Source of the DNA: Gemmatimonadota bacterium
GTDB lineage: Bacteria > Gemmatimonadota > Gemmatimonadetes > Longimicrobiales > Gaopeijiaceae
Assembly (NCBI GenBank): GCA_034521595.1
Contig: JAXHMG010000003.1
Location: 352,001-416,000 of the forward strand
Length of the DNA: 64,000 nt
Reading direction: 5' to 3'
The stretch's first letter is position 1; every line of letters begins with the position of its first letter. Below are positions 1-64,000 of the stretch, piece by piece. The notes under the pieces were generated by a model that was not told the DNA's origin, ran no database searches, and saw only the letters and a list, made by a program, of their open reading frames with translations. The translations under genes and the position numbers were made by a program.

Positions 1-102
1 TGGTCCGAGGCCAAGACGCGAAACCTCTTGTATCGGGGGCTCGACGACCTGCGGGCGGAGCTCACCCGACGAGGCATGGGACCCGAGGGCGAAGAGACAT
101 GA
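1..102 (+). CDS. ECF sigma-70 factor, C-terminal fragment (5' end outside window)
   Basis: Frame +1 reads WSEAKTRNLLYRGLDDLRAELTRRGMGPEGEET*, typical of the end of sigma region 4. ATGA overlap with the downstream anti-sigma gene. Not in the ORF track. Confidence 0.75.
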   Translation, partial: WSEAKTRNLLYRGLDDLRAELTRRGMGPEGEET

Positions 103-719
103 AGGACGAGCAGCTACGAGAGGCATACGCGCGCATTGTCGAGGAGCGTGCGCCCACCGATCGAGCCTCGTGCCCGGCACCCGAGGCTCTGGTCGCGCTG
201 GTGGAGCGGGACGGGCCGGAAGCGGAGCGGTTGCGCACGCTCGATCACGTGATGGCGTGCGCGTCGTGCCGGCCGGAGCTCGAGCTGCTGCGTACTGCGG
301 AAAAAGCCGCGTCCCCGACGAGCGGGCCCGCGGTGCCGCGGTACGCCATGGCCGCGGGGATCGCCCTCGCGCTCATCGGAGGCACGCTGTGGTTCCTCGT
401 GTCGCCCGGCGCCGCCCCGGTGTACAGAGACGGAGCATCCGACGCTTCGGAGCTCGTGGAGCCGCTCGGCGCGGTGGCGAGCCCGCCGAGTCGATTGCTG
501 TGGCGCTCCGTGGAGGATGCGGTGCGGTATGAGGTCGAGCTTCTCGAGTCCGACGGGACGCTGCTGTTCCGGAGCACCACGACCGACACGGTGCTGGACG
601 TGGCCTCCGGGCACGAATGGGCGGAGTCGGCGGAGTACCGCTGGCGGGTCGAGGCGGTGCTGCTCGGCGGGGCCACCGAGTCGGTTGGGGTCGGGACGTT
701 TTCGGTCGGGGAGCCGTAG
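99..719 (+). CDS. zf-HC2 anti-sigma factor with TM helix and extracytoplasmic beta-sandwich domain
   Basis: HxxxCxxC (DHVMACASC), TM segment (MAAGIALALIGGTLWFLV), Fn3/Ig-like C-terminus (YRWRVEA). Coupled to the sigma gene. Confidence 0.8.
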   Translation: MKDEQLREAYARIVEERAPTDRASCPAPEALVALVERDGPEAERLRTLDHVMACASCRPELELLRTAEKAASPTSGPAVPRYAMAAGIALALIGGTLWFLVSPGAAPVYRDGASDASELVEPLGAVASPPSRLLWRSVEDAVRYEVELLESDGTLLFRSTTTDTVLDVASGHEWAESAEYRWRVEAVLLGGATESVGVGTFSVGEP

Positions 720-731
720 GGGCCGGGGTTC

Positions 732-3561
732 CTAGGGGAGGTTCGCTATGCCCACGCGGCGGTGTGGCGGCTTGCGCATGCGCGCCCGCACGTGCCAGCC
801 CACCGCCGCGGCGGCGGACAGCGCCACGAGCACGGCGACCAACGGGTTGGTCGGGCGGTTCAGGGGGACGCGTGCCGCCCCGTCGCCAATCACGGTGAAG
901 GCGGCCCAGTGCGCGACCGGCTCGTCCGCCTCGATGGCGCGCCTGCGGGCGAGCGCCAGGGCGTCGGCCACGGTCCGATCATCGGCGAGCCCGTCGTAGA
1001 TGTCCGTGACGAAGCGGGTGGCGGCCCGGTCGGCCACCCGCCACCGGGTCGCGATCACGGCGCGGCCTCCCGCTTCGAGGATCGGTGCGACGAGGCCGCG
1101 CAGGCCCTCCCCGCGCAGCACCCGGCCCGACGCCGTATGGCAGGCCGAGAGGACGACCAGGTCGGCGTCGAGAGAGAGCGCCGCGGCCTCCCCGGGCTTC
1201 AGTAGCCCGTCCTCCCCGTCACCGGGTGCGAGCACGAGCCCGGCCGAGAGCCCGGCGTAGTCGGTGATCGCGTGCGTGGCGGCGTGCACGACGCGGTAGC
1301 GGTCGAGCTCCGCGCCCTTGACCCAGGCCTCCGCGGCCTCGGCCCCCTGCCGCACGACCGCCTCGTCGGCGAACCCGGCCACGCGGCGTGCTTCCGCGCG
1401 GGCGGAAGGCAAGCTCGGAAGGTCTCCCCGAGCGGGGGCGTCGGCGAGCACCAAAGCCTCGGTGGCGCCGCTCCGCTCCGGTCGGCGCCAGAGCTCCAGG
1501 GCCACGCCCGCCGAAGGCGCGACCGTGACGCTCCAGCGTTCCGCCAGGTAGCGTCCGTCGGGAAGTCGCAATGCGCTCCACGGGACCTGGAAGAGCGCGC
1601 CGTGGGGCACGATGACCAGCTTCGATGCACCTTCGACGATCGGGTGGGTGCTGACCGGGTCGAGAAGCCGAGTGCTCAACCCGTTCGCGGGTGCCTCGGC
1701 GGGAAGGCCGCGGCTCCAGAGGTCGTGTAGTCGGTCGATGGCGGCGCGCAGGGAATCGGACGGAGGGATCCGCACCGTGGCGCTCTCGGTCGGATCGACG
1801 AGAAGAGCGGTCGTGGGCTCGTCGCCTTCGCCGGTGATGAACGAAACCAGGGTCGTGCCGTCTTCCAGCGCCGCCTGTACGGTGGTGAGGGTCGGGACGG
1901 GCGGTGTGGCTACGCCGTCCCGAGGCCGAGCGGCGTCCGCCAACGCGTCGGCGCGCAGCAGCTCACGGAGCAGCTCGCCGGCCCGGCTGCGCTCCGAGAG
2001 CCGGAACGCCGCGGCGGTGCGTCCGGCCTCGGCGAGGGTGGCGATCACGGTCGCGAACCCGAGATCCGGATCCGCGAGGTCCTCGCTCCGTTGGAACGCC
2101 CGCAGCCGCATCTCGCGCGGCCCCAGTTCGGCCCGCATGCGCTCGAGGGCGTCGAGCGCCTCGTCCGCGAGCGACACGGCGCGGTCCAGCTCCCCGTCGG
2201 TCGCGGCGAGCTCGGCGGCGCGCATGCGAAAGTGATAGCGCCAGAAATGCTCGTCGGCAGCGAGTGCCGACTCCGCCCAAGCGAGCTGTCGGGCCGCGGC
2301 AGCTCGATCACCCAGCGCCATCGCTACGGCGAGGGCCGTATAGCGCACCGTCGCCACGGTCGGGCCTCCGGCCCCGCCGATGCTCTCCTCCATGAGACGC
2401 TCCACCTGCTCGCGGGCGATATCGGACGCTCCGGCCCGGACTGCGGCGTAGGCCGCGCCGGTGCGGGCGCCCACGATCAGGTCTCGGTATCCGACCGCTT
2501 CGGCATCTCGAGTCAGGGCTTGGAAGGCCTCGAGGCTGGCTTCCGGCGCTCCGGAGCGGAGGAGCATTCGGGCTTCGACCTGCCGGAGCGATCCGACCTG
2601 AAGCAGATCGCCCTCGTCCCCGAAGCCGTCCAGGGCCCGGCGCGTGTACCGCAGGCCGGCCCTCGCGTCGCCGAGCTCCACATGGAGGAGCGCGAGGTTG
2701 AGCAGAGCCCAGTTGCGCACACCAACGACTCCCGCTTCTTCGGCGCGGCCCACTGCGGCTTCCAGATCTTCGGCGGCGAGACCGAACCGGCCCGTCGAGC
2801 GATCGAGGAAGCCTCGCCATTGGAGACCGATGGCTTGCCATCCGGGATCACCCACGCTGCGTGCGTCGTCGACGACCCCGGAGAAAACGGCGCGTGCGGA
2901 ATCGGGCCGTCCCGCGCCTACGAGGATGCCGCCCAGAACGGTGCCACAATAGGCGCGCATCCGTAGATCGTCCGCTTCGGTGGCGGCGCGGATGCCTCGC
3001 ATGGCGTGCTCCGTCCCCGGACGGCCCTCCACGGTGGCGATCTCGGCGCGGACACAGTGATACCGTGCGCGACTCTCCGCGGCGCGCAACGGCAGCGTTT
3101 GCTGGAGGCTGTCGAGGAGCGCGCGTCCGGCCGACGCTCCCCGAGTGCGGATCCGCACCTGCGCGAGCGAGAGGGGAATCTCCTCGGCGAGCCGGGCATC
3201 GTTCGCGGCATCCAGATGGTCGAGGGCGCGGGTGAGCAGGGTGTCCGCGGCGAAATATCGGTTCCCGATCACGTAGCGCCGTGCGAGCCCGTAGATCCCG
3301 AACGTCCGCCAGGGCTCGGGGGCGCGTTCCGAGAGCGCCTGGAAGTGCCGGTCGGCTCGGAGTGAGTCGTAGGAGTAGAGCCCCACCATGCCGAGCCCGA
3401 GGTGCGCGGGCCAGTCGTCCCTCGCCCTGTCCAGACGCGTATGCCATTGCTCGACGGCGGGCTACCGAGTCCAGCGCGGCCGCGCTGTCGGCGCGCTCGA
3501 CGACGGCCCAGGGATCCTGGGCCTGGAGTGCGCTCGCGATCAGAAGGGCCGGGATGATCAT
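732..3561 (-). CDS. TPR + CHAT (caspase HetF) domain protease with signal peptide and C-terminal TM; frameshift near 3460
   Basis: CHAT dyad motifs VVHAATHA and LVVLSACHT, plus HWAAFTVIG. Helical TPR-like N-terminal half. ATG at 3561 gives MIIPALLIASALQAQDPW, which joins ORF 732..3389 (AVEQWHTRL...GLGMVGLY) after a single frameshift. Confidence 0.85.
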
Positions 3562-3715
3562 GCGGTAGCTTTGGCCCGCTCCACGCTTCCGTGCAAGGGC
3601 ATGACCCCGCCCGGTGAGAAAATTCCGAGCTCGCCTGCGTTCCACGATCAGACGACGACACCGCCCCGCGTCCGACGGCCGGGGCGCATCCCCTGGAGCG
3701 CAGAGCGAGGTCCTC

Positions 3716-5842
3716 ATGAGTCATGCGCAACCGCCTCGAAGCGTGGTCGCGATCCCCAGCCTTTGCGTGCTGCTCATCCTGGCCGCGTGTGCCGATGGCA
3801 GCAGCCCGGTCGCGACCGAGGAAGCCCGGCCGATCCTCTCCCTGTCGCGCTCGAGCGTCGATCTGAGCGTCCAGGAGGGGACGACGGATCCGGTGGCGGC
3901 AACGGTTTCCGTGACGAACACGGGGGACGGGGACCTCGGCGGGCTGTCGGTCAGCACCACCTACGGGGCGGGAACGGAAGGGGGATGGCTCGACGCTTCC
4001 CTCGACGGCGACGGCGCTCCCGCCGAGCTGACCCTCGCGGTGTCCGGCGAGGAGCTCGAGGAGGGGACGTACGGGGCCACGGTCAGCGTCGCATCGGGGG
4101 AAGCCGAGAACGGTGCCCAAGACGTCTCGGTGCAGCTCACGGTCACCGCCCCGGCTTCGGACCCGCTGATCGAGCTGACGCCGGACGCGGTGACGTTCAC
4201 GGCGACCGAGGGCGGGGCGGATCCCGTAGCGGACACCGTGATCGTATCCAACGCGGGAGGTGGGTCGCTGTCCGGGATCACCACCAGTGTCGGTTACCCG
4301 GACGGTCAGCCCACCGGCTGGCTGACGGCCTCCTTCGGGAACGGTCCGCTCGTGTTGACCGCGGAGACGGGCTCGCTCGCGGCCGGCACGTACGAGGCCA
4401 CCGTGGAGGTCGCTTCGGATGCGGCGGTGAACAGCCCCCAGGCCGTGGCCGTGACCTTCACCGTCACGTCCGGAGCCGCCGCCGACCTGCTCGTCGAAGG
4501 CTTCGAGGCCACGTCGTCGACCTCCGTGGTCGCCGGGCAGTTCTTCGAGTACGCGCCGTTTTCCATCCGGAATCAGGGGACGCTGGGTGCCAGCGGCGTC
4601 GAGAACGGCTACTACCTGTCCGCGGATAGCACCCTTACGCCCGATGATGCTCGACTGTCCGGCAACAGCAACTCCATCATCGGCGCCGGCGAGTCGGTCG
4701 AGTGGGCCCCGGGGGGAGGCTCGATCATGATCCCGGCCTCCACGCCGGCCGGTAATTATTACCTCGGCGTCCTGACCGACGAGGTGGACTCGGTCGAGGA
4801 GTCGGACGAGACCAACAACTTCCAGAGCGTGGCGATCACGGTGACCGAGCCGGTCGCGACCTATACCCTGACCCTCGACCAGAACTTCGCGGACGCCGGG
4901 AGCGTCACGACCGACCCGGCGGGCGGGACGTACGAGGAGGGCACGGTGGTCAGCCTGACCGCGGTGCCGGCCGAAGGATTCCGCTTCTCGCACTGGAGCG
5001 GAGCGGTCGACGGCGACGCGAATCCGGTCGATCTCACCATGGATGCGGATGTCGCGGTCACGGCTCACTTCGAGCTCCAGCCCCCGACGCTCAACGCCTC
5101 GTCGGTGAGCTCCGGAGTGTTCACGCTCACCTGGGAGTTCGGCTGGCCGTGCACCGGCCTCTGTCTGGGGAGCTCGCAGGACCGCTACGAGCTCGAGGAG
5201 TCGACGACCTCCGCCACGAGCGGGTTTTCGGTCATCGCCTCGCCGCAGGGGCGCACGAGCCCGTACTCGCTCGAGCTCAGCCGGGAGCCCGGTACCTACT
5301 ACTACCGGGTGCGGGCGATCGACGGCGTGAGCTACGGGACCTCCCCGTACAGCGCGGTGCGAACGGTCATCGTGAGCGACGATGGGTCGGTGGCCACCAC
5401 CATCCGGGTCATTAACGATCTTCCGGACGGCGTCTGGGGCGACAACGACTGGACCCTCCTGAACACGATCATCCGGGTTCGGGTGGGCTCGACCGAGGAC
5501 GCCGTGGTCCAACTGACGGGCGACGGCCAGGAACTGCTCTACCCGTACGACTCGACGTACGATGAGGCCGATCTCATCGACATCACGCCCGGCGAGGAGA
5601 TGACGCTCGAGGTCCCGGCCTACGACACCGAGTACTGGCTCTACATCCAGACGGGCTACTGGGACTACGACGCCCTCTATGGGATATGGCGCAAGCACAT
5701 GTCCGTGGTCGCGGGTTGTGACGCGTCATCGACCTACAAGTGGACCACGATCCGGGTCTTCGAACCGTTCGGCCATCCGGAGGTCATCCGTGCCAGCGAC
5801 TTCCTGCCGGACGGGAACTGGTACGGCAGCGAGTACTGCTGA
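3716..5842 (+). CDS. Modular surface lipoprotein (BACON-like x2, CARDB, InlB/Flg_new-type repeat, Fn3-like, C-terminal unknown domain)
   Basis: Lipobox LLILAAC. Repeated 'VSNxGxGxL..WL.AS' BACON-like units, CARDB motif VEESDETNN, repeat GTVVSLTAVPAEGFRFSHWSG, Fn3 GTYYYRVRA. ATG 3716 has an upstream GAGG. Confidence 0.75.
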   Translation: MSHAQPPRSVVAIPSLCVLLILAACADGSSPVATEEARPILSLSRSSVDLSVQEGTTDPVAATVSVTNTGDGDLGGLSVSTTYGAGTEGGWLDASLDGDGAPAELTLAVSGEELEEGTYGATVSVASGEAENGAQDVSVQLTVTAPASDPLIELTPDAVTFTATEGGADPVADTVIVSNAGGGSLSGITTSVGYPDGQPTGWLTASFGNGPLVLTAETGSLAAGTYEATVEVASDAAVNSPQAVAVTFTVTSGAAADLLVEGFEATSSTSVVAGQFFEYAPFSIRNQGTLGASGVENGYYLSADSTLTPDDARLSGNSNSIIGAGESVEWAPGGGSIMIPASTPAGNYYLGVLTDEVDSVEESDETNNFQSVAITVTEPVATYTLTLDQNFADAGSVTTDPAGGTYEEGTVVSLTAVPAEGFRFSHWSGAVDGDANPVDLTMDADVAVTAHFELQPPTLNASSVSSGVFTLTWEFGWPCTGLCLGSSQDRYELEESTTSATSGFSVIASPQGRTSPYSLELSREPGTYYYRVRAIDGVSYGTSPYSAVRTVIVSDDGSVATTIRVINDLPDGVWGDNDWTLLNTIIRVRVGSTEDAVVQLTGDGQELLYPYDSTYDEADLIDITPGEEMTLEVPAYDTEYWLYIQTGYWDYDALYGIWRKHMSVVAGCDASSTYKWTTIRVFEPFGHPEVIRASDFLPDGNWYGSEYC

Positions 5843-5853
5843 GGGAGCGAACG

Positions 5854-7924
5854 ATGACCGACCCCACCGTTCACCGCCGGCAATCTTTGAAGGTCGCGGC
5901 CCTCCTCGCGGCACTGCTTTTACACGCATGCGACGGCACGAGCGTCATCGAGGTCGAGGAGGACCCGGAAGCCGAGCTCACGCTGTCCACCGCGGGTGTC
6001 GCGTTGGAGGGGGTCGCTGGAGGGGCGACGCCCGACTCCGTGGCGGTGGACATCACGAACGAGCTCGAGGGGCCCTTGAGTGGACTGGACGTCACCGTCG
6101 CGTACGACGACGGCCAGCCGACCGACTGGCTTTCGGCCTCCCTCGAAGCCACGGTCGCGCCGACCTCGCTCACACTGGTCGCGAGCGCGCAGGCGCTGGA
6201 TGCCGGCACGTATGCCGCATCCGTCGCCGTGACCGCGGACGAGGTCGGGGAGGGCCGGGTCGTGGCCGCGGTCGACCTTCGGCGTCGATCTCCGCCCGGA
6301 TCTTCAGCGGTACGAGAGGCTTCGACGTGTCCGCTTCCTCCGTGGGGGTGGGCGCGGAGATCGACTACGGCGCGTTCGCCGTCCGCAACCAGGGCGGGGT
6401 CGGCGCGGGCGCCTTCGACAGCGGATTGTACCTCTCCGCGGATTCGACGATCACCGCGGACGACACGCGCCTCACCGGCTTCTCGATCGACGCGCTCGGC
6501 GCGGGAGAGGAAATGGTGCGGCCGGCCGGGGCGATCACCATCCCCGGCGAGGCTTCAGGCGGGGAGATGTTCGTGGGCGTGCTGGTGGACGAGGTCGATG
6601 CGGTCCGGGAGTCGGACGAATCGAACAACGCCCGGAGCGTTCCCGTGACGGTCACGGCCGCGGATCCCCCGGCCATCGGCCTCGCGCCGACGGTCGCGGT
6701 GTTCGACGCGGTCGAGGGGGAGGGGGATCCCGACGACCAGGTGATCACCATTACCAATGAAGGGGGCGGGACCCTGTCCGGCCTGGCCGTTACCATTGCC
6801 TACGGAAACGGGGCGCCCGAGGGTTGGCTGACCGCCTCTCTGAGCGCAACGGAGGCGCCGGCGGTCCTCACGCTCAGCGCTTCCGTGGGCTCGGTGCCCG
6901 AGGGAGAGCACATGGCCTGGCTCCACATCTCGGCCGACGGCGCGGGCGACCGCGTGCTGAACCCCCGCCTCGTGGTCTCTCCGCCGCCTTCGCCCGTCAT
7001 CGCGTTGTCCGAACGCCGTCTGCTGTTGACCGCCCCGGCCGACGGAAGCGGCCCACCTTCGCAGGACGTCCAGATCGAGAATTCCGGGCAGGCAACGCTG
7101 AGCGGGCTCGCAGTTGGCGTAACCTACCTCGACCCCGAAGAGGGCTGGCTAACGTCGTTGCTGAGCGACACCGAGGCTCCGGCGACGCTCACGGTCGGCG
7201 CGGACGCGGACGGACTGGATCCGGGGGCGTACTTCGCGCAGCTCGAGGTTTCCAGGCGTTCCAGGATGGTGTGGCCCCAGAGACCCTCGATGTGAGGCTC
7301 GACGTGGAGCCCGACGTTTACACGCTGCGGGTGGAGCCCGACGTTTACACGCTGCGGGTCGACCGGAACATCGCCTCTGCGGGTAGCGTCTTCGTCTCCC
7401 CGCGTGCGGACACGCTGTGGACCGAGGGGGCGAGCGTGACGTTGACGGTGATGCCGGAGCCGGGCTTCCGCTTCTCGCATTGGAGCGGCGACGCCTCGGG
7501 GGACGAGAACCCGCTCGATCTGGTCATGGATTCGGACAAGGCGATCACGGCTCAGTTCGAGCTGGCGCCTCCGACCTTGATCGCTCCGTCGGAAAGCGCC
7601 GGCACGTTCACCCTGGAGTGGCACTTCGACTGGCCGTGCCCCACGACGCTCTGTATCGGGACCACCCGGGACCGCTACGAGGTCGAGGAGTCCACGACGT
7701 CGCCGTCGGAGGGGTTCGAGCTCATCGACACCTCGCTGGGCCGCCAGAGCCCCGATTCTCTCGAGCTGACCCGTCCCCCGGGCACCTACCACTACCGCGT
7801 TCGAGCCGTGGACGAAGCCAACTACGGTCCCTCGCCCTACAGTGCGGTGCGGACCGTGGTCGTGGAGGACGGGGGCGCGGCGACGGCTCGGATCCGGACG
7901 CTCGACGACGGAGGTGATCGATGA
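5854..7924 (+). CDS. Paralogous modular surface lipoprotein (BACON/CARDB/repeat/Fn3) with two frameshifted regions (about 6290 and about 7255)
   Basis: Pieces lie in three ORFs: 5854.. (lipobox LLLHAC), the 5679..7295 frame (VRESDESNN) and the 6824..7924 frame (GFRFSHWSG, GTYHYRVRA). All resemble the upstream lipoprotein. Could be sequencing errors or a pseudogene. Confidence 0.65.
7304..7357 (+). repeat. Perfect 27-bp tandem duplication (gtggagcccgacgtttacacgctgcgg x2)
   Basis: 7304-7330 is identical to 7331-7357 and encodes VEPDVYTLR twice in frame. Confidence 0.95.
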
Positions 7925-9315
7925 CCGCACGACCCCTGGCGCTCGGAATCCTGCTCGTTCTCGCGCTCCTCTGCGCCGCGTGCGGTTCCTCCTCGACGGC
8001 GCCCGAAGACGATGTGGGGATCGGCGATACGGGGAACACGAACGGATCGGACGACGACGGCAACGACGGTGATGACGAAGAGCCGTGCGAGCCATCCTCC
8101 CTTCCCTGGATGGCGTCGGGCAACTTCTGGAACGTGTCCTGGTCGTGGCTCGAGGCCGGAGAGAACTGGTGGCAATCCACGTCGTACGCCGACTACGACG
8201 CCGGCGCGTACACCATGCAGCTCGGGGCGAGCTCAGAAGTCGAGGGCCTCACGATGTACGACCTCGAGACCAGCGGGAACGTGGACGAATTCGCGCCGCT
8301 CTGGAGTCGCATAGGTACCGACGGGTGCGGCAACGTATACGGCCAGGCATCGGCGGGGACCTCTCCTGTCCTCGTCTACTCGGAGACGGATTCCGAGTGG
8401 TCCGGGACGGGCTTCTGGACGGATTTCACCGAGTTCTCGGGCTCGGTCTCGGTGAGCCGCGGGGCCTCGATGATCTCCAGTCAATACACCGATCGCTTGC
8501 CGTACTTCGAGCCTCCCCTCACCGCGGTGGGCCACGCGTCCGACGAAACCAACTACAGCCCGGGCGGGTGTGACTACTTCCCGGGATACGGGACGATCTG
8601 CACGGAGGCGAGCTCGGGGCCCACCGAGGGGACGCGGCTCTTCGAGTACTGGGACGCCGAGGCGGGACCCGTGGGCATGCACCTCGCCCGGGACTACGAG
8701 GACTGCCTGGGCGTGGCCTGCGAGAGCGAGCACGTGGAGCGACGGGTCGAGGTATGGTTCTTCGGCGACGCCGGCTCCGAGCCGATCCGCTTCGAGCAGG
8801 AGCCCGACAGCTACGCCGACCCCACGGAGTTCCCCTTGAGCGAGGATCTGTTCGCGATGTTCGGCGCGATCAGCGAGTACGACGTGCCGTCCGGATACCT
8901 CGGGGGATACGATGCCGGCGCCGAGATGGACCTGGCGGCCGCCGTCCACGATTGGTTCGCCTTCGAAGTCCCGCCCGAGCTGGCCGGCCGTACGGTGGAG
9001 TTCTATCTGGCCTGGGACGCCGACGTGGAATTGGGCTTCCATCTCTTCAGCGCGCCGGACAACGGTGCGCTGGGCTTCGCCTATCTCGCCGAGAGCCTCG
9101 ACTTCCCGGAATGGGAGGAGACGAGCCACGCACGGTTCTTCTCGGGCCGGTTCCAGGCAGGCACGTATCTGCTCGGCGTCATCCGGAACACGGAGGCGGA
9201 GACCGAGACCCGTTACGGTGTCATCGGCGTGGCCGAGGCGGAGGCGAGCGCGGCCGCGGCGCGGGTGCTGTCGGCCGAGCGGCTGCGTGACGGGATGGCG
9301 ATCGAGGGACCCTGA
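7921..9315 (+). CDS. Cys-rich lipoprotein of unknown function
   Basis: Lipobox LALLCAAC, acidic linker, several Cys pairs. GGAGG RBS and ATGA overlap with the previous gene. Confidence 0.75.
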   Translation: MTARPLALGILLVLALLCAACGSSSTAPEDDVGIGDTGNTNGSDDDGNDGDDEEPCEPSSLPWMASGNFWNVSWSWLEAGENWWQSTSYADYDAGAYTMQLGASSEVEGLTMYDLETSGNVDEFAPLWSRIGTDGCGNVYGQASAGTSPVLVYSETDSEWSGTGFWTDFTEFSGSVSVSRGASMISSQYTDRLPYFEPPLTAVGHASDETNYSPGGCDYFPGYGTICTEASSGPTEGTRLFEYWDAEAGPVGMHLARDYEDCLGVACESEHVERRVEVWFFGDAGSEPIRFEQEPDSYADPTEFPLSEDLFAMFGAISEYDVPSGYLGGYDAGAEMDLAAAVHDWFAFEVPPELAGRTVEFYLAWDADVELGFHLFSAPDNGALGFAYLAESLDFPEWEETSHARFFSGRFQAGTYLLGVIRNTEAETETRYGVIGVAEAEASAAAARVLSAERLRDGMAIEGP

Positions 9316-9400
9316 AGCGCTGGAGAGCCGGCCTTTTCCGGATCGCTCGGGGAGCTTACGGTGCATCTCGGTAGGCCTCCACCGAGTCGGGAGTCTCACG

Positions 9401-10678
9401 ATGTCACGCTTCCTCGCCCCCACCATCGCCCTCGGCGTCGCGCTTGCGCTCGCGGGTCCCGTCGATGTACGAGCCCAGGCCACCGCGTACACGGGAGCGA
9501 CCGTCTGGGACGGCACCGGTGCACCGTCGCGGCTCGATGTCACCATGTTGGTCGAGGGAGGGCGCATCGCGGAGATCGGGCCGGACGTCTCGGTGCCGGC
9601 CACGGCTCGGACCGTGTCGCTCGACGGCAAGTTCGTCATCCCGGGGCTGGTGAACGCCCACGGGCACGTGACCGGAGGATGGGCCACCGACCCGTCCGCG
9701 AGCGAGGAAGAGCGGATCCGTCAGGATCTGCGGCTCTACGCGCGGTACGGAGTCACGAGCGTGAATAGCCTCGGCGACGGACGGGCCGCGCTCGCCGTGG
9801 CGAGCGAAGCGCACGACGGCCGGACCCACGCCCGCCTCCTCGCCGCCGGTCCGGTGGTGACCGCGCACGATCGGCTGGCGGCTCGGGAAGCGGCCCGCCG
9901 GAACGTCGAGGCGGGGGCCGCCTGGCTGAAGCTACGGGTGGACGACAACCTCGGCAGCTCGGAGCCCATGCCCTGGGACGCGGTCGCGGCCGTGCTCGAA
10001 GTCGGTGTGGAGCACGGCGTTCCGGTCGCCACGCATCTCTTCTACCTCGACGACGCCCGGCGGCTGCTCGAGCTGGGCACGGACCTCGTGGCGCACTCGG
10101 TGCGCGACAGGGAAGTGGACGCGGACTTCGTGGCCCAGCTCACCGAGTCGGGGGTGTGCTACGTGCCGACCTTGACCCGCGAAGTGAGCACCTTCGTCTA
10201 CGGCAGTCGACCGGACTTCTTCGACGATCCGTTCTTCCGGCGGTTCGCGTTGGCGCGCGAGGTGCGGCGGCTCGAGCAGCCGGAGGTGCAGCGCCGGTTC
10301 CGCGAGAGCGCGAGCGCGGAGGGGTATCGGCGGGCGCTTCCCCGGGCCGAAGCGAACCTCGTCACGCTCCACGAAGCCGGGGCGCGCATCGCGTTCGGCA
10401 CCGATTCGGGGCCTCCGGCGCGCTTTCCCGGCTACTTCGAGCACATGGAGCTCTGGATGATGGTCGAGGCCGGCCTCACACCCGCCGAGGCCCTGCGGAG
10501 CGCGACGGCCGTCGCCGCCGACTGCAGCGGCTTCACCGAGGTGGGCACGCTGGAAGTAGGACGTCGGGCCGACTTTCTCGTGCTCGGTGAGGATCCCACG
10601 GTGGACATCGAGGCGACCCGCAGCCTCGAGCGGGTGTTCGTGGGCGGCCGGGAAGTGTCCATGGCGCCGGGTGGCTGA
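9401..10678 (+). CDS. Secreted amidohydrolase family protein
   Basis: Signal peptide, PGLVNAHGH metal motif, AFGTDSG, GTLEVGRRADFLVL. Confidence 0.9.
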   Translation: MSRFLAPTIALGVALALAGPVDVRAQATAYTGATVWDGTGAPSRLDVTMLVEGGRIAEIGPDVSVPATARTVSLDGKFVIPGLVNAHGHVTGGWATDPSASEEERIRQDLRLYARYGVTSVNSLGDGRAALAVASEAHDGRTHARLLAAGPVVTAHDRLAAREAARRNVEAGAAWLKLRVDDNLGSSEPMPWDAVAAVLEVGVEHGVPVATHLFYLDDARRLLELGTDLVAHSVRDREVDADFVAQLTESGVCYVPTLTREVSTFVYGSRPDFFDDPFFRRFALAREVRRLEQPEVQRRFRESASAEGYRRALPRAEANLVTLHEAGARIAFGTDSGPPARFPGYFEHMELWMMVEAGLTPAEALRSATAVAADCSGFTEVGTLEVGRRADFLVLGEDPTVDIEATRSLERVFVGGREVSMAPGG

Positions 10679-10770
10679 GGCGCTCCCTCTCCACGGGGCG
10701 CGTTCGTTTCCGGGAACTCTTTTGACCGCCCTCGCGTCCTGTCCGTGAGCGGATGGGCACCTTCCTCACG

Positions 10771-11715
10771 TCAGCTCAGCAAACCCAGCGCCAACGCCAG
10801 CAGCGTGATTCCGCTCAGCACCCAGACCGTGCGATCCGAGCGGTGGAGAAGCACGTGGGTGGTGAGCGTGGCCCCGATGGGGGAGGCGAACGCGTAGATG
10901 ATCACGAAGGTCATGCCCATCTCGCCCGCCAGGGCGCGCATCGACCCCACGAGGGTGCCTCCGGACTCGGCGATGGCCTGGGCGAGGTCGATCAGGGTGA
11001 ACAGGAGCACGAACACGGCGCCGAGCTGCAGATACAGCCGCGCTTCGGCCCGGGCCCGCTTTCGGAAGAACGCCGACATCGTGCCCACGACCGGCCGAAG
11101 GAGGAGTGCCAGCGGTCCGCCGGGATCGTTGACGTGGTAGAAGAGCCGCAACCGGTGGCTCCAGCGGTCGAGGGCCCGGAACACGGGGCGCCTCGCGAGG
11201 GCTTCCCAACGCGCGCCCATATTGGTGACGACCACGAGCACGAGGATCGCCACCACGCCCTCGAAGTTGCCCGTCGAGGTGCTCACGGCCCCCAGAGCCG
11301 AGCCGGCGATCAGGAGGACGAACGCGTCGCCGGCTAGCCGGACGCGCCCGCCCCGGCCGGGAGCCCATGCGGGCGGCCCCGCGAGCACGCTTCGGTCGAG
11401 CGAGGGCATGAAGGCGAGGGCGACCGGTGGAAGCCCGAGCCGCTCACGCCGTTCCTGCTCCTCGTTGAACGCCTCGATCATTCCGTTCAGCCGGAGGCCG
11501 TCGATGAGCCACCAGACGAAGAGCCCCCCGCTCGTGAAGAGCATGAGGACGCCGGTGCCCGTGCGCTCGAGGTAGAAGCGATGGCCCCCGAGCCAGCCGG
11601 TCGTCACCCACAGGAGCCAGGTCACGAGCGGGTGCTTTCGAGGATACCGGTAGAGGTCCTCGAGCACCGCGCGTGAGACGTCCGGGTCTCGCCGTCGCAT
11701 GGAGCTGGGGGACAT
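10771..11715 (-). CDS. TM2/NINE domain membrane protein
   Basis: RKHPLVTWLLW..GWLGGHRFYL...WWLID TM2 signature, followed by further TM helices. Confidence 0.8.
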   Translation of the reverse strand: MSPSSMRRRDPDVSRAVLEDLYRYPRKHPLVTWLLWVTTGWLGGHRFYLERTGTGVLMLFTSGGLFVWWLIDGLRLNGMIEAFNEEQERRERLGLPPVALAFMPSLDRSVLAGPPAWAPGRGGRVRLAGDAFVLLIAGSALGAVSTSTGNFEGVVAILVLVVVTNMGARWEALARRPVFRALDRWSHRLRLFYHVNDPGGPLALLLRPVVGTMSAFFRKRARAEARLYLQLGAVFVLLFTLIDLAQAIAESGGTLVGSMRALAGEMGMTFVIIYAFASPIGATLTTHVLLHRSDRTVWVLSGITLLALALGLLS

Positions 11716-11729
11716 CGCTTGACGTGCGC

Positions 11730-14700
11730 TCAGCTCACCAGTCGTCCCGTGCTGATCGTCGGAAGGCCCTCTTCCTGGAGCAGCTGGTTGAGGCGCGCGA
11801 TGTCCTCCTGAATGATCCGCTGCAACTCGTCGAGCTGGTCTTGAAGCTCGTCCGAGAGCACCTCGTACACGTCATACGACTGATCCGTCGGACGGTACTC
11901 GCTCCCTTCCACCAGGTTGAGCAAGGCCGCCAGCTTGTTGTTGAGCCGGATGGGATAGTTGAGTGGGTCCTGAGCGGATTCCGAGCGTGTCTGGTAGATC
12001 TCCTCTTCGACGGCGGTCAGGCGCTCGCGCACCAACTCGGCCAGCTCTTCGGTCGAGGGGCGCTCGGTGCGGTCCCCGCGATCGTCGACCTCGTCCCTGA
12101 GGTCGCGGATCCGGATGACCGCCTCGTTGGCTTCCGAGACACGGTCTCGGAGCTGGCTGGCGAACCGGAAGCGCTCTTCGAGATCCGCCAGCGTCACGCC
12201 TTCGTCTTCCGCGCGCGGGTTCATGTGGATCTCGAAATCACGGGTCTGGCTCTCCCCGTCCACGGTCAGCCGGACTTCGTAGGGCCCGGGCAGGAGCGCC
12301 GGCCCGATGGGTCCCGCGGCCCAGAAGATCCGGCCCTCGAAGTCCGTCCAGGCCTGATCGCGCATGTTCCACGCGAAGGTGTGCGCGCCCGCCTCGCGGG
12401 GCGGGCCCTCTTCAGCCTCCTCGGGCGGCTCGCCGTCCTCCCCGGCTTCTTCCTGGCCGGGGCCGGATCCGTAGGACGTCACGACGTTCCCTTCCTCGTC
12501 CAGAAACTCCAGCGCCACGCTGTCGGCGTCCTCGGACAGGTGGTAGTAGACCCGGACGCCGCTGTCGAAACCGCGGATGGGATCCCGGGGGTCGTAGAGC
12601 CAAAAGTCGGACTCGGCGACCCGCGGGGTGAGCTGTCGCAGCACGTCGATGTCCCGCATCACCCAGAACGAGCGGCCGTGGGTCCCGATGACCAGGTCGT
12701 GCTCCTCCACCACCAGGTCGCTCACCTGCACCACGGGGAGGTTCAGGTCCAGCGGCTGCCAGTGCTCGCCGTCGTTCCAAGAGATGTAGACGGTCCGCTC
12801 CGACGCCGCGTAGAGCAGGCCCGGCACCTCGGGGTCTTCGCGTACCGCCCGGATGAAGTCGTCCTCCGGGATCCCGTCCACGATCTTGGTCCAGGTCTGG
12901 CCGTAGTCCTCGGTCTTCCAGACGTAGGGCGCGCGGTCGTTCTCCACGAGGTAGCGGATGCCCGCGACGTAGGCTTTGCCCGGAGTGGTGGGTGAGGACT
13001 CGATCGTGTTGATCCGGATGAGATAGGGTGCGTCCGGAGGGGTCACGTTCTCCCAGGCGGGATCGTCCTCTCGTCCGTTCCGGGTCACCCAGACCCAGCC
13101 GTCGTCCGAGCCGGCCCAGATCACATCCGGATCGTGGTAGGACGGGGCGATCGCAAAGACGGTCGCGAACGTCTCGACCCCGGTCTGATCCTTCGTGATG
13201 GGCCCACCCGCGGCGACCATCGTCGAGTCGATCGAGCGTGACAGTTCCGGGCTGATCTCCTCCCAGCTCTGTCCCTCGGTAGTGGTGCGCCAGACCTTGT
13301 GCGTGCCCGTGTAAAGAATGCCGGGATCGTGCCGGTCGAAGACGATCGGGAAAGTCCACTGGACGCGCTCCCGGATGGACTCGGAGGCGTGCCCCATGGG
13401 GTTCTCCGGCCAGACGTTCACGGCTCGCGTGAGTCCCGTTTCGTGGTCGTACCGGGACAGCGATCCCCCGTAACACCCAGCGTAGAAGAGGTCGGTGTCC
13501 TCGGGGTGCGGCGCGATGTAGCCGCTCTCGCACCCGCCCACGGCGTAGTAGTGGTCACCCGGCGCCGCGGACAAATGGCCCCAGTTGCCGGACGGCATGC
13601 ACGCCGTGGAGTTGTCCTGCTGCGCGCCGCAGATGTGGTAGGGCTCGTGCGCGGTCGTGATGACCCGGTAGAACTGCGCGGTCGGATAAGTCTGGTCGGT
13701 CCAGGTATCGCCCCCGTTGAACGAAACGTTTCCGCCGCCGTCGTTCGCGTTGATCATACGGTCCGGGTCGCTGGGCGCGATCCAGAGGTCGTGGTTGTCC
13801 CCGTGCGGCACGCTGATCCGCGTGTCGAAGTTCTCGCCGCCGTCGTCGGAGCGATACATCCCGACGTTCAACGCGTAGACGCGGTCCTCGTCCTGCGGGT
13901 CGGCGTAGATGCGGCTGTAGTAGAACGCCCGCTGGCGCAGGTTCGCGTCGTCGTTGACGTGCTCCCACGTCTCACCCCCGTCGTCCGAGCGGTGGACGCC
14001 GCCCATCGACTCGTGCTCGACGATGGCCCAGACCCTTTGGGAGTTCGCGGGTGAGACCGCTACGCCGATCTTTCCCACCGGAGTGCGTGGCTCGAGCCCG
14101 AGGGCGTCGGTCAGCTCCGTCCAGGTCTCGCCGCCGTCGGTCGACTTCCAGAGCCCGGAATCCTCACCGCCTGAGGACAGCGACCAGCTCTTCCGCCACG
14201 CTTCCCAGATCGAGGCGTACAGGACGTCCGGGTCGTTGGCGTCAACGACCAGGTCGACGGCGCCGGCCGCATCGCTCTCGTAGAGGGTGCGCTCCCACGT
14301 TTCGCCGCCGTCGGTCGTCTTGTAGACGCCTCGTTCCGGATTTGGCGCGGAGTGGACGCCGAGTGCCGCGACCCATGCCACGTCACAGTCCTCGGGGTGG
14401 ATGCGGATCCGCCCGATGTTCTGAGTGGCCTCCAGGCCCACATGCGTCCACGTCTCGCCGGCGTCGTCCGAGCGGTACACGCCGTCGCCCTGCTGCACGT
14501 TGCCGCGGAGCTGGACCTCGCCCCCGCCGATGTAGACGACGTCGGGGTTCGCCTCGCATACCTGGACCGCGCCGATCGAGGCCGACGTGATCTGGCCGTC
14601 GGTCACCGGGCCCCACGTCTGCCCGCCGTCGGCGGTCTTCCAGAGTCCCCCGCCGGTCGCACCGAAGTAGTACTCGAGGGGGCGGCTGTCGCTCCCGGCT

Positions 14701-14861
14701 ACCGCGATGGATCGCCCCCCCCGCGCCGGCCCGAGGTTGGTCCACTCCAAGGCGCCGTAGAGGCTCTCTTCGTACTGCTGGGCGTGTGTCGCTTCGGGTA
14801 AGGCGACGACGCTCACGGCCGCCGCGACCGTGGTGCGGAGAAAGACACGGACGATATTCAT
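11730..14861 (-). CDS. Secreted Vps10/sortilin-like BNR beta-propeller protein (putative glycosyl hydrolase)
   Basis: Signal peptide, GPARGGR start motif, many S/T-x-D-G-G-x-T-W Asp-box repeats, HGDNHDLWI. Confidence 0.9.
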   Translation of the reverse strand: MNIVRVFLRTTVAAAVSVVALPEATHAQQYEESLYGALEWTNLGPARGGRSIAVAGSDSRPLEYYFGATGGGLWKTADGGQTWGPVTDGQITSASIGAVQVCEANPDVVYIGGGEVQLRGNVQQGDGVYRSDDAGETWTHVGLEATQNIGRIRIHPEDCDVAWVAALGVHSAPNPERGVYKTTDGGETWERTLYESDAAGAVDLVVDANDPDVLYASIWEAWRKSWSLSSGGEDSGLWKSTDGGETWTELTDALGLEPRTPVGKIGVAVSPANSQRVWAIVEHESMGGVHRSDDGGETWEHVNDDANLRQRAFYYSRIYADPQDEDRVYALNVGMYRSDDGGENFDTRISVPHGDNHDLWIAPSDPDRMINANDGGGNVSFNGGDTWTDQTYPTAQFYRVITTAHEPYHICGAQQDNSTACMPSGNWGHLSAAPGDHYYAVGGCESGYIAPHPEDTDLFYAGCYGGSLSRYDHETGLTRAVNVWPENPMGHASESIRERVQWTFPIVFDRHDPGILYTGTHKVWRTTTEGQSWEEISPELSRSIDSTMVAAGGPITKDQTGVETFATVFAIAPSYHDPDVIWAGSDDGWVWVTRNGREDDPAWENVTPPDAPYLIRINTIESSPTTPGKAYVAGIRYLVENDRAPYVWKTEDYGQTWTKIVDGIPEDDFIRAVREDPEVPGLLYAASERTVYISWNDGEHWQPLDLNLPVVQVSDLVVEEHDLVIGTHGRSFWVMRDIDVLRQLTPRVAESDFWLYDPRDPIRGFDSGVRVYYHLSEDADSVALEFLDEEGNVVTSYGSGPGQEEAGEDGEPPEEAEEGPPREAGAHTFAWNMRDQAWTDFEGRIFWAAGPIGPALLPGPYEVRLTVDGESQTRDFEIHMNPRAEDEGVTLADLEERFRFASQLRDRVSEANEAVIRIRDLRDEVDDRGDRTERPSTEELAELVRERLTAVEEEIYQTRSESAQDPLNYPIRLNNKLAALLNLVEGSEYRPTDQSYDVYEVLSDELQDQLDELQRIIQEDIARLNQLLQEEGLPTISTGRLVS

Positions 14862-15064
14862 GGGTGCTGCCTCGTCGGATGCGGGACCGTCTGCTTCACC
14901 TGGAGCGTCGGAGGCTCCGACCCTCCCCTCAGGCTACGGTTCACCCGGGAAGGAAGCAACGGAGTGGCGCTCCCCGGCCGGGGCGGTGCTTGTGGCCACC
15001 TTCCGAGCGCCTCACTTTGACCGGACATGGCCACCCCCACGATCCACCGAGCTGGAGTCTTCCC

Positions 15065-18000
15065 GTGACGACCTTGCCCAGGTACTCCGTCTTCCTTTCA
15101 CCCTCCCGCGTCGTCCCGGCGATGTTCGGGCTCGTCGCGATGGCTCTAGCCGGGGTCGGAGCGACTGCACAGCAGGGCCCGGCCGAGCCCATGGCCCCCG
15201 CGGCCTTCGACGAAGCGCGCTTCGCAGACCTGAGCTACCGCTCCATCGGGCCCAGCCGGGGCGGCCGCGTGACGGCCGTGGCCGGGCATCCCGCGCATCC
15301 GTCGACGTTTTACATGGGCAGTACCGGCGGAGGGGTCTGGAAGACCTCGAATCGGGGGCATAGCTGGGAGAACATCTCCGACGAGTATTTCCGCGACAGC
15401 CCGGCGATCGGAGCCATCAGGGTCGCCCCGTCCAACACCGATATCGTCTACGTGGGCACCGGATCGGACGGCATCCGCTCGAACATCATCATCGGAAGCG
15501 GCATGTACCGCTCCGACGATGCCGGCGAGAGCTGGCGGCACATCGGGCTGGCCGAAGCCGGCCAGATCGGGCGCATGGTGGTCCATCCGGAAAACCCCGA
15601 CGTCGTCTACGTGGGCGCGGTGGGTAACCCGTTCGGTCCGAACGAGGAGCGCGGGCTATACAAGACCACCGACGGCGGAGAGACATGGGAGCCGAAGCTG
15701 CAGATCGCGGACAGCGTCGGGGTCTACAGCGTCGTCATGGAACCGGGCGACCCGGACGTCATCTACGCCACCACGTGGCGTGCGCAGCGTGACCCGTGGT
15801 CGATCATCAGCGGGATGGAAGCGTCCGGCGGTGGTGGCATCTATAAGTCCACCGATGCCGGGGAGAGCTGGGAGAAGCTCACCGAGGGACTTCCCTCCGG
15901 CCTCATCGGCAAGATCGACCTCACCATCTCGGACGCGGCGCCGCGGCGCATCTACGCGCTCGTGGAGGCGGTGGACGAAGAGCGGGGGGTCTACCGCTCC
16001 GACGATGCCGGTCGCACGTGGCGGCAGACGAGCAACGAGGCCCGGTTGATATCGCGGCCGTTCTACTTCACCAACATTCACGCCGACCCGCAGAATCCGG
16101 ACCAGCTCTACGTCGGCAACGTCCGTTTCTACCGGTCCCAGGACGGAGGCGAGACCTGGGAGCGGCGGAGCACGCCGCACGCCGACAACCACGATCTCTG
16201 GATCAATCCCGAGAACCCGCGGATCCAGGTGCAGGGCAACGACGGCGGCGCCAACGTGACGTTGGATGGCGGAGAGACCTGGTCGTCGATCCACAACCAG
16301 CCGACGGCCGAGCTCTATCAGGTCGATGTGGACACGCGCTTCCCCTACTGGGTCTACGCCGGTCAGCAGGACAACTCGACGATCGCGGTGCCGAGCCTGC
16401 CGCCGTCGGAAGAGGCGACCTCCGGCCACGAAGCGTGGTGGCGGGCGATGGGCGGCTGCGAGACCGGGCCGGCCGTGCCGCGGCCGGACGTGGAGCCCCT
16501 CATCGTCTACTCCAACTGCAAGGGACGCTTCGGCCGCTACAGCATGGTGACCGGCCAGGAGCAGCAGTACTACGTGGGCGTGGTGGACATGTACGGGGTG
16601 AACCCGGAGGAGCTTCCGTACCGGTTCCAGCGCACGGTGCCGATCGAGGTATCGCCGCACGACCCGAACCTCGTCTTCCACGGCTCGCAGTACGTGCACC
16701 GCACGACCAACGCGGGCCAGACCTGGGTGCGCATCAGCCCCGACCTCACCGCCTTCCGACCCGAGCGGCAGGTCGTCTCCGGCGCCCCGATCAACCGGGA
16801 CATCACGGGTGAGGAGCACTACAGCACCCTGTACGCGATCGCCGCGTCTCCCCATTCGCGGGACGAGATCTGGGCGGGAGCGAATGACGGCCCGGTGCAC
16901 GTGACGCTGGACGGGGGCGATACCTGGACGGAGGTCACGCCGCCGGACATGCCTCCGGAGGGCCGGATCAACGATATCGCCGTCTCACCGCACACGCCCG
17001 GCAAGGTGTACGTGGCGGGGTATCGTTACCTGCTGGACGACTGGCGGCCCTATCTGTATCGCACCGAGGACTACGGCGAGACCTGGACGCACCTGACGCC
17101 GGGAGACAACGGGATCCCGGACGACAACCCGGTGCGGGTGGTGCGGGAGGACCCCGACAGGGAAGGGCTGCTGTATACCGGGACCGAGCGCGGCGTGTAC
17201 GTGTCGTTCGACGACGGCGCGAGCTGGCACTCCTTCCAGCTCGACCTGCCGGTGACACCGGTGACCGGGATCCAGGTGTTCCGGAAGGACCTGGTCCTCT
17301 CCACGATGGGCCGGGGATTCTACATCCTCGACAACCTGACGCCGCTCCATCAACTCGACACCGAGATCGAGCAGGCGGCGGCGCACCTCTTCGAGCCCCG
17401 CGCCGCGCACCGCATGCGGTACGGGTCCGGAGGCAACGCTCCGGGCGCACCGGAGTTCCCCAACCCGGGCGCTCGCATCGACTACTGGCTCGGCGACGGT
17501 TCGGCGGACGTGTCCCTGGAGATCCTGGACGCGGACGGGAACACCGTGCGGACGTTCCGGAGTCAGGACGGCGAGGAGGACGGGCCTTCGGCCGACCCCG
17601 GATTGAATCGGTTCCTGTGGGACCTTCGCTACCCCGGACCGCAAGGAGGCGGACGTGGCCCCATGGCGGTGCCGGGACGGTACACCGTGCGGCTCGACGC
17701 GGCCGGTGAGACCCACGAGGTCCCCCTCGAAGTGCTCATCGACCCCCGGGTCCGCGCCGACGGCACGACGTTGGTCGATCTGGAGCTCCAGTTCGAGCAC
17801 AACATGCGGGTCCGTGATCTGATCTCGGACGGGCGGCGGGCGCTCGAGCGGATCGAGGTCTTGGAGGAGCGCGCGAGCACCGAAGAGGAGCGCGCGGAGA
17901 TCCGAGAGGTGAAGCGTGTGCTGCTCCCGCCCGAGGACATCACGGTCTACCCGCCGCGGAGACTCATCGATCAGATCGACTACCTCTACGGAGCCACGAT

Positions 18001-18121
18001 GGGCGCGGATCAGCACCCCGGGAACGAAGCGCTGGACCGCTACGAGGAGCTGCGGGCGGAGATGGACGAGGTGCTCGAGGAGCTCGGGCTGTCGCGGCTG
18101 GTGAGCGAGGAAGAGCGGTAG
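15065..18121 (+). CDS. Secreted Vps10/sortilin-like BNR beta-propeller protein (paralog)
   Basis: IGPSRGGRVT, Asp-box repeats, HADNHDLWI. Start inferred at GTG 15065 (GGAG upstream); ATG 15122 is an alternative. Confidence 0.88.
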   Translation: MTTLPRYSVFLSPSRVVPAMFGLVAMALAGVGATAQQGPAEPMAPAAFDEARFADLSYRSIGPSRGGRVTAVAGHPAHPSTFYMGSTGGGVWKTSNRGHSWENISDEYFRDSPAIGAIRVAPSNTDIVYVGTGSDGIRSNIIIGSGMYRSDDAGESWRHIGLAEAGQIGRMVVHPENPDVVYVGAVGNPFGPNEERGLYKTTDGGETWEPKLQIADSVGVYSVVMEPGDPDVIYATTWRAQRDPWSIISGMEASGGGGIYKSTDAGESWEKLTEGLPSGLIGKIDLTISDAAPRRIYALVEAVDEERGVYRSDDAGRTWRQTSNEARLISRPFYFTNIHADPQNPDQLYVGNVRFYRSQDGGETWERRSTPHADNHDLWINPENPRIQVQGNDGGANVTLDGGETWSSIHNQPTAELYQVDVDTRFPYWVYAGQQDNSTIAVPSLPPSEEATSGHEAWWRAMGGCETGPAVPRPDVEPLIVYSNCKGRFGRYSMVTGQEQQYYVGVVDMYGVNPEELPYRFQRTVPIEVSPHDPNLVFHGSQYVHRTTNAGQTWVRISPDLTAFRPERQVVSGAPINRDITGEEHYSTLYAIAASPHSRDEIWAGANDGPVHVTLDGGDTWTEVTPPDMPPEGRINDIAVSPHTPGKVYVAGYRYLLDDWRPYLYRTEDYGETWTHLTPGDNGIPDDNPVRVVREDPDREGLLYTGTERGVYVSFDDGASWHSFQLDLPVTPVTGIQVFRKDLVLSTMGRGFYILDNLTPLHQLDTEIEQAAAHLFEPRAAHRMRYGSGGNAPGAPEFPNPGARIDYWLGDGSADVSLEILDADGNTVRTFRSQDGEEDGPSADPGLNRFLWDLRYPGPQGGGRGPMAVPGRYTVRLDAAGETHEVPLEVLIDPRVRADGTTLVDLELQFEHNMRVRDLISDGRRALERIEVLEERASTEEERAEIREVKRVLLPPEDITVYPPRRLIDQIDYLYGATMGADQHPGNEALDRYEELRAEMDEVLEELGLSRLVSEEER

Positions 18122-18139
18122 CCGACCGGGGAGAAGACG

Positions 18140-18487
18140 ATGCTCGCGCCAGTGCGTTTCGCTTTTTTCCTGTCTCTCGTGTTGCTGAGTTGCACCATCA
18201 GCACGGACCCTTTCGCACGACTGACGGTGTCGGGAACGGCCACGCAGGGGGGTGAGCCCGCTCCGGTGAGAATCCGGCTCACGGCCGGCAACTTCAGCAC
18301 GGCCCGGAATTTCTTCGACGGCAGTTACAGCATCACCGTCGGGGGCGGGGGCGTGCCTGCATCGAACTGCTCGTCGGCCGCCGTGCGTGCCCGGCTGTTG
18401 GACAGCGACGGGGAGACCGTTCTGGACGAAGAGGTTCGCACCCTGGGCGAATGCGGGGAGCACGTGGTGGACTTCGCGTTCCGATAA
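18140..18487 (+). CDS. Small lipoprotein, unknown function
   Basis: Lipobox LVLLSC, GGAGA RBS. Confidence 0.7.
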   Translation: MLAPVRFAFFLSLVLLSCTISTDPFARLTVSGTATQGGEPAPVRIRLTAGNFSTARNFFDGSYSITVGGGGVPASNCSSAAVRARLLDSDGETVLDEEVRTLGECGEHVVDFAFR

Positions 18488-18515
18488 CCTCTCGCGGCCG
18501 ACCGGGTGACCACGC

Positions 18516-18953
18516 ATGGCTTCCGCCCTTCGCACGTTCCTCGCGCTCGTAGCGGGTTTCGTTACCGCGACGCTCGGCGTCCTGGCTCTGTCGTCCGTCG
18601 TGGCGCTGATCTTTTTCGACGGTGAGGCAGGCACCGATCCGGGTGCTGCCTACATCGCCTTCAACCTCGCGTACAGCTTCGGATTCGCGGTGGCCGGAGG
18701 CTGGGTGGCCGCGCGTCTCGCGGAGGAACGGCCGCTGCTGCACGGATTCCTCCTCGCCGGCGTCGTCATCTCGCTTTCGATTCCTTCCGCCGTCGAGGGG
18801 CCGCGTCAGCCGGGTGAACCTCTATGGTATCCGTGGGTGCTCATGGTGATCGTCGGAGTAGGTGCTCCGGTGGGTGCATGGATTCGAGCCAGGCGTGAAG
18901 CGCGCGTGCCCGGGCGGGACGCCGGAGTGGACGGGGTCGAGCATGGTGGCTGA
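18516..18953 (+). CDS. 4-TM membrane protein
   Basis: Four hydrophobic segments; follows the previous gene on the same strand. Confidence 0.75.
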   Translation: MASALRTFLALVAGFVTATLGVLALSSVVALIFFDGEAGTDPGAAYIAFNLAYSFGFAVAGGWVAARLAEERPLLHGFLLAGVVISLSIPSAVEGPRQPGEPLWYPWVLMVIVGVGAPVGAWIRARREARVPGRDAGVDGVEHGG

Positions 18954-18956
18954 GCG

Positions 18957-19156
18957 ATGAACGGGGTTCGCGTCGCCATCAATCTCGTGCTCATGCTGGG
19001 GCGATCACGCAGGCTTGGATCCGGGGCACCGTGCCGTTGCCACCGGCCGACGAGCTCCACCCGCATCCCGAATACCGCGGTCGTCTCCTGGTCCGGTACT
19101 GGTACCTGTTTCTGCCAGCGATGGTGTCGTTCCTGGGAGCGCTCTGGCTGACTTGA
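18957..19156 (+). CDS. Small 2-TM protein, frameshifted at G-run 18998-19001
   Basis: Adding one G gives MNGVRVAINLVLMLGAITQAWIRGTVPLPPADELHPHPEYRGRLLVRYWYLFLPAMVSFLGALWLT*. Starts 3 nt after the previous stop. Confidence 0.5.
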
Positions 19157-19250
19157 GCTCCTCCGGAGCGCCCACGACGCGGCGAGTCTCCTCGGACGGG
19201 AACAGGTCGGGTATCTTTCTGCGGCCCAAGACTCACAGGAGGAGGACGCG

Positions 19251-20624
19251 ATGACGAAGCACCTCGGCACGGGAACGCTCGAGCGGGATCCGGAGCCACC
19301 CATCGACGAAGCAACACGGACCAAAAACGTGTTCGTGGTCGGGTACGATGCCTATCAGGCGGAGTTGCTCGGTCACCTGGCCAACCGCGACGGCTACGCG
19401 GTCCATCCGCTTCTCGACACGGACGAGCTCCGCGGCGTCGATCAACTCCCGTTCGAGCGGCTTCTTCACGCTGCGGAAGGTCGGCTCGAGCGCTTTCCGG
19501 GACCGATCGACGCGATCGTCACGTTCCTCGACTTTCCCGCCATCGAGATCATGGCGATCCTGGCCGAGCGGCACGGTGCACGAGCGCCGTCGCTCCGGGC
19601 GACGCTCAAGTGCAACCACAAGTATTGGAGTCGGCTCCTGCAGCGTCGAGTCGTCCCCGACCACGTCCCGCCGTTCGCGACGTTCGATCCCTGGGACGAC
19701 GACGCGCTCGAGAATCTGGGGCTCGACTTTCCCTTCTGGATCAAGCCGTTCAACGCGTTCAGGTCCCTCCTGGGCTTCCGCGTGAACGGTCCGTCCGACT
19801 TCGCACGGGCGTTGCCGCTCATCCGGGACGAGCTTCCGCGCATCGCCGCTCCCTTCGGCCAGGTGATGGAGCGGCTCGGCGACGTGCCGGAGCTGCGCGG
19901 GGTGTCGCCGGATCACTGTCTCGCCGAGGGCATCATCGGCGGGCGGCAGTGCACCCTCGAGGGCTACGTTTTCGAAGGCGACGTCGGGGTCTACGGGGTG
20001 GTCGACTCCATCCGGGAGGCGAACCGCTCCTCGTTCTCGCGCTACCAATATCCGTCGGCGCTGCCGCGTCATGTGCAGGATCGCATGACGGAGGTGGTCG
20101 AGCGCGTGATGCCCGAGCTCGAATTCAAGGATGGCTCGTTCAATGCCGAGTTCTTCTACGACGAGCAACGCGAGCGGGTTTGGCTCCTGGAGATCAATGC
20201 CCGGATCAGCCAGTCGCACTGCGAGCTCTTCGAGAGGGTGGATGGCGAGTCGAATCAGAAGGTCGCGCTGGACATCGCGCTCGGCCGGCGACCCGACCCG
20301 CCCTATCGGGAAGGGCGGTATGCGGTCGCCGGGAAGTTCTTCGTTCGCGTCTTCAGCGACGGGGTGGTCCGGCGCGTCCCCCGGGCGTCCGATCTCGACC
20401 GTCTCGAGAAGGAGGTGCCCGGCGTGACCTGGCAGTTGCAGGTGGAGGAAGGAATGCTCCTCTCCGAGCTGCACGATCAGGACAGCTATTCCTTCGAGCT
20501 CGCGTGGCTGTGGATCGGGGCCGACAGCCAACACGAGCTTCTGGAGCGGTATCGACGAGCGGTGTCGTTGTTGGGCTTCGAGCTGGAACGGCCTGACGGC
20601 ACCGTCCAACGTGTGGAACCTTGA
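19251..20624 (+). CDS. ATP-grasp domain protein
   Basis: FPFWIKP, AEGII, FNAEFF, LLEINARIS. Strong AGGAGGA RBS. Confidence 0.9.
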   Translation: MTKHLGTGTLERDPEPPIDEATRTKNVFVVGYDAYQAELLGHLANRDGYAVHPLLDTDELRGVDQLPFERLLHAAEGRLERFPGPIDAIVTFLDFPAIEIMAILAERHGARAPSLRATLKCNHKYWSRLLQRRVVPDHVPPFATFDPWDDDALENLGLDFPFWIKPFNAFRSLLGFRVNGPSDFARALPLIRDELPRIAAPFGQVMERLGDVPELRGVSPDHCLAEGIIGGRQCTLEGYVFEGDVGVYGVVDSIREANRSSFSRYQYPSALPRHVQDRMTEVVERVMPELEFKDGSFNAEFFYDEQRERVWLLEINARISQSHCELFERVDGESNQKVALDIALGRRPDPPYREGRYAVAGKFFVRVFSDGVVRRVPRASDLDRLEKEVPGVTWQLQVEEGMLLSELHDQDSYSFELAWLWIGADSQHELLERYRRAVSLLGFELERPDGTVQRVEP

Positions 20625-20641
20625 ACGGGAAGCGCAGCGCG

Positions 20642-22804
20642 ATGTCTTCACGGACCGTGGGATCCGGATCGAGAGCACGCACGGTGGAGCACACGTGGGT
20701 GAGGCTGCGGGACGGGTGTCGCCTCTCCGCGCGGCTCTGGATTCCGGAAGGCGCCAAGGAGCGTCCGGTCCCCGCCGTCGTCGAGTATATCCCCTATCGG
20801 AAGCGGGACCTGAAGCGTCCGCGGGACCATGCGATTCACGCCTACTTCGCCGAGCACGGCTACGCCAGCGTTCGGGTGGACATGCGCGGGAGCGGGGACT
20901 CGGAGGGGATCCTCGTCGACGAATATCTGCTGCGCGAGCAGGAGGACGGAGAGGACGTGTTGCGATGGATCGCGTCCCAACCGTGGTGCGACGGGTCGGT
21001 GGGTATGATCGGGATCTCGTGGGGCGGGTTCAACGGCCTGCAGCTCGCGCAGCGGCGCCCGCCCGAGCTCAAGGCGGTCATCGCCGTCTGCGCCACCGAC
21101 GACCGCTATGCGGACGATGTCCACTACAAGGGCGGGTGCCTGCTCTCGGACAATCTCTCGTGGGCTTCGACCATGTTCGCCTTCAACTCGCTCCCGCCCG
21201 ACCCGGAAGTCGTGGGAGAGCGTTGGCGCGAGATGTGGTTCGATCGTCTGGAGCGGAGTGGGCTGTGGGTCGAGACCTGGATGCGGCACCCCTGCCGTGA
21301 CGAATACTGGAAGCATGGCTCGGTCTGCGAGGATTACGCCGCGATCGAGGTACCGGTCATGATGGTGAGCGGGTGGGCCGACGGATACTCCAATCCCGTC
21401 TTCCGGCTGATGGCCAACCTGAGCGTGCCCCGGTTGGGCATCATCGGCCCGTGGAGCCACGTCTACCCTCACATGGGTAGCCCCGGCCCCCGGATCGGCT
21501 TCTTGCAGGAGGCCTTGCGCTGGTGGGACCAGTGGCTGAAAGGGGAGGAGACGGGCATCATGCAGGAGCCGATGCTCCGGCTGTGGATGCAGGACCACAT
21601 GCGGCCGCGTCCGGAATACGAGCACCGTTCGGGCCGTTGGGTCGGAGAGGACGCGTGGCCTTCACCGAACGTGCGGATCCGTGCCTTCCGTCTCGAGCCG
21701 CAGCGACTCGTGGCGGACCCGGACGCCTCGGGCGGACCGGCCCCCGTGCCCCGTGCGGGAGCCTCACCGCTGAAAGATCTCGAGCTGCCCCCCAGGTCTT
21801 CCCGAGCGGGCGATCCGGACGAGCGCGAGCTCGTCTCCGTGCAGTCCCCTCTGAATGTGGGGCTGTTCGCAGGCAAATGGTGCTCGTACGCCGCGGGGCC
21901 CGATCTCCCGTACGATCAGCGGCTCGAGGACGGCGGGTCGCTCGTCTTCGACACGGAGCCCCTGGAAGAACCGCTCGAGATCCTCGGGGCCCCCATCGTC
22001 GAGTTCGAGTTGGCGACGAACCGTCCCGCGGGGATGATCGCCGTCCGCTTGTCCGACATCGCGCCCGACGACAAGGCGACCCGGGTGACCTACGGCCTTT
22101 TGAAGCTGGCCCACCGCGAGAGTCATGAGACCCCGGAGCCGATGTTGCCCGGACGGGCCGAGGTCGTTCGGGTGGCGCTCGACGGAATCGCGCAACGCTT
22201 CCGGCCCGGGCACCGTATCCGTCTCGCGGTGTCCACGTCTTACTGGCCCTTGGCGTGGCCACCGCCGGAGCCGGTCACCCTCACGCTCCGCCCGTCGGGT
22301 TGCCGGCTTCTGCTCCCCGAGCGCGAAGCTCCGGCCGGCGAGCGCGTGGACGCCCCCGCGTTCGAGGAGCCGGAGGCCGCGAATCCTACTCCGATGACCG
22401 TCCTGGAGGCCCCGCATCACGACTGGCGCGTGATCCACGAGCTGGCCAACGAGCGCTCCACCCTGCACGTGCTCGCCCGGGAAGGGACGTGGCGACTCGA
22501 CGAGATCGATCTCGAGGTGCGGAAGGAAACCGAGGAATGGTACCGCTTCCAGGGAGACCGGTTCACTTCGGTCAGCGGCGAGATTCGGACCCGACGGGGG
22601 CTCCGGCGAGAAGGTTGGTCGGTCGAGACCCTCACCCGCACCGTGCTCTCCTGCACCGAGGACGCCTTCCATATTCACGCCACGCTCGATGCGTATGAAG
22701 GAGGACGGCGCGTGTTCAGTCGGATCTGGGATCCGGAGATCCCCCGGGAGGATGCGCGGATGGTCGGACGTGACGACGGGTCCGCGGGTGACCTCTCGCG
22801 GTGA
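20642..22804 (+). CDS. CocE/NonD family hydrolase (peptidase S15)
   Basis: YIPYRK, VDMRGSGDSEG, nucleophile motif GISWGG, GWADGY, GPWSH, C-terminal PepX-like domain. Confidence 0.92.
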   Translation: MSSRTVGSGSRARTVEHTWVRLRDGCRLSARLWIPEGAKERPVPAVVEYIPYRKRDLKRPRDHAIHAYFAEHGYASVRVDMRGSGDSEGILVDEYLLREQEDGEDVLRWIASQPWCDGSVGMIGISWGGFNGLQLAQRRPPELKAVIAVCATDDRYADDVHYKGGCLLSDNLSWASTMFAFNSLPPDPEVVGERWREMWFDRLERSGLWVETWMRHPCRDEYWKHGSVCEDYAAIEVPVMMVSGWADGYSNPVFRLMANLSVPRLGIIGPWSHVYPHMGSPGPRIGFLQEALRWWDQWLKGEETGIMQEPMLRLWMQDHMRPRPEYEHRSGRWVGEDAWPSPNVRIRAFRLEPQRLVADPDASGGPAPVPRAGASPLKDLELPPRSSRAGDPDERELVSVQSPLNVGLFAGKWCSYAAGPDLPYDQRLEDGGSLVFDTEPLEEPLEILGAPIVEFELATNRPAGMIAVRLSDIAPDDKATRVTYGLLKLAHRESHETPEPMLPGRAEVVRVALDGIAQRFRPGHRIRLAVSTSYWPLAWPPPEPVTLTLRPSGCRLLLPEREAPAGERVDAPAFEEPEAANPTPMTVLEAPHHDWRVIHELANERSTLHVLAREGTWRLDEIDLEVRKETEEWYRFQGDRFTSVSGEIRTRRGLRREGWSVETLTRTVLSCTEDAFHIHATLDAYEGGRRVFSRIWDPEIPREDARMVGRDDGSAGDLSR

Positions 22805-22822
22805 AGCGTATGCGCGCGTCGC

Positions 22823-24049
22823 TCACCCCGTTGTGTTCGGCGACCAGCGGACGTGGCCCGCGTGGTCCTTTTCCGAGCGCCTCCGCCGAAGCTCGGTGGC
22901 CAGCTCGGGGGGGATGCGACCCGTCGTGAAGACCATCTCGTAGCGCTCTTCTGGGAGGACGTCTCGGCCCCGCTGGCTTTCGCGGTAGGCCACGGTCCGG
23001 GCAACCTCGAACTCGGTGGCGGGGTGGGGAATGGTATCCTCGCGATCGTGCACCCAGTGTCCGGGGTTCGCGCCCATCTCCGCGGCCAGCGTCGCCCAGT
23101 CCCGCGCTTCCTCGCTGTTCGGATCGGTCCGGGGGAACGTCACGGTGCCGACCGGATAGCGCTCCTCGGCCCATGTGTCGGTGAGCTTGTGGAGGGGGGT
23201 GCGGCGCTCGTCGAGGAACGGGATCCACGACATCTCGAACACGAGAGGGCCCGCCGCCTGCCGTCGCCGCCAGTCTTCGGTGAGGTACCGTTCCCCCGGC
23301 CGTAGCCCCGGGCCGGGTGGCGTCCGGTCGTCGGTTGGGGAGAACACGAGCTTGCCGGGCGTGCCGTCCACCTCGACGACGCCGGTCCAGTACGTCTGGT
23401 AGGCGGTGCTGGAGTGCAACGTGCGCTGAGTCTGCGAGAGGATGTGGCCCAGGGCTCCGAGTCCACGGCGCAGCCCGAGGCGCTGGACGAGCGAAGCGGC
23501 GAACCGGGTCTGGGTCGCGGCGAGGTCGATGAGGTCCCGTTCACCGAGCCCACCGAACGGAGCCTCCGTACCGGCCGAGTCGGCCGTGGCGGCCAGCAGG
23601 TCCATGAAGGCGGCATGGTCGTCCGTGGGCGCGGTGGGATCGTTGAGTCCCAGGAAATCGACGCGCTTCCCCGCTTCGGTGCGGAACGCCAGCATCAGGC
23701 CGAGGAAGTCGGGGTCGGTTTCGAGGTGGGGACACCCGAGCCCCGTCGACACCCGTCCGATGCCTACGTGCTCCGCACCGGGAAAGAACAGGCCGACTCC
23801 GTCCAGGGGAGGGGGCAACGTTTCGTGAACGCTCAAGTCGACCCGGCCACCGGCGACCTGGTATTGGTGGGCGACCCGGTCGGCGCTCGTCAGCTCGGGA
23901 TGTCGATCCCGCAGCCGCTCCTGGATCTCGGGGATGGCGGCGACCTCGCTACGGATGCGGTCGAGGTCCGCTTCATCGGGGCGGAAGGGCCGCCAAGTCG
24001 TCTCGGTCGCTCCGTCTGATCCGTCGTGCCGGAATGTGCCGTCGTCCAT
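22823..24049 (-). CDS. Catalase-related heme protein (small catalase-like / hydroperoxide-metabolising)
   Basis: Distal His RVAH, GRVS, PDFLGLMLAF, DFLGLNDP and proximal RxxxY (ARTVAYRESQRGR). GGAGGG RBS before ATG 24049. Confidence 0.7.
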   Translation of the reverse strand: MDDGTFRHDGSDGATETTWRPFRPDEADLDRIRSEVAAIPEIQERLRDRHPELTSADRVAHQYQVAGGRVDLSVHETLPPPLDGVGLFFPGAEHVGIGRVSTGLGCPHLETDPDFLGLMLAFRTEAGKRVDFLGLNDPTAPTDDHAAFMDLLAATADSAGTEAPFGGLGERDLIDLAATQTRFAASLVQRLGLRRGLGALGHILSQTQRTLHSSTAYQTYWTGVVEVDGTPGKLVFSPTDDRTPPGPGLRPGERYLTEDWRRRQAAGPLVFEMSWIPFLDERRTPLHKLTDTWAEERYPVGTVTFPRTDPNSEEARDWATLAAEMGANPGHWVHDREDTIPHPATEFEVARTVAYRESQRGRDVLPEERYEMVFTTGRIPPELATELRRRRSEKDHAGHVRWSPNTTG

Positions 24050-24095
24050 GTCTTCCCTCCAGCGTGGTCGGGGAGGTCGGGGGGCTTCCGCCTCA

Positions 24096-25688
24096 TTACG
24101 GTTCCGGGCGCGTCGTGTCAATGTCGGAATCGGCTGCGGGCGGAGGGGGGTGGTCGTCTCGCAGCGCCCCGATCCCCCGTGCCCAGATCCGTGAGAACTC
24201 GTCGTGCATCTCGCGCTTGAGCCGCCATCCCACGAACCAGGCCAGGAAGCTGAGCAGGCCGAGAACGGCGAGCCACTCGGGCGACACCGTCAGCAGCGTC
24301 TCCACGGGGGCGGCGGTGATCGCCCGGAGCGAGCGCCAGAAGCCCAGAAGGTCCCATCGTCCGAGCTCCTCGACCCCGACGAGCAGCAGGAACAACCCCG
24401 CCGAGGCGGTCAGGAACGCGTAGTGGGCGGCCCGTCGAAGCCAGACTTTACGCCTCACGCGCGCCAGGGGGCTGGGCGATTCCTGGTCGGGGATGGCATC
24501 CAAGGCGTCGCCCACGATCGTGGAGATCAGCTCCGATCGCTCGCCTCCCTCGTCGGCGGTGAAAACCGCTTGGTATTGCCGCGGCAGGTTGCCGGGCGCG
24601 TACCCTTGCGTCGCGTGCGTGATGCGGTCGAATACGCTCGCGTGGATCCGGATGGGTACGCAGTGCAGTGCGCAGAGGGCACCGATGTCCCGGGGGCGGT
24701 ACCGGTAGTAGGCTCCCGGACCCGACCGAGAGTCGTAAAGCTTGTCGTGAACGTTCTGAGCGAACCGGTAGTCGTTCCTCCGGCTCGCTAGGAAATGCAG
24801 ACCCGCGGCCTCCGCCTCCGTCATCATCCAGTCGAGGCTCACGAGTGAGAGACCTTGTTTCGGATATCCACCACCCACGTTGGAGTGCACTCCCGCGAAC
24901 CAGACCTGGACGATCCGCGTGTCGTCTTCCTCCCCCTCTTGGTCCCAAAGCACCGGGTGAAAGGTGTGTCGCTCGTCGTCGATGGCGAGCGCCTGGCAGC
25001 CCTTCTTCACCCGCGGCGAGAGCTTCCGGTTCGGGAAGCGGAAGCGGCGGATCCGGTCCAACACCTCGGCCGCCTCGTCGAACGGAAGGCCCAGCGCGTC
25101 GACCGTGTCCCAGACTCCGATGAACTCGATGCTCACCCCGTCGAACACGTCGTCACGGGTCTTCAGCGGCCGGCCCACCGTGCTCATGTCCTCCGGCTTC
25201 CGGTAACGGCGGTAGCGGCGCCGGTATTCCCGGTACGCTTCGTCGACACGACGGTCGAGCTCGCGCCCGGAGGGCATCCGCATCCCGTCGACGATGCCGC
25301 AGGTGACCACCAAGCCGGCCAGCGTGCGCACCGTGAACGCCCCTCGGCTGAACCCGAAGAGGTAGATCCGGTCTCCCGGGCGGTAGCTGCGGCAGAGCTG
25401 CTTGTAGAGCTCCTTCACGTTCCGCGTGAGTCCCAAGCCGAACGCGCCGCCGAGGATCTTGAGCGGCTTCAGGGACTCGGTACCGACCCCGTCGTCGTAG
25501 AACGCGATCTGCGGCGGGAGCGGATCGCCGTCGTCATCTTCGGGTCGATGTCCGTGCCGGTCGACGGCCTCGTACAGCTTGAAGACGTTGGTGCCCCGTC
25601 CCTTGCCGCCGATGTTGCCCGTGCCGTCGGAGCAGATGACGATGTTCTTGGGAGTGGACGTCGGCGGGGAGGCAGTGGAATGGTCCAC
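24096..25688 (-). CDS. DUF2235 alpha/beta-hydrolase (Tle1-like phospholipase) with C-terminal TM helices
   Basis: KNIVICSDGTGN, YDDGVG, GFSRGA, GVWDTV, ALAIDDER, WFAGVHSNVGGG. Confidence 0.92.
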   Translation of the reverse strand: MDHSTASPPTSTPKNIVICSDGTGNIGGKGRGTNVFKLYEAVDRHGHRPEDDDGDPLPPQIAFYDDGVGTESLKPLKILGGAFGLGLTRNVKELYKQLCRSYRPGDRIYLFGFSRGAFTVRTLAGLVVTCGIVDGMRMPSGRELDRRVDEAYREYRRRYRRYRKPEDMSTVGRPLKTRDDVFDGVSIEFIGVWDTVDALGLPFDEAAEVLDRIRRFRFPNRKLSPRVKKGCQALAIDDERHTFHPVLWDQEGEEDDTRIVQVWFAGVHSNVGGGYPKQGLSLVSLDWMMTEAEAAGLHFLASRRNDYRFAQNVHDKLYDSRSGPGAYYRYRPRDIGALCALHCVPIRIHASVFDRITHATQGYAPGNLPRQYQAVFTADEGGERSELISTIVGDALDAIPDQESPSPLARVRRKVWLRRAAHYAFLTASAGLFLLLVGVEELGRWDLLGFWRSLRAITAAPVETLLTVSPEWLAVLGLLSFLAWFVGWRLKREMHDEFSRIWARGIGALRDDHPPPPAADSDIDTTRPEP

Positions 25689-25701
25689 GGAGGTCGGCGG
25701 C

Positions 25702-27294
25702 TCAGAGGGTCTTCAGGTATTCGACGAGGGCGGTCTTCTCGTCCGTGCCCAGCCCCACGCCGTAGGTGTGGCCGCCGTTCCCGTTTCCTCGGACCGAGGT
25801 GTCGTAGCGCCACCCTTCGTGATCCGGCATGCAACCCCGCTGGAGTCCGGTATCCGGCGGAGCATCGCTCCCCGGGCTGCCCGCGTCCTCGTCACACCGC
25901 TGTGTGATGAAGCCCAGATATCCGGAATCGAGCACGTCGTAGCCCCGGTAGAAGGTGTCGGGCCGTTCGTCGGGCGGCTCGAGCAGCGCGCGTACCGTGG
26001 GCACGGAGCCGTTGTGCAGGTATGGGCCGCGGAGCCAGAGCCCACTGAGGTGGGGGGCGACGTATCCCTCCGGGTCCGGCTTCAGCATGGGGGTCCGCTC
26101 GACGCCGGCCTCGTTGCGCACGGCCCGGTTCGCGCGCTCGGCCGCTTCCTCGGTCCATGCCCACGACCGCTCGGGGTCGGTGCCGATTTCTTCCAGAGGG
26201 ATGACCGTGCCGAGCCGGTTGTCCCGGTTCGGGGCGTGGCAGCTCGCACAGACGGTCTCGAACACGGTCGCGCCTTCGGACGCGAGGGCCGTGTCCACGG
26301 GAAGAGGGTAGTCGGGGGGCTGGGTCGTCATCACCCAGTCTTCGAGCTCCTGCATCCGTCGACGGAAGAAGCGGGAGTCTTCGGCTTCCACCCCGAGGGC
26401 GGAGTCGATGATGAACGAGCGAAGGGACGTCGTCGCGCCGTCGGTGTTGAAGAGCATCAGGCGGGACGGGTCGATGTCCACCTCCGAGAGGTCGGCGGTG
26501 AGCGACATGTCGTCCTCGGGCCACATGCGACCTTCCTGCACGCGCGCCTGCATGTTCCAGATGGCCGGGAAATCGTTGTGGTCGACGCTCTCGTCGACCT
26601 CCATCCCGAGGAAGTTGAACTTGGCCAGGTTCACGGCCGGATCCCGTCCAGGGCCCCAGTCCGGACGATCGTGGGTCCAGGACAACGCCTCGCCCTGCTC
26701 TTGCAGCCGTTTCCGGGTGAGCGGGATGTAGACGAACCTGTAGAGGAGGCGGTCCGTCCAGCTCAGCGGATACGCCATGTCGATCTCGGTCAGGATCGTC
26801 TCGGCGTTGAAGCGCGGGTCGTTCGCCGCTTCGGAAAAGAAGCGCAAGAGCCCCTGGATGTCCGATGTGTGGCTTGGGCCGCCCGGGACCACGGTGGCCG
26901 TCTCGTCCCGCTGTGTCCGGTACTCGGCGGTATGGCAGAGGGCGCAGTTGAAGCCCACGCGTTCGAAGCCCACCGTCTTCTTGGAGAAGCCGGCCGGGAG
27001 CTCCCTCCCCTCCTCCCACGGAAGGCCCAACGAGGCGTAACCGCCGGGGCCTGGGAGGAGGTCGTCGAAGATCCTGGGCAAGACGACCACGATCCAGTAC
27101 GGGATCCCGGCCTGACCCTCCGCCCCGACGGACCCGTAGAGGAAGTTCTGTTCGGGGTTCTCCGTGATCCACGCGGGCTGCGGCACCTGGCGGAAGAACT
27201 TGTACCAGACGAACCCGCCCACGGGAACGGCCAGGATGAGCCCGATCAGGAGGAGCCGCTTGGCCCAGCGCTTGAGCTTCTCCTTGTTGTCCAT
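25702..27294 (-). CDS. Membrane-anchored di-heme cytochrome c, RoxA/bCcP-like
   Basis: N-terminal TM, CALCH and CASCH, GLWLRGPYLHNGSVPT, GNGNGGH, ALVEYLKTL. Confidence 0.88.
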   Translation of the reverse strand: MDNKEKLKRWAKRLLLIGLILAVPVGGFVWYKFFRQVPQPAWITENPEQNFLYGSVGAEGQAGIPYWIVVVLPRIFDDLLPGPGGYASLGLPWEEGRELPAGFSKKTVGFERVGFNCALCHTAEYRTQRDETATVVPGGPSHTSDIQGLLRFFSEAANDPRFNAETILTEIDMAYPLSWTDRLLYRFVYIPLTRKRLQEQGEALSWTHDRPDWGPGRDPAVNLAKFNFLGMEVDESVDHNDFPAIWNMQARVQEGRMWPEDDMSLTADLSEVDIDPSRLMLFNTDGATTSLRSFIIDSALGVEAEDSRFFRRRMQELEDWVMTTQPPDYPLPVDTALASEGATVFETVCASCHAPNRDNRLGTVIPLEEIGTDPERSWAWTEEAAERANRAVRNEAGVERTPMLKPDPEGYVAPHLSGLWLRGPYLHNGSVPTVRALLEPPDERPDTFYRGYDVLDSGYLGFITQRCDEDAGSPGSDAPPDTGLQRGCMPDHEGWRYDTSVRGNGNGGHTYGVGLGTDEKTALVEYLKTL

Positions 27295-27307
27295 GCTCGG
27301 TCCGTGG

Positions 27308-28915
27308 TCAGAAGGTCTTGAGGTACTCGATGAGCGCCTGCTTGGCGGCCGGGTCGAGGTCCGTGCCGTAGAGGTGGCCTCCGTTCCCGTTCCCGGGTTC
27401 GCTGGTGTCCAGGAGCCAGCCGTCCTCCCGAGCCTCGGCGCTCCGGGTCACGAACCCGACCCGGTCGAAATCGTAGACCGTGTACCCGAGCCACAGTGAG
27501 TCGGGACGCTCCTCCGGGGGCTCCAGGAGGTCGGTCAGCGTTGGCACGGATCCGTTGTGGAGGTACGGGGCCCGCAGCCACAGCCCGTCCAGCGGCATGT
27601 TGGCGTAGCCGTACGTCTTCCGGAAATGGCTGAAGCGTGCGGGATAGCAGGCCTCCCGGTCCGACGGGTCCTCGCGACACGCCTCCTCGTCCTCGGGGAA
27701 TCCCGCGTACAGCGTGTTTTGCGCCGCCGCGAGCTCCGGCGTGTACGAATCGAGGCGCGCCCGGTCCGTTCCGATCTCCTCGATGGGCGTGACGGTGCCG
27801 ACGCGTCCACCGTCCCCTTCCGTCCGGAAGGGCGGAGTCCGGTTTCCGTGGCAGGACCAGCACTCGGCTTCGTACACGGCCTGCCCCTCTTCGGCCAGCT
27901 CCGGGTCGATGCGGTCCGCGGGGAAGCCCGGTGGCTCGGCTTCGTCCCATAGCCAGTCGGCAATCCGGAGCACCTTCTCCTTGTCCAGGGTCGTGGGCGT
28001 CGCGCCCGTCCCGAAAGCCGCGCTCAGGTTGCGCTCGTCGACGCTGGTGTTGTTGCCGTCCCAATGGAGCTGCATGCCTTCCTTCCATCGCTGATTCCAG
28101 ACCGAGGGGAGGTCCGCGATGCCCACCTTCTCCCGGTCGGGTGCGTTCTCCATGGGGAAGCCGAGAAGCGCCTTGGGTGGGTTGAAGGTGTCCACCCGCC
28201 CCGGCCCCCAGCTCCGCACGTCCACGAACCGGAGCCGGGAGGTGAGGGTCAGGATCTGGTCACGCAGCAGGCTGATCCCCGCATAGCGGAAGATGAGCCG
28301 GTCCACGGTGTTGAGCGGGTCGGGCTGGTAGCGGTCGGGCTCGGGGCGCGCTTCCTGGAGCGATTCCATCTCCTCGATGGTGGGAAACATCCGGCTCGAC
28401 CGGAACTTCCAGTTCGAGGCCGCGCGGAAGAGGAAGTCGCCGAGGGCGCCGAGATCGAAGGTGTTGGCCGGCATGCCGGTGATGATCCGGGCCGGAGCGT
28501 CCGGTGACTCGCGAACCGCGCCGGTGTGGCACACGGAACACGTGAAATAGACCCGGTCGATGCCTTGCACACGGCGCATCGACATTCCGATGGGGAGGTC
28601 GATGCGCGGATCCCGCCCCTCCTCGTAGAGCATGCCGAAAGCGGTGTAGCCCGGGCCCGGGTCGTCCCCGGGCAGGTACTCCGGAAAGAGCTCGGGCAGC
28701 GTCACCCAGATCCAGTACGGGATCCCGAAGCCGAGCTGCTTCCGCCAGCCCCGCTCACCGCCGGTGGACCCGTACTTGAAGTGATCCTCCTCACTGTCCC
28801 AGGTCACGGGCTCGTCATCGGACAGCCGGACGGCGCCGTAGACGCCTCCTCCCACCAGCGTGAGCACGGTGAGGGCGCCGACCCATGCCAGGGCCGCACG
28901 GAGCTTGGTCTTCAT
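27308..28915 (-). CDS. Membrane-anchored di-heme cytochrome c, RoxA/bCcP-like (paralog)
   Basis: N-terminal TM, CSVCH and CWSCH, GLWLRAPYLHNGSVPT, GNGNGGH, ALIEYLKTF. Confidence 0.88.
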   Translation of the reverse strand: MKTKLRAALAWVGALTVLTLVGGGVYGAVRLSDDEPVTWDSEEDHFKYGSTGGERGWRKQLGFGIPYWIWVTLPELFPEYLPGDDPGPGYTAFGMLYEEGRDPRIDLPIGMSMRRVQGIDRVYFTCSVCHTGAVRESPDAPARIITGMPANTFDLGALGDFLFRAASNWKFRSSRMFPTIEEMESLQEARPEPDRYQPDPLNTVDRLIFRYAGISLLRDQILTLTSRLRFVDVRSWGPGRVDTFNPPKALLGFPMENAPDREKVGIADLPSVWNQRWKEGMQLHWDGNNTSVDERNLSAAFGTGATPTTLDKEKVLRIADWLWDEAEPPGFPADRIDPELAEEGQAVYEAECWSCHGNRTPPFRTEGDGGRVGTVTPIEEIGTDRARLDSYTPELAAAQNTLYAGFPEDEEACREDPSDREACYPARFSHFRKTYGYANMPLDGLWLRAPYLHNGSVPTLTDLLEPPEERPDSLWLGYTVYDFDRVGFVTRSAEAREDGWLLDTSEPGNGNGGHLYGTDLDPAAKQALIEYLKTF

Positions 28916-28922
28916 GCTAGGC

Positions 28923-29411
28923 CTACTCGCTCCCTGGAAGCGTGTCGGCGCCCGCCCCTTCCGCGACGGCCCGCGGGAACTCGAGCATGAAGAGGATCAG
29001 CCGCCGCTTTCCCCAGAACACCTGTCCCAGGTAGAGGCCCTCTCCGACCCGCCGGATCTCGTCCCGGATCATCCGCACCAGGAACGAGCTCTTCGAGTAG
29101 TCGAGGATGATTGCCTGCCCCTCTGCGAACCAGCTTTCGGAGGGGTAGACCTCCGCCCGGAAGAGCGGCACGGAGAAGGGGCTGATGAGGTTCTTCAGGG
29201 ACGTGCCCTCGCCATCGGTTCGGAAGGTCTTGCCTCGCCAGATCAGGAGGTGGATCAGCCCGCCGATGACCCGGTCGACGGCGGTGCCCGGGAACACGAG
29301 CGCGCTGCCTCGAGCCCGTCCATTGGGCACGGGCCCGGGTGGGCTCGCGCGGAAGAGCTCGTCGAGCTCCTGGCGGGACATGTTCCGGAGATCCCGCGCC
29401 GCGACGGTCAT
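28923..29411 (-). CDS. Small hypothetical protein (about 162 aa, predicted beta-rich)
   Basis: ATGA overlap with the peroxidase stop and GGAGGAG RBS. Motifs ELDELF..G.P.G, WRGKTF, IILDYS, IRDEIRRV..GLYLG. Confidence 0.8.
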   Translation of the reverse strand: MTVAARDLRNMSRQELDELFRASPPGPVPNGRARGSALVFPGTAVDRVIGGLIHLLIWRGKTFRTDGEGTSLKNLISPFSVPLFRAEVYPSESWFAEGQAIILDYSKSSFLVRMIRDEIRRVGEGLYLGQVFWGKRRLILFMLEFPRAVAEGAGADTLPGSE

Positions 29412-32400
29412 GACTCCTCCGTGCAGGCCAGCGGCCCGTCTTCCCATCCGGCGAAGGCGGGGTCTGACTCGGCTCCGGGTCGGGGCTTCCAATCCAGGCA
29501 GTAGAACTCCCCGCGATCGCGAGCCCACGGATCGAAGACGTTGATGACGCCTTCGAGCTGATCTTCCAACTCGGGAATCGTGCGGAGAAGCACCCGCTTG
29601 AGGGGAGAGACCTCGTAGTCCTCGTAGCCGTTCGGGGCTCCGGGCTCGTAGCGCTTCTCACCGGGGCCGTTGTTCCTGACCCAATGATGTCCGAGGGTGG
29701 AGTAGAACTCGGGCCGGAAGCTCGAGGTGAAGAACCGGTCGCTGAAGAGGCGGCGTGATGCGTTCAGGATGAAGACCTGGAACTGGGTCTCGGAGATCGC
29801 GAAGCCGTGCGGCCGCTCCAGGGGCTTCTCGGCCAGCCAGCCGACCACGGCGTCCACGTCCTCGACGTTGTCCACCTCGGTCCCGTCGGGGAATCCGAGA
29901 CAATCGTCGATGGGGTTCCCTTCGGCGTCCACCTGGGCTTCGGTGATGACTTTGGTGCTGTCACAGACGTGGGTGCCGTAGATCTCGCGCAGGGTCTCGG
30001 CGTGCTCGGGACCGGCCAGCTCTTCGAAGCTCCGGAACGACCGGAGCCCGTACTGACGTCGAAACTCGTTGAAGCGCGGCACGCCCCGCTCCCGGTCGCG
30101 GAGAATGTCGAGCGCGGCCACGTCGATCTGGCCGGTCTCGCTCTCGAGTCGGGGAATCCGGAGGTTCTGGAGAAAGCGCGGGTGGTTGTCGAGGCTGAGC
30201 AGGCCGAGCCGTTGCCGGCCCATGCTCAGGGCCCAGTTGGAGATGCCTCGCTCCCGCATTGCCCGGGTCGCCCCCTGCCGGACCGTCTCCACCACCGGGA
30301 TCCGCGTCTGGATCGCGTTGGGGTCCTCGTCGACCTCCCGGTATTCGATGAGGTCGGGCACCAGCGGATGCAGCCGGTAAACCGTGATGAACTCCTCGGG
30401 GAAGTTGAACGGGGATCCGAAGTGGGTGACGCCTCGGTTGACGTCTCGGGGATCGTCCATGCTCCAATCGGGATCGTCGAGACGACTGCCCATGCCCACG
30501 ATGCCGGAGCCCGACGCGAACAGGGACACCAGGAGGTTGGACTTGTCGGGGTTCCGGGACTCGGCCAGACCCTGCCGAATCTCCTCGGAGATCCGGGACA
30601 TGCTCGACCCTTCCTCGAACAGGCCGGTCCAGTTCGCGTTCATCGCCCGATAGAGCGGGTCGTTGTAGAGGAGCTGGGTCGTCCACTCGATCGTGTGGAT
30701 CTTGGCGATCTCGGCCGCCACGACCAGTCGGGCGGCCTGGTAGAGCTCCTCGTCGGTGACGTCGGCGTAGGTGACGACCTCGTTCGGCGCGCCGGGGCGG
30801 CGCAGCCCCGAATCGTTGTCCGGAGAGAGGCGAACCGAGTCGCGGAAGTGGTCCACGAAGACGTTGTGCTCCCGGACGAACAGGTTGTGGAAGAAGCTCA
30901 GACCGACGTTGAAGTTGTCCGGGAAGGCGACCGCCTCCTGTCCTTGCCACATGGGCAGCCCGGGATCGTCGGAATCCAGGGTGGGCAGGTAGCCGAGCCC
31001 GTCCTCGACGCGCGAGCTCCCCGAGCGGTCGACCATGAGGAGCTTCGCCGGATCGGAGGGGTCACGCTTCACCCGCTGGGCCGAGGTCTCGTCGTATCCG
31101 TAGATCTGGGAGGCGTCCCACCATGCGGTCACCGTGTTGTTCGTGGTCTTGTAGGCCCGAGCGAGCCGTTCTTCACCGTCCCGTTCGAAGGTGGGCGGCG
31201 GGCCGTCCTCGGCGATGCGGGAGGCGTCGATCCGGTCGCCGGGCCTGCATCCGACTTCCTCCGCGTCGTCTTCGCTACAGCCCACGGCCATCCATTCACC
31301 CGGCCGGTTCTGCCCTTCGTCCAGGTGGGAGAACCAGTCATGGGTCATGAACTGGATCCAGAAGGCGGCCAACACGTTGAAGAAGGGAGCCTTCGTGTAG
31401 TCGCAGCTTGCGTCTTCCTGCCGGCCGGGGAGGCCCTGACCGTCGTTGCACCGATCCGGCTCCTCCTGGGGCCGCGTGAAGAGCTTCCGGCTGATGACCT
31501 GCGGATCGGGCGTGAGCAGGTCGAGGCGGTCACCGTGACGGTTGCGCACGAGTCGCCGTGCCGGGAGGTCGTCCGTCGTGGAATCTTCGAGGGCGGGGAA
31601 GGTGGTTTCGAACTGGACGTTGCGGGCGAAGGGCGTCCCGGACGACCCCATGGCCGGGTTCAGGACGTCGTTGCAGATGCCCGTGAGGGTTCGGGCCCGG
31701 ATCAACTCCCCTCGGCACCGCTGCACTCCCTCGCCACCGACGTCCTGGTAGCGTGGATGCGCCGAGTCGAGTCGCATGGCCAGGGGCCACCATTGGAGAG
31801 AAGGCCCGGGGTCGCCACCGCGTCCGAGCGCGTACTCGGGGTAGGTGCCGGTGTTGTCGAAGAGGTTGAACTGGATCAGCTCCAGACGCTGGTACTCCAG
31901 GTCCATGAGCGCACCGTCCAGCCCCCGTCCGTCGCGCTCCAAGCGGTGGGGGAGGAGCGGGTCGAGCCAGGTGTCGGATCGTGAGTTGGCGTCGGCGGTG
32001 CCGAAGTACGTGCGCCAGTCGACCCAGGGTGTCGATCGCGCTGCGACCGCGGCCTCACCGCCACGACACCGCGCGGCCGGGACGCCGACTTTTCCCAGGA
32101 AGCGTTCGCTCCGGTCATCGGCCACCTCCCGGAGCCCGCTGTCGACCAGATCGAAGCAGGCCTGGATGGAGGCGCCGTAGCTCGCGTACGCCGCGACGCC
32201 GAGGACCGGGAGCGCGAGACCGAAGCCGAGGGCCAGCTTCCGGGCGAGCACGAACTCCATGGGGGATTCGGCATGGTCCGGCGCACCGGTCCAAAGGGCC
32301 CAGCCCCATCCCACGAGGCCCAGGCTGAGGACCACGCCGCCCAGGACGGCGACGACCCACGGCACGGGCCCCACGGGCTCCGTGGGGAGGTTGGTGGCCA

Positions 32401-32893
32401 CGACCCCCACCACGACGAGCAGGCTCCCCCAACGCGGCAGGACGCCGGCCCGAAAGGCGACGACGCCCATCCAGACGAAGCCCACGACCAGAAAGACGCG
32501 TGCGGCGAGGATGGGGCCGAGCGCCAGCGGATGGGTGAACATCGCGCCTCCACTGGCCACGAAGGTCGGTGCTTCGAAGGCGATGGCCGGCCAGAGGAAG
32601 GTGCTGCTCATTCCCGTGCCGACGAAAAGCGCCGTTCCCAGGAAGGCGAGGAGGAAGCCCACGAGGCCCGCGACTCCCGCGCGTTCGCGTTCCCTCAGGT
32701 ACAGCCCCGGCAGGCCGACCAGGAGCAGCAGCGCCCCGACGAAGTGGAACGCGTGGGAGGCGAACCACTGCGGCGTGGTGGCCACGGCGCCGGTCCGTTC
32801 CGCCCACGGGTGGATCAACATGTAGGCAGCGATCGCCAGTCCACCCAGCGCGACGGCTGCACCACTCCAACGGATCAACTTTCGCTCGGACAT
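29408..32893 (-). CDS. Heme peroxidase-cyclooxygenase family, alpha-dioxygenase-like, fused to an N-terminal multi-TM domain
   Basis: WIQFMTHDW (distal His), TAWWDASQIYG, IAKIHTIEWT, EEFITVYRLHPL (catalytic Tyr and proximal His), RDRERGVPRFNEFRR, GFAISET..ASRRLFSDRFFT. The first about 210 aa form a polytopic membrane domain. Confidence 0.88.
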   Translation of the reverse strand: MSERKLIRWSGAAVALGGLAIAAYMLIHPWAERTGAVATTPQWFASHAFHFVGALLLLVGLPGLYLRERERAGVAGLVGFLLAFLGTALFVGTGMSSTFLWPAIAFEAPTFVASGGAMFTHPLALGPILAARVFLVVGFVWMGVVAFRAGVLPRWGSLLVVVGVVATNLPTEPVGPVPWVVAVLGGVVLSLGLVGWGWALWTGAPDHAESPMEFVLARKLALGFGLALPVLGVAAYASYGASIQACFDLVDSGLREVADDRSERFLGKVGVPAARCRGGEAAVAARSTPWVDWRTYFGTADANSRSDTWLDPLLPHRLERDGRGLDGALMDLEYQRLELIQFNLFDNTGTYPEYALGRGGDPGPSLQWWPLAMRLDSAHPRYQDVGGEGVQRCRGELIRARTLTGICNDVLNPAMGSSGTPFARNVQFETTFPALEDSTTDDLPARRLVRNRHGDRLDLLTPDPQVISRKLFTRPQEEPDRCNDGQGLPGRQEDASCDYTKAPFFNVLAAFWIQFMTHDWFSHLDEGQNRPGEWMAVGCSEDDAEEVGCRPGDRIDASRIAEDGPPPTFERDGEERLARAYKTTNNTVTAWWDASQIYGYDETSAQRVKRDPSDPAKLLMVDRSGSSRVEDGLGYLPTLDSDDPGLPMWQGQEAVAFPDNFNVGLSFFHNLFVREHNVFVDHFRDSVRLSPDNDSGLRRPGAPNEVVTYADVTDEELYQAARLVVAAEIAKIHTIEWTTQLLYNDPLYRAMNANWTGLFEEGSSMSRISEEIRQGLAESRNPDKSNLLVSLFASGSGIVGMGSRLDDPDWSMDDPRDVNRGVTHFGSPFNFPEEFITVYRLHPLVPDLIEYREVDEDPNAIQTRIPVVETVRQGATRAMRERGISNWALSMGRQRLGLLSLDNHPRFLQNLRIPRLESETGQIDVAALDILRDRERGVPRFNEFRRQYGLRSFRSFEELAGPEHAETLREIYGTHVCDSTKVITEAQVDAEGNPIDDCLGFPDGTEVDNVEDVDAVVGWLAEKPLERPHGFAISETQFQVFILNASRRLFSDRFFTSSFRPEFYSTLGHHWVRNNGPGEKRYEPGAPNGYEDYEVSPLKRVLLRTIPELEDQLEGVINVFDPWARDRGEFYCLDWKPRPGAESDPAFAGWEDGPLACTEES

Positions 32894-33327
32894 TTCGCAT
32901 TCCGGGTGGTTCGGTCGGAACCGGGGTGGGGGGGTGACCCCGGCGACCGGAAGAGAACAAAGCATGTTGTACGAACATCGAGCCCGTGCGACTGACCAGG
33001 CTGCGCATGACGCCTCACCGGCTCAACCCCCAACATGGACCGCTCGCCCCGGACTGCGCAACGACCATGTGTCGACGGTCGCCGACGGCTCCGGCACCGA
33101 GCCTCTCGACACGCGAAGGCCCGTCCGACCTCGACGAGTCTTGCCATCGGAAGGCACCGCCGCGCAGCTCTTCGGCAGGTCGAATTGGCTTCCGCGACCT
33201 GTGCCGGCGGCCGTCGATCCGTGGCGACGTCGACGGTGGCGGCGTGCGGATGGGTGGGATCCGTTGGTGAGTCAGCTCGGCGAGATCGAGACGGAGGTCC
33301 GAAGCTGCGGAGGATGCCCGCGCCGGC

Positions 33328-33759
33328 TCACGTCAACTCCCGGATGCGGGCTCGAAGGTCCGGCGGGAGCGGTGCTTTCTCCGCGCGTCCATAGTCGTAT
33401 GCGACGATCACTCCTTCGCCGGTTGCCGCCACCGCGTCCTGGGTCCTGCTCACGATCAGGTACTCGTGCGTGAATCGGTCCTCTTGGATGTCCGCGGCAC
33501 GGACCCCGACCCGGACGGTATCGGGATACCCCAGTGGGCGTCGGAACCGGCAGCTCGTGGACGCGAGGATCGGGCCGACGCCGGCGTGCCCCCGGAAGTC
33601 GACGGCGTCGAAGAAGGCGATCCGCGCCACCTCGAAGAGGCGGAAGAACACGGTGTTGTTGACGTGCCCGAAGGCGTCCATGTCCCCCCACCGGATGGGC
33701 ACGTCGACCACGATCGGGTAGGCGTCGAGCTCGGCGCGGGGCGGGCTCGGTTCAATCAT
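33328..33759 (-). CDS. Hotdog acyl-CoA/ACP thioesterase (4HBT/FadM-like)
   Basis: RWGDMDAFGHVNNTVFFRLFEVAR signature. Confidence 0.92.
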   Translation of the reverse strand: MIEPSPPRAELDAYPIVVDVPIRWGDMDAFGHVNNTVFFRLFEVARIAFFDAVDFRGHAGVGPILASTSCRFRRPLGYPDTVRVGVRAADIQEDRFTHEYLIVSRTQDAVAATGEGVIVAYDYGRAEKAPLPPDLRARIRELT

Positions 33760-33771
33760 GCGCCATCGAGC

Positions 33772-34767
33772 TCAGGCCTTCTCTCCGTACAGCCACGAGA
33801 AGGGCCGGGGCTCCCGCGCCTTGCCCTTCTTTCGCTCGTCGACCTTGCGGATCCGAGCGGGGAGCCCGCACAGGACATCCTGCATCCGTGCCGCTTCACC
33901 CGTCACCGATCGGTGCTCGATGGAAAGCTTCTCATTCAGCGTTTCGAGGATGTTCGCGTAGTCGCTGGCGGTATAAATCCCGAGGTCTTCGGCGAGGTCG
34001 GCGTAGATCTCGAAGAGCTCCGGCGGGGGCGTTTGGCCGTCGGTCATGAGGCGTGCCGGCATCACCAGGCCCGACCGCATGAGCTTGCCGTAGGTGACCA
34101 TGAGGCCCTCCGGGTCCTGCTCGAACGCGGCGTTGACCACGCCGAGGTAGAAGGTGCCGTGACGGTGCTCGTCGCCGGCGATGTTCCGGCACATCTGAGC
34201 AAGGTATTCGTCGCCCTGCTCCAAGGCGAGACGCGCGGTGTTGACGTGTGAGACCCGTGTCGCGGGCTCCTGGAACATCGGGTACAAGATTCCGCCGTAG
34301 AGCGTCGGTTGATACTCGACGCCGTTCTTGATGAACCCGTAGATCGTCCGGTCGACGGCCTGCATATTCACCCGGCCGGTCAGCATCAGGTACTGGTGGA
34401 GCACCGATCCGTGTTGGTCCTCCTCGGCGCTCCATCCGCGCTGCCAGACGGCCCATGGGCTATCGGAGACGCCGGTCCTGTCGGGGAAGAGCGTGGCGAA
34501 CATCGAAGAGAAGTTCGGAAGCCCCTCCTCCGTGATGATGTTGCCGGTCAGTCCGGCCAGGAGGCCCGGGTGGAGCGAGCGGGCCTGGGTTCGCAGCTCT
34601 TCGAGTCGATCATGGTAGTCTTCCCGCTCCATGAAGTCGAAGTAGTCGGCTGCCCACCAGCGCTTCGTGTCGTGGGTCGTGAGGTATTTGAGGTGGTCTT
34701 CTACCACTCCCTCGATGGATTCGAGGACTTCACGTTCGTGCGGATCGTATGCGTCGGCGTCGGCCAA
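33772..34767 (-). CDS. Soluble di-iron acyl-ACP desaturase (DesA-like)
   Basis: ITEEGLP, WSAEEDQH, FQEPAT..SH, IAGDEHRH, VMPARLM. TTG start. Confidence 0.9.
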   Translation of the reverse strand: MADADAYDPHEREVLESIEGVVEDHLKYLTTHDTKRWWAADYFDFMEREDYHDRLEELRTQARSLHPGLLAGLTGNIITEEGLPNFSSMFATLFPDRTGVSDSPWAVWQRGWSAEEDQHGSVLHQYLMLTGRVNMQAVDRTIYGFIKNGVEYQPTLYGGILYPMFQEPATRVSHVNTARLALEQGDEYLAQMCRNIAGDEHRHGTFYLGVVNAAFEQDPEGLMVTYGKLMRSGLVMPARLMTDGQTPPPELFEIYADLAEDLGIYTASDYANILETLNEKLSIEHRSVTGEAARMQDVLCGLPARIRKVDERKKGKAREPRPFSWLYGEKA

Positions 34768-34899
34768 TGGATCTTCCAGGGGGGGTGGCAGCCTCGCTCC
34801 CGAGGTGGCGAGGCATCACTGTACGTTAAGGTGCCCCGCCCCGCGGCGACAACCTCGTGGCCGACAACCCCCTACGAGGCACGGGTGCGTCCGGCGCCC

Positions 34900-35319
34900 T
34901 CAGCCGCCGGCGAGCTCGGGCTCGTCTCCGCGAACCCGTGACGGGTCGATCACGAGCCGCGGATAGGTTACGCGGGACGCCCACGAGGCGCGGTGTCCTC
35001 TCGGCGCCTCCTCCGCCTGGGCTCGGTCCCGCAGCTCGCGGGCGCTTCGACGAAGCGTCACCACATCGATTCCGAGATATTCCGGGGGATAGGGAGCCAG
35101 AGCCCGCTCGGCTTTTCTCAGCTGTGCCGCGATCCCGTGTGTGTTGTCCCGCTGAACGTGCACGAAGGCGCTCGCGAGCAGGATCAATCCATGATAAAAC
35201 CGGCTTCCGCTCGCTCGCCAGGAACTCTCGAGCACCTCGTGGCTCTCCCAGAACTCCTGGCGGTTGAATAGGTCGATGAAGCGGGTCAGGGCCGCAGGAA
35301 GATCCGCTTCGTCAGCCAT
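34900..35319 (-). CDS. DUF309 family protein
   Basis: LFNRQEFWESHEVLESSW...GLILLASAFVH. GGAGG RBS before ATG 35319. Confidence 0.85.
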   Translation of the reverse strand: MADEADLPAALTRFIDLFNRQEFWESHEVLESSWRASGSRFYHGLILLASAFVHVQRDNTHGIAAQLRKAERALAPYPPEYLGIDVVTLRRSARELRDRAQAEEAPRGHRASWASRVTYPRLVIDPSRVRGDEPELAGG

Positions 35320-35342
35320 CGGACATCCTCCGCGCCGGCCGG

Positions 35343-35699
35343 TCAGACGACTCCGCGTATCAGCCACTCGCCGAGGCTTCCCAGCACCGACATCATCAGC
35401 GCGCCCCCCAGTGCCCAACCGAAGCTGTCGATCTTTAGGGCGTCGCTCAGCGCGTCGGTCATCTTCAGCAGAATGGCGTTGATGATCCAGCGCGTGAGGA
35501 ACGCCAGCAGGATCGCGATCCCCAAGGTTCCGATGGCGAAGATCGTGAAGAAGATCCAGCCCAGGAAAAAGTTCAGCACCCCGAAGATGGCCGCCACGAC
35601 GAACGCGCTGCCGAAGCTCTTGACGTGGAAACCGGGCAGAACGATTGCGGTGATCCAGACCGATACCGAGAGAATGACCCAGGTCAGCAGCAATCCCAT
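35343..35699 (-). CDS. 4-TM 'phage holin family' (DUF360/YvlD-like) membrane protein
   Basis: ITAIVLPGFHVKSFGSAFVVAAIFGVLN...IINAILLK...IDSFGWA pattern. Confidence 0.85.
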   Translation of the reverse strand: MGLLLTWVILSVSVWITAIVLPGFHVKSFGSAFVVAAIFGVLNFFLGWIFFTIFAIGTLGIAILLAFLTRWIINAILLKMTDALSDALKIDSFGWALGGALMMSVLGSLGEWLIRGVV

Positions 35700-35755
35700 G
35701 GCGGTGGCTCCTTGAAGAGGTGGGGGACTTGTGGATATCCGGCCGGGACCCGCGC

Positions 35756-37594
35756 TCAGGTCAGGGTCTGCTGTTCGCTTTCACCCATGGACGCGATCAC
35801 CTCCTCCTCATCGACCTTTGCCGGCTCCTGCTGCTCGGGTGTCATGAGCGCGACCACGGTCTGACCGGGCGCAGGGGTGAGCGTCGAGTCCGCGCTGAAG
35901 ACGCCCGCGAGACGTTTGTTTTCAATGAGGAAGATCGGTACGGCTTTGGTGCCGTGCGTGTCACGATAGTCTCGGAACGTGAACTGGTTCGTGAGCTGTG
36001 TGTTGCGGAACTCGCCGCCCGAGAGCATCCGCTCGGACATGACGGTGAAGCTGAACGTGGGTGAGACGAGCGTGCGTGCTCGGGAGCGGGTGGCCACGAA
36101 GTCGCCCCCGCTCGTCGGAGCAAGCTGAAAGACCCGCGAGCGGTCTCGTGATTCCACGGCGCGGATGGCGGCGAGCGTGTTGAACTCGTCGTTGGGCGTC
36201 GCGATGAGGAGGATGCTTTCGCTTTGGTCGTCGGCGTCGTCATCGAGCACGCTCGCGCGCACGGCGTTCAATCCTTCCATGCGCGCTTTGGTCAGCTCGG
36301 AGTGGTTGGTGGCGACCAGCTTGACTTCGACTCCCGTGGCCGCCACCGACTTCGCGAGCTCTCGGGCGACGGGGTTCGCCCCCACGATCTCGAGCCCGCC
36401 GGAACGGTCGTCCACCACCCCCAGAAGCCGGCCCACGTGCTTGGCGGTCAGCGAATAGAGCGCCACCGTGCCGATGATCACGAAGAACGTCAGGGGCACC
36501 AGACGGCCGGCGTCGGCGACGCCCTGTTCCTGCAACGGAATGGCGAAGACGGAGGCCACGGCCGCGGCGACGATCCCGCGAGGGGCCACCCAGCTCACGA
36601 ACAACCGTTCCCGAAGCGACATGTCCGATCCCTTGGTCGAGATCAGCACCGTCAACGGTCGTGCGACGAGCACCAGGACCGTCAGGAAGAGCGCCTCACG
36701 CCAACCCACGGCGGCGATGTCCTCGAAGCTGAGCCGGGCCGCCAGCACGATGAACAACCCCGCGATCAGGAGGTCACGGAGGGTTTCCTTGAAGGCGATG
36801 ATGCGGTCGACTCCGACGAAGTTCTGGTTCGCCAGAGCGATGCCCATGAGCGTGACGGCCAGAAGGCCCGACTCGGGCCTGATCAGGTCGGAGACGCTGA
36901 AGGCCGTGACGATGAACGCCAACGTGACGGATGCCTGGAGACGATCGGGAATCAGGTAGTTTTTGAGCAGGAGGACGACGAGCCCTGCCGTAACCAATCC
37001 GACCACGAGCCCCGAGCTGAGGGTGGCGATCGCGGCGCCGAACCCGCCGCTGAGCGATGCGCCCTGAGCGATGATGATGTCGAACACGATCACGGCGAGT
37101 GTCGCCCCGATCGGGTCGATGAGGATCCCCTCCCAGTTGAGAACCGTTCGAACCTTACGGGTCGGCCGGACCGACCTGAGCAGAGGACCCACCACCGTCG
37201 GGCCGGTCACGACGAGGATCGCGCCGAGGAGCACCGCGATCTCGATCGAAAGGTCGAGGATGAGGATGCCCGCGACCGTGATCACACCCCAGGTGACCAG
37301 GAGGCCGCTCGTGATCAAACGGCGCACGACCGCGTGGTGCCCGGTGACCTCGGAGACGGACAGCGTCATCCCCCCTTCGAACAGCACCACCGCGACCGCG
37401 AGCGGCACCAACACGAAGAAGAGGTCGCCGAACATCGCATCCGGGCGCACCAAGCCGGTGACCGGCCCGGCGATGAAGCCGAAGATCAGCAGGAGGAGGA
37501 TCGACGGCATCCGCAGCTTGGCGGAGATCCATTGCGCCCCGATCCCGAACGCGAAGATCGCCGCGATGCCGATGAGGAGGTCTGGGTGGCTCAA
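35756..37594 (-). CDS. CPA1 cation:proton antiporter (NhaP-like) with C-terminal RCK/TrkA-N-like domain
   Basis: LFEGG, LVVTGPTVV, WEGILIDPIGA, APRGIVAAA, IVGANP. Start uncertain (TTG 37594; ORF open to 37672). Confidence 0.9.
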   Translation of the reverse strand: MSHPDLLIGIAAIFAFGIGAQWISAKLRMPSILLLLIFGFIAGPVTGLVRPDAMFGDLFFVLVPLAVAVVLFEGGMTLSVSEVTGHHAVVRRLITSGLLVTWGVITVAGILILDLSIEIAVLLGAILVVTGPTVVGPLLRSVRPTRKVRTVLNWEGILIDPIGATLAVIVFDIIIAQGASLSGGFGAAIATLSSGLVVGLVTAGLVVLLLKNYLIPDRLQASVTLAFIVTAFSVSDLIRPESGLLAVTLMGIALANQNFVGVDRIIAFKETLRDLLIAGLFIVLAARLSFEDIAAVGWREALFLTVLVLVARPLTVLISTKGSDMSLRERLFVSWVAPRGIVAAAVASVFAIPLQEQGVADAGRLVPLTFFVIIGTVALYSLTAKHVGRLLGVVDDRSGGLEIVGANPVARELAKSVAATGVEVKLVATNHSELTKARMEGLNAVRASVLDDDADDQSESILLIATPNDEFNTLAAIRAVESRDRSRVFQLAPTSGGDFVATRSRARTLVSPTFSFTVMSERMLSGGEFRNTQLTNQFTFRDYRDTHGTKAVPIFLIENKRLAGVFSADSTLTPAPGQTVVALMTPEQQEPAKVDEEEVIASMGESEQQTLT

Positions 37595-37829
37595 CCGAAT
37601 CCGCCAGTGCCGGACAAGGGGAAGGATGGGGACTGTGAGTCCTAAGCTCTCGCGTTTCTCGTTGTAACGCAAAGCAGGGCGGAATGATCCCCGTCAGCGC
37701 GCACGAGGGGGGATCGTCTCCAGTCTTCGCGGGGCGGCTGGAAGTCACGGTGTTCGCCTCGTTATCATACGAATGGGCCGGTGTGGGCGTTCGGCTCTTC
37801 CGCTTCTCGATTCCGAGGTTGGTGGCACC

Positions 37830-38375
37830 ATGAGTAGACTCCTCTCCGTTCCGGCAGCGGTGCTCGTCACGGCTTTCACGGTCGTGGACGTGAGCGCGCA
37901 GCAGGATGGCCCGGAACCGCTCGACAGCATCCGCAACTTCCAGGTCGTCGACGACCGTCTCGCTTCGGCCGGTCAGATCGCCTACGACCAAGTTCCCCTC
38001 GTTCGGGAGCGCGGCTACGACGTCGTCATCAACCTGGCGGTGGCCGACGAGGAGCGGAACGGTCGGGAGGGCTTCCACGTGGCCAAGGAGGGTTTGACCT
38101 ACGTGCATATCCCCGTCGACTGGGAGGAGCCCCGGGTGGATGACGTCCGCGAGTTCTTCGACGTGATGGAGGCCAACCGGGACCGGAAGATCTTCGTGCA
38201 TTGCTTCGCGAACATGCGCGCCTCAGCCTTCGTTTACCTGTACCGGACGCTCGTGGAGGATGTCCCCGAGGCCGAGGCGCGGGCCACGTTGCATGCCGTC
38301 TGGGATCCGGCCGAGGAGGAACCGTGGGCGGATCTGATCGAGCGCGTGAAAGCGGAATACGCGACGGGCGGGTAG
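37830..38375 (+). CDS. Secreted DUF442/Blh-like Cys phosphatase-sulfurtransferase fold protein
   Basis: Signal peptide, LASAGQ, VINL, YVHIPV, active loop VHCFANMRAS (CX4R). Confidence 0.8.
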   Translation: MSRLLSVPAAVLVTAFTVVDVSAQQDGPEPLDSIRNFQVVDDRLASAGQIAYDQVPLVRERGYDVVINLAVADEERNGREGFHVAKEGLTYVHIPVDWEEPRVDDVREFFDVMEANRDRKIFVHCFANMRASAFVYLYRTLVEDVPEAEARATLHAVWDPAEEEPWADLIERVKAEYATGG

Positions 38376-38447
38376 GCGAGCGGCCGATGCTCGGTTAGCG
38401 TCTGCGACGAGCGAGGTCCGAAAACCATCCGACGATCCCGAAAGTCC

Positions 38448-39068
38448 ATGGCCCATATCCCCTACGTTCCCTACGACGAAGCCGAAGGTCTGTTGGCCGA
38501 GCTCTACGAAGAGTACGGGGGGCGGAGCGGGCGCGTCGACAACATCATCCGCATTCATTCGCTGAATCCCCGCTCCATGCGGGATCACGTGCGGCTGTAT
38601 GCTCATCTGATGCGAGGTCGTTCTCCGCTGAGCCGTGTACAGCGGGAGATGCTTGCCGTGGTGGTCTCCGCCGAGAACGACTGCTTCTACTGAATCAACC
38701 ATCACGGGGCGGGCCTCCGTACGTTGCTGGGATCCGACGCGCTCCCCAAAGCGCTGGCGAAGGACTACCGAGCGGCTGAGCTCGGTCTCGAAGATCGCGC
38801 GATGGTCGAGTACGCGGTCAAGCTGACGCGGTCGCCGCACAGCGTGAACGAGAGCGACATCGAGCGCTTGCGCGAGGCGGGGTTCGACGACACCGGCATC
38901 CTCGACATCTGTCAGGTGGTCTCGTACTACAACTACGTGAACCGGATGGCCGAAGGGCTGGGCGTCGAGTTGGAGGAGGATTGGGACGCCGCGGACCTCA
39001 CGGTGACCCGCGCGGAGTTCGAAGATCGGGCGCGCCGGCGCCGGCGGGGAACCGTCGACGGCGGTTGA
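38448..39068 (+). CDS. AhpD/CMD-family peroxidase-related selenoprotein (UGA at 38691-38693 read as Sec, CxxU)
   Basis: ORFs 38448..38693 and 38724..39068 are in the same frame. Junction reads REMLAVVVSAENDCFY-TGA-INHHG, the AhpD CxxCxxxH motif with UGA at the second Cys. The C-terminal half has the canonical VVSYYNYVNRMAEGLG. Confidence 0.85.
38694..38726 (+). promoter_or_regulatory. Putative bacterial SECIS hairpin
   Basis: Upper stem ACGGGG (38704-09) pairs with CTCCGT (38715-20) around a CGGGC loop, beginning at +11 after UGA. Lower stem CAAC (38696-99) pairs with GTTG (38723-26). Confidence 0.65.
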
Positions 39069-39154
39069 CGGTTCCGGGGGGCGGTACGCGGGTCGGCCGT
39101 CACGACCGTGACGACCCGTGAGTCGATATCTGCTTTTCCGAAGAGCCACGCGCA

Positions 39155-42049
39155 ATGACCATAAACACGCTTTTCACTCGCCTCCGCATTCCTCGTCCGA
39201 TCGCACGGTGGGGGCGGGCCGTGACCACGGGTGGAGCCCTCGCGGTTTGGGTTCTGGCGGTGCCACCGAACGTGACCCCCGTGGCGGCCCAAGCGGGAGG
39301 ACAGGAGGCCGTGCTCCGCGGGACGGTACACGCCCAGGGCACCGGACCGCTCGAGGGCGTATCCGTGACCTGGGAGCCCGAGGGACGGACCACCTCGACC
39401 GGCACCGCCGGTCGCTTCGAGCTCAACGTTCCGGAGGGGCGGGCCGGAACGTTGACGTTCGAGCACCCGACGCACTTTTCCGAGGAACGATCGACCCCGG
39501 CGCTGGGCCCGGGGGAGGTCCGGAGCTACGCGGTCACCCTGTCGCCCGTCTATGCCGTGGACGCGCTCGAGGTCGTCGCGCCGCGGCAGCGCCCCCTGTT
39601 GAACACGGACGATGCCGAAACCGGCGGCGCCGTGGAGCCGTACGAGCTCCGCGCCCTCCCGACGGAGTCGCGGCAGCCGCTCAACCTGGCGTTCAACGTG
39701 CCGGGGGTTTCTCAGGCCACGGGCTTCTTCGGTGACGCGCCCCCGCTCACGATCCATGGCGAGAACGCGCTCTACACGCAGTACACGATGGACGGTCTCG
39801 ACAACAACGAAGGATTCCTCGGAGGGCCGCGAGTCCAGCTTCCCCTGTCCGGCCTCGAGCGCCTGACCGTTCATGCCGCCACGTATCGGCCGGCGTTCGG
39901 ACGGACCAGCAACGGGGTGGTCGATGCGGAAACCCGTGCGGGAGGAAGTGAGTGGTCGGGGGAGACCTTCGTGGTGAATCGGCCGGGCACACCGATCGAT
40001 GCCGACCCGAAGTTCACACCGGCCGGCGTGGACCCGGAGGGCTTCGAGCGGACGCAGGTGGGTGGAGCGTTCGGCGGCCCGCTAGTGGCTGACCGGACGT
40101 TCGTGTTCGGCGCGGTCGAGTATACCAACGAGCAAGAGGATCGGATCGGCTCGACGGCCCGCACGGACTTCCTGGGCACCGAGGAGCGCGAGACGTGGAA
40201 GGCCCTCGCACGCATCGATCACGGGTGGTCGCCGTCCCAGACGACGACGCTACGGTTCGCTTTCAGCGACGAGCGACGCAAGGGTCAGGGCGGAGGCGTG
40301 ATCGTGCCGGAGGCCGACATCACGACGCGGAGGATCGGGAGCCTCACCAACGTCACGCACCGGACCTCCCTACAAGGCGGTCAGGCGAGCAACGAGCTCT
40401 CCTTCCAGATCGGCACGTTCACCTGGGACTTCCCACCGACGGCGAGCGACCTCGAGACGCCGCGGGTCGAGATCCGGTCCCCGGACGGCGAGACTCAGGC
40501 AGTGGTCGGCTCGAGCAACTTCATCTTCGACGAGTCCGAGCTCCAGTTCCAGATCAAGGAGCTGTTCGAAGCCCGCCTGGGGGATCGACATACGCTGCGA
40601 GCCGGTGTCGACGTCGTGCGGTCCGACTTCGAGCTCCTCGGAGCGAACACCAATCCGGAAGGGGCCTACGTCGTGATCGACGAGGGGAACATCGAGCCCT
40701 CGGGGCGTTTCCTCTCGATCAGCGATGTTCCGGACGATGTGCGCGTGTTCAGCTACACGATCGACGCCAACCCGCAGCAGGTGAATCTGAGCCAGACGCT
40801 CTGGAGCGCGTTCGTCGAGGACCGTTGGCGGATCACACCCTCGCTCACGGTCCAGGCGGGCTTGCGTTGGGACTACGACGACATCACCTCACGGGGCCGG
40901 AGCGATCCCGATCTCGACAACATCCAACCCCGCGCTTCGTTCAACTGGTTCGCCACGCCCAACAGCGTGGTGCGCGGTGGTTGGGGGCTCTACACCGGGA
41001 AGTTTCCCTACAGCGTGTATTCCGATGCCGTGCAGTTCGGTGAAGAGGGGAATGCGGTCGTTACCTTCACGGAGGGCACGGCCTTCCCGCCGCCCGATTT
41101 CGGCGAGGGGCCTTCGGCCGCCGAGATCGAGGCTCTCGAAGACGACCTGCCCCCGCGGGAGGTACGGCGCATGTTCGCCAACGGGTTGGAGCAGCCCTAC
41201 GCCTCACAGGCTACCATCGGCTATCAGCGGCAGCTCGGGGACGTCTGGAGCGTGTCCGTGGACGGCGTCTGGGTCGAGACGCGCAACCTGCCGCGGTCGT
41301 GGGACCTGAACGCCATCGAGCGCACGCTGCAGCCGGGCGACACGATCGACCGGAGTCCGGAGTTCGGAGACCAGTTCCGGCCCATCGAGCCCGTCCCGGG
41401 CGGCTTTCGGAGATTGACGACCACCGATTCCGGAGGGGAGAGCCGCTATCTGGGGCTCCACACCACGGTCCGCCGGCTTCTCGCGGACGGATTCGCGGTG
41501 GAGGGGACGTGGGTCTGGTCCGAGGCGAAGAACGACACGGAGGACATCAACTTCCATGCGGTTCAGGGCAACGACTTCGAGTCGGAGTGGGCGCCGGCGG
41601 TCAACGACCGGACCCATCAGGTCACGGCGCGCGGGGTCTGGGCGCCGCTCGAAGCGCTCGAGGTCGCCGGCGTGATCGACTGGCAGACGGGAACGCCCGT
41701 GAACCGGATCGCCTTCCAGCGGGACCTCGACGGCTCCGGGCCCATCTTCGGGAACGGCTTCGTCGGAAATCACGACCGCTTTCCCGGGGTCTCGCGTAAC
41801 ACCGGGCGGCTTCCCGACGCCTGGCAGATCAACGGGAGCGTCGCCTACGACATCGACGTGGGGCCGGGGGAGCTCGGCCTGCGGGCCGAGGCGTTCAACA
41901 TCTTGAACCGCACGAACTTCACGGGCTTCGTCAACGGTATTCCCGGAGGAGGCCCGAGAACCCAGAACGGCCGCCCGGGTGATCCGATGGAGTTCACGAC
42001 GGCCGCGCCGCCCCGACAGTTCCAGTTCTCGGCGCAGTGGGCTTTTTGA
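39155..42049 (+). CDS. TonB-dependent receptor with N-terminal carboxypeptidase-regulatory-like domain
   Basis: Signal peptide, YTMDGLDNN plug motif, GLRWDYD, PRASFNW, EAFNILN, C-terminal aromatic (QFSAQWAF). Confidence 0.92.
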   Translation: MTINTLFTRLRIPRPIARWGRAVTTGGALAVWVLAVPPNVTPVAAQAGGQEAVLRGTVHAQGTGPLEGVSVTWEPEGRTTSTGTAGRFELNVPEGRAGTLTFEHPTHFSEERSTPALGPGEVRSYAVTLSPVYAVDALEVVAPRQRPLLNTDDAETGGAVEPYELRALPTESRQPLNLAFNVPGVSQATGFFGDAPPLTIHGENALYTQYTMDGLDNNEGFLGGPRVQLPLSGLERLTVHAATYRPAFGRTSNGVVDAETRAGGSEWSGETFVVNRPGTPIDADPKFTPAGVDPEGFERTQVGGAFGGPLVADRTFVFGAVEYTNEQEDRIGSTARTDFLGTEERETWKALARIDHGWSPSQTTTLRFAFSDERRKGQGGGVIVPEADITTRRIGSLTNVTHRTSLQGGQASNELSFQIGTFTWDFPPTASDLETPRVEIRSPDGETQAVVGSSNFIFDESELQFQIKELFEARLGDRHTLRAGVDVVRSDFELLGANTNPEGAYVVIDEGNIEPSGRFLSISDVPDDVRVFSYTIDANPQQVNLSQTLWSAFVEDRWRITPSLTVQAGLRWDYDDITSRGRSDPDLDNIQPRASFNWFATPNSVVRGGWGLYTGKFPYSVYSDAVQFGEEGNAVVTFTEGTAFPPPDFGEGPSAAEIEALEDDLPPREVRRMFANGLEQPYASQATIGYQRQLGDVWSVSVDGVWVETRNLPRSWDLNAIERTLQPGDTIDRSPEFGDQFRPIEPVPGGFRRLTTTDSGGESRYLGLHTTVRRLLADGFAVEGTWVWSEAKNDTEDINFHAVQGNDFESEWAPAVNDRTHQVTARGVWAPLEALEVAGVIDWQTGTPVNRIAFQRDLDGSGPIFGNGFVGNHDRFPGVSRNTGRLPDAWQINGSVAYDIDVGPGELGLRAEAFNILNRTNFTGFVNGIPGGGPRTQNGRPGDPMEFTTAAPPRQFQFSAQWAF

Positions 42050-43290
42050 TCCGGCTTCCGGAGGTGGCCCGCCTCGGAGGATGCGCCGCCGGGCTCCTCG
42101 CGATGGCGCTCGCGGGTTGCGGCTCGGATTCGGAGTCCGGTCTCGACGCGTCGACCCTGGCTGGGCTCCCCTGGGACAGCGTGGTCGAACGGGCGCGCGG
42201 GAGCGAGGTCGTCTGGCGGCTGTGGCGGGGGGATCCGGCCATCAATAGCTACGTGGACGAGTGGGTGGCGCCTCGGCTCGCGGAGCGCTACGACATCCGG
42301 TTGAGGGCCGTCGATGGGCAGGGGGCCGAGCTGGTGAACGCGTTGGTCGTCGAACGGGAAGCCGGGGCCCGGGGGGGTGCGGACCTCCTCTGGATCAACG
42401 GGCAGACCTTCCACAACCTCAGGAGGGAGGACCTCCTGCAGGGCCCTTGGGCGCACGCGCTCCCGTCCGCGGCGTTCGTCGACAGCGCCTCGACCATCGT
42501 CATGCGGGACTTCGAGCAGGACCTGGAGGGCTACGAGTCTCCCTGGGGACGGGTGCAGTTCGCGTTGATCTACGACACCCTGCGGACGCCTACGCCACCG
42601 CGCACCGTGGAGGAGCTGGGCCGCTGGATCGACGAGCATCCCGGGCGCTTTACGCACGACCAGTCGTTCACCGGCATGACGTTCCTCAAGACGCTCATGT
42701 ACGCGCGTGCGGGAGGGGTAGAGCGGTTCGAGGGTGGCTTCGACGAAGACGCGTACCGGGTGGGACGTGATTCCGTGTTCTCGTGGATCGAGGCGCACCG
42801 TGACGATTTCTGGCGGGAGGGGAACGTCTATCCTTCCGGCGTCGCGGACCTGCATCGCCTCTTCGCGAACGGCGAGGTGGACTTTTCCATGTCGAACAAT
42901 GAGAACGAGGCTGTGACCAAGGCGCGGCAGGGCGTGTTGCCGGAGAGCGCCCGTCCGCTGGTGTTGCGCGAAGGCACGATCGCGAACGCGCACTACGTGG
43001 GCATCCCGTTCAACGCCCCCAACCCGGCGGGGGCGATGGTGGTGGCCGACTTCCTGCTCTCACCCGAGGCACAGCTCGAGAAGCGCCGACCCGAGGTGTG
43101 GGGGGACGGGACCGTGCTGGACCTCGATCGGTTGCCCGACCGGTGGCGCGCTCGCTTCGATGCCATCGAGGACGGGCCCCGGGCGGTTCCTCGAGATACC
43201 CTGGCCCGGTATGCGGTGCCGGAGGTCGCGCCCGAATACCATGAGCGCCTTCAGGAAGATTGGCGCAGGCACGTCCGCGACGGGGGATGA
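42046..43290 (+). CDS. ynjB: ABC transporter substrate-binding lipoprotein, YnjB-like
   Basis: Lipobox MALAGC. WRGDPAINSY, DLLWINGQTF, ESPWG, FTGMTFL and FLLSPEAQ resemble the YnjB family. TTGA overlap with the receptor stop. Confidence 0.85.
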   Translation: MIRLPEVARLGGCAAGLLAMALAGCGSDSESGLDASTLAGLPWDSVVERARGSEVVWRLWRGDPAINSYVDEWVAPRLAERYDIRLRAVDGQGAELVNALVVEREAGARGGADLLWINGQTFHNLRREDLLQGPWAHALPSAAFVDSASTIVMRDFEQDLEGYESPWGRVQFALIYDTLRTPTPPRTVEELGRWIDEHPGRFTHDQSFTGMTFLKTLMYARAGGVERFEGGFDEDAYRVGRDSVFSWIEAHRDDFWREGNVYPSGVADLHRLFANGEVDFSMSNNENEAVTKARQGVLPESARPLVLREGTIANAHYVGIPFNAPNPAGAMVVADFLLSPEAQLEKRRPEVWGDGTVLDLDRLPDRWRARFDAIEDGPRAVPRDTLARYAVPEVAPEYHERLQEDWRRHVRDGG

Positions 43291-44156
43291 GCTCCCGGTC
43301 GGGGCGCTTCGGGATCGCCGCCGCGGCTCTCTTGGCCGCGCCCGTCCTGGTCGGCGCGCTCTACGCGGCCGCCGGGGCCCTGGGCCTCGTGGGGCCGGGC
43401 GCGTCTGGGCGTCCTTCGCTGGCCCGCGCGGTCCGCGTGCTCACGGAGCCGACCGTGGTACAGGGCACTCTGTGGATCTTGTGGGTCGCCGGGGCGTCCA
43501 CGCTCCTGTCCGGAACGGTCGCGGGTGGGATCGCGGTGGTGCTCAGAGGGCGTGGCAAGTTGGAAGGGCTCGGTCGCGGCCTGGCCGTGCTGCCTCTACC
43601 GGTACCGCATCTCGTCGCTGCGGTCGGGGGATTGCTCGTTCTCGGACAGAGTGGCTTACTCGCGCGTGTCGGGTTCCACGCCGGACTGATCGACGGCCCG
43701 GCGGAGATGCCCGCGCTGGTCTACGATCCGCTGGGCGTCGGGTTGATTCTGGCGCTCACGTGGAAGGAGGTCCCGTTCTTGACGCTCGTCGCGGTCTCGG
43801 TCCTGGGCACGCGCGGGGATGCGCTCGAACGAACCGCTCGAGGGCTTGGCGCGGGTGCCGGAGACGTATTCCGGCGCGTCACCTGGCCGATTCTGTGGCG
43901 GGGAATGCTGCCCGCCGCGGTCGCCGTGTTCACCTTCGTGGCGGGGAGTTACGAAGCCGCCGTGATCCTGGCCCCGAGCGACCCTCTCCCACTCCCGGTG
44001 CTCACGTGGGAGCGGTTCGTCGATGCGGGGCTTGCCCGTAGGGCGGACGCCTACGTGCTCGCTCTTCTCGGGTTGGGGATCGCCGCCGTGGCAGTGGCCG
44101 CGCACGAGATCGTCCGAGCCCGGCTGCCCGGACTCGACGGAGGGTCGCAGGCGTGA
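43287..44156 (+). CDS. ABC transporter permease (YnjC N-half-like)
   Basis: Multiple TM, PHLVAA, WKEVPF, EAA-loop LERTARGLGA. ATGA overlap. Confidence 0.88.
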   Translation: MSSRSGRFGIAAAALLAAPVLVGALYAAAGALGLVGPGASGRPSLARAVRVLTEPTVVQGTLWILWVAGASTLLSGTVAGGIAVVLRGRGKLEGLGRGLAVLPLPVPHLVAAVGGLLVLGQSGLLARVGFHAGLIDGPAEMPALVYDPLGVGLILALTWKEVPFLTLVAVSVLGTRGDALERTARGLGAGAGDVFRRVTWPILWRGMLPAAVAVFTFVAGSYEAAVILAPSDPLPLPVLTWERFVDAGLARRADAYVLALLGLGIAAVAVAAHEIVRARLPGLDGGSQA

Positions 44157-44965
44157 CGCGCGCGACGAGGTTCTCGGCCCTTCCTTCGCTCCGGGCCTGG
44201 CTCGTGGTGTTGCTCGCCGCATGGTCCCTCCTCCCGCTCGTGTTGCTCGTCGTGATCTCCGTCAGCGGAGGATGGCGCTTCCCTTCGTTGCTCGGAGCCG
44301 ACCCGGGGCTCGATGCGTGGCGGAGCCTGAGACAGAGCACCGGTCGTCTGCTCCCCGCACTCTACACCAGTCTGGGACTCGGCGTCGGCACTGGGGGCCT
44401 CGCTGCGGTGTTGGGGCTGCCGATCGGCAGGGCTCTGTCCGACCTGCGAGGCGTGTGGAGATTCGTCGGTGCCGGATGTGCCTTTCTCCCCGTGGCCGCA
44501 CCGCCGCTCGCACTCGGCGTGGGGCTCCAGTACAGCTTCCTGCGCGCGGGACTCGGCGGGAGCGCAGTCGGTGTGACGCTGGCGCATCTGATTCCCGCGC
44601 TCGGCTACACGTCCCTTTTCTTCCTGGGCGTATTCGCGGTGTTCGACCGCGGGGTCGAGGCGGAGGCCCGGCGACTGGGGGCGGGCGGGTGGCAGACCTT
44701 GACACGGGTCACGCTGCCGCTGCTGCGACGCCCCCTGGCCGAAGCGTTCGTGCTGGGGTTCCTGGTCTCGTGGGCACAGGTGCCGTTGACCTTGCTGGTC
44801 GGTCAGGGGCGGGTGCGGACCCTGACGGTCGAGGTGCTGTCGTGGGTCCAGGCCGGTCAGGATCCGCTCGCCGCGGCGGGCGCGACGCTGCTCGTGATTC
44901 CGCCGCTGCTTCTGATGGGAGCGGCCGCGCTCGGGTTCCAGCGAGCGCAGGTGGTGGCGCCGTGA
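44153..44965 (+). CDS. ABC transporter permease (YnjC C-half-like)
   Basis: Multiple TM, EAEARRLGA EAA loop, FLVSWAQ. GTGA overlap. Confidence 0.88.
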   Translation: MTRATRFSALPSLRAWLVVLLAAWSLLPLVLLVVISVSGGWRFPSLLGADPGLDAWRSLRQSTGRLLPALYTSLGLGVGTGGLAAVLGLPIGRALSDLRGVWRFVGAGCAFLPVAAPPLALGVGLQYSFLRAGLGGSAVGVTLAHLIPALGYTSLFFLGVFAVFDRGVEAEARRLGAGGWQTLTRVTLPLLRRPLAEAFVLGFLVSWAQVPLTLLVGQGRVRTLTVEVLSWVQAGQDPLAAAGATLLVIPPLLLMGAAALGFQRAQVVAP

Positions 44966-46074
44966 GCGTTCTCGAAGTCGAAGGTCTGGCGGTCCCCTTC
45001 GGGCACGAGCCGGGCTTGCGGGAGATCTCCTTCACGGTGGGCCGCGGCGAGCGTTTCGTGCTCGTCGGTGCCTCCGGAGCAGGGAAGACCAGCCTGCTCA
45101 ACGCGATCGTCGGCTCACTCGAACCCTCGGCCGGGCGAGTCCGCATCGGTGGAGACGACGTGACCCGGTGGACGGTGAACCGGAGACCTTGCGTCCTCCT
45201 GTCGCAGACGCCGCTACTCTTTCCACACCTGACGGTCTTCGAGAACGTCGCCTTTCCGCTCAGGGTGAGGCGCGTGCCGTCCGGAGAGCTAAAGGAGCGC
45301 GTGGAGGAGGCGCTCGCCGCCGTGCGCATGAGCGGATACGACGAGCGGCGTCCGGCCACGCTCTCCGGAGGCCAGGCGAGACGGGTCGCGCTCGCCCGCG
45401 CGGTGGTCTCCCGGCCGCCGGTGCTCCTTCTCGACGAGCCTCTCTCCGCGCTCGACGCCACGCTGAAGGACGAGGTTCGGAGAACGATCCTGGACCTCCA
45501 CGCCGACTACCGGCCGGCCCTCGTCATGGTGACCCACGATCTCGCGGAGGCCGGACGGATCGGTGATCGCATCGGGGTGCTGGTGGGTGGAACGCTGGCG
45601 CAGGTGGGGATGCCCGAGGAGATCTTTCGGGGGCCTGCCACGCTGGAGGTGGCGCGGTTCCTCGGGCTACCGAACGAGTTGGACGGTGTCGTGGAGAAAG
45701 ACGGAGCGCTGCGCGTCGGCGGCGTGTGTGTCCCGCGCCCGAACACGGGGTGGAGCGGGAATCTCGGCACCGGGCCGGACTGCGGCCGACGGCAGGTGCG
45801 TGTCGTTTTCGGGCCGGACGGTGCCGAGCTCGCCGCCGTCGGATTTACGAGCAACGATGGCGGGGCGTGCACGGGTCGGGTGGAGGAGGTCGTGCACCGA
45901 CCCGATGGCGTCAACGTGCGGGTTCGAACCGAGCTCGGCGTCGTCGAGCTCGGCGTCTCTCCCGACCGGATTCCCGCGGTGGGCCGGGACGTGGCGCTAC
46001 GGCTTCGGGCGGGGAGTGTGCACCTCTATGGCAACGACGCCGGATCCTCCGGAGGTCGTTCCGTCCCGTCATGA
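44962..46074 (+). CDS. ABC transporter ATP-binding protein
   Basis: Walker A GASGAGKT, LSGGQ, LLLDEP, VTHD, TOBE-like C-terminus. GTGA overlap. Confidence 0.92.
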   Translation: MSVLEVEGLAVPFGHEPGLREISFTVGRGERFVLVGASGAGKTSLLNAIVGSLEPSAGRVRIGGDDVTRWTVNRRPCVLLSQTPLLFPHLTVFENVAFPLRVRRVPSGELKERVEEALAAVRMSGYDERRPATLSGGQARRVALARAVVSRPPVLLLDEPLSALDATLKDEVRRTILDLHADYRPALVMVTHDLAEAGRIGDRIGVLVGGTLAQVGMPEEIFRGPATLEVARFLGLPNELDGVVEKDGALRVGGVCVPRPNTGWSGNLGTGPDCGRRQVRVVFGPDGAELAAVGFTSNDGGACTGRVEEVVHRPDGVNVRVRTELGVVELGVSPDRIPAVGRDVALRLRAGSVHLYGNDAGSSGGRSVPS

Positions 46075-46643
46075 TGACGCAGTCGCATTTTCTGGTCTCG
46101 GGCTTGCTGGCCCATGGGCTTCGTCGGCGTGAGCTCGACGTGCGCGTGCCCGCGTTCCTGGTCGGCTCGGTTGCGCCGGACCTTCCCCTCACGCTCCTCA
46201 CCGTCTGGTTCTACTACGTGCCGTTGGGCGGCCTGGCGAGCACCCACGACGACCTCTTCGGCCCACTCTACGATCAGTATTTCTTCGAAGACCCCTTCTG
46301 GATCGTGTCGCACAACACGCTCCACGCGCCCCTCGTTCTGATCGCGTTGATCCTCGTGGGGCGGGCTCTGACGCGACGAGGCCTGGGTCTCGGTCCAGCC
46401 CTCGCTTGGTTCGCGATCGCGGCGCTGCTCCACTCGGCGATCGACGTCGTCACGCACGTGCAGGACGGACCGCTCCTGTTCTTTCCGTTCGAATGGTCGT
46501 ATCGCTTCCCGGCGCCGGTGTCGTATTGGGATCCGCGCCACGGGGGCGCGGTGTTCTCCAGGGTAGAGTGGGGCCTCGACCTCGCGATCGTCGCCTACTT
46601 TCTGGTGTTCTGGTGGCGTGAGTGGCGGCGGGGCGCGTCATGA
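46071..46643 (+). CDS. Membrane metal-dependent hydrolase (YdjM-like)
   Basis: N-terminal SH, GSVAPD, HNTLH, HSAIDVVTH, FFPF. ATGA overlap. Confidence 0.8.
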   Translation: MMTQSHFLVSGLLAHGLRRRELDVRVPAFLVGSVAPDLPLTLLTVWFYYVPLGGLASTHDDLFGPLYDQYFFEDPFWIVSHNTLHAPLVLIALILVGRALTRRGLGLGPALAWFAIAALLHSAIDVVTHVQDGPLLFFPFEWSYRFPAPVSYWDPRHGGAVFSRVEWGLDLAIVAYFLVFWWREWRRGAS

Positions 46644-46933
46644 GCGGCCTCGACCAGTACGGTGAGGCGGTCGGGAACGTCTTCAACATCTACCCTGAAT
46701 CGATGCCGGACTGGATCGAAGATTGGCTGCCGAACGACGAGTCGGGGTACTTCGCGGGCAACGTCGGCCCGGGAAGGATCGACTTCCGGTTCTTCGCGCA
46801 GGGGAACCTGATGGCCTGTTTCACGGGTCTGGCCACGCCGGCGCAGCGCGACGGCCTGATGTCCTTGGTCGAGACCCGGTGGAGCGAGCTCGTCGGCGAG
46901 GCCCCGCTGCGGATCGTGTATCCGGCCCTATAG
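46640..46933 (+). pseudogene. Internal fragment of a GH100 alkaline/neutral invertase
   Basis: NVFNIYPESMPDW..GYFAGNVGPGRIDFRFFAQGN..LATPAQ..RWSELVGEAPLRIVYPAL matches the GH100 mid-region. Only about 97 aa, ending in TAG. Confidence 0.8.
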
Positions 46934-47099
46934 GCAGCGACCGAGCCGCCGCGGCGTCGAGGAAGAACACGGATCGTGGGTTCTCCACGCGGCCGGCGGG
47001 AGTCGACCGGCTCCCCTTGTTTCGGGGCTCCTTGGATCCGTCGGGCCCATCGCCGGTTCCGTCGCGCCTTTAATGGGGTCGGAAGCGCGTGTGTGTTCC

Positions 47100-47125
47100 G
47101 GAACTACCGTGGCGAGACGTCGGTT
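47100..47125 (+). promoter_or_regulatory. ECF promoter GGAAC-N18-GTT upstream of the cupredoxin gene
   Basis: GGAAC 47100-04, GTT 47123-25; SigH/SigR-type consensus. Confidence 0.6.
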
Positions 47126-47163
47126 CTTGAGTGCCATCTCGACTTCTACCGGAAGGTTGAAAC

Positions 47164-48021
47164 ATGTGCGCTCTCACTCCTCCGAATCTTAGTCGCCGAC
47201 AGTTTCTGGCAGCGACTTCCTTGTTGCCGATCGGCCTGTTGCTTTCGAGTTGCCGCGACGACGGTGCCTCCGATACTGCGTCCCGCTCCGCCGTGGGGAG
47301 TCACGCCCCCGGTGACACCACGGGACTCCCGCCCCGGGTCGTCGCGCTACGGAGCGAAGCCGGAACCTTTCGCTTCGACCCCGTGGGCATCTTGCTGGAG
47401 CCCGAAAGCGACCTGCATTGGCTCAATATGGGTGATTTCCATACAACGACCGCCTTTCATCCTGAGTACGACGACCTCCTGGCTGCAGGGGTACCGCTGC
47501 GCATACCGGAGGAGGCCGAGCCATGGCACAGCGGCATGTTGGGGCTGACCGCGGGGACCCAGTTCACGCATCGATTCACGGTGGAGGGCGTGTACGACTA
47601 TTTCTGCCAACCCCACTACAGCTTCGGCATGGTGGGCAGGGTCGTCGTGGGTCGACCCGGATCAGGACCGGCTGTGGGCAACCCGTTGCCGGAGACGCCT
47701 CCCACGCTTCGGGAGAACATGCCTGCCGTGGACGAGATCGTGGGTCCGGGGGGCGTGGTGTTCGAGTGGTCCGCCCGAATCAATGGCGTGCTCTTTCAGG
47801 CAGCCAACGGAGACGACCCCGCTCGGTTCGCGACGGAGGTTGCCCGAGGGATGAAGGAGCACCCGGCGCTTCGCGACTACCTGGGAGAGCGTGGCCGCCG
47901 CCTGGAGGAGGAGATGGCTTCCTTCCGGGAGGCCGCGGTTTCCGGAGAAGGCTACGAGACCTTGGTCCGACGAGCCGACGCGGCCAAGGAGATCCTCCAA
48001 GCGAGCCGAGGCCGGGGCTGA
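47164..48021 (+). CDS. Tat-exported cupredoxin lipoprotein (halocyanin/plastocyanin-like) with helical C-terminal extension
   Basis: SRRQFL Tat motif, LLLSSC lipobox, type-1 Cu ligands H(TTTAF)...YFCQPHYSFGM. Confidence 0.88.
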   Translation: MCALTPPNLSRRQFLAATSLLPIGLLLSSCRDDGASDTASRSAVGSHAPGDTTGLPPRVVALRSEAGTFRFDPVGILLEPESDLHWLNMGDFHTTTAFHPEYDDLLAAGVPLRIPEEAEPWHSGMLGLTAGTQFTHRFTVEGVYDYFCQPHYSFGMVGRVVVGRPGSGPAVGNPLPETPPTLRENMPAVDEIVGPGGVVFEWSARINGVLFQAANGDDPARFATEVARGMKEHPALRDYLGERGRRLEEEMASFREAAVSGEGYETLVRRADAAKEILQASRGRG

Positions 48022-48032
48022 ACAGCCGGTCG

Positions 48033-48058
48033 GGAACGATTCCGTAACCCGTCCCGTT
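48033..48058 (+). promoter_or_regulatory. ECF promoter GGAAC-N18-GTT
   Basis: GGAAC 48033-37, CGTT 48055-58. Confidence 0.6.
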
Positions 48059-48176
48059 AGAGGTCTGCCGGCGCGGCGGATCCGCCGTCGCGCCTCACGA
48101 GAGTGAGCTGGCGCGAGGATGCCTCGCGACGGCGAATCTTTAGAACCCTGTTGCTTGGAACGAGGCGGTTGCTGAC

Positions 48177-48968
48177 ATGGACATGACGAAGATTTCAGGA
48201 TTGGCGGGACTGCTCGGGTTGGCGGCTCTGGTGCCGGCGAGCTCCGGCTTCGTGCCCACCGACGAAGCCCCACCGGCCGCGACGTCCGAGGCGGAGCATT
48301 CGGTCGCGGCAGGTCAGTGGCATATTCGAGCGGAGGGAGCTCGGATCATCGGCGGTTACGGCGACAACTTCGCCTACGACGGTGAGAATGTGCGACCTCT
48401 CGACGGTGAGGCCGAGATGCGCCTGAACACGGCTGACGGCACCGGTGAGCTCGAGGTCACGATCCGGACCACACCGGAATCGGGTCCGATCCACTTTTCC
48501 GCGGACCAGTCGTGGGAAGGCGAGATCCGCATAGTGAAGCAGCTCAACACCGAGCAGATGGACATGGCTCGAGTGGAGGAAGAAGTCTGGCTTCACGGCG
48601 ATACGGGCAACGAGGCGCCGGTCATGCCTCGGCTCTTCAACTATTTCGCCACGTGGGGGCCTTCCCAGATCTTCGTGAACGGCGAGCGGGTCGTCCCGAT
48701 GATCGGAAGCCATACCATGTTGTCCGAGCAGGCTCGAGGGGCGGACGGCAGGATCGCCAAGGCCGGCCAGGTCTATGGCCCCATGGCCGGGGACAAGACC
48801 GGATTCACCAACCCGTCCGAGACCGAGTTCCACTACGTGGCCCATACCACGCAGCCGGACGAGAACAACTTCCCGCCCCATACTGCGTGGATCCACCTCC
48901 ACTTCTCCGACGTCGAAGTGCTGGAGAAGCCGGCCGACGTGGAGATTCCGTACCAGCGTGCGAGGTAG
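48177..48968 (+). CDS. Secreted His-rich hypothetical protein
   Basis: Signal peptide. His-containing motifs WLHGD, GSHTM, FHYVAH, PPHTAWIHLHF. Confidence 0.75.
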   Translation: MDMTKISGLAGLLGLAALVPASSGFVPTDEAPPAATSEAEHSVAAGQWHIRAEGARIIGGYGDNFAYDGENVRPLDGEAEMRLNTADGTGELEVTIRTTPESGPIHFSADQSWEGEIRIVKQLNTEQMDMARVEEEVWLHGDTGNEAPVMPRLFNYFATWGPSQIFVNGERVVPMIGSHTMLSEQARGADGRIAKAGQVYGPMAGDKTGFTNPSETEFHYVAHTTQPDENNFPPHTAWIHLHFSDVEVLEKPADVEIPYQRAR

Positions 48969-48992
48969 GACGCGCCCAACGATTCCGAAACG

Positions 48993-49023
48993 GGGAGCGG
49001 GCCCGGCTCGAGGGTCCGCTCCC
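48993..49023 (+). terminator. GC-rich hairpin after 48968 (terminator-like)
   Basis: GGGAGCGGGCCC / GGGTCCGCTCCC 12-bp stem (one G-U), 7-nt loop; no clear U-tract. Confidence 0.45.
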
Positions 49024-49059
49024 GCCCCGGACGAGCACCCTGTTCTCGATGCGGTCCGA

Positions 49060-49085
49060 AGAACCGTTCGCCGCTCGTTCCGGTT
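49060..49085 (+). promoter_or_regulatory. ECF promoter AGAAC-N18-GTT
   Basis: GAAC 49061-64, GTT 49083-85, upstream of the degenerate sigma gene. Confidence 0.5.
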
Positions 49086-49135
49086 GGGGGAATGTACGAC
49101 CTGCGGTCACTCCGGTCACACGGGAGGTCGGCGAC

Positions 49136-49651
49136 ATGAGCCGGACGCTCGAGGAACAGATCAGCTCGGAGCTCGATACGCTCTGGCAGGCGGCGCTCTT
49201 CCTTACCGGTGGGGTGGAGCAAAGAGCCGAGCCCCTCTTATTGCATGTCATCACGTTGGTGAGCCACGAGGATCCCGGCGCGCTCGAACGTGAAGACGGC
49301 ACGGACGTGCTCGAGCGATTCATGCTCCGACAGTTCTTCGATCAGCCGCTGCGTGGGGGGGACTCTCCACCACGCTCCACGAGCTCGTGTGAAGGGGTCG
49401 ACCCGGACGTCGCCGAGTTGCTCAACGACGCGGGCGCGGTTCCCGATCGAGCGAGGCCCGCGTTGTGGCTGGTGCTCGTTCGCAGGCGATCCTACGAAGA
49501 GGCGGCGGAGGTCTTGGGGATCGAAGGCGACACGTTGAGGGAGCTTCTGGGCTACCGTGACGTCCTCATGGCGAGAGTCGCTGCTCGATCGGGTGGACGT
49601 GTGCCCGGGGACCCCGAGGGGGGATCGACGTCACGGGAGGGAGCGTCGTGA
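49136..49651 (+). CDS. Divergent ECF sigma factor-like protein
   Basis: GGGAGG RBS. LDTLWQAALFLTG (region 2 start), SYEEAAEVLGI (region 4). GTGA overlap with the anti-sigma gene. Region 2 core is poorly conserved. Confidence 0.65.
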   Translation: MSRTLEEQISSELDTLWQAALFLTGGVEQRAEPLLLHVITLVSHEDPGALEREDGTDVLERFMLRQFFDQPLRGGDSPPRSTSSCEGVDPDVAELLNDAGAVPDRARPALWLVLVRRRSYEEAAEVLGIEGDTLRELLGYRDVLMARVAARSGGRVPGDPEGGSTSREGAS

Positions 49652-50457
49652 ACTGCAGGGAGGCACGTGAAGGGCTGTGGCCACCGGAACGACCACGACT
49701 GCTCGACCCGGAGATCGAACGTGCGCGGGAGCATGTTCGGCACTGCCCGGAATGTGCCCGGTATTTCCAGCAGGATCGCGCGGTGCTCGATTCGTGGCAC
49801 CGGCTGCGCGGTGTTCGTGCGCCCCTACGGGTGCGCCTACACGTCTTTCAGGCACTCGCCCGGGCTCGTGGAGAAGGTGGAGAAGTCCGAATCGCCGAGG
49901 AGTCGACCGGAGCGCCGACGGGAGAAGTGGGACGTTCTCGGGCCAGGCGATGGATGGCTGTCGCGATCGTGGCGTTGATCGTCGTTGGATCCGTCTCGGT
50001 GGTGTTCGGCTCGACCTGGTCGCAGGAGAGGGTCGCGTCGGAGCCCGAGCCGGCGGCTGCGGGGTCCGAGGCCGCGTTCGTCGAGGACTACCTCAGGCGT
50101 GCCGTGGGCGAGGACTATCTCGAGACGTCGGATCGAGCCGAGATCGCCCGCTTTCTGCGACGGGAGCTGGGATTGCAGTCCGAGCTTCTGGAGCTGTCGG
50201 GACTCGTGCCCACCAGAGTGGAGATTTGCTTACTCGAGGGACGGCGCGGAGCGATGGTGGTTTATCGGCTCGACGGAGAGCGTGTGACGCACTACCTCGT
50301 GCCGAAGCGCGCGGAAGACCGCCCACCACGGGTCGCGCGGGAACACGGGGCTCTGGCCGTCGTGACTTGGGCCTCCTCGACGATCGAAGAGGCTCTCGTG
50401 GGACAAGTCTCGCCGGATACACTCCTCCAACTCGCGCGGGACGGCGTCTCCGAATAG
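49648..50457 (+). CDS. zf-HC2 transmembrane anti-sigma factor
   Basis: MNCREA...HVRHCPEC, TM helix, periplasmic domain (CLLEGRRGAMVVYR). Confidence 0.82.
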   Translation: MNCREAREGLWPPERPRLLDPEIERAREHVRHCPECARYFQQDRAVLDSWHRLRGVRAPLRVRLHVFQALARARGEGGEVRIAEESTGAPTGEVGRSRARRWMAVAIVALIVVGSVSVVFGSTWSQERVASEPEPAAAGSEAAFVEDYLRRAVGEDYLETSDRAEIARFLRRELGLQSELLELSGLVPTRVEICLLEGRRGAMVVYRLDGERVTHYLVPKRAEDRPPRVAREHGALAVVTWASSTIEEALVGQVSPDTLLQLARDGVSE

Positions 50458-50497
50458 GTGCACCCCTCCTCGGGAACTTTCCGGCATGCTCGGTAAT

Positions 50498-50513
50498 TGT
50501 ACCGGTTGGTACA
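50498..50513. promoter_or_regulatory. Putative TetR (NemR-like) operator TGTACC-N4-GGTACA
   Basis: Perfect inverted repeat 38 bp upstream of the CMD gene start; the TetR gene follows directly. Confidence 0.7.
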
Positions 50514-50550
50514 GTCCGTATCGACTCAATTCAGATGAACGGGAGACACG

Positions 50551-51120
50551 ATGACCGACTTCAAGCTCCAGACCGCTGAAACCGCCACGCCCGAGGGCCG
50601 CGAAGCCATCGAGAAGGCTGAGCAGGGCATGGGCTTCGCGCCCAACCTGGTCAAGATCCTCGCCAACGCTCCAGCGGCGGCCCATGCCTATCTCGACCTC
50701 AACGCGCTGCTCGACAGTACTTCCCTGTCGCCACAGGAGCAGCAGGTGGTGTTGCTTGCCACGAGCTTCGAGAACGAGTGCGGTTATTGCATGGGGGCCC
50801 ATTCGACCGTGGCCGGGATGGTCGGGCTCGACGACGGTGATCTCCAAGCGATTCGTGAGGGCACCGAGCTGCCCACCGCCCGCTTGAACGCGCTCCGGGA
50901 TTTCACCCGAGCCGTCGTGCGGAAGCGCGGTTATGTGACCGAGGACGACATTCGTCGATTCCGTGACGCGGGCTTCGAGCAGGAGCAGGTGCTCGAGGTG
51001 CTCCTCGGCGTCGCGATGAAGACCCTCTCGAACTACACGAACCACATCGCCAATACGCCGCTCGACGAGGCGTTCCAGGCGCAGCAGTGGTCGCCTCCGA
51101 AGGGTGCGGTCACCGCGTGA
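50551..51120 (+). CDS. AhpD/carboxymuconolactone decarboxylase family protein (CxxC)
   Basis: GFAPNL, ENECGYCMGAH, KTLSNYTNH. Confidence 0.92.
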   Translation: MTDFKLQTAETATPEGREAIEKAEQGMGFAPNLVKILANAPAAAHAYLDLNALLDSTSLSPQEQQVVLLATSFENECGYCMGAHSTVAGMVGLDDGDLQAIREGTELPTARLNALRDFTRAVVRKRGYVTEDDIRRFRDAGFEQEQVLEVLLGVAMKTLSNYTNHIANTPLDEAFQAQQWSPPKGAVTA

Positions 51121-51145
51121 TGAACGGGCCGCCGGTCGGGTGGGG

Positions 51146-51781
51146 ATGTCTCACCCGGCCGGCGGGCTCACCATGCCGACCATGACTACTCTCACCACGC
51201 GTGGCCGGGCCACGCGGACCCGCATCGTCGAGGCGGCGGCTCGACTCGTGCACCTGAACGGAGTCGCGGCCACCACGGTGGACCAGGTCCTCGAGGAAGC
51301 CGGAGCCGGCAAGAGTCAGTTCTACCATTATTTCGGCACGAAGGACGACCTCGTCGAAGCCGTGCTCGAGTTTCAGGCGGCCGTCAGCGAAGGCGAGCAG
51401 ACCCGGATCCTCGAACAGCACCCCGGATGGGACGGAATCCGGGTCTGGCTCGATGCCGTCGTGGAAGGGCAGAGGCGTGCGGACTACGCCGGGGGATGCC
51501 CGATCGGGTCGATGGCGGCGGAGATGGCGGACAGGGATCCGGAGCTGAGAGTCCGGCTGGGTGAGGCGTTCGAGCGGAAGCGCGCGGCGCTCGAGCACCG
51601 GCTGCGCGAGCTTCAGGACGACGGGGAGCTCGACGGGGCCGCGGAGCCGGAGGGACTCGCCACCTTCGTGATCGCCACGCTTCAGGGGGCGCTATTGCTC
51701 ACGAGCACCCTCAAGCACGACCACGCGCTCGCTCAGGCCGTCGGGGAGACCTGGCGGCACCTGGTTTCGTTCCGGCGTTAG
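51146..51781 (+). CDS. TetR family regulator, NemR/LmrA-like
   Basis: HTH GVAATTVDQVLEEAGAGKSQFYHYF, GGCPIG motif. Start uncertain (51146, 51173 or 51182). Confidence 0.9.
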   Translation: MSHPAGGLTMPTMTTLTTRGRATRTRIVEAAARLVHLNGVAATTVDQVLEEAGAGKSQFYHYFGTKDDLVEAVLEFQAAVSEGEQTRILEQHPGWDGIRVWLDAVVEGQRRADYAGGCPIGSMAAEMADRDPELRVRLGEAFERKRAALEHRLRELQDDGELDGAAEPEGLATFVIATLQGALLLTSTLKHDHALAQAVGETWRHLVSFRR

Positions 51782-51788
51782 CAGCCTT

Positions 51789-52106
51789 TCAAGAGGACGA
51801 CATCCCCTCGTCTTCTTCCAGGCTCGCGATGATCCGATCGCGCAGCTCCGGGGGCACGTCATGGTGTTGGGCGGCCCGCGACACGGCTTCACGGAAGGAC
51901 TGTTCGAACACGAGCCACGGGTAACACCGCGCGCAGGTCTCCAGGTGGGTGCCGACGCGCTCTTCCATGTTCGGGTCGAGCTCGTTGTCCAGCCATTCGA
52001 AGAGTCTCTCCGCGGCTTCTTCGCAGGAGATCCCACCGGGCTCGTCGTTGCGAGGCTGTCCCTTCCGGCGGCGCAGCAAGCGCCGGAGCTCGTCGGTCCA
52101 CGTCAT
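51789..52106 (-). CDS. Cytoplasmic zinc anti-sigma factor (RsrA/RshA-like)
   Basis: SCEEA..LFEWLDNEL...HLETCARC...VPPELRDRI; no TM; coupled to the sigma gene. Confidence 0.88.
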   Translation of the reverse strand: MTWTDELRRLLRRRKGQPRNDEPGGISCEEAAERLFEWLDNELDPNMEERVGTHLETCARCYPWLVFEQSFREAVSRAAQHHDVPPELRDRIIASLEEDEGMSSS

Positions 52107-52717
52107 GTCGATGGGTCCTTGGCATCCGCGCTGGAGCTCTGAGTCGAGCGCCCGATGATCCCTTGTTCCACGGCGTAGTCGTACAGCTCGTGCTGGAGTC
52201 GTCGTCGCCCACGATAGAGCCGGCTCTTCACGGTGCCCACGGGCACTTCCAGGATTTCCGCGATCTCCTGGTAGGGAAGCTCCTCGAGGTCCGAGAGGGT
52301 CACGACGTCTCGGAACTCGTCGGGCAACTCGTCGATCGCTCGCAGGACCTCGCCGTCGACGATCCGGCTCCAGAACTCTCCTTCCGGATCTCGTCCGCGC
52401 GCCGCGAGGAACACCGTCGCCTCCCGAGAGATCCTGTTCGGATCTTCTTCGGCGGCGTCCGCGACGATCTCGTCGTGCCGACGGGTGCGCTCCTCCCGTT
52501 GGAGGAAGTGATTGCGGCAGATGGTGAACAGCCAGCTCTTGATCCGGGTGCCGGGGGTGTACTTGTCCCAGTTCCTGAATGCGCGGAGGAATGTCTCCTG
52601 CGTCAGATCTTGCGCCCGATCGGGATCTCGGGCGAGGGAAAGCGCGAAGCGGTATACCGCATCCATCTGCGGCAGGGCTTCGTCCTGGAAGGACCCGTCG
52701 GGGGCGTTCGCGCTCAT
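52103..52717 (-). CDS. ECF sigma factor (SigR/SigH-like)
   Basis: AQDLTQETFLRA, YTPGTRIKSWLFTICRN, YQEIAEILEVPVGTVKSRLYRGR. Start inferred at ATG 52717. Confidence 0.92.
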   Translation of the reverse strand: MSANAPDGSFQDEALPQMDAVYRFALSLARDPDRAQDLTQETFLRAFRNWDKYTPGTRIKSWLFTICRNHFLQREERTRRHDEIVADAAEEDPNRISREATVFLAARGRDPEGEFWSRIVDGEVLRAIDELPDEFRDVVTLSDLEELPYQEIAEILEVPVGTVKSRLYRGRRRLQHELYDYAVEQGIIGRSTQSSSADAKDPST

Positions 52718-52835
52718 CGGACGCCGATCTTCACCAGTCACGGGTGGACGAGGTAGCAACTTCCTGCGAGGTGGACGGGAGCATAGACAGGGTGGTGGGA
52801 AGGTGCAAGAGATGCCGCCGCCGACCCTGATCGGC

Positions 52836-52861
52836 CGAACCTTCCTGTCGCGTAATCGGTT
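52836..52861 (+). promoter_or_regulatory. ECF promoter CGAAC-N18-GTT
   Basis: CCGAACCTTCC...GGTTGGG upstream of DUF3179 copy 1. Confidence 0.6.
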
Positions 52862-52901
52862 GGGCGCCCGGAGAGCACGTCCCCTATCGCAGGATGAGCC
52901 C

Positions 52902-54065
52902 ATGAGAACGCGCGACCGTGGAACCGGCCGATATTTCGGATGCCTACCGACACGATCAGGCGGCGGGATCGGACTGAGCGCCGGGTTCGTGTTGGTCGTG
53001 ACGTTGGCGGCCTGCGACGGTGGCGATTCGACCGGCCTCAGTCAACCGAATGGCCCGTCGGATGGTGGAAGCGGGGAAAGCGGGACGGCGTGTCGCGTCT
53101 CCACCGACGATATCCTGGGTCTCCTGGGACCGGATGCGATCCCGGCGCTCACCAACCCACCGCTCGTCGCTCCCGACCACGAGGACGCCTCGTACCTGTC
53201 GGAGGAGGACAGGGTGGTGGGCCTCGTCGTGGATGGCTCCGCCTATGCGTTTCCCCTGAACGTGCTCCGGTGGCACGAGAACGTGAACATCGATGCCGGG
53301 GACGAGCAGCTCGCCGTCTCGTACTGTCCCCTGACGGGGACCGCCCTGACGTTCGACCGATCCGTCGTGGACGGCGCGGAGCTCGGCGTGAGCGGCCTCC
53401 TGTTCCGCAACAACCTCGTGTTGTACGACCGCGGCTCCGAGGACCGCTCCTTCTTTCCCCAGATGCTGCGTTCCGCGCAGTGTGGCCCGCTGTCGGATCG
53501 GGAGCTCGGCCTACCGATGGTCGCATCCTGGGAGATGCGCTGGGATGCATGGAAAGATCTCTTCCCGGACACGCGCGTGTTGTCACGGGAAACCGGATTC
53601 CGTCGTGACTATACCTCGAATCCGAACGTCGGATATGAGGAGATCGACAACCCCAGGACGCTGTTTCCCCTCGTCCTCGATCCCCGTCGGCCTCCCAAGG
53701 AGCGGGTGCTCGGTATTCCCACGGGAGGCGATGGTGGTCCGGCCTATCCGTTCGAGGAGCTCGCCGAATCGGAACGCCGCGCGATACACGTCGGACGCGC
53801 TCCCGGCGGCAGGGTCGTGTTCTGGAGTGCGGAAGCCGAAGCCGCGATCGCGTTCCGAGCCGAAGTGGACGACCAAGCTCTCAGCTTCACGGCGTCGGCC
53901 GGAGGGTACGTGGATCGGGAGACCGGCTCGACCTGGAGGCTGGACGGGCTCGCCGTCTCGGGACCGCTCGAAGGCCGGCGACTCGAGCCGGTCGCCGAAT
54001 CCTACGTCGCGTTTTGGTTCGCCTGGGCGGATTTCCACCCCGAAACATGGGTTTGGAGGAACTGA
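52902..54065 (+). CDS. DUF3179 family lipoprotein (copy 1)
   Basis: Lipobox TLAAC, DAIPALTNP, WHENVN, SYCPLTG, GVSGLL..NNLVLYD, FWFAWADFHP. Confidence 0.88.
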   Translation: MRTRDRGTGRYFGCLPTRSGGGIGLSAGFVLVVTLAACDGGDSTGLSQPNGPSDGGSGESGTACRVSTDDILGLLGPDAIPALTNPPLVAPDHEDASYLSEEDRVVGLVVDGSAYAFPLNVLRWHENVNIDAGDEQLAVSYCPLTGTALTFDRSVVDGAELGVSGLLFRNNLVLYDRGSEDRSFFPQMLRSAQCGPLSDRELGLPMVASWEMRWDAWKDLFPDTRVLSRETGFRRDYTSNPNVGYEEIDNPRTLFPLVLDPRRPPKERVLGIPTGGDGGPAYPFEELAESERRAIHVGRAPGGRVVFWSAEAEAAIAFRAEVDDQALSFTASAGGYVDRETGSTWRLDGLAVSGPLEGRRLEPVAESYVAFWFAWADFHPETWVWRN

Positions 54066-54103
54066 GAACACGCCTCTGACGGTCCGCCGCGGTGGGCGTG
54101 CGT

Positions 54104-55132
54104 TCATTCACGCTCCAAGATCTCCCGCGCCATGCGGTAGGCCACTTCGTGAGGGGTGAGCTCTTCGGCGTCCGCGGTCCGGAGGATGGCGAGGGACCGG
54201 TCGTAGATGCCGTCGAGCTTCGCTCGCATTTCCTCCTGCGGATACAGTCCGGCGGCGGCCGTGCCCGCGATCACCCCACCGGCGCTCGCGACGAAGTCGG
54301 GCACCAGCGCGATGCCTCGCTCCCGGAGACGGCGAGCATCGTCTTCGGTGGCCAGTTGATTGTTGGCGCCGCCACAGATCCCTCGTACGCGGAGATCGGG
54401 AATCGTTCGTTCCGACAGGATCCCACCGAGCGCGCAGGGAGCGAGGACGTCCGCGTCGACGGAGAGGATTCGGTCGGGGGGCGCGACATCGACGGGGGTG
54501 CTCTCGCGTACCGCGCGCACCGCGTCTTCGCTCACGTCCGCGATCGTCACCCGGGCTCCCGCTTCCACGAGGTGCCGCGCCAGGTCGCTTCCCACCGCGC
54601 CCGCTCCCTGGATCGCGACCCGTACGCCCGTGAGGTCGGGAGATCCGAACAGGTGATGGGCGAGCGCGCGTACCCCCTGGAACACCCCGAGCGCGGTCGG
54701 GGGGCCGGAGCTGCCCATCTGTCGATTCGTCGCGCCCACATGAGCAGTCTCCTCGGAGATCACGTCCATGTCGTCGGCGGTGGTGCCGATGTCGGGGCCG
54801 CACATGTAGGCCCCACCGAAGCTTTCGACCACGCGGCCGAACGCGCGCATCCGCTCCGGGGTCTTGTCCCGCTTCGGATCCCCGAGGATGACGCTCTTCG
54901 CGCCACCGAGCGGGAGGTCGGCGAGCACGTTCTTGTACGTCATCGCCCGCGACAAGCGCAGCACGTCCGTGAGCGCCCCGGCCTCGGAGGCATAGGGCCG
55001 GAAGCGAACGCCGCCGGCCGCCACCCGCCCGCGGCTCCGGTGCACGACCACGATCGCCAGGAGACCGCTCTTCGGGTCGCTCACGTGACAGACGCGCTCG
55101 TGGTGGTCGAACTCGGGGTGGTCGAAGATCAT
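54104..55132 (-). CDS. Leu/Phe/Val (ELFV) dehydrogenase
   Basis: GGVRF, LSRAMTYK, LGGAKSV, IQGAGAVG, GGANNQL, PDFVASAGG. Confidence 0.92.
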   Translation of the reverse strand: MIFDHPEFDHHERVCHVSDPKSGLLAIVVVHRSRGRVAAGGVRFRPYASEAGALTDVLRLSRAMTYKNVLADLPLGGAKSVILGDPKRDKTPERMRAFGRVVESFGGAYMCGPDIGTTADDMDVISEETAHVGATNRQMGSSGPPTALGVFQGVRALAHHLFGSPDLTGVRVAIQGAGAVGSDLARHLVEAGARVTIADVSEDAVRAVRESTPVDVAPPDRILSVDADVLAPCALGGILSERTIPDLRVRGICGGANNQLATEDDARRLRERGIALVPDFVASAGGVIAGTAAAGLYPQEEMRAKLDGIYDRSLAILRTADAEELTPHEVAYRMAREILERE

Positions 55133-55239
55133 CGGTCCTTCGTTTCGATCGAGCCGCTCCTATTCCTCGTCGCCAGCGCCTACAGATAGCACGAGGACGC
55201 TTCGAGCGCGACCCGCGTTCTTCGCACGCCGGGCAGGAC

Positions 55240-55265
55240 CGAACCTTCCCACGCCGTGGTTGGTT
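55240..55265 (+). promoter_or_regulatory. ECF promoter CGAAC-N18-GTT
   Basis: CCGAACCTTCC...GGTTGGG upstream of DUF3179 copy 2. Confidence 0.6.
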
Positions 55266-55306
55266 GGGAATACGAGGAGCATGCCCCGAGCCGTGAGGAG
55301 GACCCC

Positions 55307-56482
55307 ATGCGAGCCCCGGACGATTCACCCGGCCGATATCCCCGACGGCGGCCGGGATCCGCACGCGGCAAGGTCGGGTTGAGCCTCTGCCTGGGCGTTG
55401 GCATGGCACTCGGGGCGTGCGACGGCGCTGATCCGACGGCCGCCAGCCGGTCCGAGAGCGCAACCGGCGAGGAAACGGACGAGAGCGGTGTGTTCTGTCG
55501 CATCCCCATAGGCACCATCTACTCCACGAACGGACCGGATGCGATCCCGGCGCTCACCAACCCACCGCTCGTCGCTGCCGACCACGAGAATGCATCGTAT
55601 CTGTCCGACCAGAACAGGGTGGTGGGCCTCCTCGTGGACGGCTCCGCCTACGCGTTTCCCCTCAACGTGCTCCGGTGGCACGAGAACGTGAACATCGACG
55701 TCGGGGGCGAGCAGCTCGCCGTCTCGTACTGTCCCCTCACGGGGACCGCCCTGACGTTCGACCGCTCCGTCGTGGATGGCGCGGAGCTTGGCGTGAGCGG
55801 CCTCCTGTTCCGCAACAATCTGGTTCTCTATGAACGGGGATCCGAGCAGCGTTCGTTCTTCCCCCAGATGCTCCGATCCGCACAGTGCGGTCCGCTGGCC
55901 AGGCAGGAGCTTCAGCTACCCATGGTGGCTTCGTGGGAGATGCGTTGGGATGCATGGAAAGATCTCTTCCCGGACACACGCGTGCTGTCGCGGGAAACGG
56001 GGTTCGATCGCAACTACGAGGCGAACCCGAACGCGGAATACGAACAGATCGACAACCCTCGAACGCTGTTCCCCGTCGAGCCCGATACCCGCAGGCTTCC
56101 CAAGGAACGAGTGCTCGGCATTCCCACGAGCGGGGACGGCGGCCCGGCTTATCCGTTCGAAGAGATGAAGGGCGCGGCCCGACGTACGATGGAGCTCGGG
56201 ACCGGTCCGGGCGCGATCGTGGTGTTCTGGCACGGCGATGCGGAAGCGGCTATTCCGTTTCGCGCCGGCTTCGACGGCCAGGCTCTCACGTTCTCCCCAT
56301 CATCGGAAGGATACGTGGATCGCGAGACGGGCTCGACCTGGAGGCTCGACGGGCTCGCCGTCTCGGGACCACTCGAGGGACGGCGACTCACGCCGGTCGC
56401 GACGGCGTACGTGGCGTTCTGGTTCGCGTGGGCGGATTTCCATCCCGAAACGTGGGTTTGGAGCGCGTCGGGAGGAGAATGA
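55307..56482 (+). CDS. DUF3179 family lipoprotein (copy 2)
   Basis: GAGGAGG RBS, lipobox ALGAC, same motifs as copy 1. Confidence 0.88.
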   Translation: MRAPDDSPGRYPRRRPGSARGKVGLSLCLGVGMALGACDGADPTAASRSESATGEETDESGVFCRIPIGTIYSTNGPDAIPALTNPPLVAADHENASYLSDQNRVVGLLVDGSAYAFPLNVLRWHENVNIDVGGEQLAVSYCPLTGTALTFDRSVVDGAELGVSGLLFRNNLVLYERGSEQRSFFPQMLRSAQCGPLARQELQLPMVASWEMRWDAWKDLFPDTRVLSRETGFDRNYEANPNAEYEQIDNPRTLFPVEPDTRRLPKERVLGIPTSGDGGPAYPFEEMKGAARRTMELGTGPGAIVVFWHGDAEAAIPFRAGFDGQALTFSPSSEGYVDRETGSTWRLDGLAVSGPLEGRRLTPVATAYVAFWFAWADFHPETWVWSASGGE

Positions 56483-56511
56483 TCCGGACGCTGTAAAAGA
56501 CCCGCGCTCGA

Positions 56512-57744
56512 TCACTCCCCGCTCGAGCCCAGCACGGACTTCACGGCCTGGACGAACGCGTCTCGGTGCTCGGTGAATGCCTCGCCGGTCGGCTCGGGCC
56601 AGGCGCCGTGCGTCGCGATGACCAGGTCGAGGGACGGATCGACGTGGATCATCTGCCCGAAGATCCCGCGGGCCGTGAACGAGCCGTCACCTTCGAGCCA
56701 CCAGAGGTAGCCGTACCCCGGGTTCGTGGGTGAGGGCGTGGTGGATTCCTCCATCCAGCCGTCCGGGAGCACGCGGCGGCCGTCGTCCAGCACGCCATCC
56801 GCCAGCGCGAAGAGCCCCAGCCGGGCGTAGTCCCGGAGGGTGGCGCTGATGCAGCATCCCGCGTACTCGGGTCCGTACGGCTCCACGAGCATCCAGTTGG
56901 CGTCTCCCTCCATGCCGAACGGCTCCCAGACCTTTTGGCGCAGGTAGGCGGAGAGGTTGTTCCCGACCGCGGCCCGGACCACCGCGCCCACGAGGTAGAT
57001 CTCGCCGGTGCTGTAGTTGAAGCGGGTGCCGGGCTCCGCGACGCGCGGCTTTCCCCCGAGGAACCGGAGCCGCTCGATCGCGTCGAAGTCGATCTCCCGG
57101 CTCACGTCGGACTCCGGATCGGTGTAATCCTCGTCCCACTCGACCCCGGAGCTCATGCGGAGGAGGTCCCGGATCCGCACCCGGTCGTACGCGCTGCCCT
57201 CGAGCAGGGGGAGGTAGCGCGTGACGGGATCGTCCACGCTAGCGATGTAGCCGTCCCGAAGGGCCGCGCCCATCAAGAGCGAGACGACCGACTTCGCGAC
57301 CGAGTACGAAACCCACCGAGTGGACGGTCCGTTGGGTTCGTCGTAGCGCTCGAGCCGGATCGTTCCGTCCTGGACGACGATGAGGCCCGTGACGTGGTTG
57401 TGCGTCAGGAAGTCCTCGAGGTCGTGCGTCCGGCCGTCGACCGTGTAGCTCAGCCCGGCGACGTCGAGTGGCCGGCTCGGGAGGGCAGAGGGCTCGGCGC
57501 TCGCCGGGATGCTCCTCGTGTCGAAGATCCGGTGGTAGTTGGGGAATCCGGCGAGTTGCTCCTCCGGAGTCCAGAGGAGAACGCTGTCGGGGTGGCCGAA
57601 GGCCAGGCTGTCGGGGACCTCGGTCGAGGGGTCCTCACCTGCAGCGGGTCGTTCGCCGTCCGGAGCACAAGCCACGATGAGGGCCACCGCTCCCACCACG
57701 GGAAGGCGCGTGGCCGCTCTCGCTCGTCTCTGGGTCGCCCGCAT
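56512..57744 (-). CDS. Serine hydrolase lipoprotein, beta-lactamase class C / NylB-like
   Basis: SVAK (SxxK), FNYST, LLRMSSG, GYGYLWW, ARGIFGQ. Lipobox LIVAC. Confidence 0.9.
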   Translation of the reverse strand: MRATQRRARAATRLPVVGAVALIVACAPDGERPAAGEDPSTEVPDSLAFGHPDSVLLWTPEEQLAGFPNYHRIFDTRSIPASAEPSALPSRPLDVAGLSYTVDGRTHDLEDFLTHNHVTGLIVVQDGTIRLERYDEPNGPSTRWVSYSVAKSVVSLLMGAALRDGYIASVDDPVTRYLPLLEGSAYDRVRIRDLLRMSSGVEWDEDYTDPESDVSREIDFDAIERLRFLGGKPRVAEPGTRFNYSTGEIYLVGAVVRAAVGNNLSAYLRQKVWEPFGMEGDANWMLVEPYGPEYAGCCISATLRDYARLGLFALADGVLDDGRRVLPDGWMEESTTPSPTNPGYGYLWWLEGDGSFTARGIFGQMIHVDPSLDLVIATHGAWPEPTGEAFTEHRDAFVQAVKSVLGSSGE

Positions 57745-58088
57745 CGAAGGAATTCACCGCTCATGGTTGTGCAGATGGATCCGTGCCGGGCCGCAAGGTA
57801 CAACGATCCGGGCCCGGGGATCACTCCTTCGCCGTTCTTGGCGCGCCCGCTCACGTCGATAGCGGGAGCACGGGAGTGGACGGCTCCTCATCCTCCGCCC
57901 GATTCGCACGGCAACCCACATGCCATCGTCAAGGCGGATGCTCGCGACCGAACGTCGGTCACAACGACGGACGGGTGGGCCGAAGCCTGTCAGAGTGGCG
58001 CAGAGGGCGTGCTCTCCGTCGGCTGTTCCGGTTCCGGGACGTCCCGTAGCTTGTCGAGGGGCTACTTTTCCCTACTTCGAACGGACAC

Positions 58089-61000
58089 ATGAAGGACTCG
58101 CCTCTTCCGGACTCGACGCTTCTCGGCGCCGGGCGGATGGGACATCATGCCGGTCAGGTGGGAGGTGACTCCATACCCGGCCCCCTTCCACTCGTTGGTC
58201 GCGACGCCGATCTCCACGCGCTGTGGGGACTCCTCGACGGGAACGGGAGAGGAGCTTCGGTCGCCGTGATCTCCGGTGAGGGCGGGGTGGGGAAGTCCCG
58301 CCTGGCCGCGGAGCTCGCGCGACGCGCCGAAGGCGAGGGATGGAGCGTCGTGCAAGGTCGGGCCTACCCGGTCGAAACCGGCGTGCCGTACGCGCTCTTC
58401 GCCGATGCTTTCCTTCCAATTATGCGCGAGATGGACCCCGCCCGGCTCGCGATCCTGAGCCGGGGCGGTGAGGCGGAGCTGCGCCGACTCTTCCCGGCGC
58501 TCGGCGGTGGGGAGCGGTTCGTCGACGACTCGGGCGACCCCACGGAGTTCCGCACGCGTCTGTTGTGGAACTTCACCGAGTTCACGAAGAGCTACGGCAA
58601 ACGGTCACCTCTCTTGTTGGTGCTCGAAGATCTGCAATGGGCCGACGGTTCCTCTCTCGAGCTCCTCCACTTCCTCGCGCGCCAGGTCACGGAGGACCCG
58701 GTCTTCATCGTGTGCACGTACAACGACGCCGAGCGTGAGCCGAACGCCCAGCTCGTGCGCACGGAGCGCTCCCTGATGAGTCTCGGCGTCGCCGCGCTCC
58801 ATCGCCTCGACCCGCTCGGGCTCGAGGATGTGGTGCACCTCGTGAGCGCGACGTTCGACACGGAGGCGACCGTGGTGCGCGATCTCGCGGCGCTGCTGTT
58901 CGAATGGACGCGTGGCAATGCGTTCTTCATCGAAGAGATCCTGAAGTCGATGGTCGCTTCCGGGAGGCTTTGTCGCGAGGACGGCGTGTGGGTGGGATGG
59001 GACGCCGCGGACTTCTCTCTTCCGGGCTCGATTCGTGATGCGGTGCTCGATCGGATCCGTGCCTTGTCCCCCGATGCGCGGACCGTGATCGAGCTCGCGG
59101 CCGTCGTCGGTGCGCGCGCACGCTATCCCGTCATCGCGGCACTGAGTCGGTTGGAAGAAGCGGACTTGCTCGCGGCCTTGGACGAGCTCCGCGTCCACGG
59201 TGTGCTCGAGGAGCGGGAGGAGGGCGATGTCGTGGTGTACGTTTTCGCCCATCCTCTGGTGCGCCAGACGCTGTACCGTGAGTTGGGGCTCCAACGGGCG
59301 CGCGTGCTTCACGGACGGGTGGCGGAAGCCCTGGAGGTGGTTCATGGGGACCGCGCGCTCGAGCACGCGGACGAGCTTGCGTACCACTTCTCGCGTACCG
59401 ATTCGGCGACGTTGCGGTCGAAGGCCGCCGCGTATCTGACCGCGGCTGGACGGCGGGCCCTCGATCGGCGCGCGGACCAGGAGGCGGTGCGGTATCTCGA
59501 GGAGGCCAGGGAGCTCACGCATACCGAGTCTCCGACGGACGAGGGGCCCGACAGGGTGGAGCTCGCGTCGCTCCTGGCCCGAGCAAAGCAACATCTGGGT
59601 GAGTTCGATGAGGCGGTGGCGCTGTGGACGGAGGCCTTGGAAGGTGTGCCCGCGGGAGACCGGAAGCGTCTGGACCTCATGCGCGCGCTAGGCATGGCGC
59701 ATTTCTGGTGTGGCCGCCACGAGGAAGCCCACCGGGTGCTCGACGCGGGGTTTGACGCGGCGCGAGTGGCGGGCGATGCGGAAGCCATGGTACGGCTGCG
59801 CGTGGCGAAGGGTCACTGCCTGCACGAGGTCGGGCGAGGAGACGAAGCCCTGGAAACCGTCCGCTTGGCACTGCCGCTGGCCGAAGAGCTTTCCGACGCG
59901 GCGCTCCTCGCCCGGGTGCACCGGGCGCTCGAGCTCCTCCATGTCTGGATCGGCCCGCCGGGCCTGGCTCACGAGCACGGTCATCGGGCCATCGAGCTCG
60001 CGCTGAAGGTCGGAGACGTCTCCGTAGAGTTCTGGGCCCGGTGGGGTTGGGCGGTGTTGGGCGGTATGCGTGGCGACCCGGAGCGCACGCACGAGGCCAT
60101 CGCAGAGCTGACCGAGCTCGCCGATCGGGCGAGATCGCCCGTTCTGCGGCTGTGGACGGACGAGCTGGAGATCGAGTTCGCGTACGGACGCGGGGAATGG
60201 GACGCGGGCATGGCGCTCGGGGAACGCGCGATCACGCTGGCCACCGATCTCCGTCAGCGCACCATTCTTCCGCGGCTCCTCGTTTGGACCGCCCAGTTCC
60301 ATCTGGGTCGAGGACATCAGGAGCGGGCACGGGAGTTGATCGACCGGGCCGTGGAGATGGCTCGGCCCGATCAGATCGATCGGCCGGTCGACGTTCATCA
60401 GGTGGTGCCGACGTGCATCGGGCTCGCACACTACCGGATCGGCGTGGGGGACTATGCCGGAGCCATCGAGGCCGGCGAGCGGGGCTTCGAGATCGCCGAA
60501 GGGACCGGCTACACGCTCTGGGCGGTGCACCGCCTCCTACCGGTTCTGGCGGAAGCCTGCCTCTGGGCCGGCGAGATCGACCGCGCCGGGCAGATCGGCA
60601 CACGGCTCCGGACGAACGCCGAGAGGCTCGACCACAAGCTCGGTCTGGCGTGGGCCGATGCTTGTGATGCGCTCGTGCGTTGGAAACAGGGCGATCCGAA
60701 GGGAGCGATCGCCCTCATGCGGCGGTCTTCCGCATCGCTCGAGGAGATACCGATGATTCCGTATGCGGCTCGCGTCCGGCGGCAGCTCGCCGGGCGCCTC
60801 CTCGAGATCGGGGACCGGGAAGGCGCCCTTGCGGAGCTGAAGCACGTGCACGAGACCTGTGTCCGACTCGGCGCGACCCCCGAGCTCGAGAAGACCCGGC
60901 TCATGTTTCGGGAGGCCGGCCATCCGGCGCCTCCGAAAGGGTCGGGCGAGGGCCTGGCGGGCCTCACCGATCGTGAGATGGAGGTGGCTCGCCTGACCGT

Positions 61001-61154
61001 CCAGCGCCTCACCAACGCCGAGATCGGACGACGTCTGGGCATCGCGGCGCGCACGGTCAGCACGCACCTTTCGAAGATCTACGGCAAGCTCGACATCGGT
61101 TCGCGAGGTGAGCTCGCCGATCTCGTGCGGGAACGCGTGGAGGACGCCCCATGA
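58089..61154 (+). CDS. LAL-type regulator (STAND AAA ATPase, TPR, LuxR HTH)
   Basis: LVGRD, Walker A GEGGVGKS, Walker B LVLEDLQWAD, TRGNAFF, C-terminal LTDREMEVA..TNAEIG..TVSTHLSKIYGKL. Confidence 0.92.
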   Translation: MKDSPLPDSTLLGAGRMGHHAGQVGGDSIPGPLPLVGRDADLHALWGLLDGNGRGASVAVISGEGGVGKSRLAAELARRAEGEGWSVVQGRAYPVETGVPYALFADAFLPIMREMDPARLAILSRGGEAELRRLFPALGGGERFVDDSGDPTEFRTRLLWNFTEFTKSYGKRSPLLLVLEDLQWADGSSLELLHFLARQVTEDPVFIVCTYNDAEREPNAQLVRTERSLMSLGVAALHRLDPLGLEDVVHLVSATFDTEATVVRDLAALLFEWTRGNAFFIEEILKSMVASGRLCREDGVWVGWDAADFSLPGSIRDAVLDRIRALSPDARTVIELAAVVGARARYPVIAALSRLEEADLLAALDELRVHGVLEEREEGDVVVYVFAHPLVRQTLYRELGLQRARVLHGRVAEALEVVHGDRALEHADELAYHFSRTDSATLRSKAAAYLTAAGRRALDRRADQEAVRYLEEARELTHTESPTDEGPDRVELASLLARAKQHLGEFDEAVALWTEALEGVPAGDRKRLDLMRALGMAHFWCGRHEEAHRVLDAGFDAARVAGDAEAMVRLRVAKGHCLHEVGRGDEALETVRLALPLAEELSDAALLARVHRALELLHVWIGPPGLAHEHGHRAIELALKVGDVSVEFWARWGWAVLGGMRGDPERTHEAIAELTELADRARSPVLRLWTDELEIEFAYGRGEWDAGMALGERAITLATDLRQRTILPRLLVWTAQFHLGRGHQERARELIDRAVEMARPDQIDRPVDVHQVVPTCIGLAHYRIGVGDYAGAIEAGERGFEIAEGTGYTLWAVHRLLPVLAEACLWAGEIDRAGQIGTRLRTNAERLDHKLGLAWADACDALVRWKQGDPKGAIALMRRSSASLEEIPMIPYAARVRRQLAGRLLEIGDREGALAELKHVHETCVRLGATPELEKTRLMFREAGHPAPPKGSGEGLAGLTDREMEVARLTVQRLTNAEIGRRLGIAARTVSTHLSKIYGKLDIGSRGELADLVRERVEDAP

Positions 61155-61207
61155 GCGGCGTCCTCACCTTCGTGCCCTCCTCACCCGTCAGGGTCGGACC
61201 CTCGCGC

Positions 61208-61546
61208 CTATGCCTTCGTCGGTCGCGGCATCCGACCTGACGAGAGCTCGCCGGCTTTTCGAGGTCGACGGGTCACGGAGGAGACGATGATCCGCTCCTC
61301 TACCGGGGCCGAGTCCCGCACGACGAAGCGGCACACCCCGGACCCCAACCCCGCTTCGAAATCCAGCACGTCCTCCCGGCGGAGCTCGACCGAGTAGCCG
61401 TCGTTCAGGTCGGGAAGGAGGATCACTCTGGTGTCGGTCAGCTCGCCGATGTAGCCCTCCAGGACGGTCGTGGATTCGGCTGAAAGCCCGCGGGTCGGCT
61501 CCGGGAAGGTGTCGCCGGAAACGTGGTCGGTGGTGTAGCGCATCAT
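61208..61546 (-). CDS. Hypothetical protein
   Basis: GAGGGGG RBS, plausible globular sequence and codon usage; no family recognised. Confidence 0.55.
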   Translation of the reverse strand: MMRYTTDHVSGDTFPEPTRGLSAESTTVLEGYIGELTDTRVILLPDLNDGYSVELRREDVLDFEAGLGSGVCRFVVRDSAPVEERIIVSSVTRRPRKAGELSSGRMPRPTKA

Positions 61547-61623
61547 CTTGCCCCCTCGCTGGAATGGTACCGGTGCTGCGTATCGTCCGGTCTCCAGAGT
61601 GGGCGATGCTGCCCTTGGGCCCC

Positions 61624-61641
61624 ATACGTAGTGTGACGTAT
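61624..61641. promoter_or_regulatory. Inverted repeat ATACGT-N6-ACGTAT, putative operator
   Basis: Perfect AT-rich palindrome in a GC-rich intergenic region, upstream of the 61546 gene and near the LAL gene. Confidence 0.45.
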
Positions 61642-61683
61642 ACGGGGGGGCTCGAGGGCCTACGTCATGCTCCGCTCGTCATC

Positions 61684-62079
61684 TCACGCCGCTCCCAGCT
61701 TTCGGGTTTCGGCTTCGTCCCGTTCGAAGGCGAAGTCTTCAGCGGACAGCTCGGGCCAGTGCGCCAAGATGCGCGCGGCGCTCGCCTGTCCGGCCCGGCC
61801 CGCGCGCTGCTCGGTTCGCACGCGCGCCACCGTCTGTTTCAGGTCCATGCACGAGAGCCACCAGTCGAGCACCTCGACCTCGAGCTCGTTGCCGCTCACC
61901 AAGTTGGTGGTATCTCCGTCGAGCAGTTGGAGGCGGTGTCCACAATAACGCTCGGTTTCGTCTACGGAGCATGTGCAGTGAGCGGACATGTGACCGGCTG
62001 AGTGGCGGATGAACGTCACCTCGTGGTCGACTCCTTCGGAGTCGCGTACCACGAAGGTGAAGCTTTGCAGATTCGCCAT
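61684..62079 (-). CDS. Small SWIM zinc-finger-like protein
   Basis: CTC-x8-CGH (CxC..CxH); GAGAGG RBS. Confidence 0.7.
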   Translation of the reverse strand: MANLQSFTFVVRDSEGVDHEVTFIRHSAGHMSAHCTCSVDETERYCGHRLQLLDGDTTNLVSGNELEVEVLDWWLSCMDLKQTVARVRTEQRAGRAGQASAARILAHWPELSAEDFAFERDEAETRKLGAA

Positions 62080-62281
62080 GTCGTTACGCCTCTCGATACC
62101 GAGGATGCGACTGTTCGCGCTGCGGGCTTCTCGTGCGTCCCCGTCTGGGGGTGCTGCGCCGTGAACACTCGACGAGCCGCGATCGGGTCACATGCGGGCA
62201 ACCGGTGGGGCTGGCGCGTCGCGAAACGCGGCGGCATGATGGGCACGACCCACCGTTCGCTTCGGTCCGGAGGACGTGTCC

Positions 62282-64000
62282 ATGCTCGACCGTGTTACGA
62301 TTCGCCCGCGCCTCGTCTCGTTGTGTCTGCTCTTCTGTACTGCATGTTCGGGACCAGACGCCCCGACCGGGGGTGCTGAAGAGTGGTCCACCACGGACTA
62401 TGCCCCACAGAATCGCCCCGATGTGAGGGGCACGACCGGCGCGGTGTCGTCGGATCACCCGCTGGCCACCGAAGTGGGGATGGCGGTGCTGCGAGATGGT
62501 GGCACGGCGACCGACGCGGTCATCGCGATGGCGGGAGTGCTCGCCGTCACCCGTCCGCACATGAACGGGATCGGTGGCGACGCCTTCGGGATCTTTTACG
62601 ACGGGGAGACCGACGAGGTCACGGCACTCAACGCCAGCGGGCGCTCGGGCGCGCTGGCGACGCCCGAGTTCTTCCGAGAAGCCGGGCTCGACGAGATCCC
62701 CGGGAAGGGGGCGCTGTCCGTGAGCGTTCCGGGCGCGGTCGCGGGTTGGGTCGATGCGCACGAACGGTTCGGCACACTACCCTTCGCCGAGTTGCTGGAG
62801 CCCGCGATCGGGTTCGCGCGGGACGGCTTCCCCGTTTCGACCCGCCTCGCCCGGGATTTCGTGGCGCAGGGAGACGACCTGAACGAAGAGGGGCGCGCCC
62901 TCTATCTGCCGGGTGGCTCACCGCCACCCGTCGGGTCGTTGCTCGCGAATCCCGCGCTCGCCGCGTCGTTGGAGACCGTCGCGACGCGAGGGAAGGCCGG
63001 GTTCTACGAAGGCGAGATCGCGCGCGCGCTCGCCGAGTTCGTGGAGGAAGAAGGTGGCTACCTCCGGGCCAGCGATTTCGCGGCGCACACGTCGACGTGG
63101 GTGGAGCCCCTCCGGACCCGGTATCTGGGTCACACCTTCCTGGCCATGCCGCCCAACACCCAGGGGCCGGCGCAGCTCGCCCTCATGGAGATGTCCAAGG
63201 CCCACCCGCTGGCCGAGATGGAGCACAACGGAGTCGATTACCTCCACACGCTCATCGAGCTCAAGAAGTTGGCCTTCGCCGACCGTGACCGTTGGGTCGC
63301 CGATCCGGCCCACGCCGACGTTCCCGTCGACCGGCTCCTCGATCCGGAGTACCTGAGCGAGCGAGCGGAAAGGGTCGATCCGGAGCGGGCGGCGGCGGAG
63401 GTTGCGCCCGGGTTCGGCGCGGAGCTCACGGCGGCCGGGGCGGGTGAGCCCGACGATGCCGGTGACACGGTCTACCTCACCGCCGTGGATCAATGGGGCA
63501 ACGCGGTGAGCTGGATCCAGAGCAACTTCGCCGGCTTCGGCTCCGGGCTCGTGGAGCCGACGACCGGCATCCTTCTTCAGAACCGGGGCGCGCTCTTTAC
63601 GCTCCAGGAGGGACATCCGAACCAGGTCGCGCCCGAGAAGCGTCCGTATCACACGCTCTCTCCGGTCATGGCGCTCGACGGATCCGGTGGTTTGGCGTTC
63701 ACCGTCGGGACGCCGGGCGGAGACAGCCAACCCCAGTCGATCCTGCAGATCGTGCACAACCTGCTGTTGTTCGACATGACGCCTCAGGAGGCCGTCGAGG
63801 CGGCACGGTTCCGCTCGTACGGCGGCGTGCGCGTCTCGCTCGAGAACCGCGTGCCCGCAGACGTGGCGCGGGGCCTCGCGGCACGGGGGCACGACCTGTC
63901 GCTCGTCGACGGATGGACCGCGACGTTCGGTGGATCGCAGATGATTGTGTACGACTCCGAGGTCGGGGTGCTCACCGCCGCTGCCGATCCCCGTAGAGAA
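62282..64000 (+). CDS. ggt: Gamma-glutamyltransferase lipoprotein (3' end outside window)
   Basis: GGAGG RBS. MLDRVTIRPRLVSLCLLFCTAC, SSDHPLAT, GIGGDAF, nucleophile GDTVYLTAVDQWGNAVS, GTPGG, ends ADPRRE at the window edge. Absent from the ORF track because there is no stop. Confidence 0.93.
   Translation, partial: MLDRVTIRPRLVSLCLLFCTACSGPDAPTGGAEEWSTTDYAPQNRPDVRGTTGAVSSDHPLATEVGMAVLRDGGTATDAVIAMAGVLAVTRPHMNGIGGDAFGIFYDGETDEVTALNASGRSGALATPEFFREAGLDEIPGKGALSVSVPGAVAGWVDAHERFGTLPFAELLEPAIGFARDGFPVSTRLARDFVAQGDDLNEEGRALYLPGGSPPPVGSLLANPALAASLETVATRGKAGFYEGEIARALAEFVEEEGGYLRASDFAAHTSTWVEPLRTRYLGHTFLAMPPNTQGPAQLALMEMSKAHPLAEMEHNGVDYLHTLIELKKLAFADRDRWVADPAHADVPVDRLLDPEYLSERAERVDPERAAAEVAPGFGAELTAAGAGEPDDAGDTVYLTAVDQWGNAVSWIQSNFAGFGSGLVEPTTGILLQNRGALFTLQEGHPNQVAPEKRPYHTLSPVMALDGSGGLAFTVGTPGGDSQPQSILQIVHNLLLFDMTPQEAVEAARFRSYGGVRVSLENRVPADVARGLAARGHDLSLVDGWTATFGGSQMIVYDSEVGVLTAAADPRRE

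Follow-up and report, generated by a model that had tools for sequence, protein, structure and literature searches.

The 64,000-nucleotide stretch of Gemmatimonadota DNA analysed here (the window; positions are counted from its first letter unless a genome contig is named) almost certainly carries, at 38448-39068 on the forward strand, one intact gene for a 206-residue AhpD-like selenoprotein with the CMD fold, belonging to the TIGR01926 'peroxidase-related' family. As judged from the sequence, the in-frame UGA at 38691-38693 would be decoded as selenocysteine (Sec), with a hairpin at 38704-38720 recruiting SelB. On the same grounds the gene is classed as a genuine selenoprotein gene, and as a new member of the AhpD-like CxxU family that has been known since 2005. 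The features discussed below are collected in Table 1.

Table 1. Positions of the selenoprotein gene, its predicted RNA element and other probable Sec genes of the same genome (G000; C2 and C3 are contigs of that genome, and the loci so labelled lie outside the window)
Feature	Position	Strand	Evidence
AhpD-like selenoprotein CDS, complete (206 codons and terminal TGA)	38448..39068	+	Frame; TIGR01926 match; PDB 3c1l match; homologue alignments
UGA predicted to be read as Sec (U82), second position of the CxxC-type redox motif	38691..38693	+	TGA in 53/61 distinct homologous genes; second Cys in 3c1l, 2pfx and 6k40
TGC, Cys79, partner of U82	38682..38684	+	Cys in 52/52 Sec-form homologues and 30/30 relatives' loci
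GAG, Glu67, Glu position of the AhpD proton relay, 12 residues before Cys79	38646..38648	+	Glu in 52/52
CAC, His86, His position of the proton relay, 4 residues after U82, within the SECIS 5' arm	38703..38705	+	His and CAC in 52/52
SECIS upper hairpin: 6-bp stem 38704-38709 (ACGGGG) / 38715-38720 (CTCCGT), 5-nt loop CGGGC 38710-38714	38704..38720	+	98.3% paired cells; frozen synonymous sites
Lower stem, outer limits: CAAC 38696-38699 / GTTG 38723-38726, enclosing the upper hairpin, partly conserved	38696..38726	+	62.5% paired cells
selD, in-frame TGA in G-A-G-U-A-C-K	G000:C3:3027242-3028168	-	Profile match; translation
AhpC/TSA-family gene, U-P-Y-C (UxxC), about 2.6 kb from selD on the same strand	G000:C3:3030757	-	Domain spans TGA
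Five further genes with a domain across the TGA	G000:C2:180809; C2:120807; C3:1829776; C3:323505; C3:322820	-; -; +; -; -	Pfam

Gene structure and family assignment

The reading frame opens with the ATG at 38448 and closes with a TGA at 39066-39068, and the window sequence contains a further in-frame TGA between the two. When the frame is translated with table 11, it is broken into two ORFs of 81 and 114 amino acids, and the initial annotation had recognized that the ORF track splits a single gene in this way. With the internal TGA read as U, one product of 206 amino acids is obtained, carrying the motif N-D-C79-F-Y-U82-I-N-H-H-G. Alignments begin at query residue 1 in most of the 61 distinct homologous genes described below (all but four of those listed).

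The read-through protein scores 145 bits against the NCBIfam model TIGR01926 (cut-off 81.8), and residues 7-174 correspond to profile positions 6-174 of 178, so that the curated cut-off is exceeded along the full length of the model and across the TGA. The family similarity that had been proposed to continue beyond the TGA is thus borne out. A match to the Pfam CMD domain (PF02627) is also found, at 36.9 bits. The best matches among solved structures are 3c1l (Mlr4105; 119 bits, residues 25-179), 2pfx (115 bits) and 6k40 ('AhpD'; 97 bits), and in each of these the CxxC motif is aligned to C-F-Y-U. This places the TGA exactly at the second Cys of the AhpD motif, where the initial annotation had put it. 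The spacing of the AhpD-type proton relay is preserved, with Sec in place of the second Cys, and all five positions of the set (E67, C79, Y81, U82 and H86) are invariant in 52 Sec-form homologues.

A second AhpD-like gene is present in the window at 50629-51075 on the forward strand. It encodes a Cys-type CMD protein of 149 residues with a C-G-Y-C motif and 26% identity to the selenoprotein, and contains no internal stop.

Conservation of the internal TGA and of the downstream half

A search with the read-through protein (threshold E <= 1e-10) was conducted in 61 genomes, consisting of 60 relatives and the genome from which the window is taken. Matches were detected in 33 of the 61, most of them with a single internal TGA; this tally includes G056, from which no locus was read. 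At the U82 column, the 30 loci from the relatives' genomes contain TGA in 22 cases and TGC or TGT in 8. The addition of 41 further loci from named genome records, nearly all labelled as Gemmatimonadota MAGs (Longimicrobiales or Gemmatimonadales) along with one Thermoanaerobaculia MAG, brings the total to 71 loci and 61 distinct coding sequences. Among these 61 sequences, which come from kin and are not independent samples, 53 have TGA at this column, 7 have TGC and 1 has TGT, and TAA or TAG never occurs. The TGA form is kept in homologues with as little as about 30% protein identity. In 22 of the 53 Sec-form genes (a count made from the listing) the terminal stop is TAG or TAA, and these too have TGA as the internal codon.

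The CxxU motif with its in-frame UGA is therefore aligned to the second Cys of the Cys-type homologues (8 of the 61 genes, as well as the homologues in the PDB), and the alternation of Cys and TGA that had been suggested as a check is what the column displays. Since the codon is TGA in most genes, Cys in the rest, and never TAA or TAG, neither a random nonsense mutation nor a sequencing error nor a reassigned stop would be able to yield the pattern.

The part of the gene after the TGA is under purifying selection. In seven pairwise comparisons (the window against L023, L024, L025, L026, L027, L054 and L064), dN/dS for codons 93-180 is 0.09-0.32, with dS >= 0.8. For codons 1-81 the corresponding values are 0.04-0.10, in the five of the seven pairs that have unsaturated dS. 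Mean identity to 51 homologues is 0.59 downstream of the TGA as compared with 0.67 in the N-terminal part. Decay of the downstream half, which the initial annotation had named as grounds for abandoning a selenoprotein, is not what these values describe.

A rival reading is that the gene is a pseudogene, in which a nonsense substitution at the catalytic Cys codon would leave only an 81-residue fragment or no product at all, and both the division of the frame under table 11 and the other apparent lesions reported for the window in the initial annotation would fit. It is nevertheless very improbable, given the recurrence of TGA at the same column in 53 of the 61 distinct genes across such a range of identities (and never as TAA or TAG), the low dN/dS downstream, and the ability of the genome to decode Sec (vide infra).

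A further possibility is that the true codon is TGC or TGT and that the TGA arose in sequencing or assembly; at least one homopolymer-length disagreement, at 39134, with a contig from run X2 shows that the assembly is not free of errors. This is exceedingly improbable. A separately assembled contig of 1170 nt from run X1 covers 38300-39110 and is identical to the window apart from one difference at 38570, with none at the TGA. The base call, for which a check of the reads had been proposed, is thereby supported at the level of an assembled contig, and because 94% of the sampled words occur in X1, which may be the sample that the window came from, the agreement confirms the assembly and base call and not an independent organism. 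In addition, 52 other genes from other assemblies have TGA at the same column, and the conserved hairpin downstream would not be expected from an error.

The X2 disagreement itself lies in an intergenic T-run (39134-39137), which is one T shorter in the contig from X2, a run from the same sample as X1. Errors of homopolymer length in the window assembly may explain the indel 'lesions' mentioned in the initial annotation. Contigs from the RNA run X16 cover just 38670-38721 and 38934-38968, at under 95% likeness; this cover was rejected as evidence of transcription, as it represents a conserved piece from a relative in the RNA library. The partial cover of the locus in X3 likewise comes from relatives.

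Several relatives (G013, G017, G018, G020, G026, G027, G030 and G042) have two or three paralogues, each with an in-frame TGA; the genome under study has just one Sec copy of the AhpD-like family. A Sec-form homologue is also found in the Thermoanaerobaculia MAG (Acidobacteriota; locus L080, match at 3001-3537), with 57% identity and an upper hairpin identical in sequence to that of the Gemmatimonadota genes, and it may reflect either horizontal transfer or a binning error.

The SECIS hairpin

In bacterial Sec decoding, SelB with Sec-tRNA(Sec) binds an mRNA hairpin and delivers Sec at the UGA. In the gene described here, a stem-loop that is conserved in the Sec forms lies immediately 3' of the UGA. 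Its upper stem begins 10 nt after the UGA, and the hairpin falls inside the codons for H-H-G-A-G-L-R. The initial annotation had already drawn both the ACGGGG/CTCCGT hairpin and the CAAC/GTTG lower stem; their location stands and their conservation can now be traced across relatives, but stability alone proves nothing. Folded on its own, the hairpin gains nothing in stability over dinucleotide shuffles (z between -0.05 and +1.49), and a scan of the whole window against Rfam at the gathering threshold gave no match. As there is no folding signal above that of the shuffles, stability was dropped as an argument, and the evidence for the hairpin is comparative.

Pairing was analysed in the 48 nt from the TGA, aligned in 52 Sec-form genes that comprise 50 distinct sequences. 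Across these 50 sequences, pairing is kept in 98.3% of the cells of the upper stem. Its fifth pair is a G.U wobble in 28 of them and A-U in the other 22, and the distant homologue L049 has a compensatory change from G-C to C-G. For the lower stem the paired share of cells is 62.5%, and each of its four pairs has sequences in which both partners are changed, with C-G turned into G-C in 7. For the structure as a whole, the covariation score was reached by 0 of 500 shuffles and the paired fraction by 1 of 500, and slid controls paired 31-42% of cells versus 84% for the actual structure. The covariation in the upper stem is thin, amounting to one truly compensatory change and one wobble alternation. 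The SECIS is near-invariant across the Sec-form genes and in one Thermoanaerobaculia genome, and the long-branch sequences L049 and L050 depart from it.

Synonymous codon use is stronger evidence for an RNA element than pairing across homologues. Arg91 is encoded by CGT in 49 of 52 genes, although this codon accounts for only 15% of their Arg codons overall; at four other conserved Arg columns the codon entropy is about 2 bits. The other codons of the stem are similarly restricted, with Leu90 as CTC in 50/52, Ala88 as GCG in 49/50 and His86 as CAC in 52/52, and Gly87 is only ever GGG or GGA, the two codons with a third base able to pair with U. Gly89, the third base of which is the last nucleotide of the loop, uses all four Gly codons (1.95 bits). 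Averaged over residues 85-91, synonymous-codon entropy is 0.67 bits, versus 1.28 elsewhere. In L037, the only Cys-form gene to fall among the Sec forms in a quick tree, with weak support (SH-aLRT 86), CTC CGT is replaced by CTG CGG, which breaks the pairing. The upper stem varies too little for conservation at the protein level to be fully separated from a constraint on the RNA, and the pattern at synonymous sites argues for the RNA.

Sec machinery and other Sec genes in the genome

The genome assembly (3.49 Mb in 3 contigs, 93% complete) encodes the full set of Sec decoding components. Matches over the respective cut-offs were found for selA (542 bits), selB (313.5 bits, or 333.9 when its C-terminal piece is included) and selD (375 bits), the last of which itself has an in-frame TGA, in G-A-G-U-A-C-K. 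A tRNA-Sec was found at 68.9 bits, with the anticodon TCA according to ARAGORN. The initial annotation had predicted that the host would have selA, selB, selC and selD, and with these matches the prediction holds. Its proposal of a 206-aa selenoprotein is supported by the alternation of TGA and Cys, the Sec machinery, the base call in the X1 contig and the constraint on the downstream sequence.

A genome-wide scan for in-frame TGA codons with coding-like composition on both sides returned 154 candidates, of which 20 were picked by eye and compared with Pfam. A Pfam domain spans the TGA in 6 of these 20; in another 6 the domains are one-sided, which marks them as ordinary gene ends, and 8 have no match. 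Besides the UxxC AhpC/TSA-family gene near selD, the domain-spanning candidates are two OsmC-like genes, a molybdopterin oxidoreductase similar to formate dehydrogenase, and two AhpC/TSA genes that stand in tandem and carry T-x-x-U. A hairpin is found soon after the TGA in each of the six and in selD. Counting these six together with selD and the AhpD-like gene, the genome probably has at least eight Sec genes, a lower bound because the scan was crude and its GC3 filter missed the AhpD-like gene itself (upstream GC3 of 0.72).

At one other locus (L101, G000:C3:1522560, forward strand), a TGA follows the Cys-rich tail (G-C-C) of a CMD-domain protein and is in frame with an ArsA-type ATPase. It is probably an ordinary stop between two genes that share a frame, with a C-terminal Sec as a less probable alternative.

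Distribution of selA and of the Sec and Cys forms

Across the same 60 relatives and the genome under study, selA was matched in 37 of 61 genomes (a tally that includes G056). It was found in 20 of the 22 genomes that have the TGA form; the two in which it was not found are the fragmented assemblies of G014 (88% complete) and G013 (78% complete). Of the eight genomes with the Cys form only, one (G035) has selA, and the seven without it are 78-97% complete. This correlation is given without a statistic, as the genomes are kin and not independent. Within a single order, selA is present in 12/12 genomes of one family (f3) and in 0/12 of another (f2), and the Sec trait seems to have been gained or lost at the family level.

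These distributions also bear on whether the UGA might be recoded as something other than Sec, either by near-cognate read-through as Trp or Cys or through a reassigned TGA, or whether the locus might consist of two genes, the second starting from the TTG at 38724. Such a start could give the 114-residue ORF. These readings are nonetheless highly improbable. TGA is an ordinary terminator here (39066-39068) and in most of the homologues, which speaks against reassignment; Cys is the one alternative to TGA at this column, a pattern that is the hallmark of Sec, and the presence of the TGA form tracks selA. As for two genes, one domain model spans both halves, and codons 83-92, between the TGA and the TTG, are conserved as protein (His85 in 50/52, His86 in 52/52) and are therefore translated.

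With the UGA read as Sec, it is quite possible, and is suggested here only tentatively, that the gene is one marker of a selenoproteome of some size that has so far gone undescribed in Gemmatimonadota of the Longimicrobiales type. Switches between its Sec and Cys forms might then accompany the gain and loss of selA, and the near-invariant SECIS may hint that gene and SECIS were transferred horizontally as a unit.

Genomic neighbourhood

Neighbouring genes encode a DSP-phosphatase-like protein, a TonB-dependent receptor and a Na+/H+ exchanger. A search for the three neighbouring proteins at the 61 loci detected, besides the locus itself, one further locus for each of the two flanking genes and none for the Na+/H+ exchanger, so that the flanking genes have counterparts beside the locus in the closest relatives only. 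Given this lack of conserved synteny, no operon partner can be proposed. No ahpC gene is adjacent to the locus, and a scan of 38200-39300 for promoters and terminators found neither.

Proposed mechanism

In the mechanism envisaged, SelB carrying Sec-tRNA(Sec) would be recruited by the hairpin and Sec would be inserted at the UGA. The resulting Sec82 would replace the second Cys of the CxxC motif within the relay Glu67/Cys79/Tyr81/Sec82/His86. The second Cys of this motif was reportedly identified by Koshkin et al. in 2003 as the attacking nucleophile in M. tuberculosis AhpD. By extension from the AhpD family, as portrayed in passages of PMC3141380, Sec82 and Cys79 would form the redox pair, aided by Glu67, Tyr81, His86 and a water molecule. 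Catalysis most likely involves a cycle between selenol/thiol and selenenylsulfide states of the enzyme. The enzyme may be a weak hydroperoxidase itself, or it may reduce a peroxiredoxin in the way that M. tuberculosis AhpD reduces AhpC; because no peroxiredoxin gene is adjacent, the latter role is an analogy only.

Implications for annotation

Standard gene callers split this gene or mark it as broken, and the same is to be expected for the other Sec genes of the genome and for those of its relatives. Recognition of such genes would correct the gene count and would indicate that the lineage relies on selenium for part of its defence against oxidative stress. The locus is also a clean teaching example of an RNA signal that is visible inside a coding sequence without experiment, with the codons of the stem frozen and that of the loop drifting. 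The result will not surprise a specialist, as the family is already catalogued; it raises no new question about Sec decoding or AhpD chemistry, and its value is chiefly in annotation.

Comparison with known systems

According to the relevant passages of PMC3141380, the AhpD proton relay consists of Glu118/Cys130/His132/Cys133/His137 in M. tuberculosis and of Glu36/Cys48/Tyr50/Cys51/His55 in P. aeruginosa PA0269. The selenoprotein shares with both an identical relay spacing, namely Glu, 11 residues, Cys-x-(His/Tyr)-Cys, 3 residues and His, with Sec at the second Cys. The spacing of Glu67 and Cys79 equals that of Glu36/Cys48 and Glu118/Cys130, and the spacing of U82 and His86 equals that of Cys51/His55 and Cys133/His137, the residue numbers being those quoted in the same passages (PMC3141380). 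Sequence kinship with these two proteins is distant, however, with a match of 25 bits between PA0269 and the read-through protein. M. tuberculosis AhpD also differs in that its motif lies in the C-terminal helix pair and its gene is located beside ahpC, whereas the gene described here has no peroxiredoxin gene next to it.

Among Cys-type 'peroxidase-related' structures, 3c1l (Mlr4105), 2pfx, 2oyo, 2prr and 6k40 match at 86-119 bits over ranges comparable to residues 25-179, and in the alignments with 3c1l, 2pfx and 6k40 the CxxC at C-F-Y-U is followed by a conserved His-Gly-Ala, as in the selenoprotein. All five have Cys where the selenoprotein has its predicted Sec, and they are mostly structural-genomics entries without a known substrate. 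The NF041238 family of (seleno)proteins, 'AhpD_rel_CFYUT', has a nearly identical Sec motif, and its C-terminal domain (profile positions 151-341 of 357) can be aligned. The score is only 59 bits against a cut-off of 175, and NF041238 proteins are longer, with an extra N-terminal half. Membership in this family was therefore rejected.

The closest known system is the AhpD-like CxxU family itself (COG2128/TIGR01926). Portions of PMC1088965 introduce it among selenoprotein families newly reported for the Sargasso Sea metagenome, with 27 sequences assigned to COG2128 and predicted SECIS elements, and the corresponding section of PMC2398784 lists 299 Sec sequences and 902 Cys homologues of 'AhpD-like 1' in the GOS data. 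More recently, an entry in a 2026 review reads 'AhpD-like protein, TIGR01926, CxxU' (in an excerpt of PMC13188914), and the AhpD-like family serves as the browsing example in the part of PMC13326102 that presents BSepDB. The statement in the initial annotation that AhpD-like selenoproteins had been predicted in other bacteria accords with these excerpts (PMC1088965, PMC2398784 and PMC13188914). The word stem 'Gemmatimon' is absent from the two 2026 papers, PMC13188914 and PMC13326102. A full-text literature search for Gemmatimonad selenoproteins gave no paper on the subject as judged by title; the entries of BSepDB and the supplements of the papers, outside the scope of that search, may already list such members.

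The gene resembles this family in having a domain model that exceeds its cut-off, a predicted Sec at the second position of the motif, and a SECIS-type hairpin just after the UGA, and no difference in kind from it was found. What sets the gene described here apart is its origin in a Gemmatimonadota lineage, a SECIS that is almost invariant across the clade, and a 27-residue Arg-rich C-terminal tail that extends past residue 179, the last to be aligned to 3c1l.
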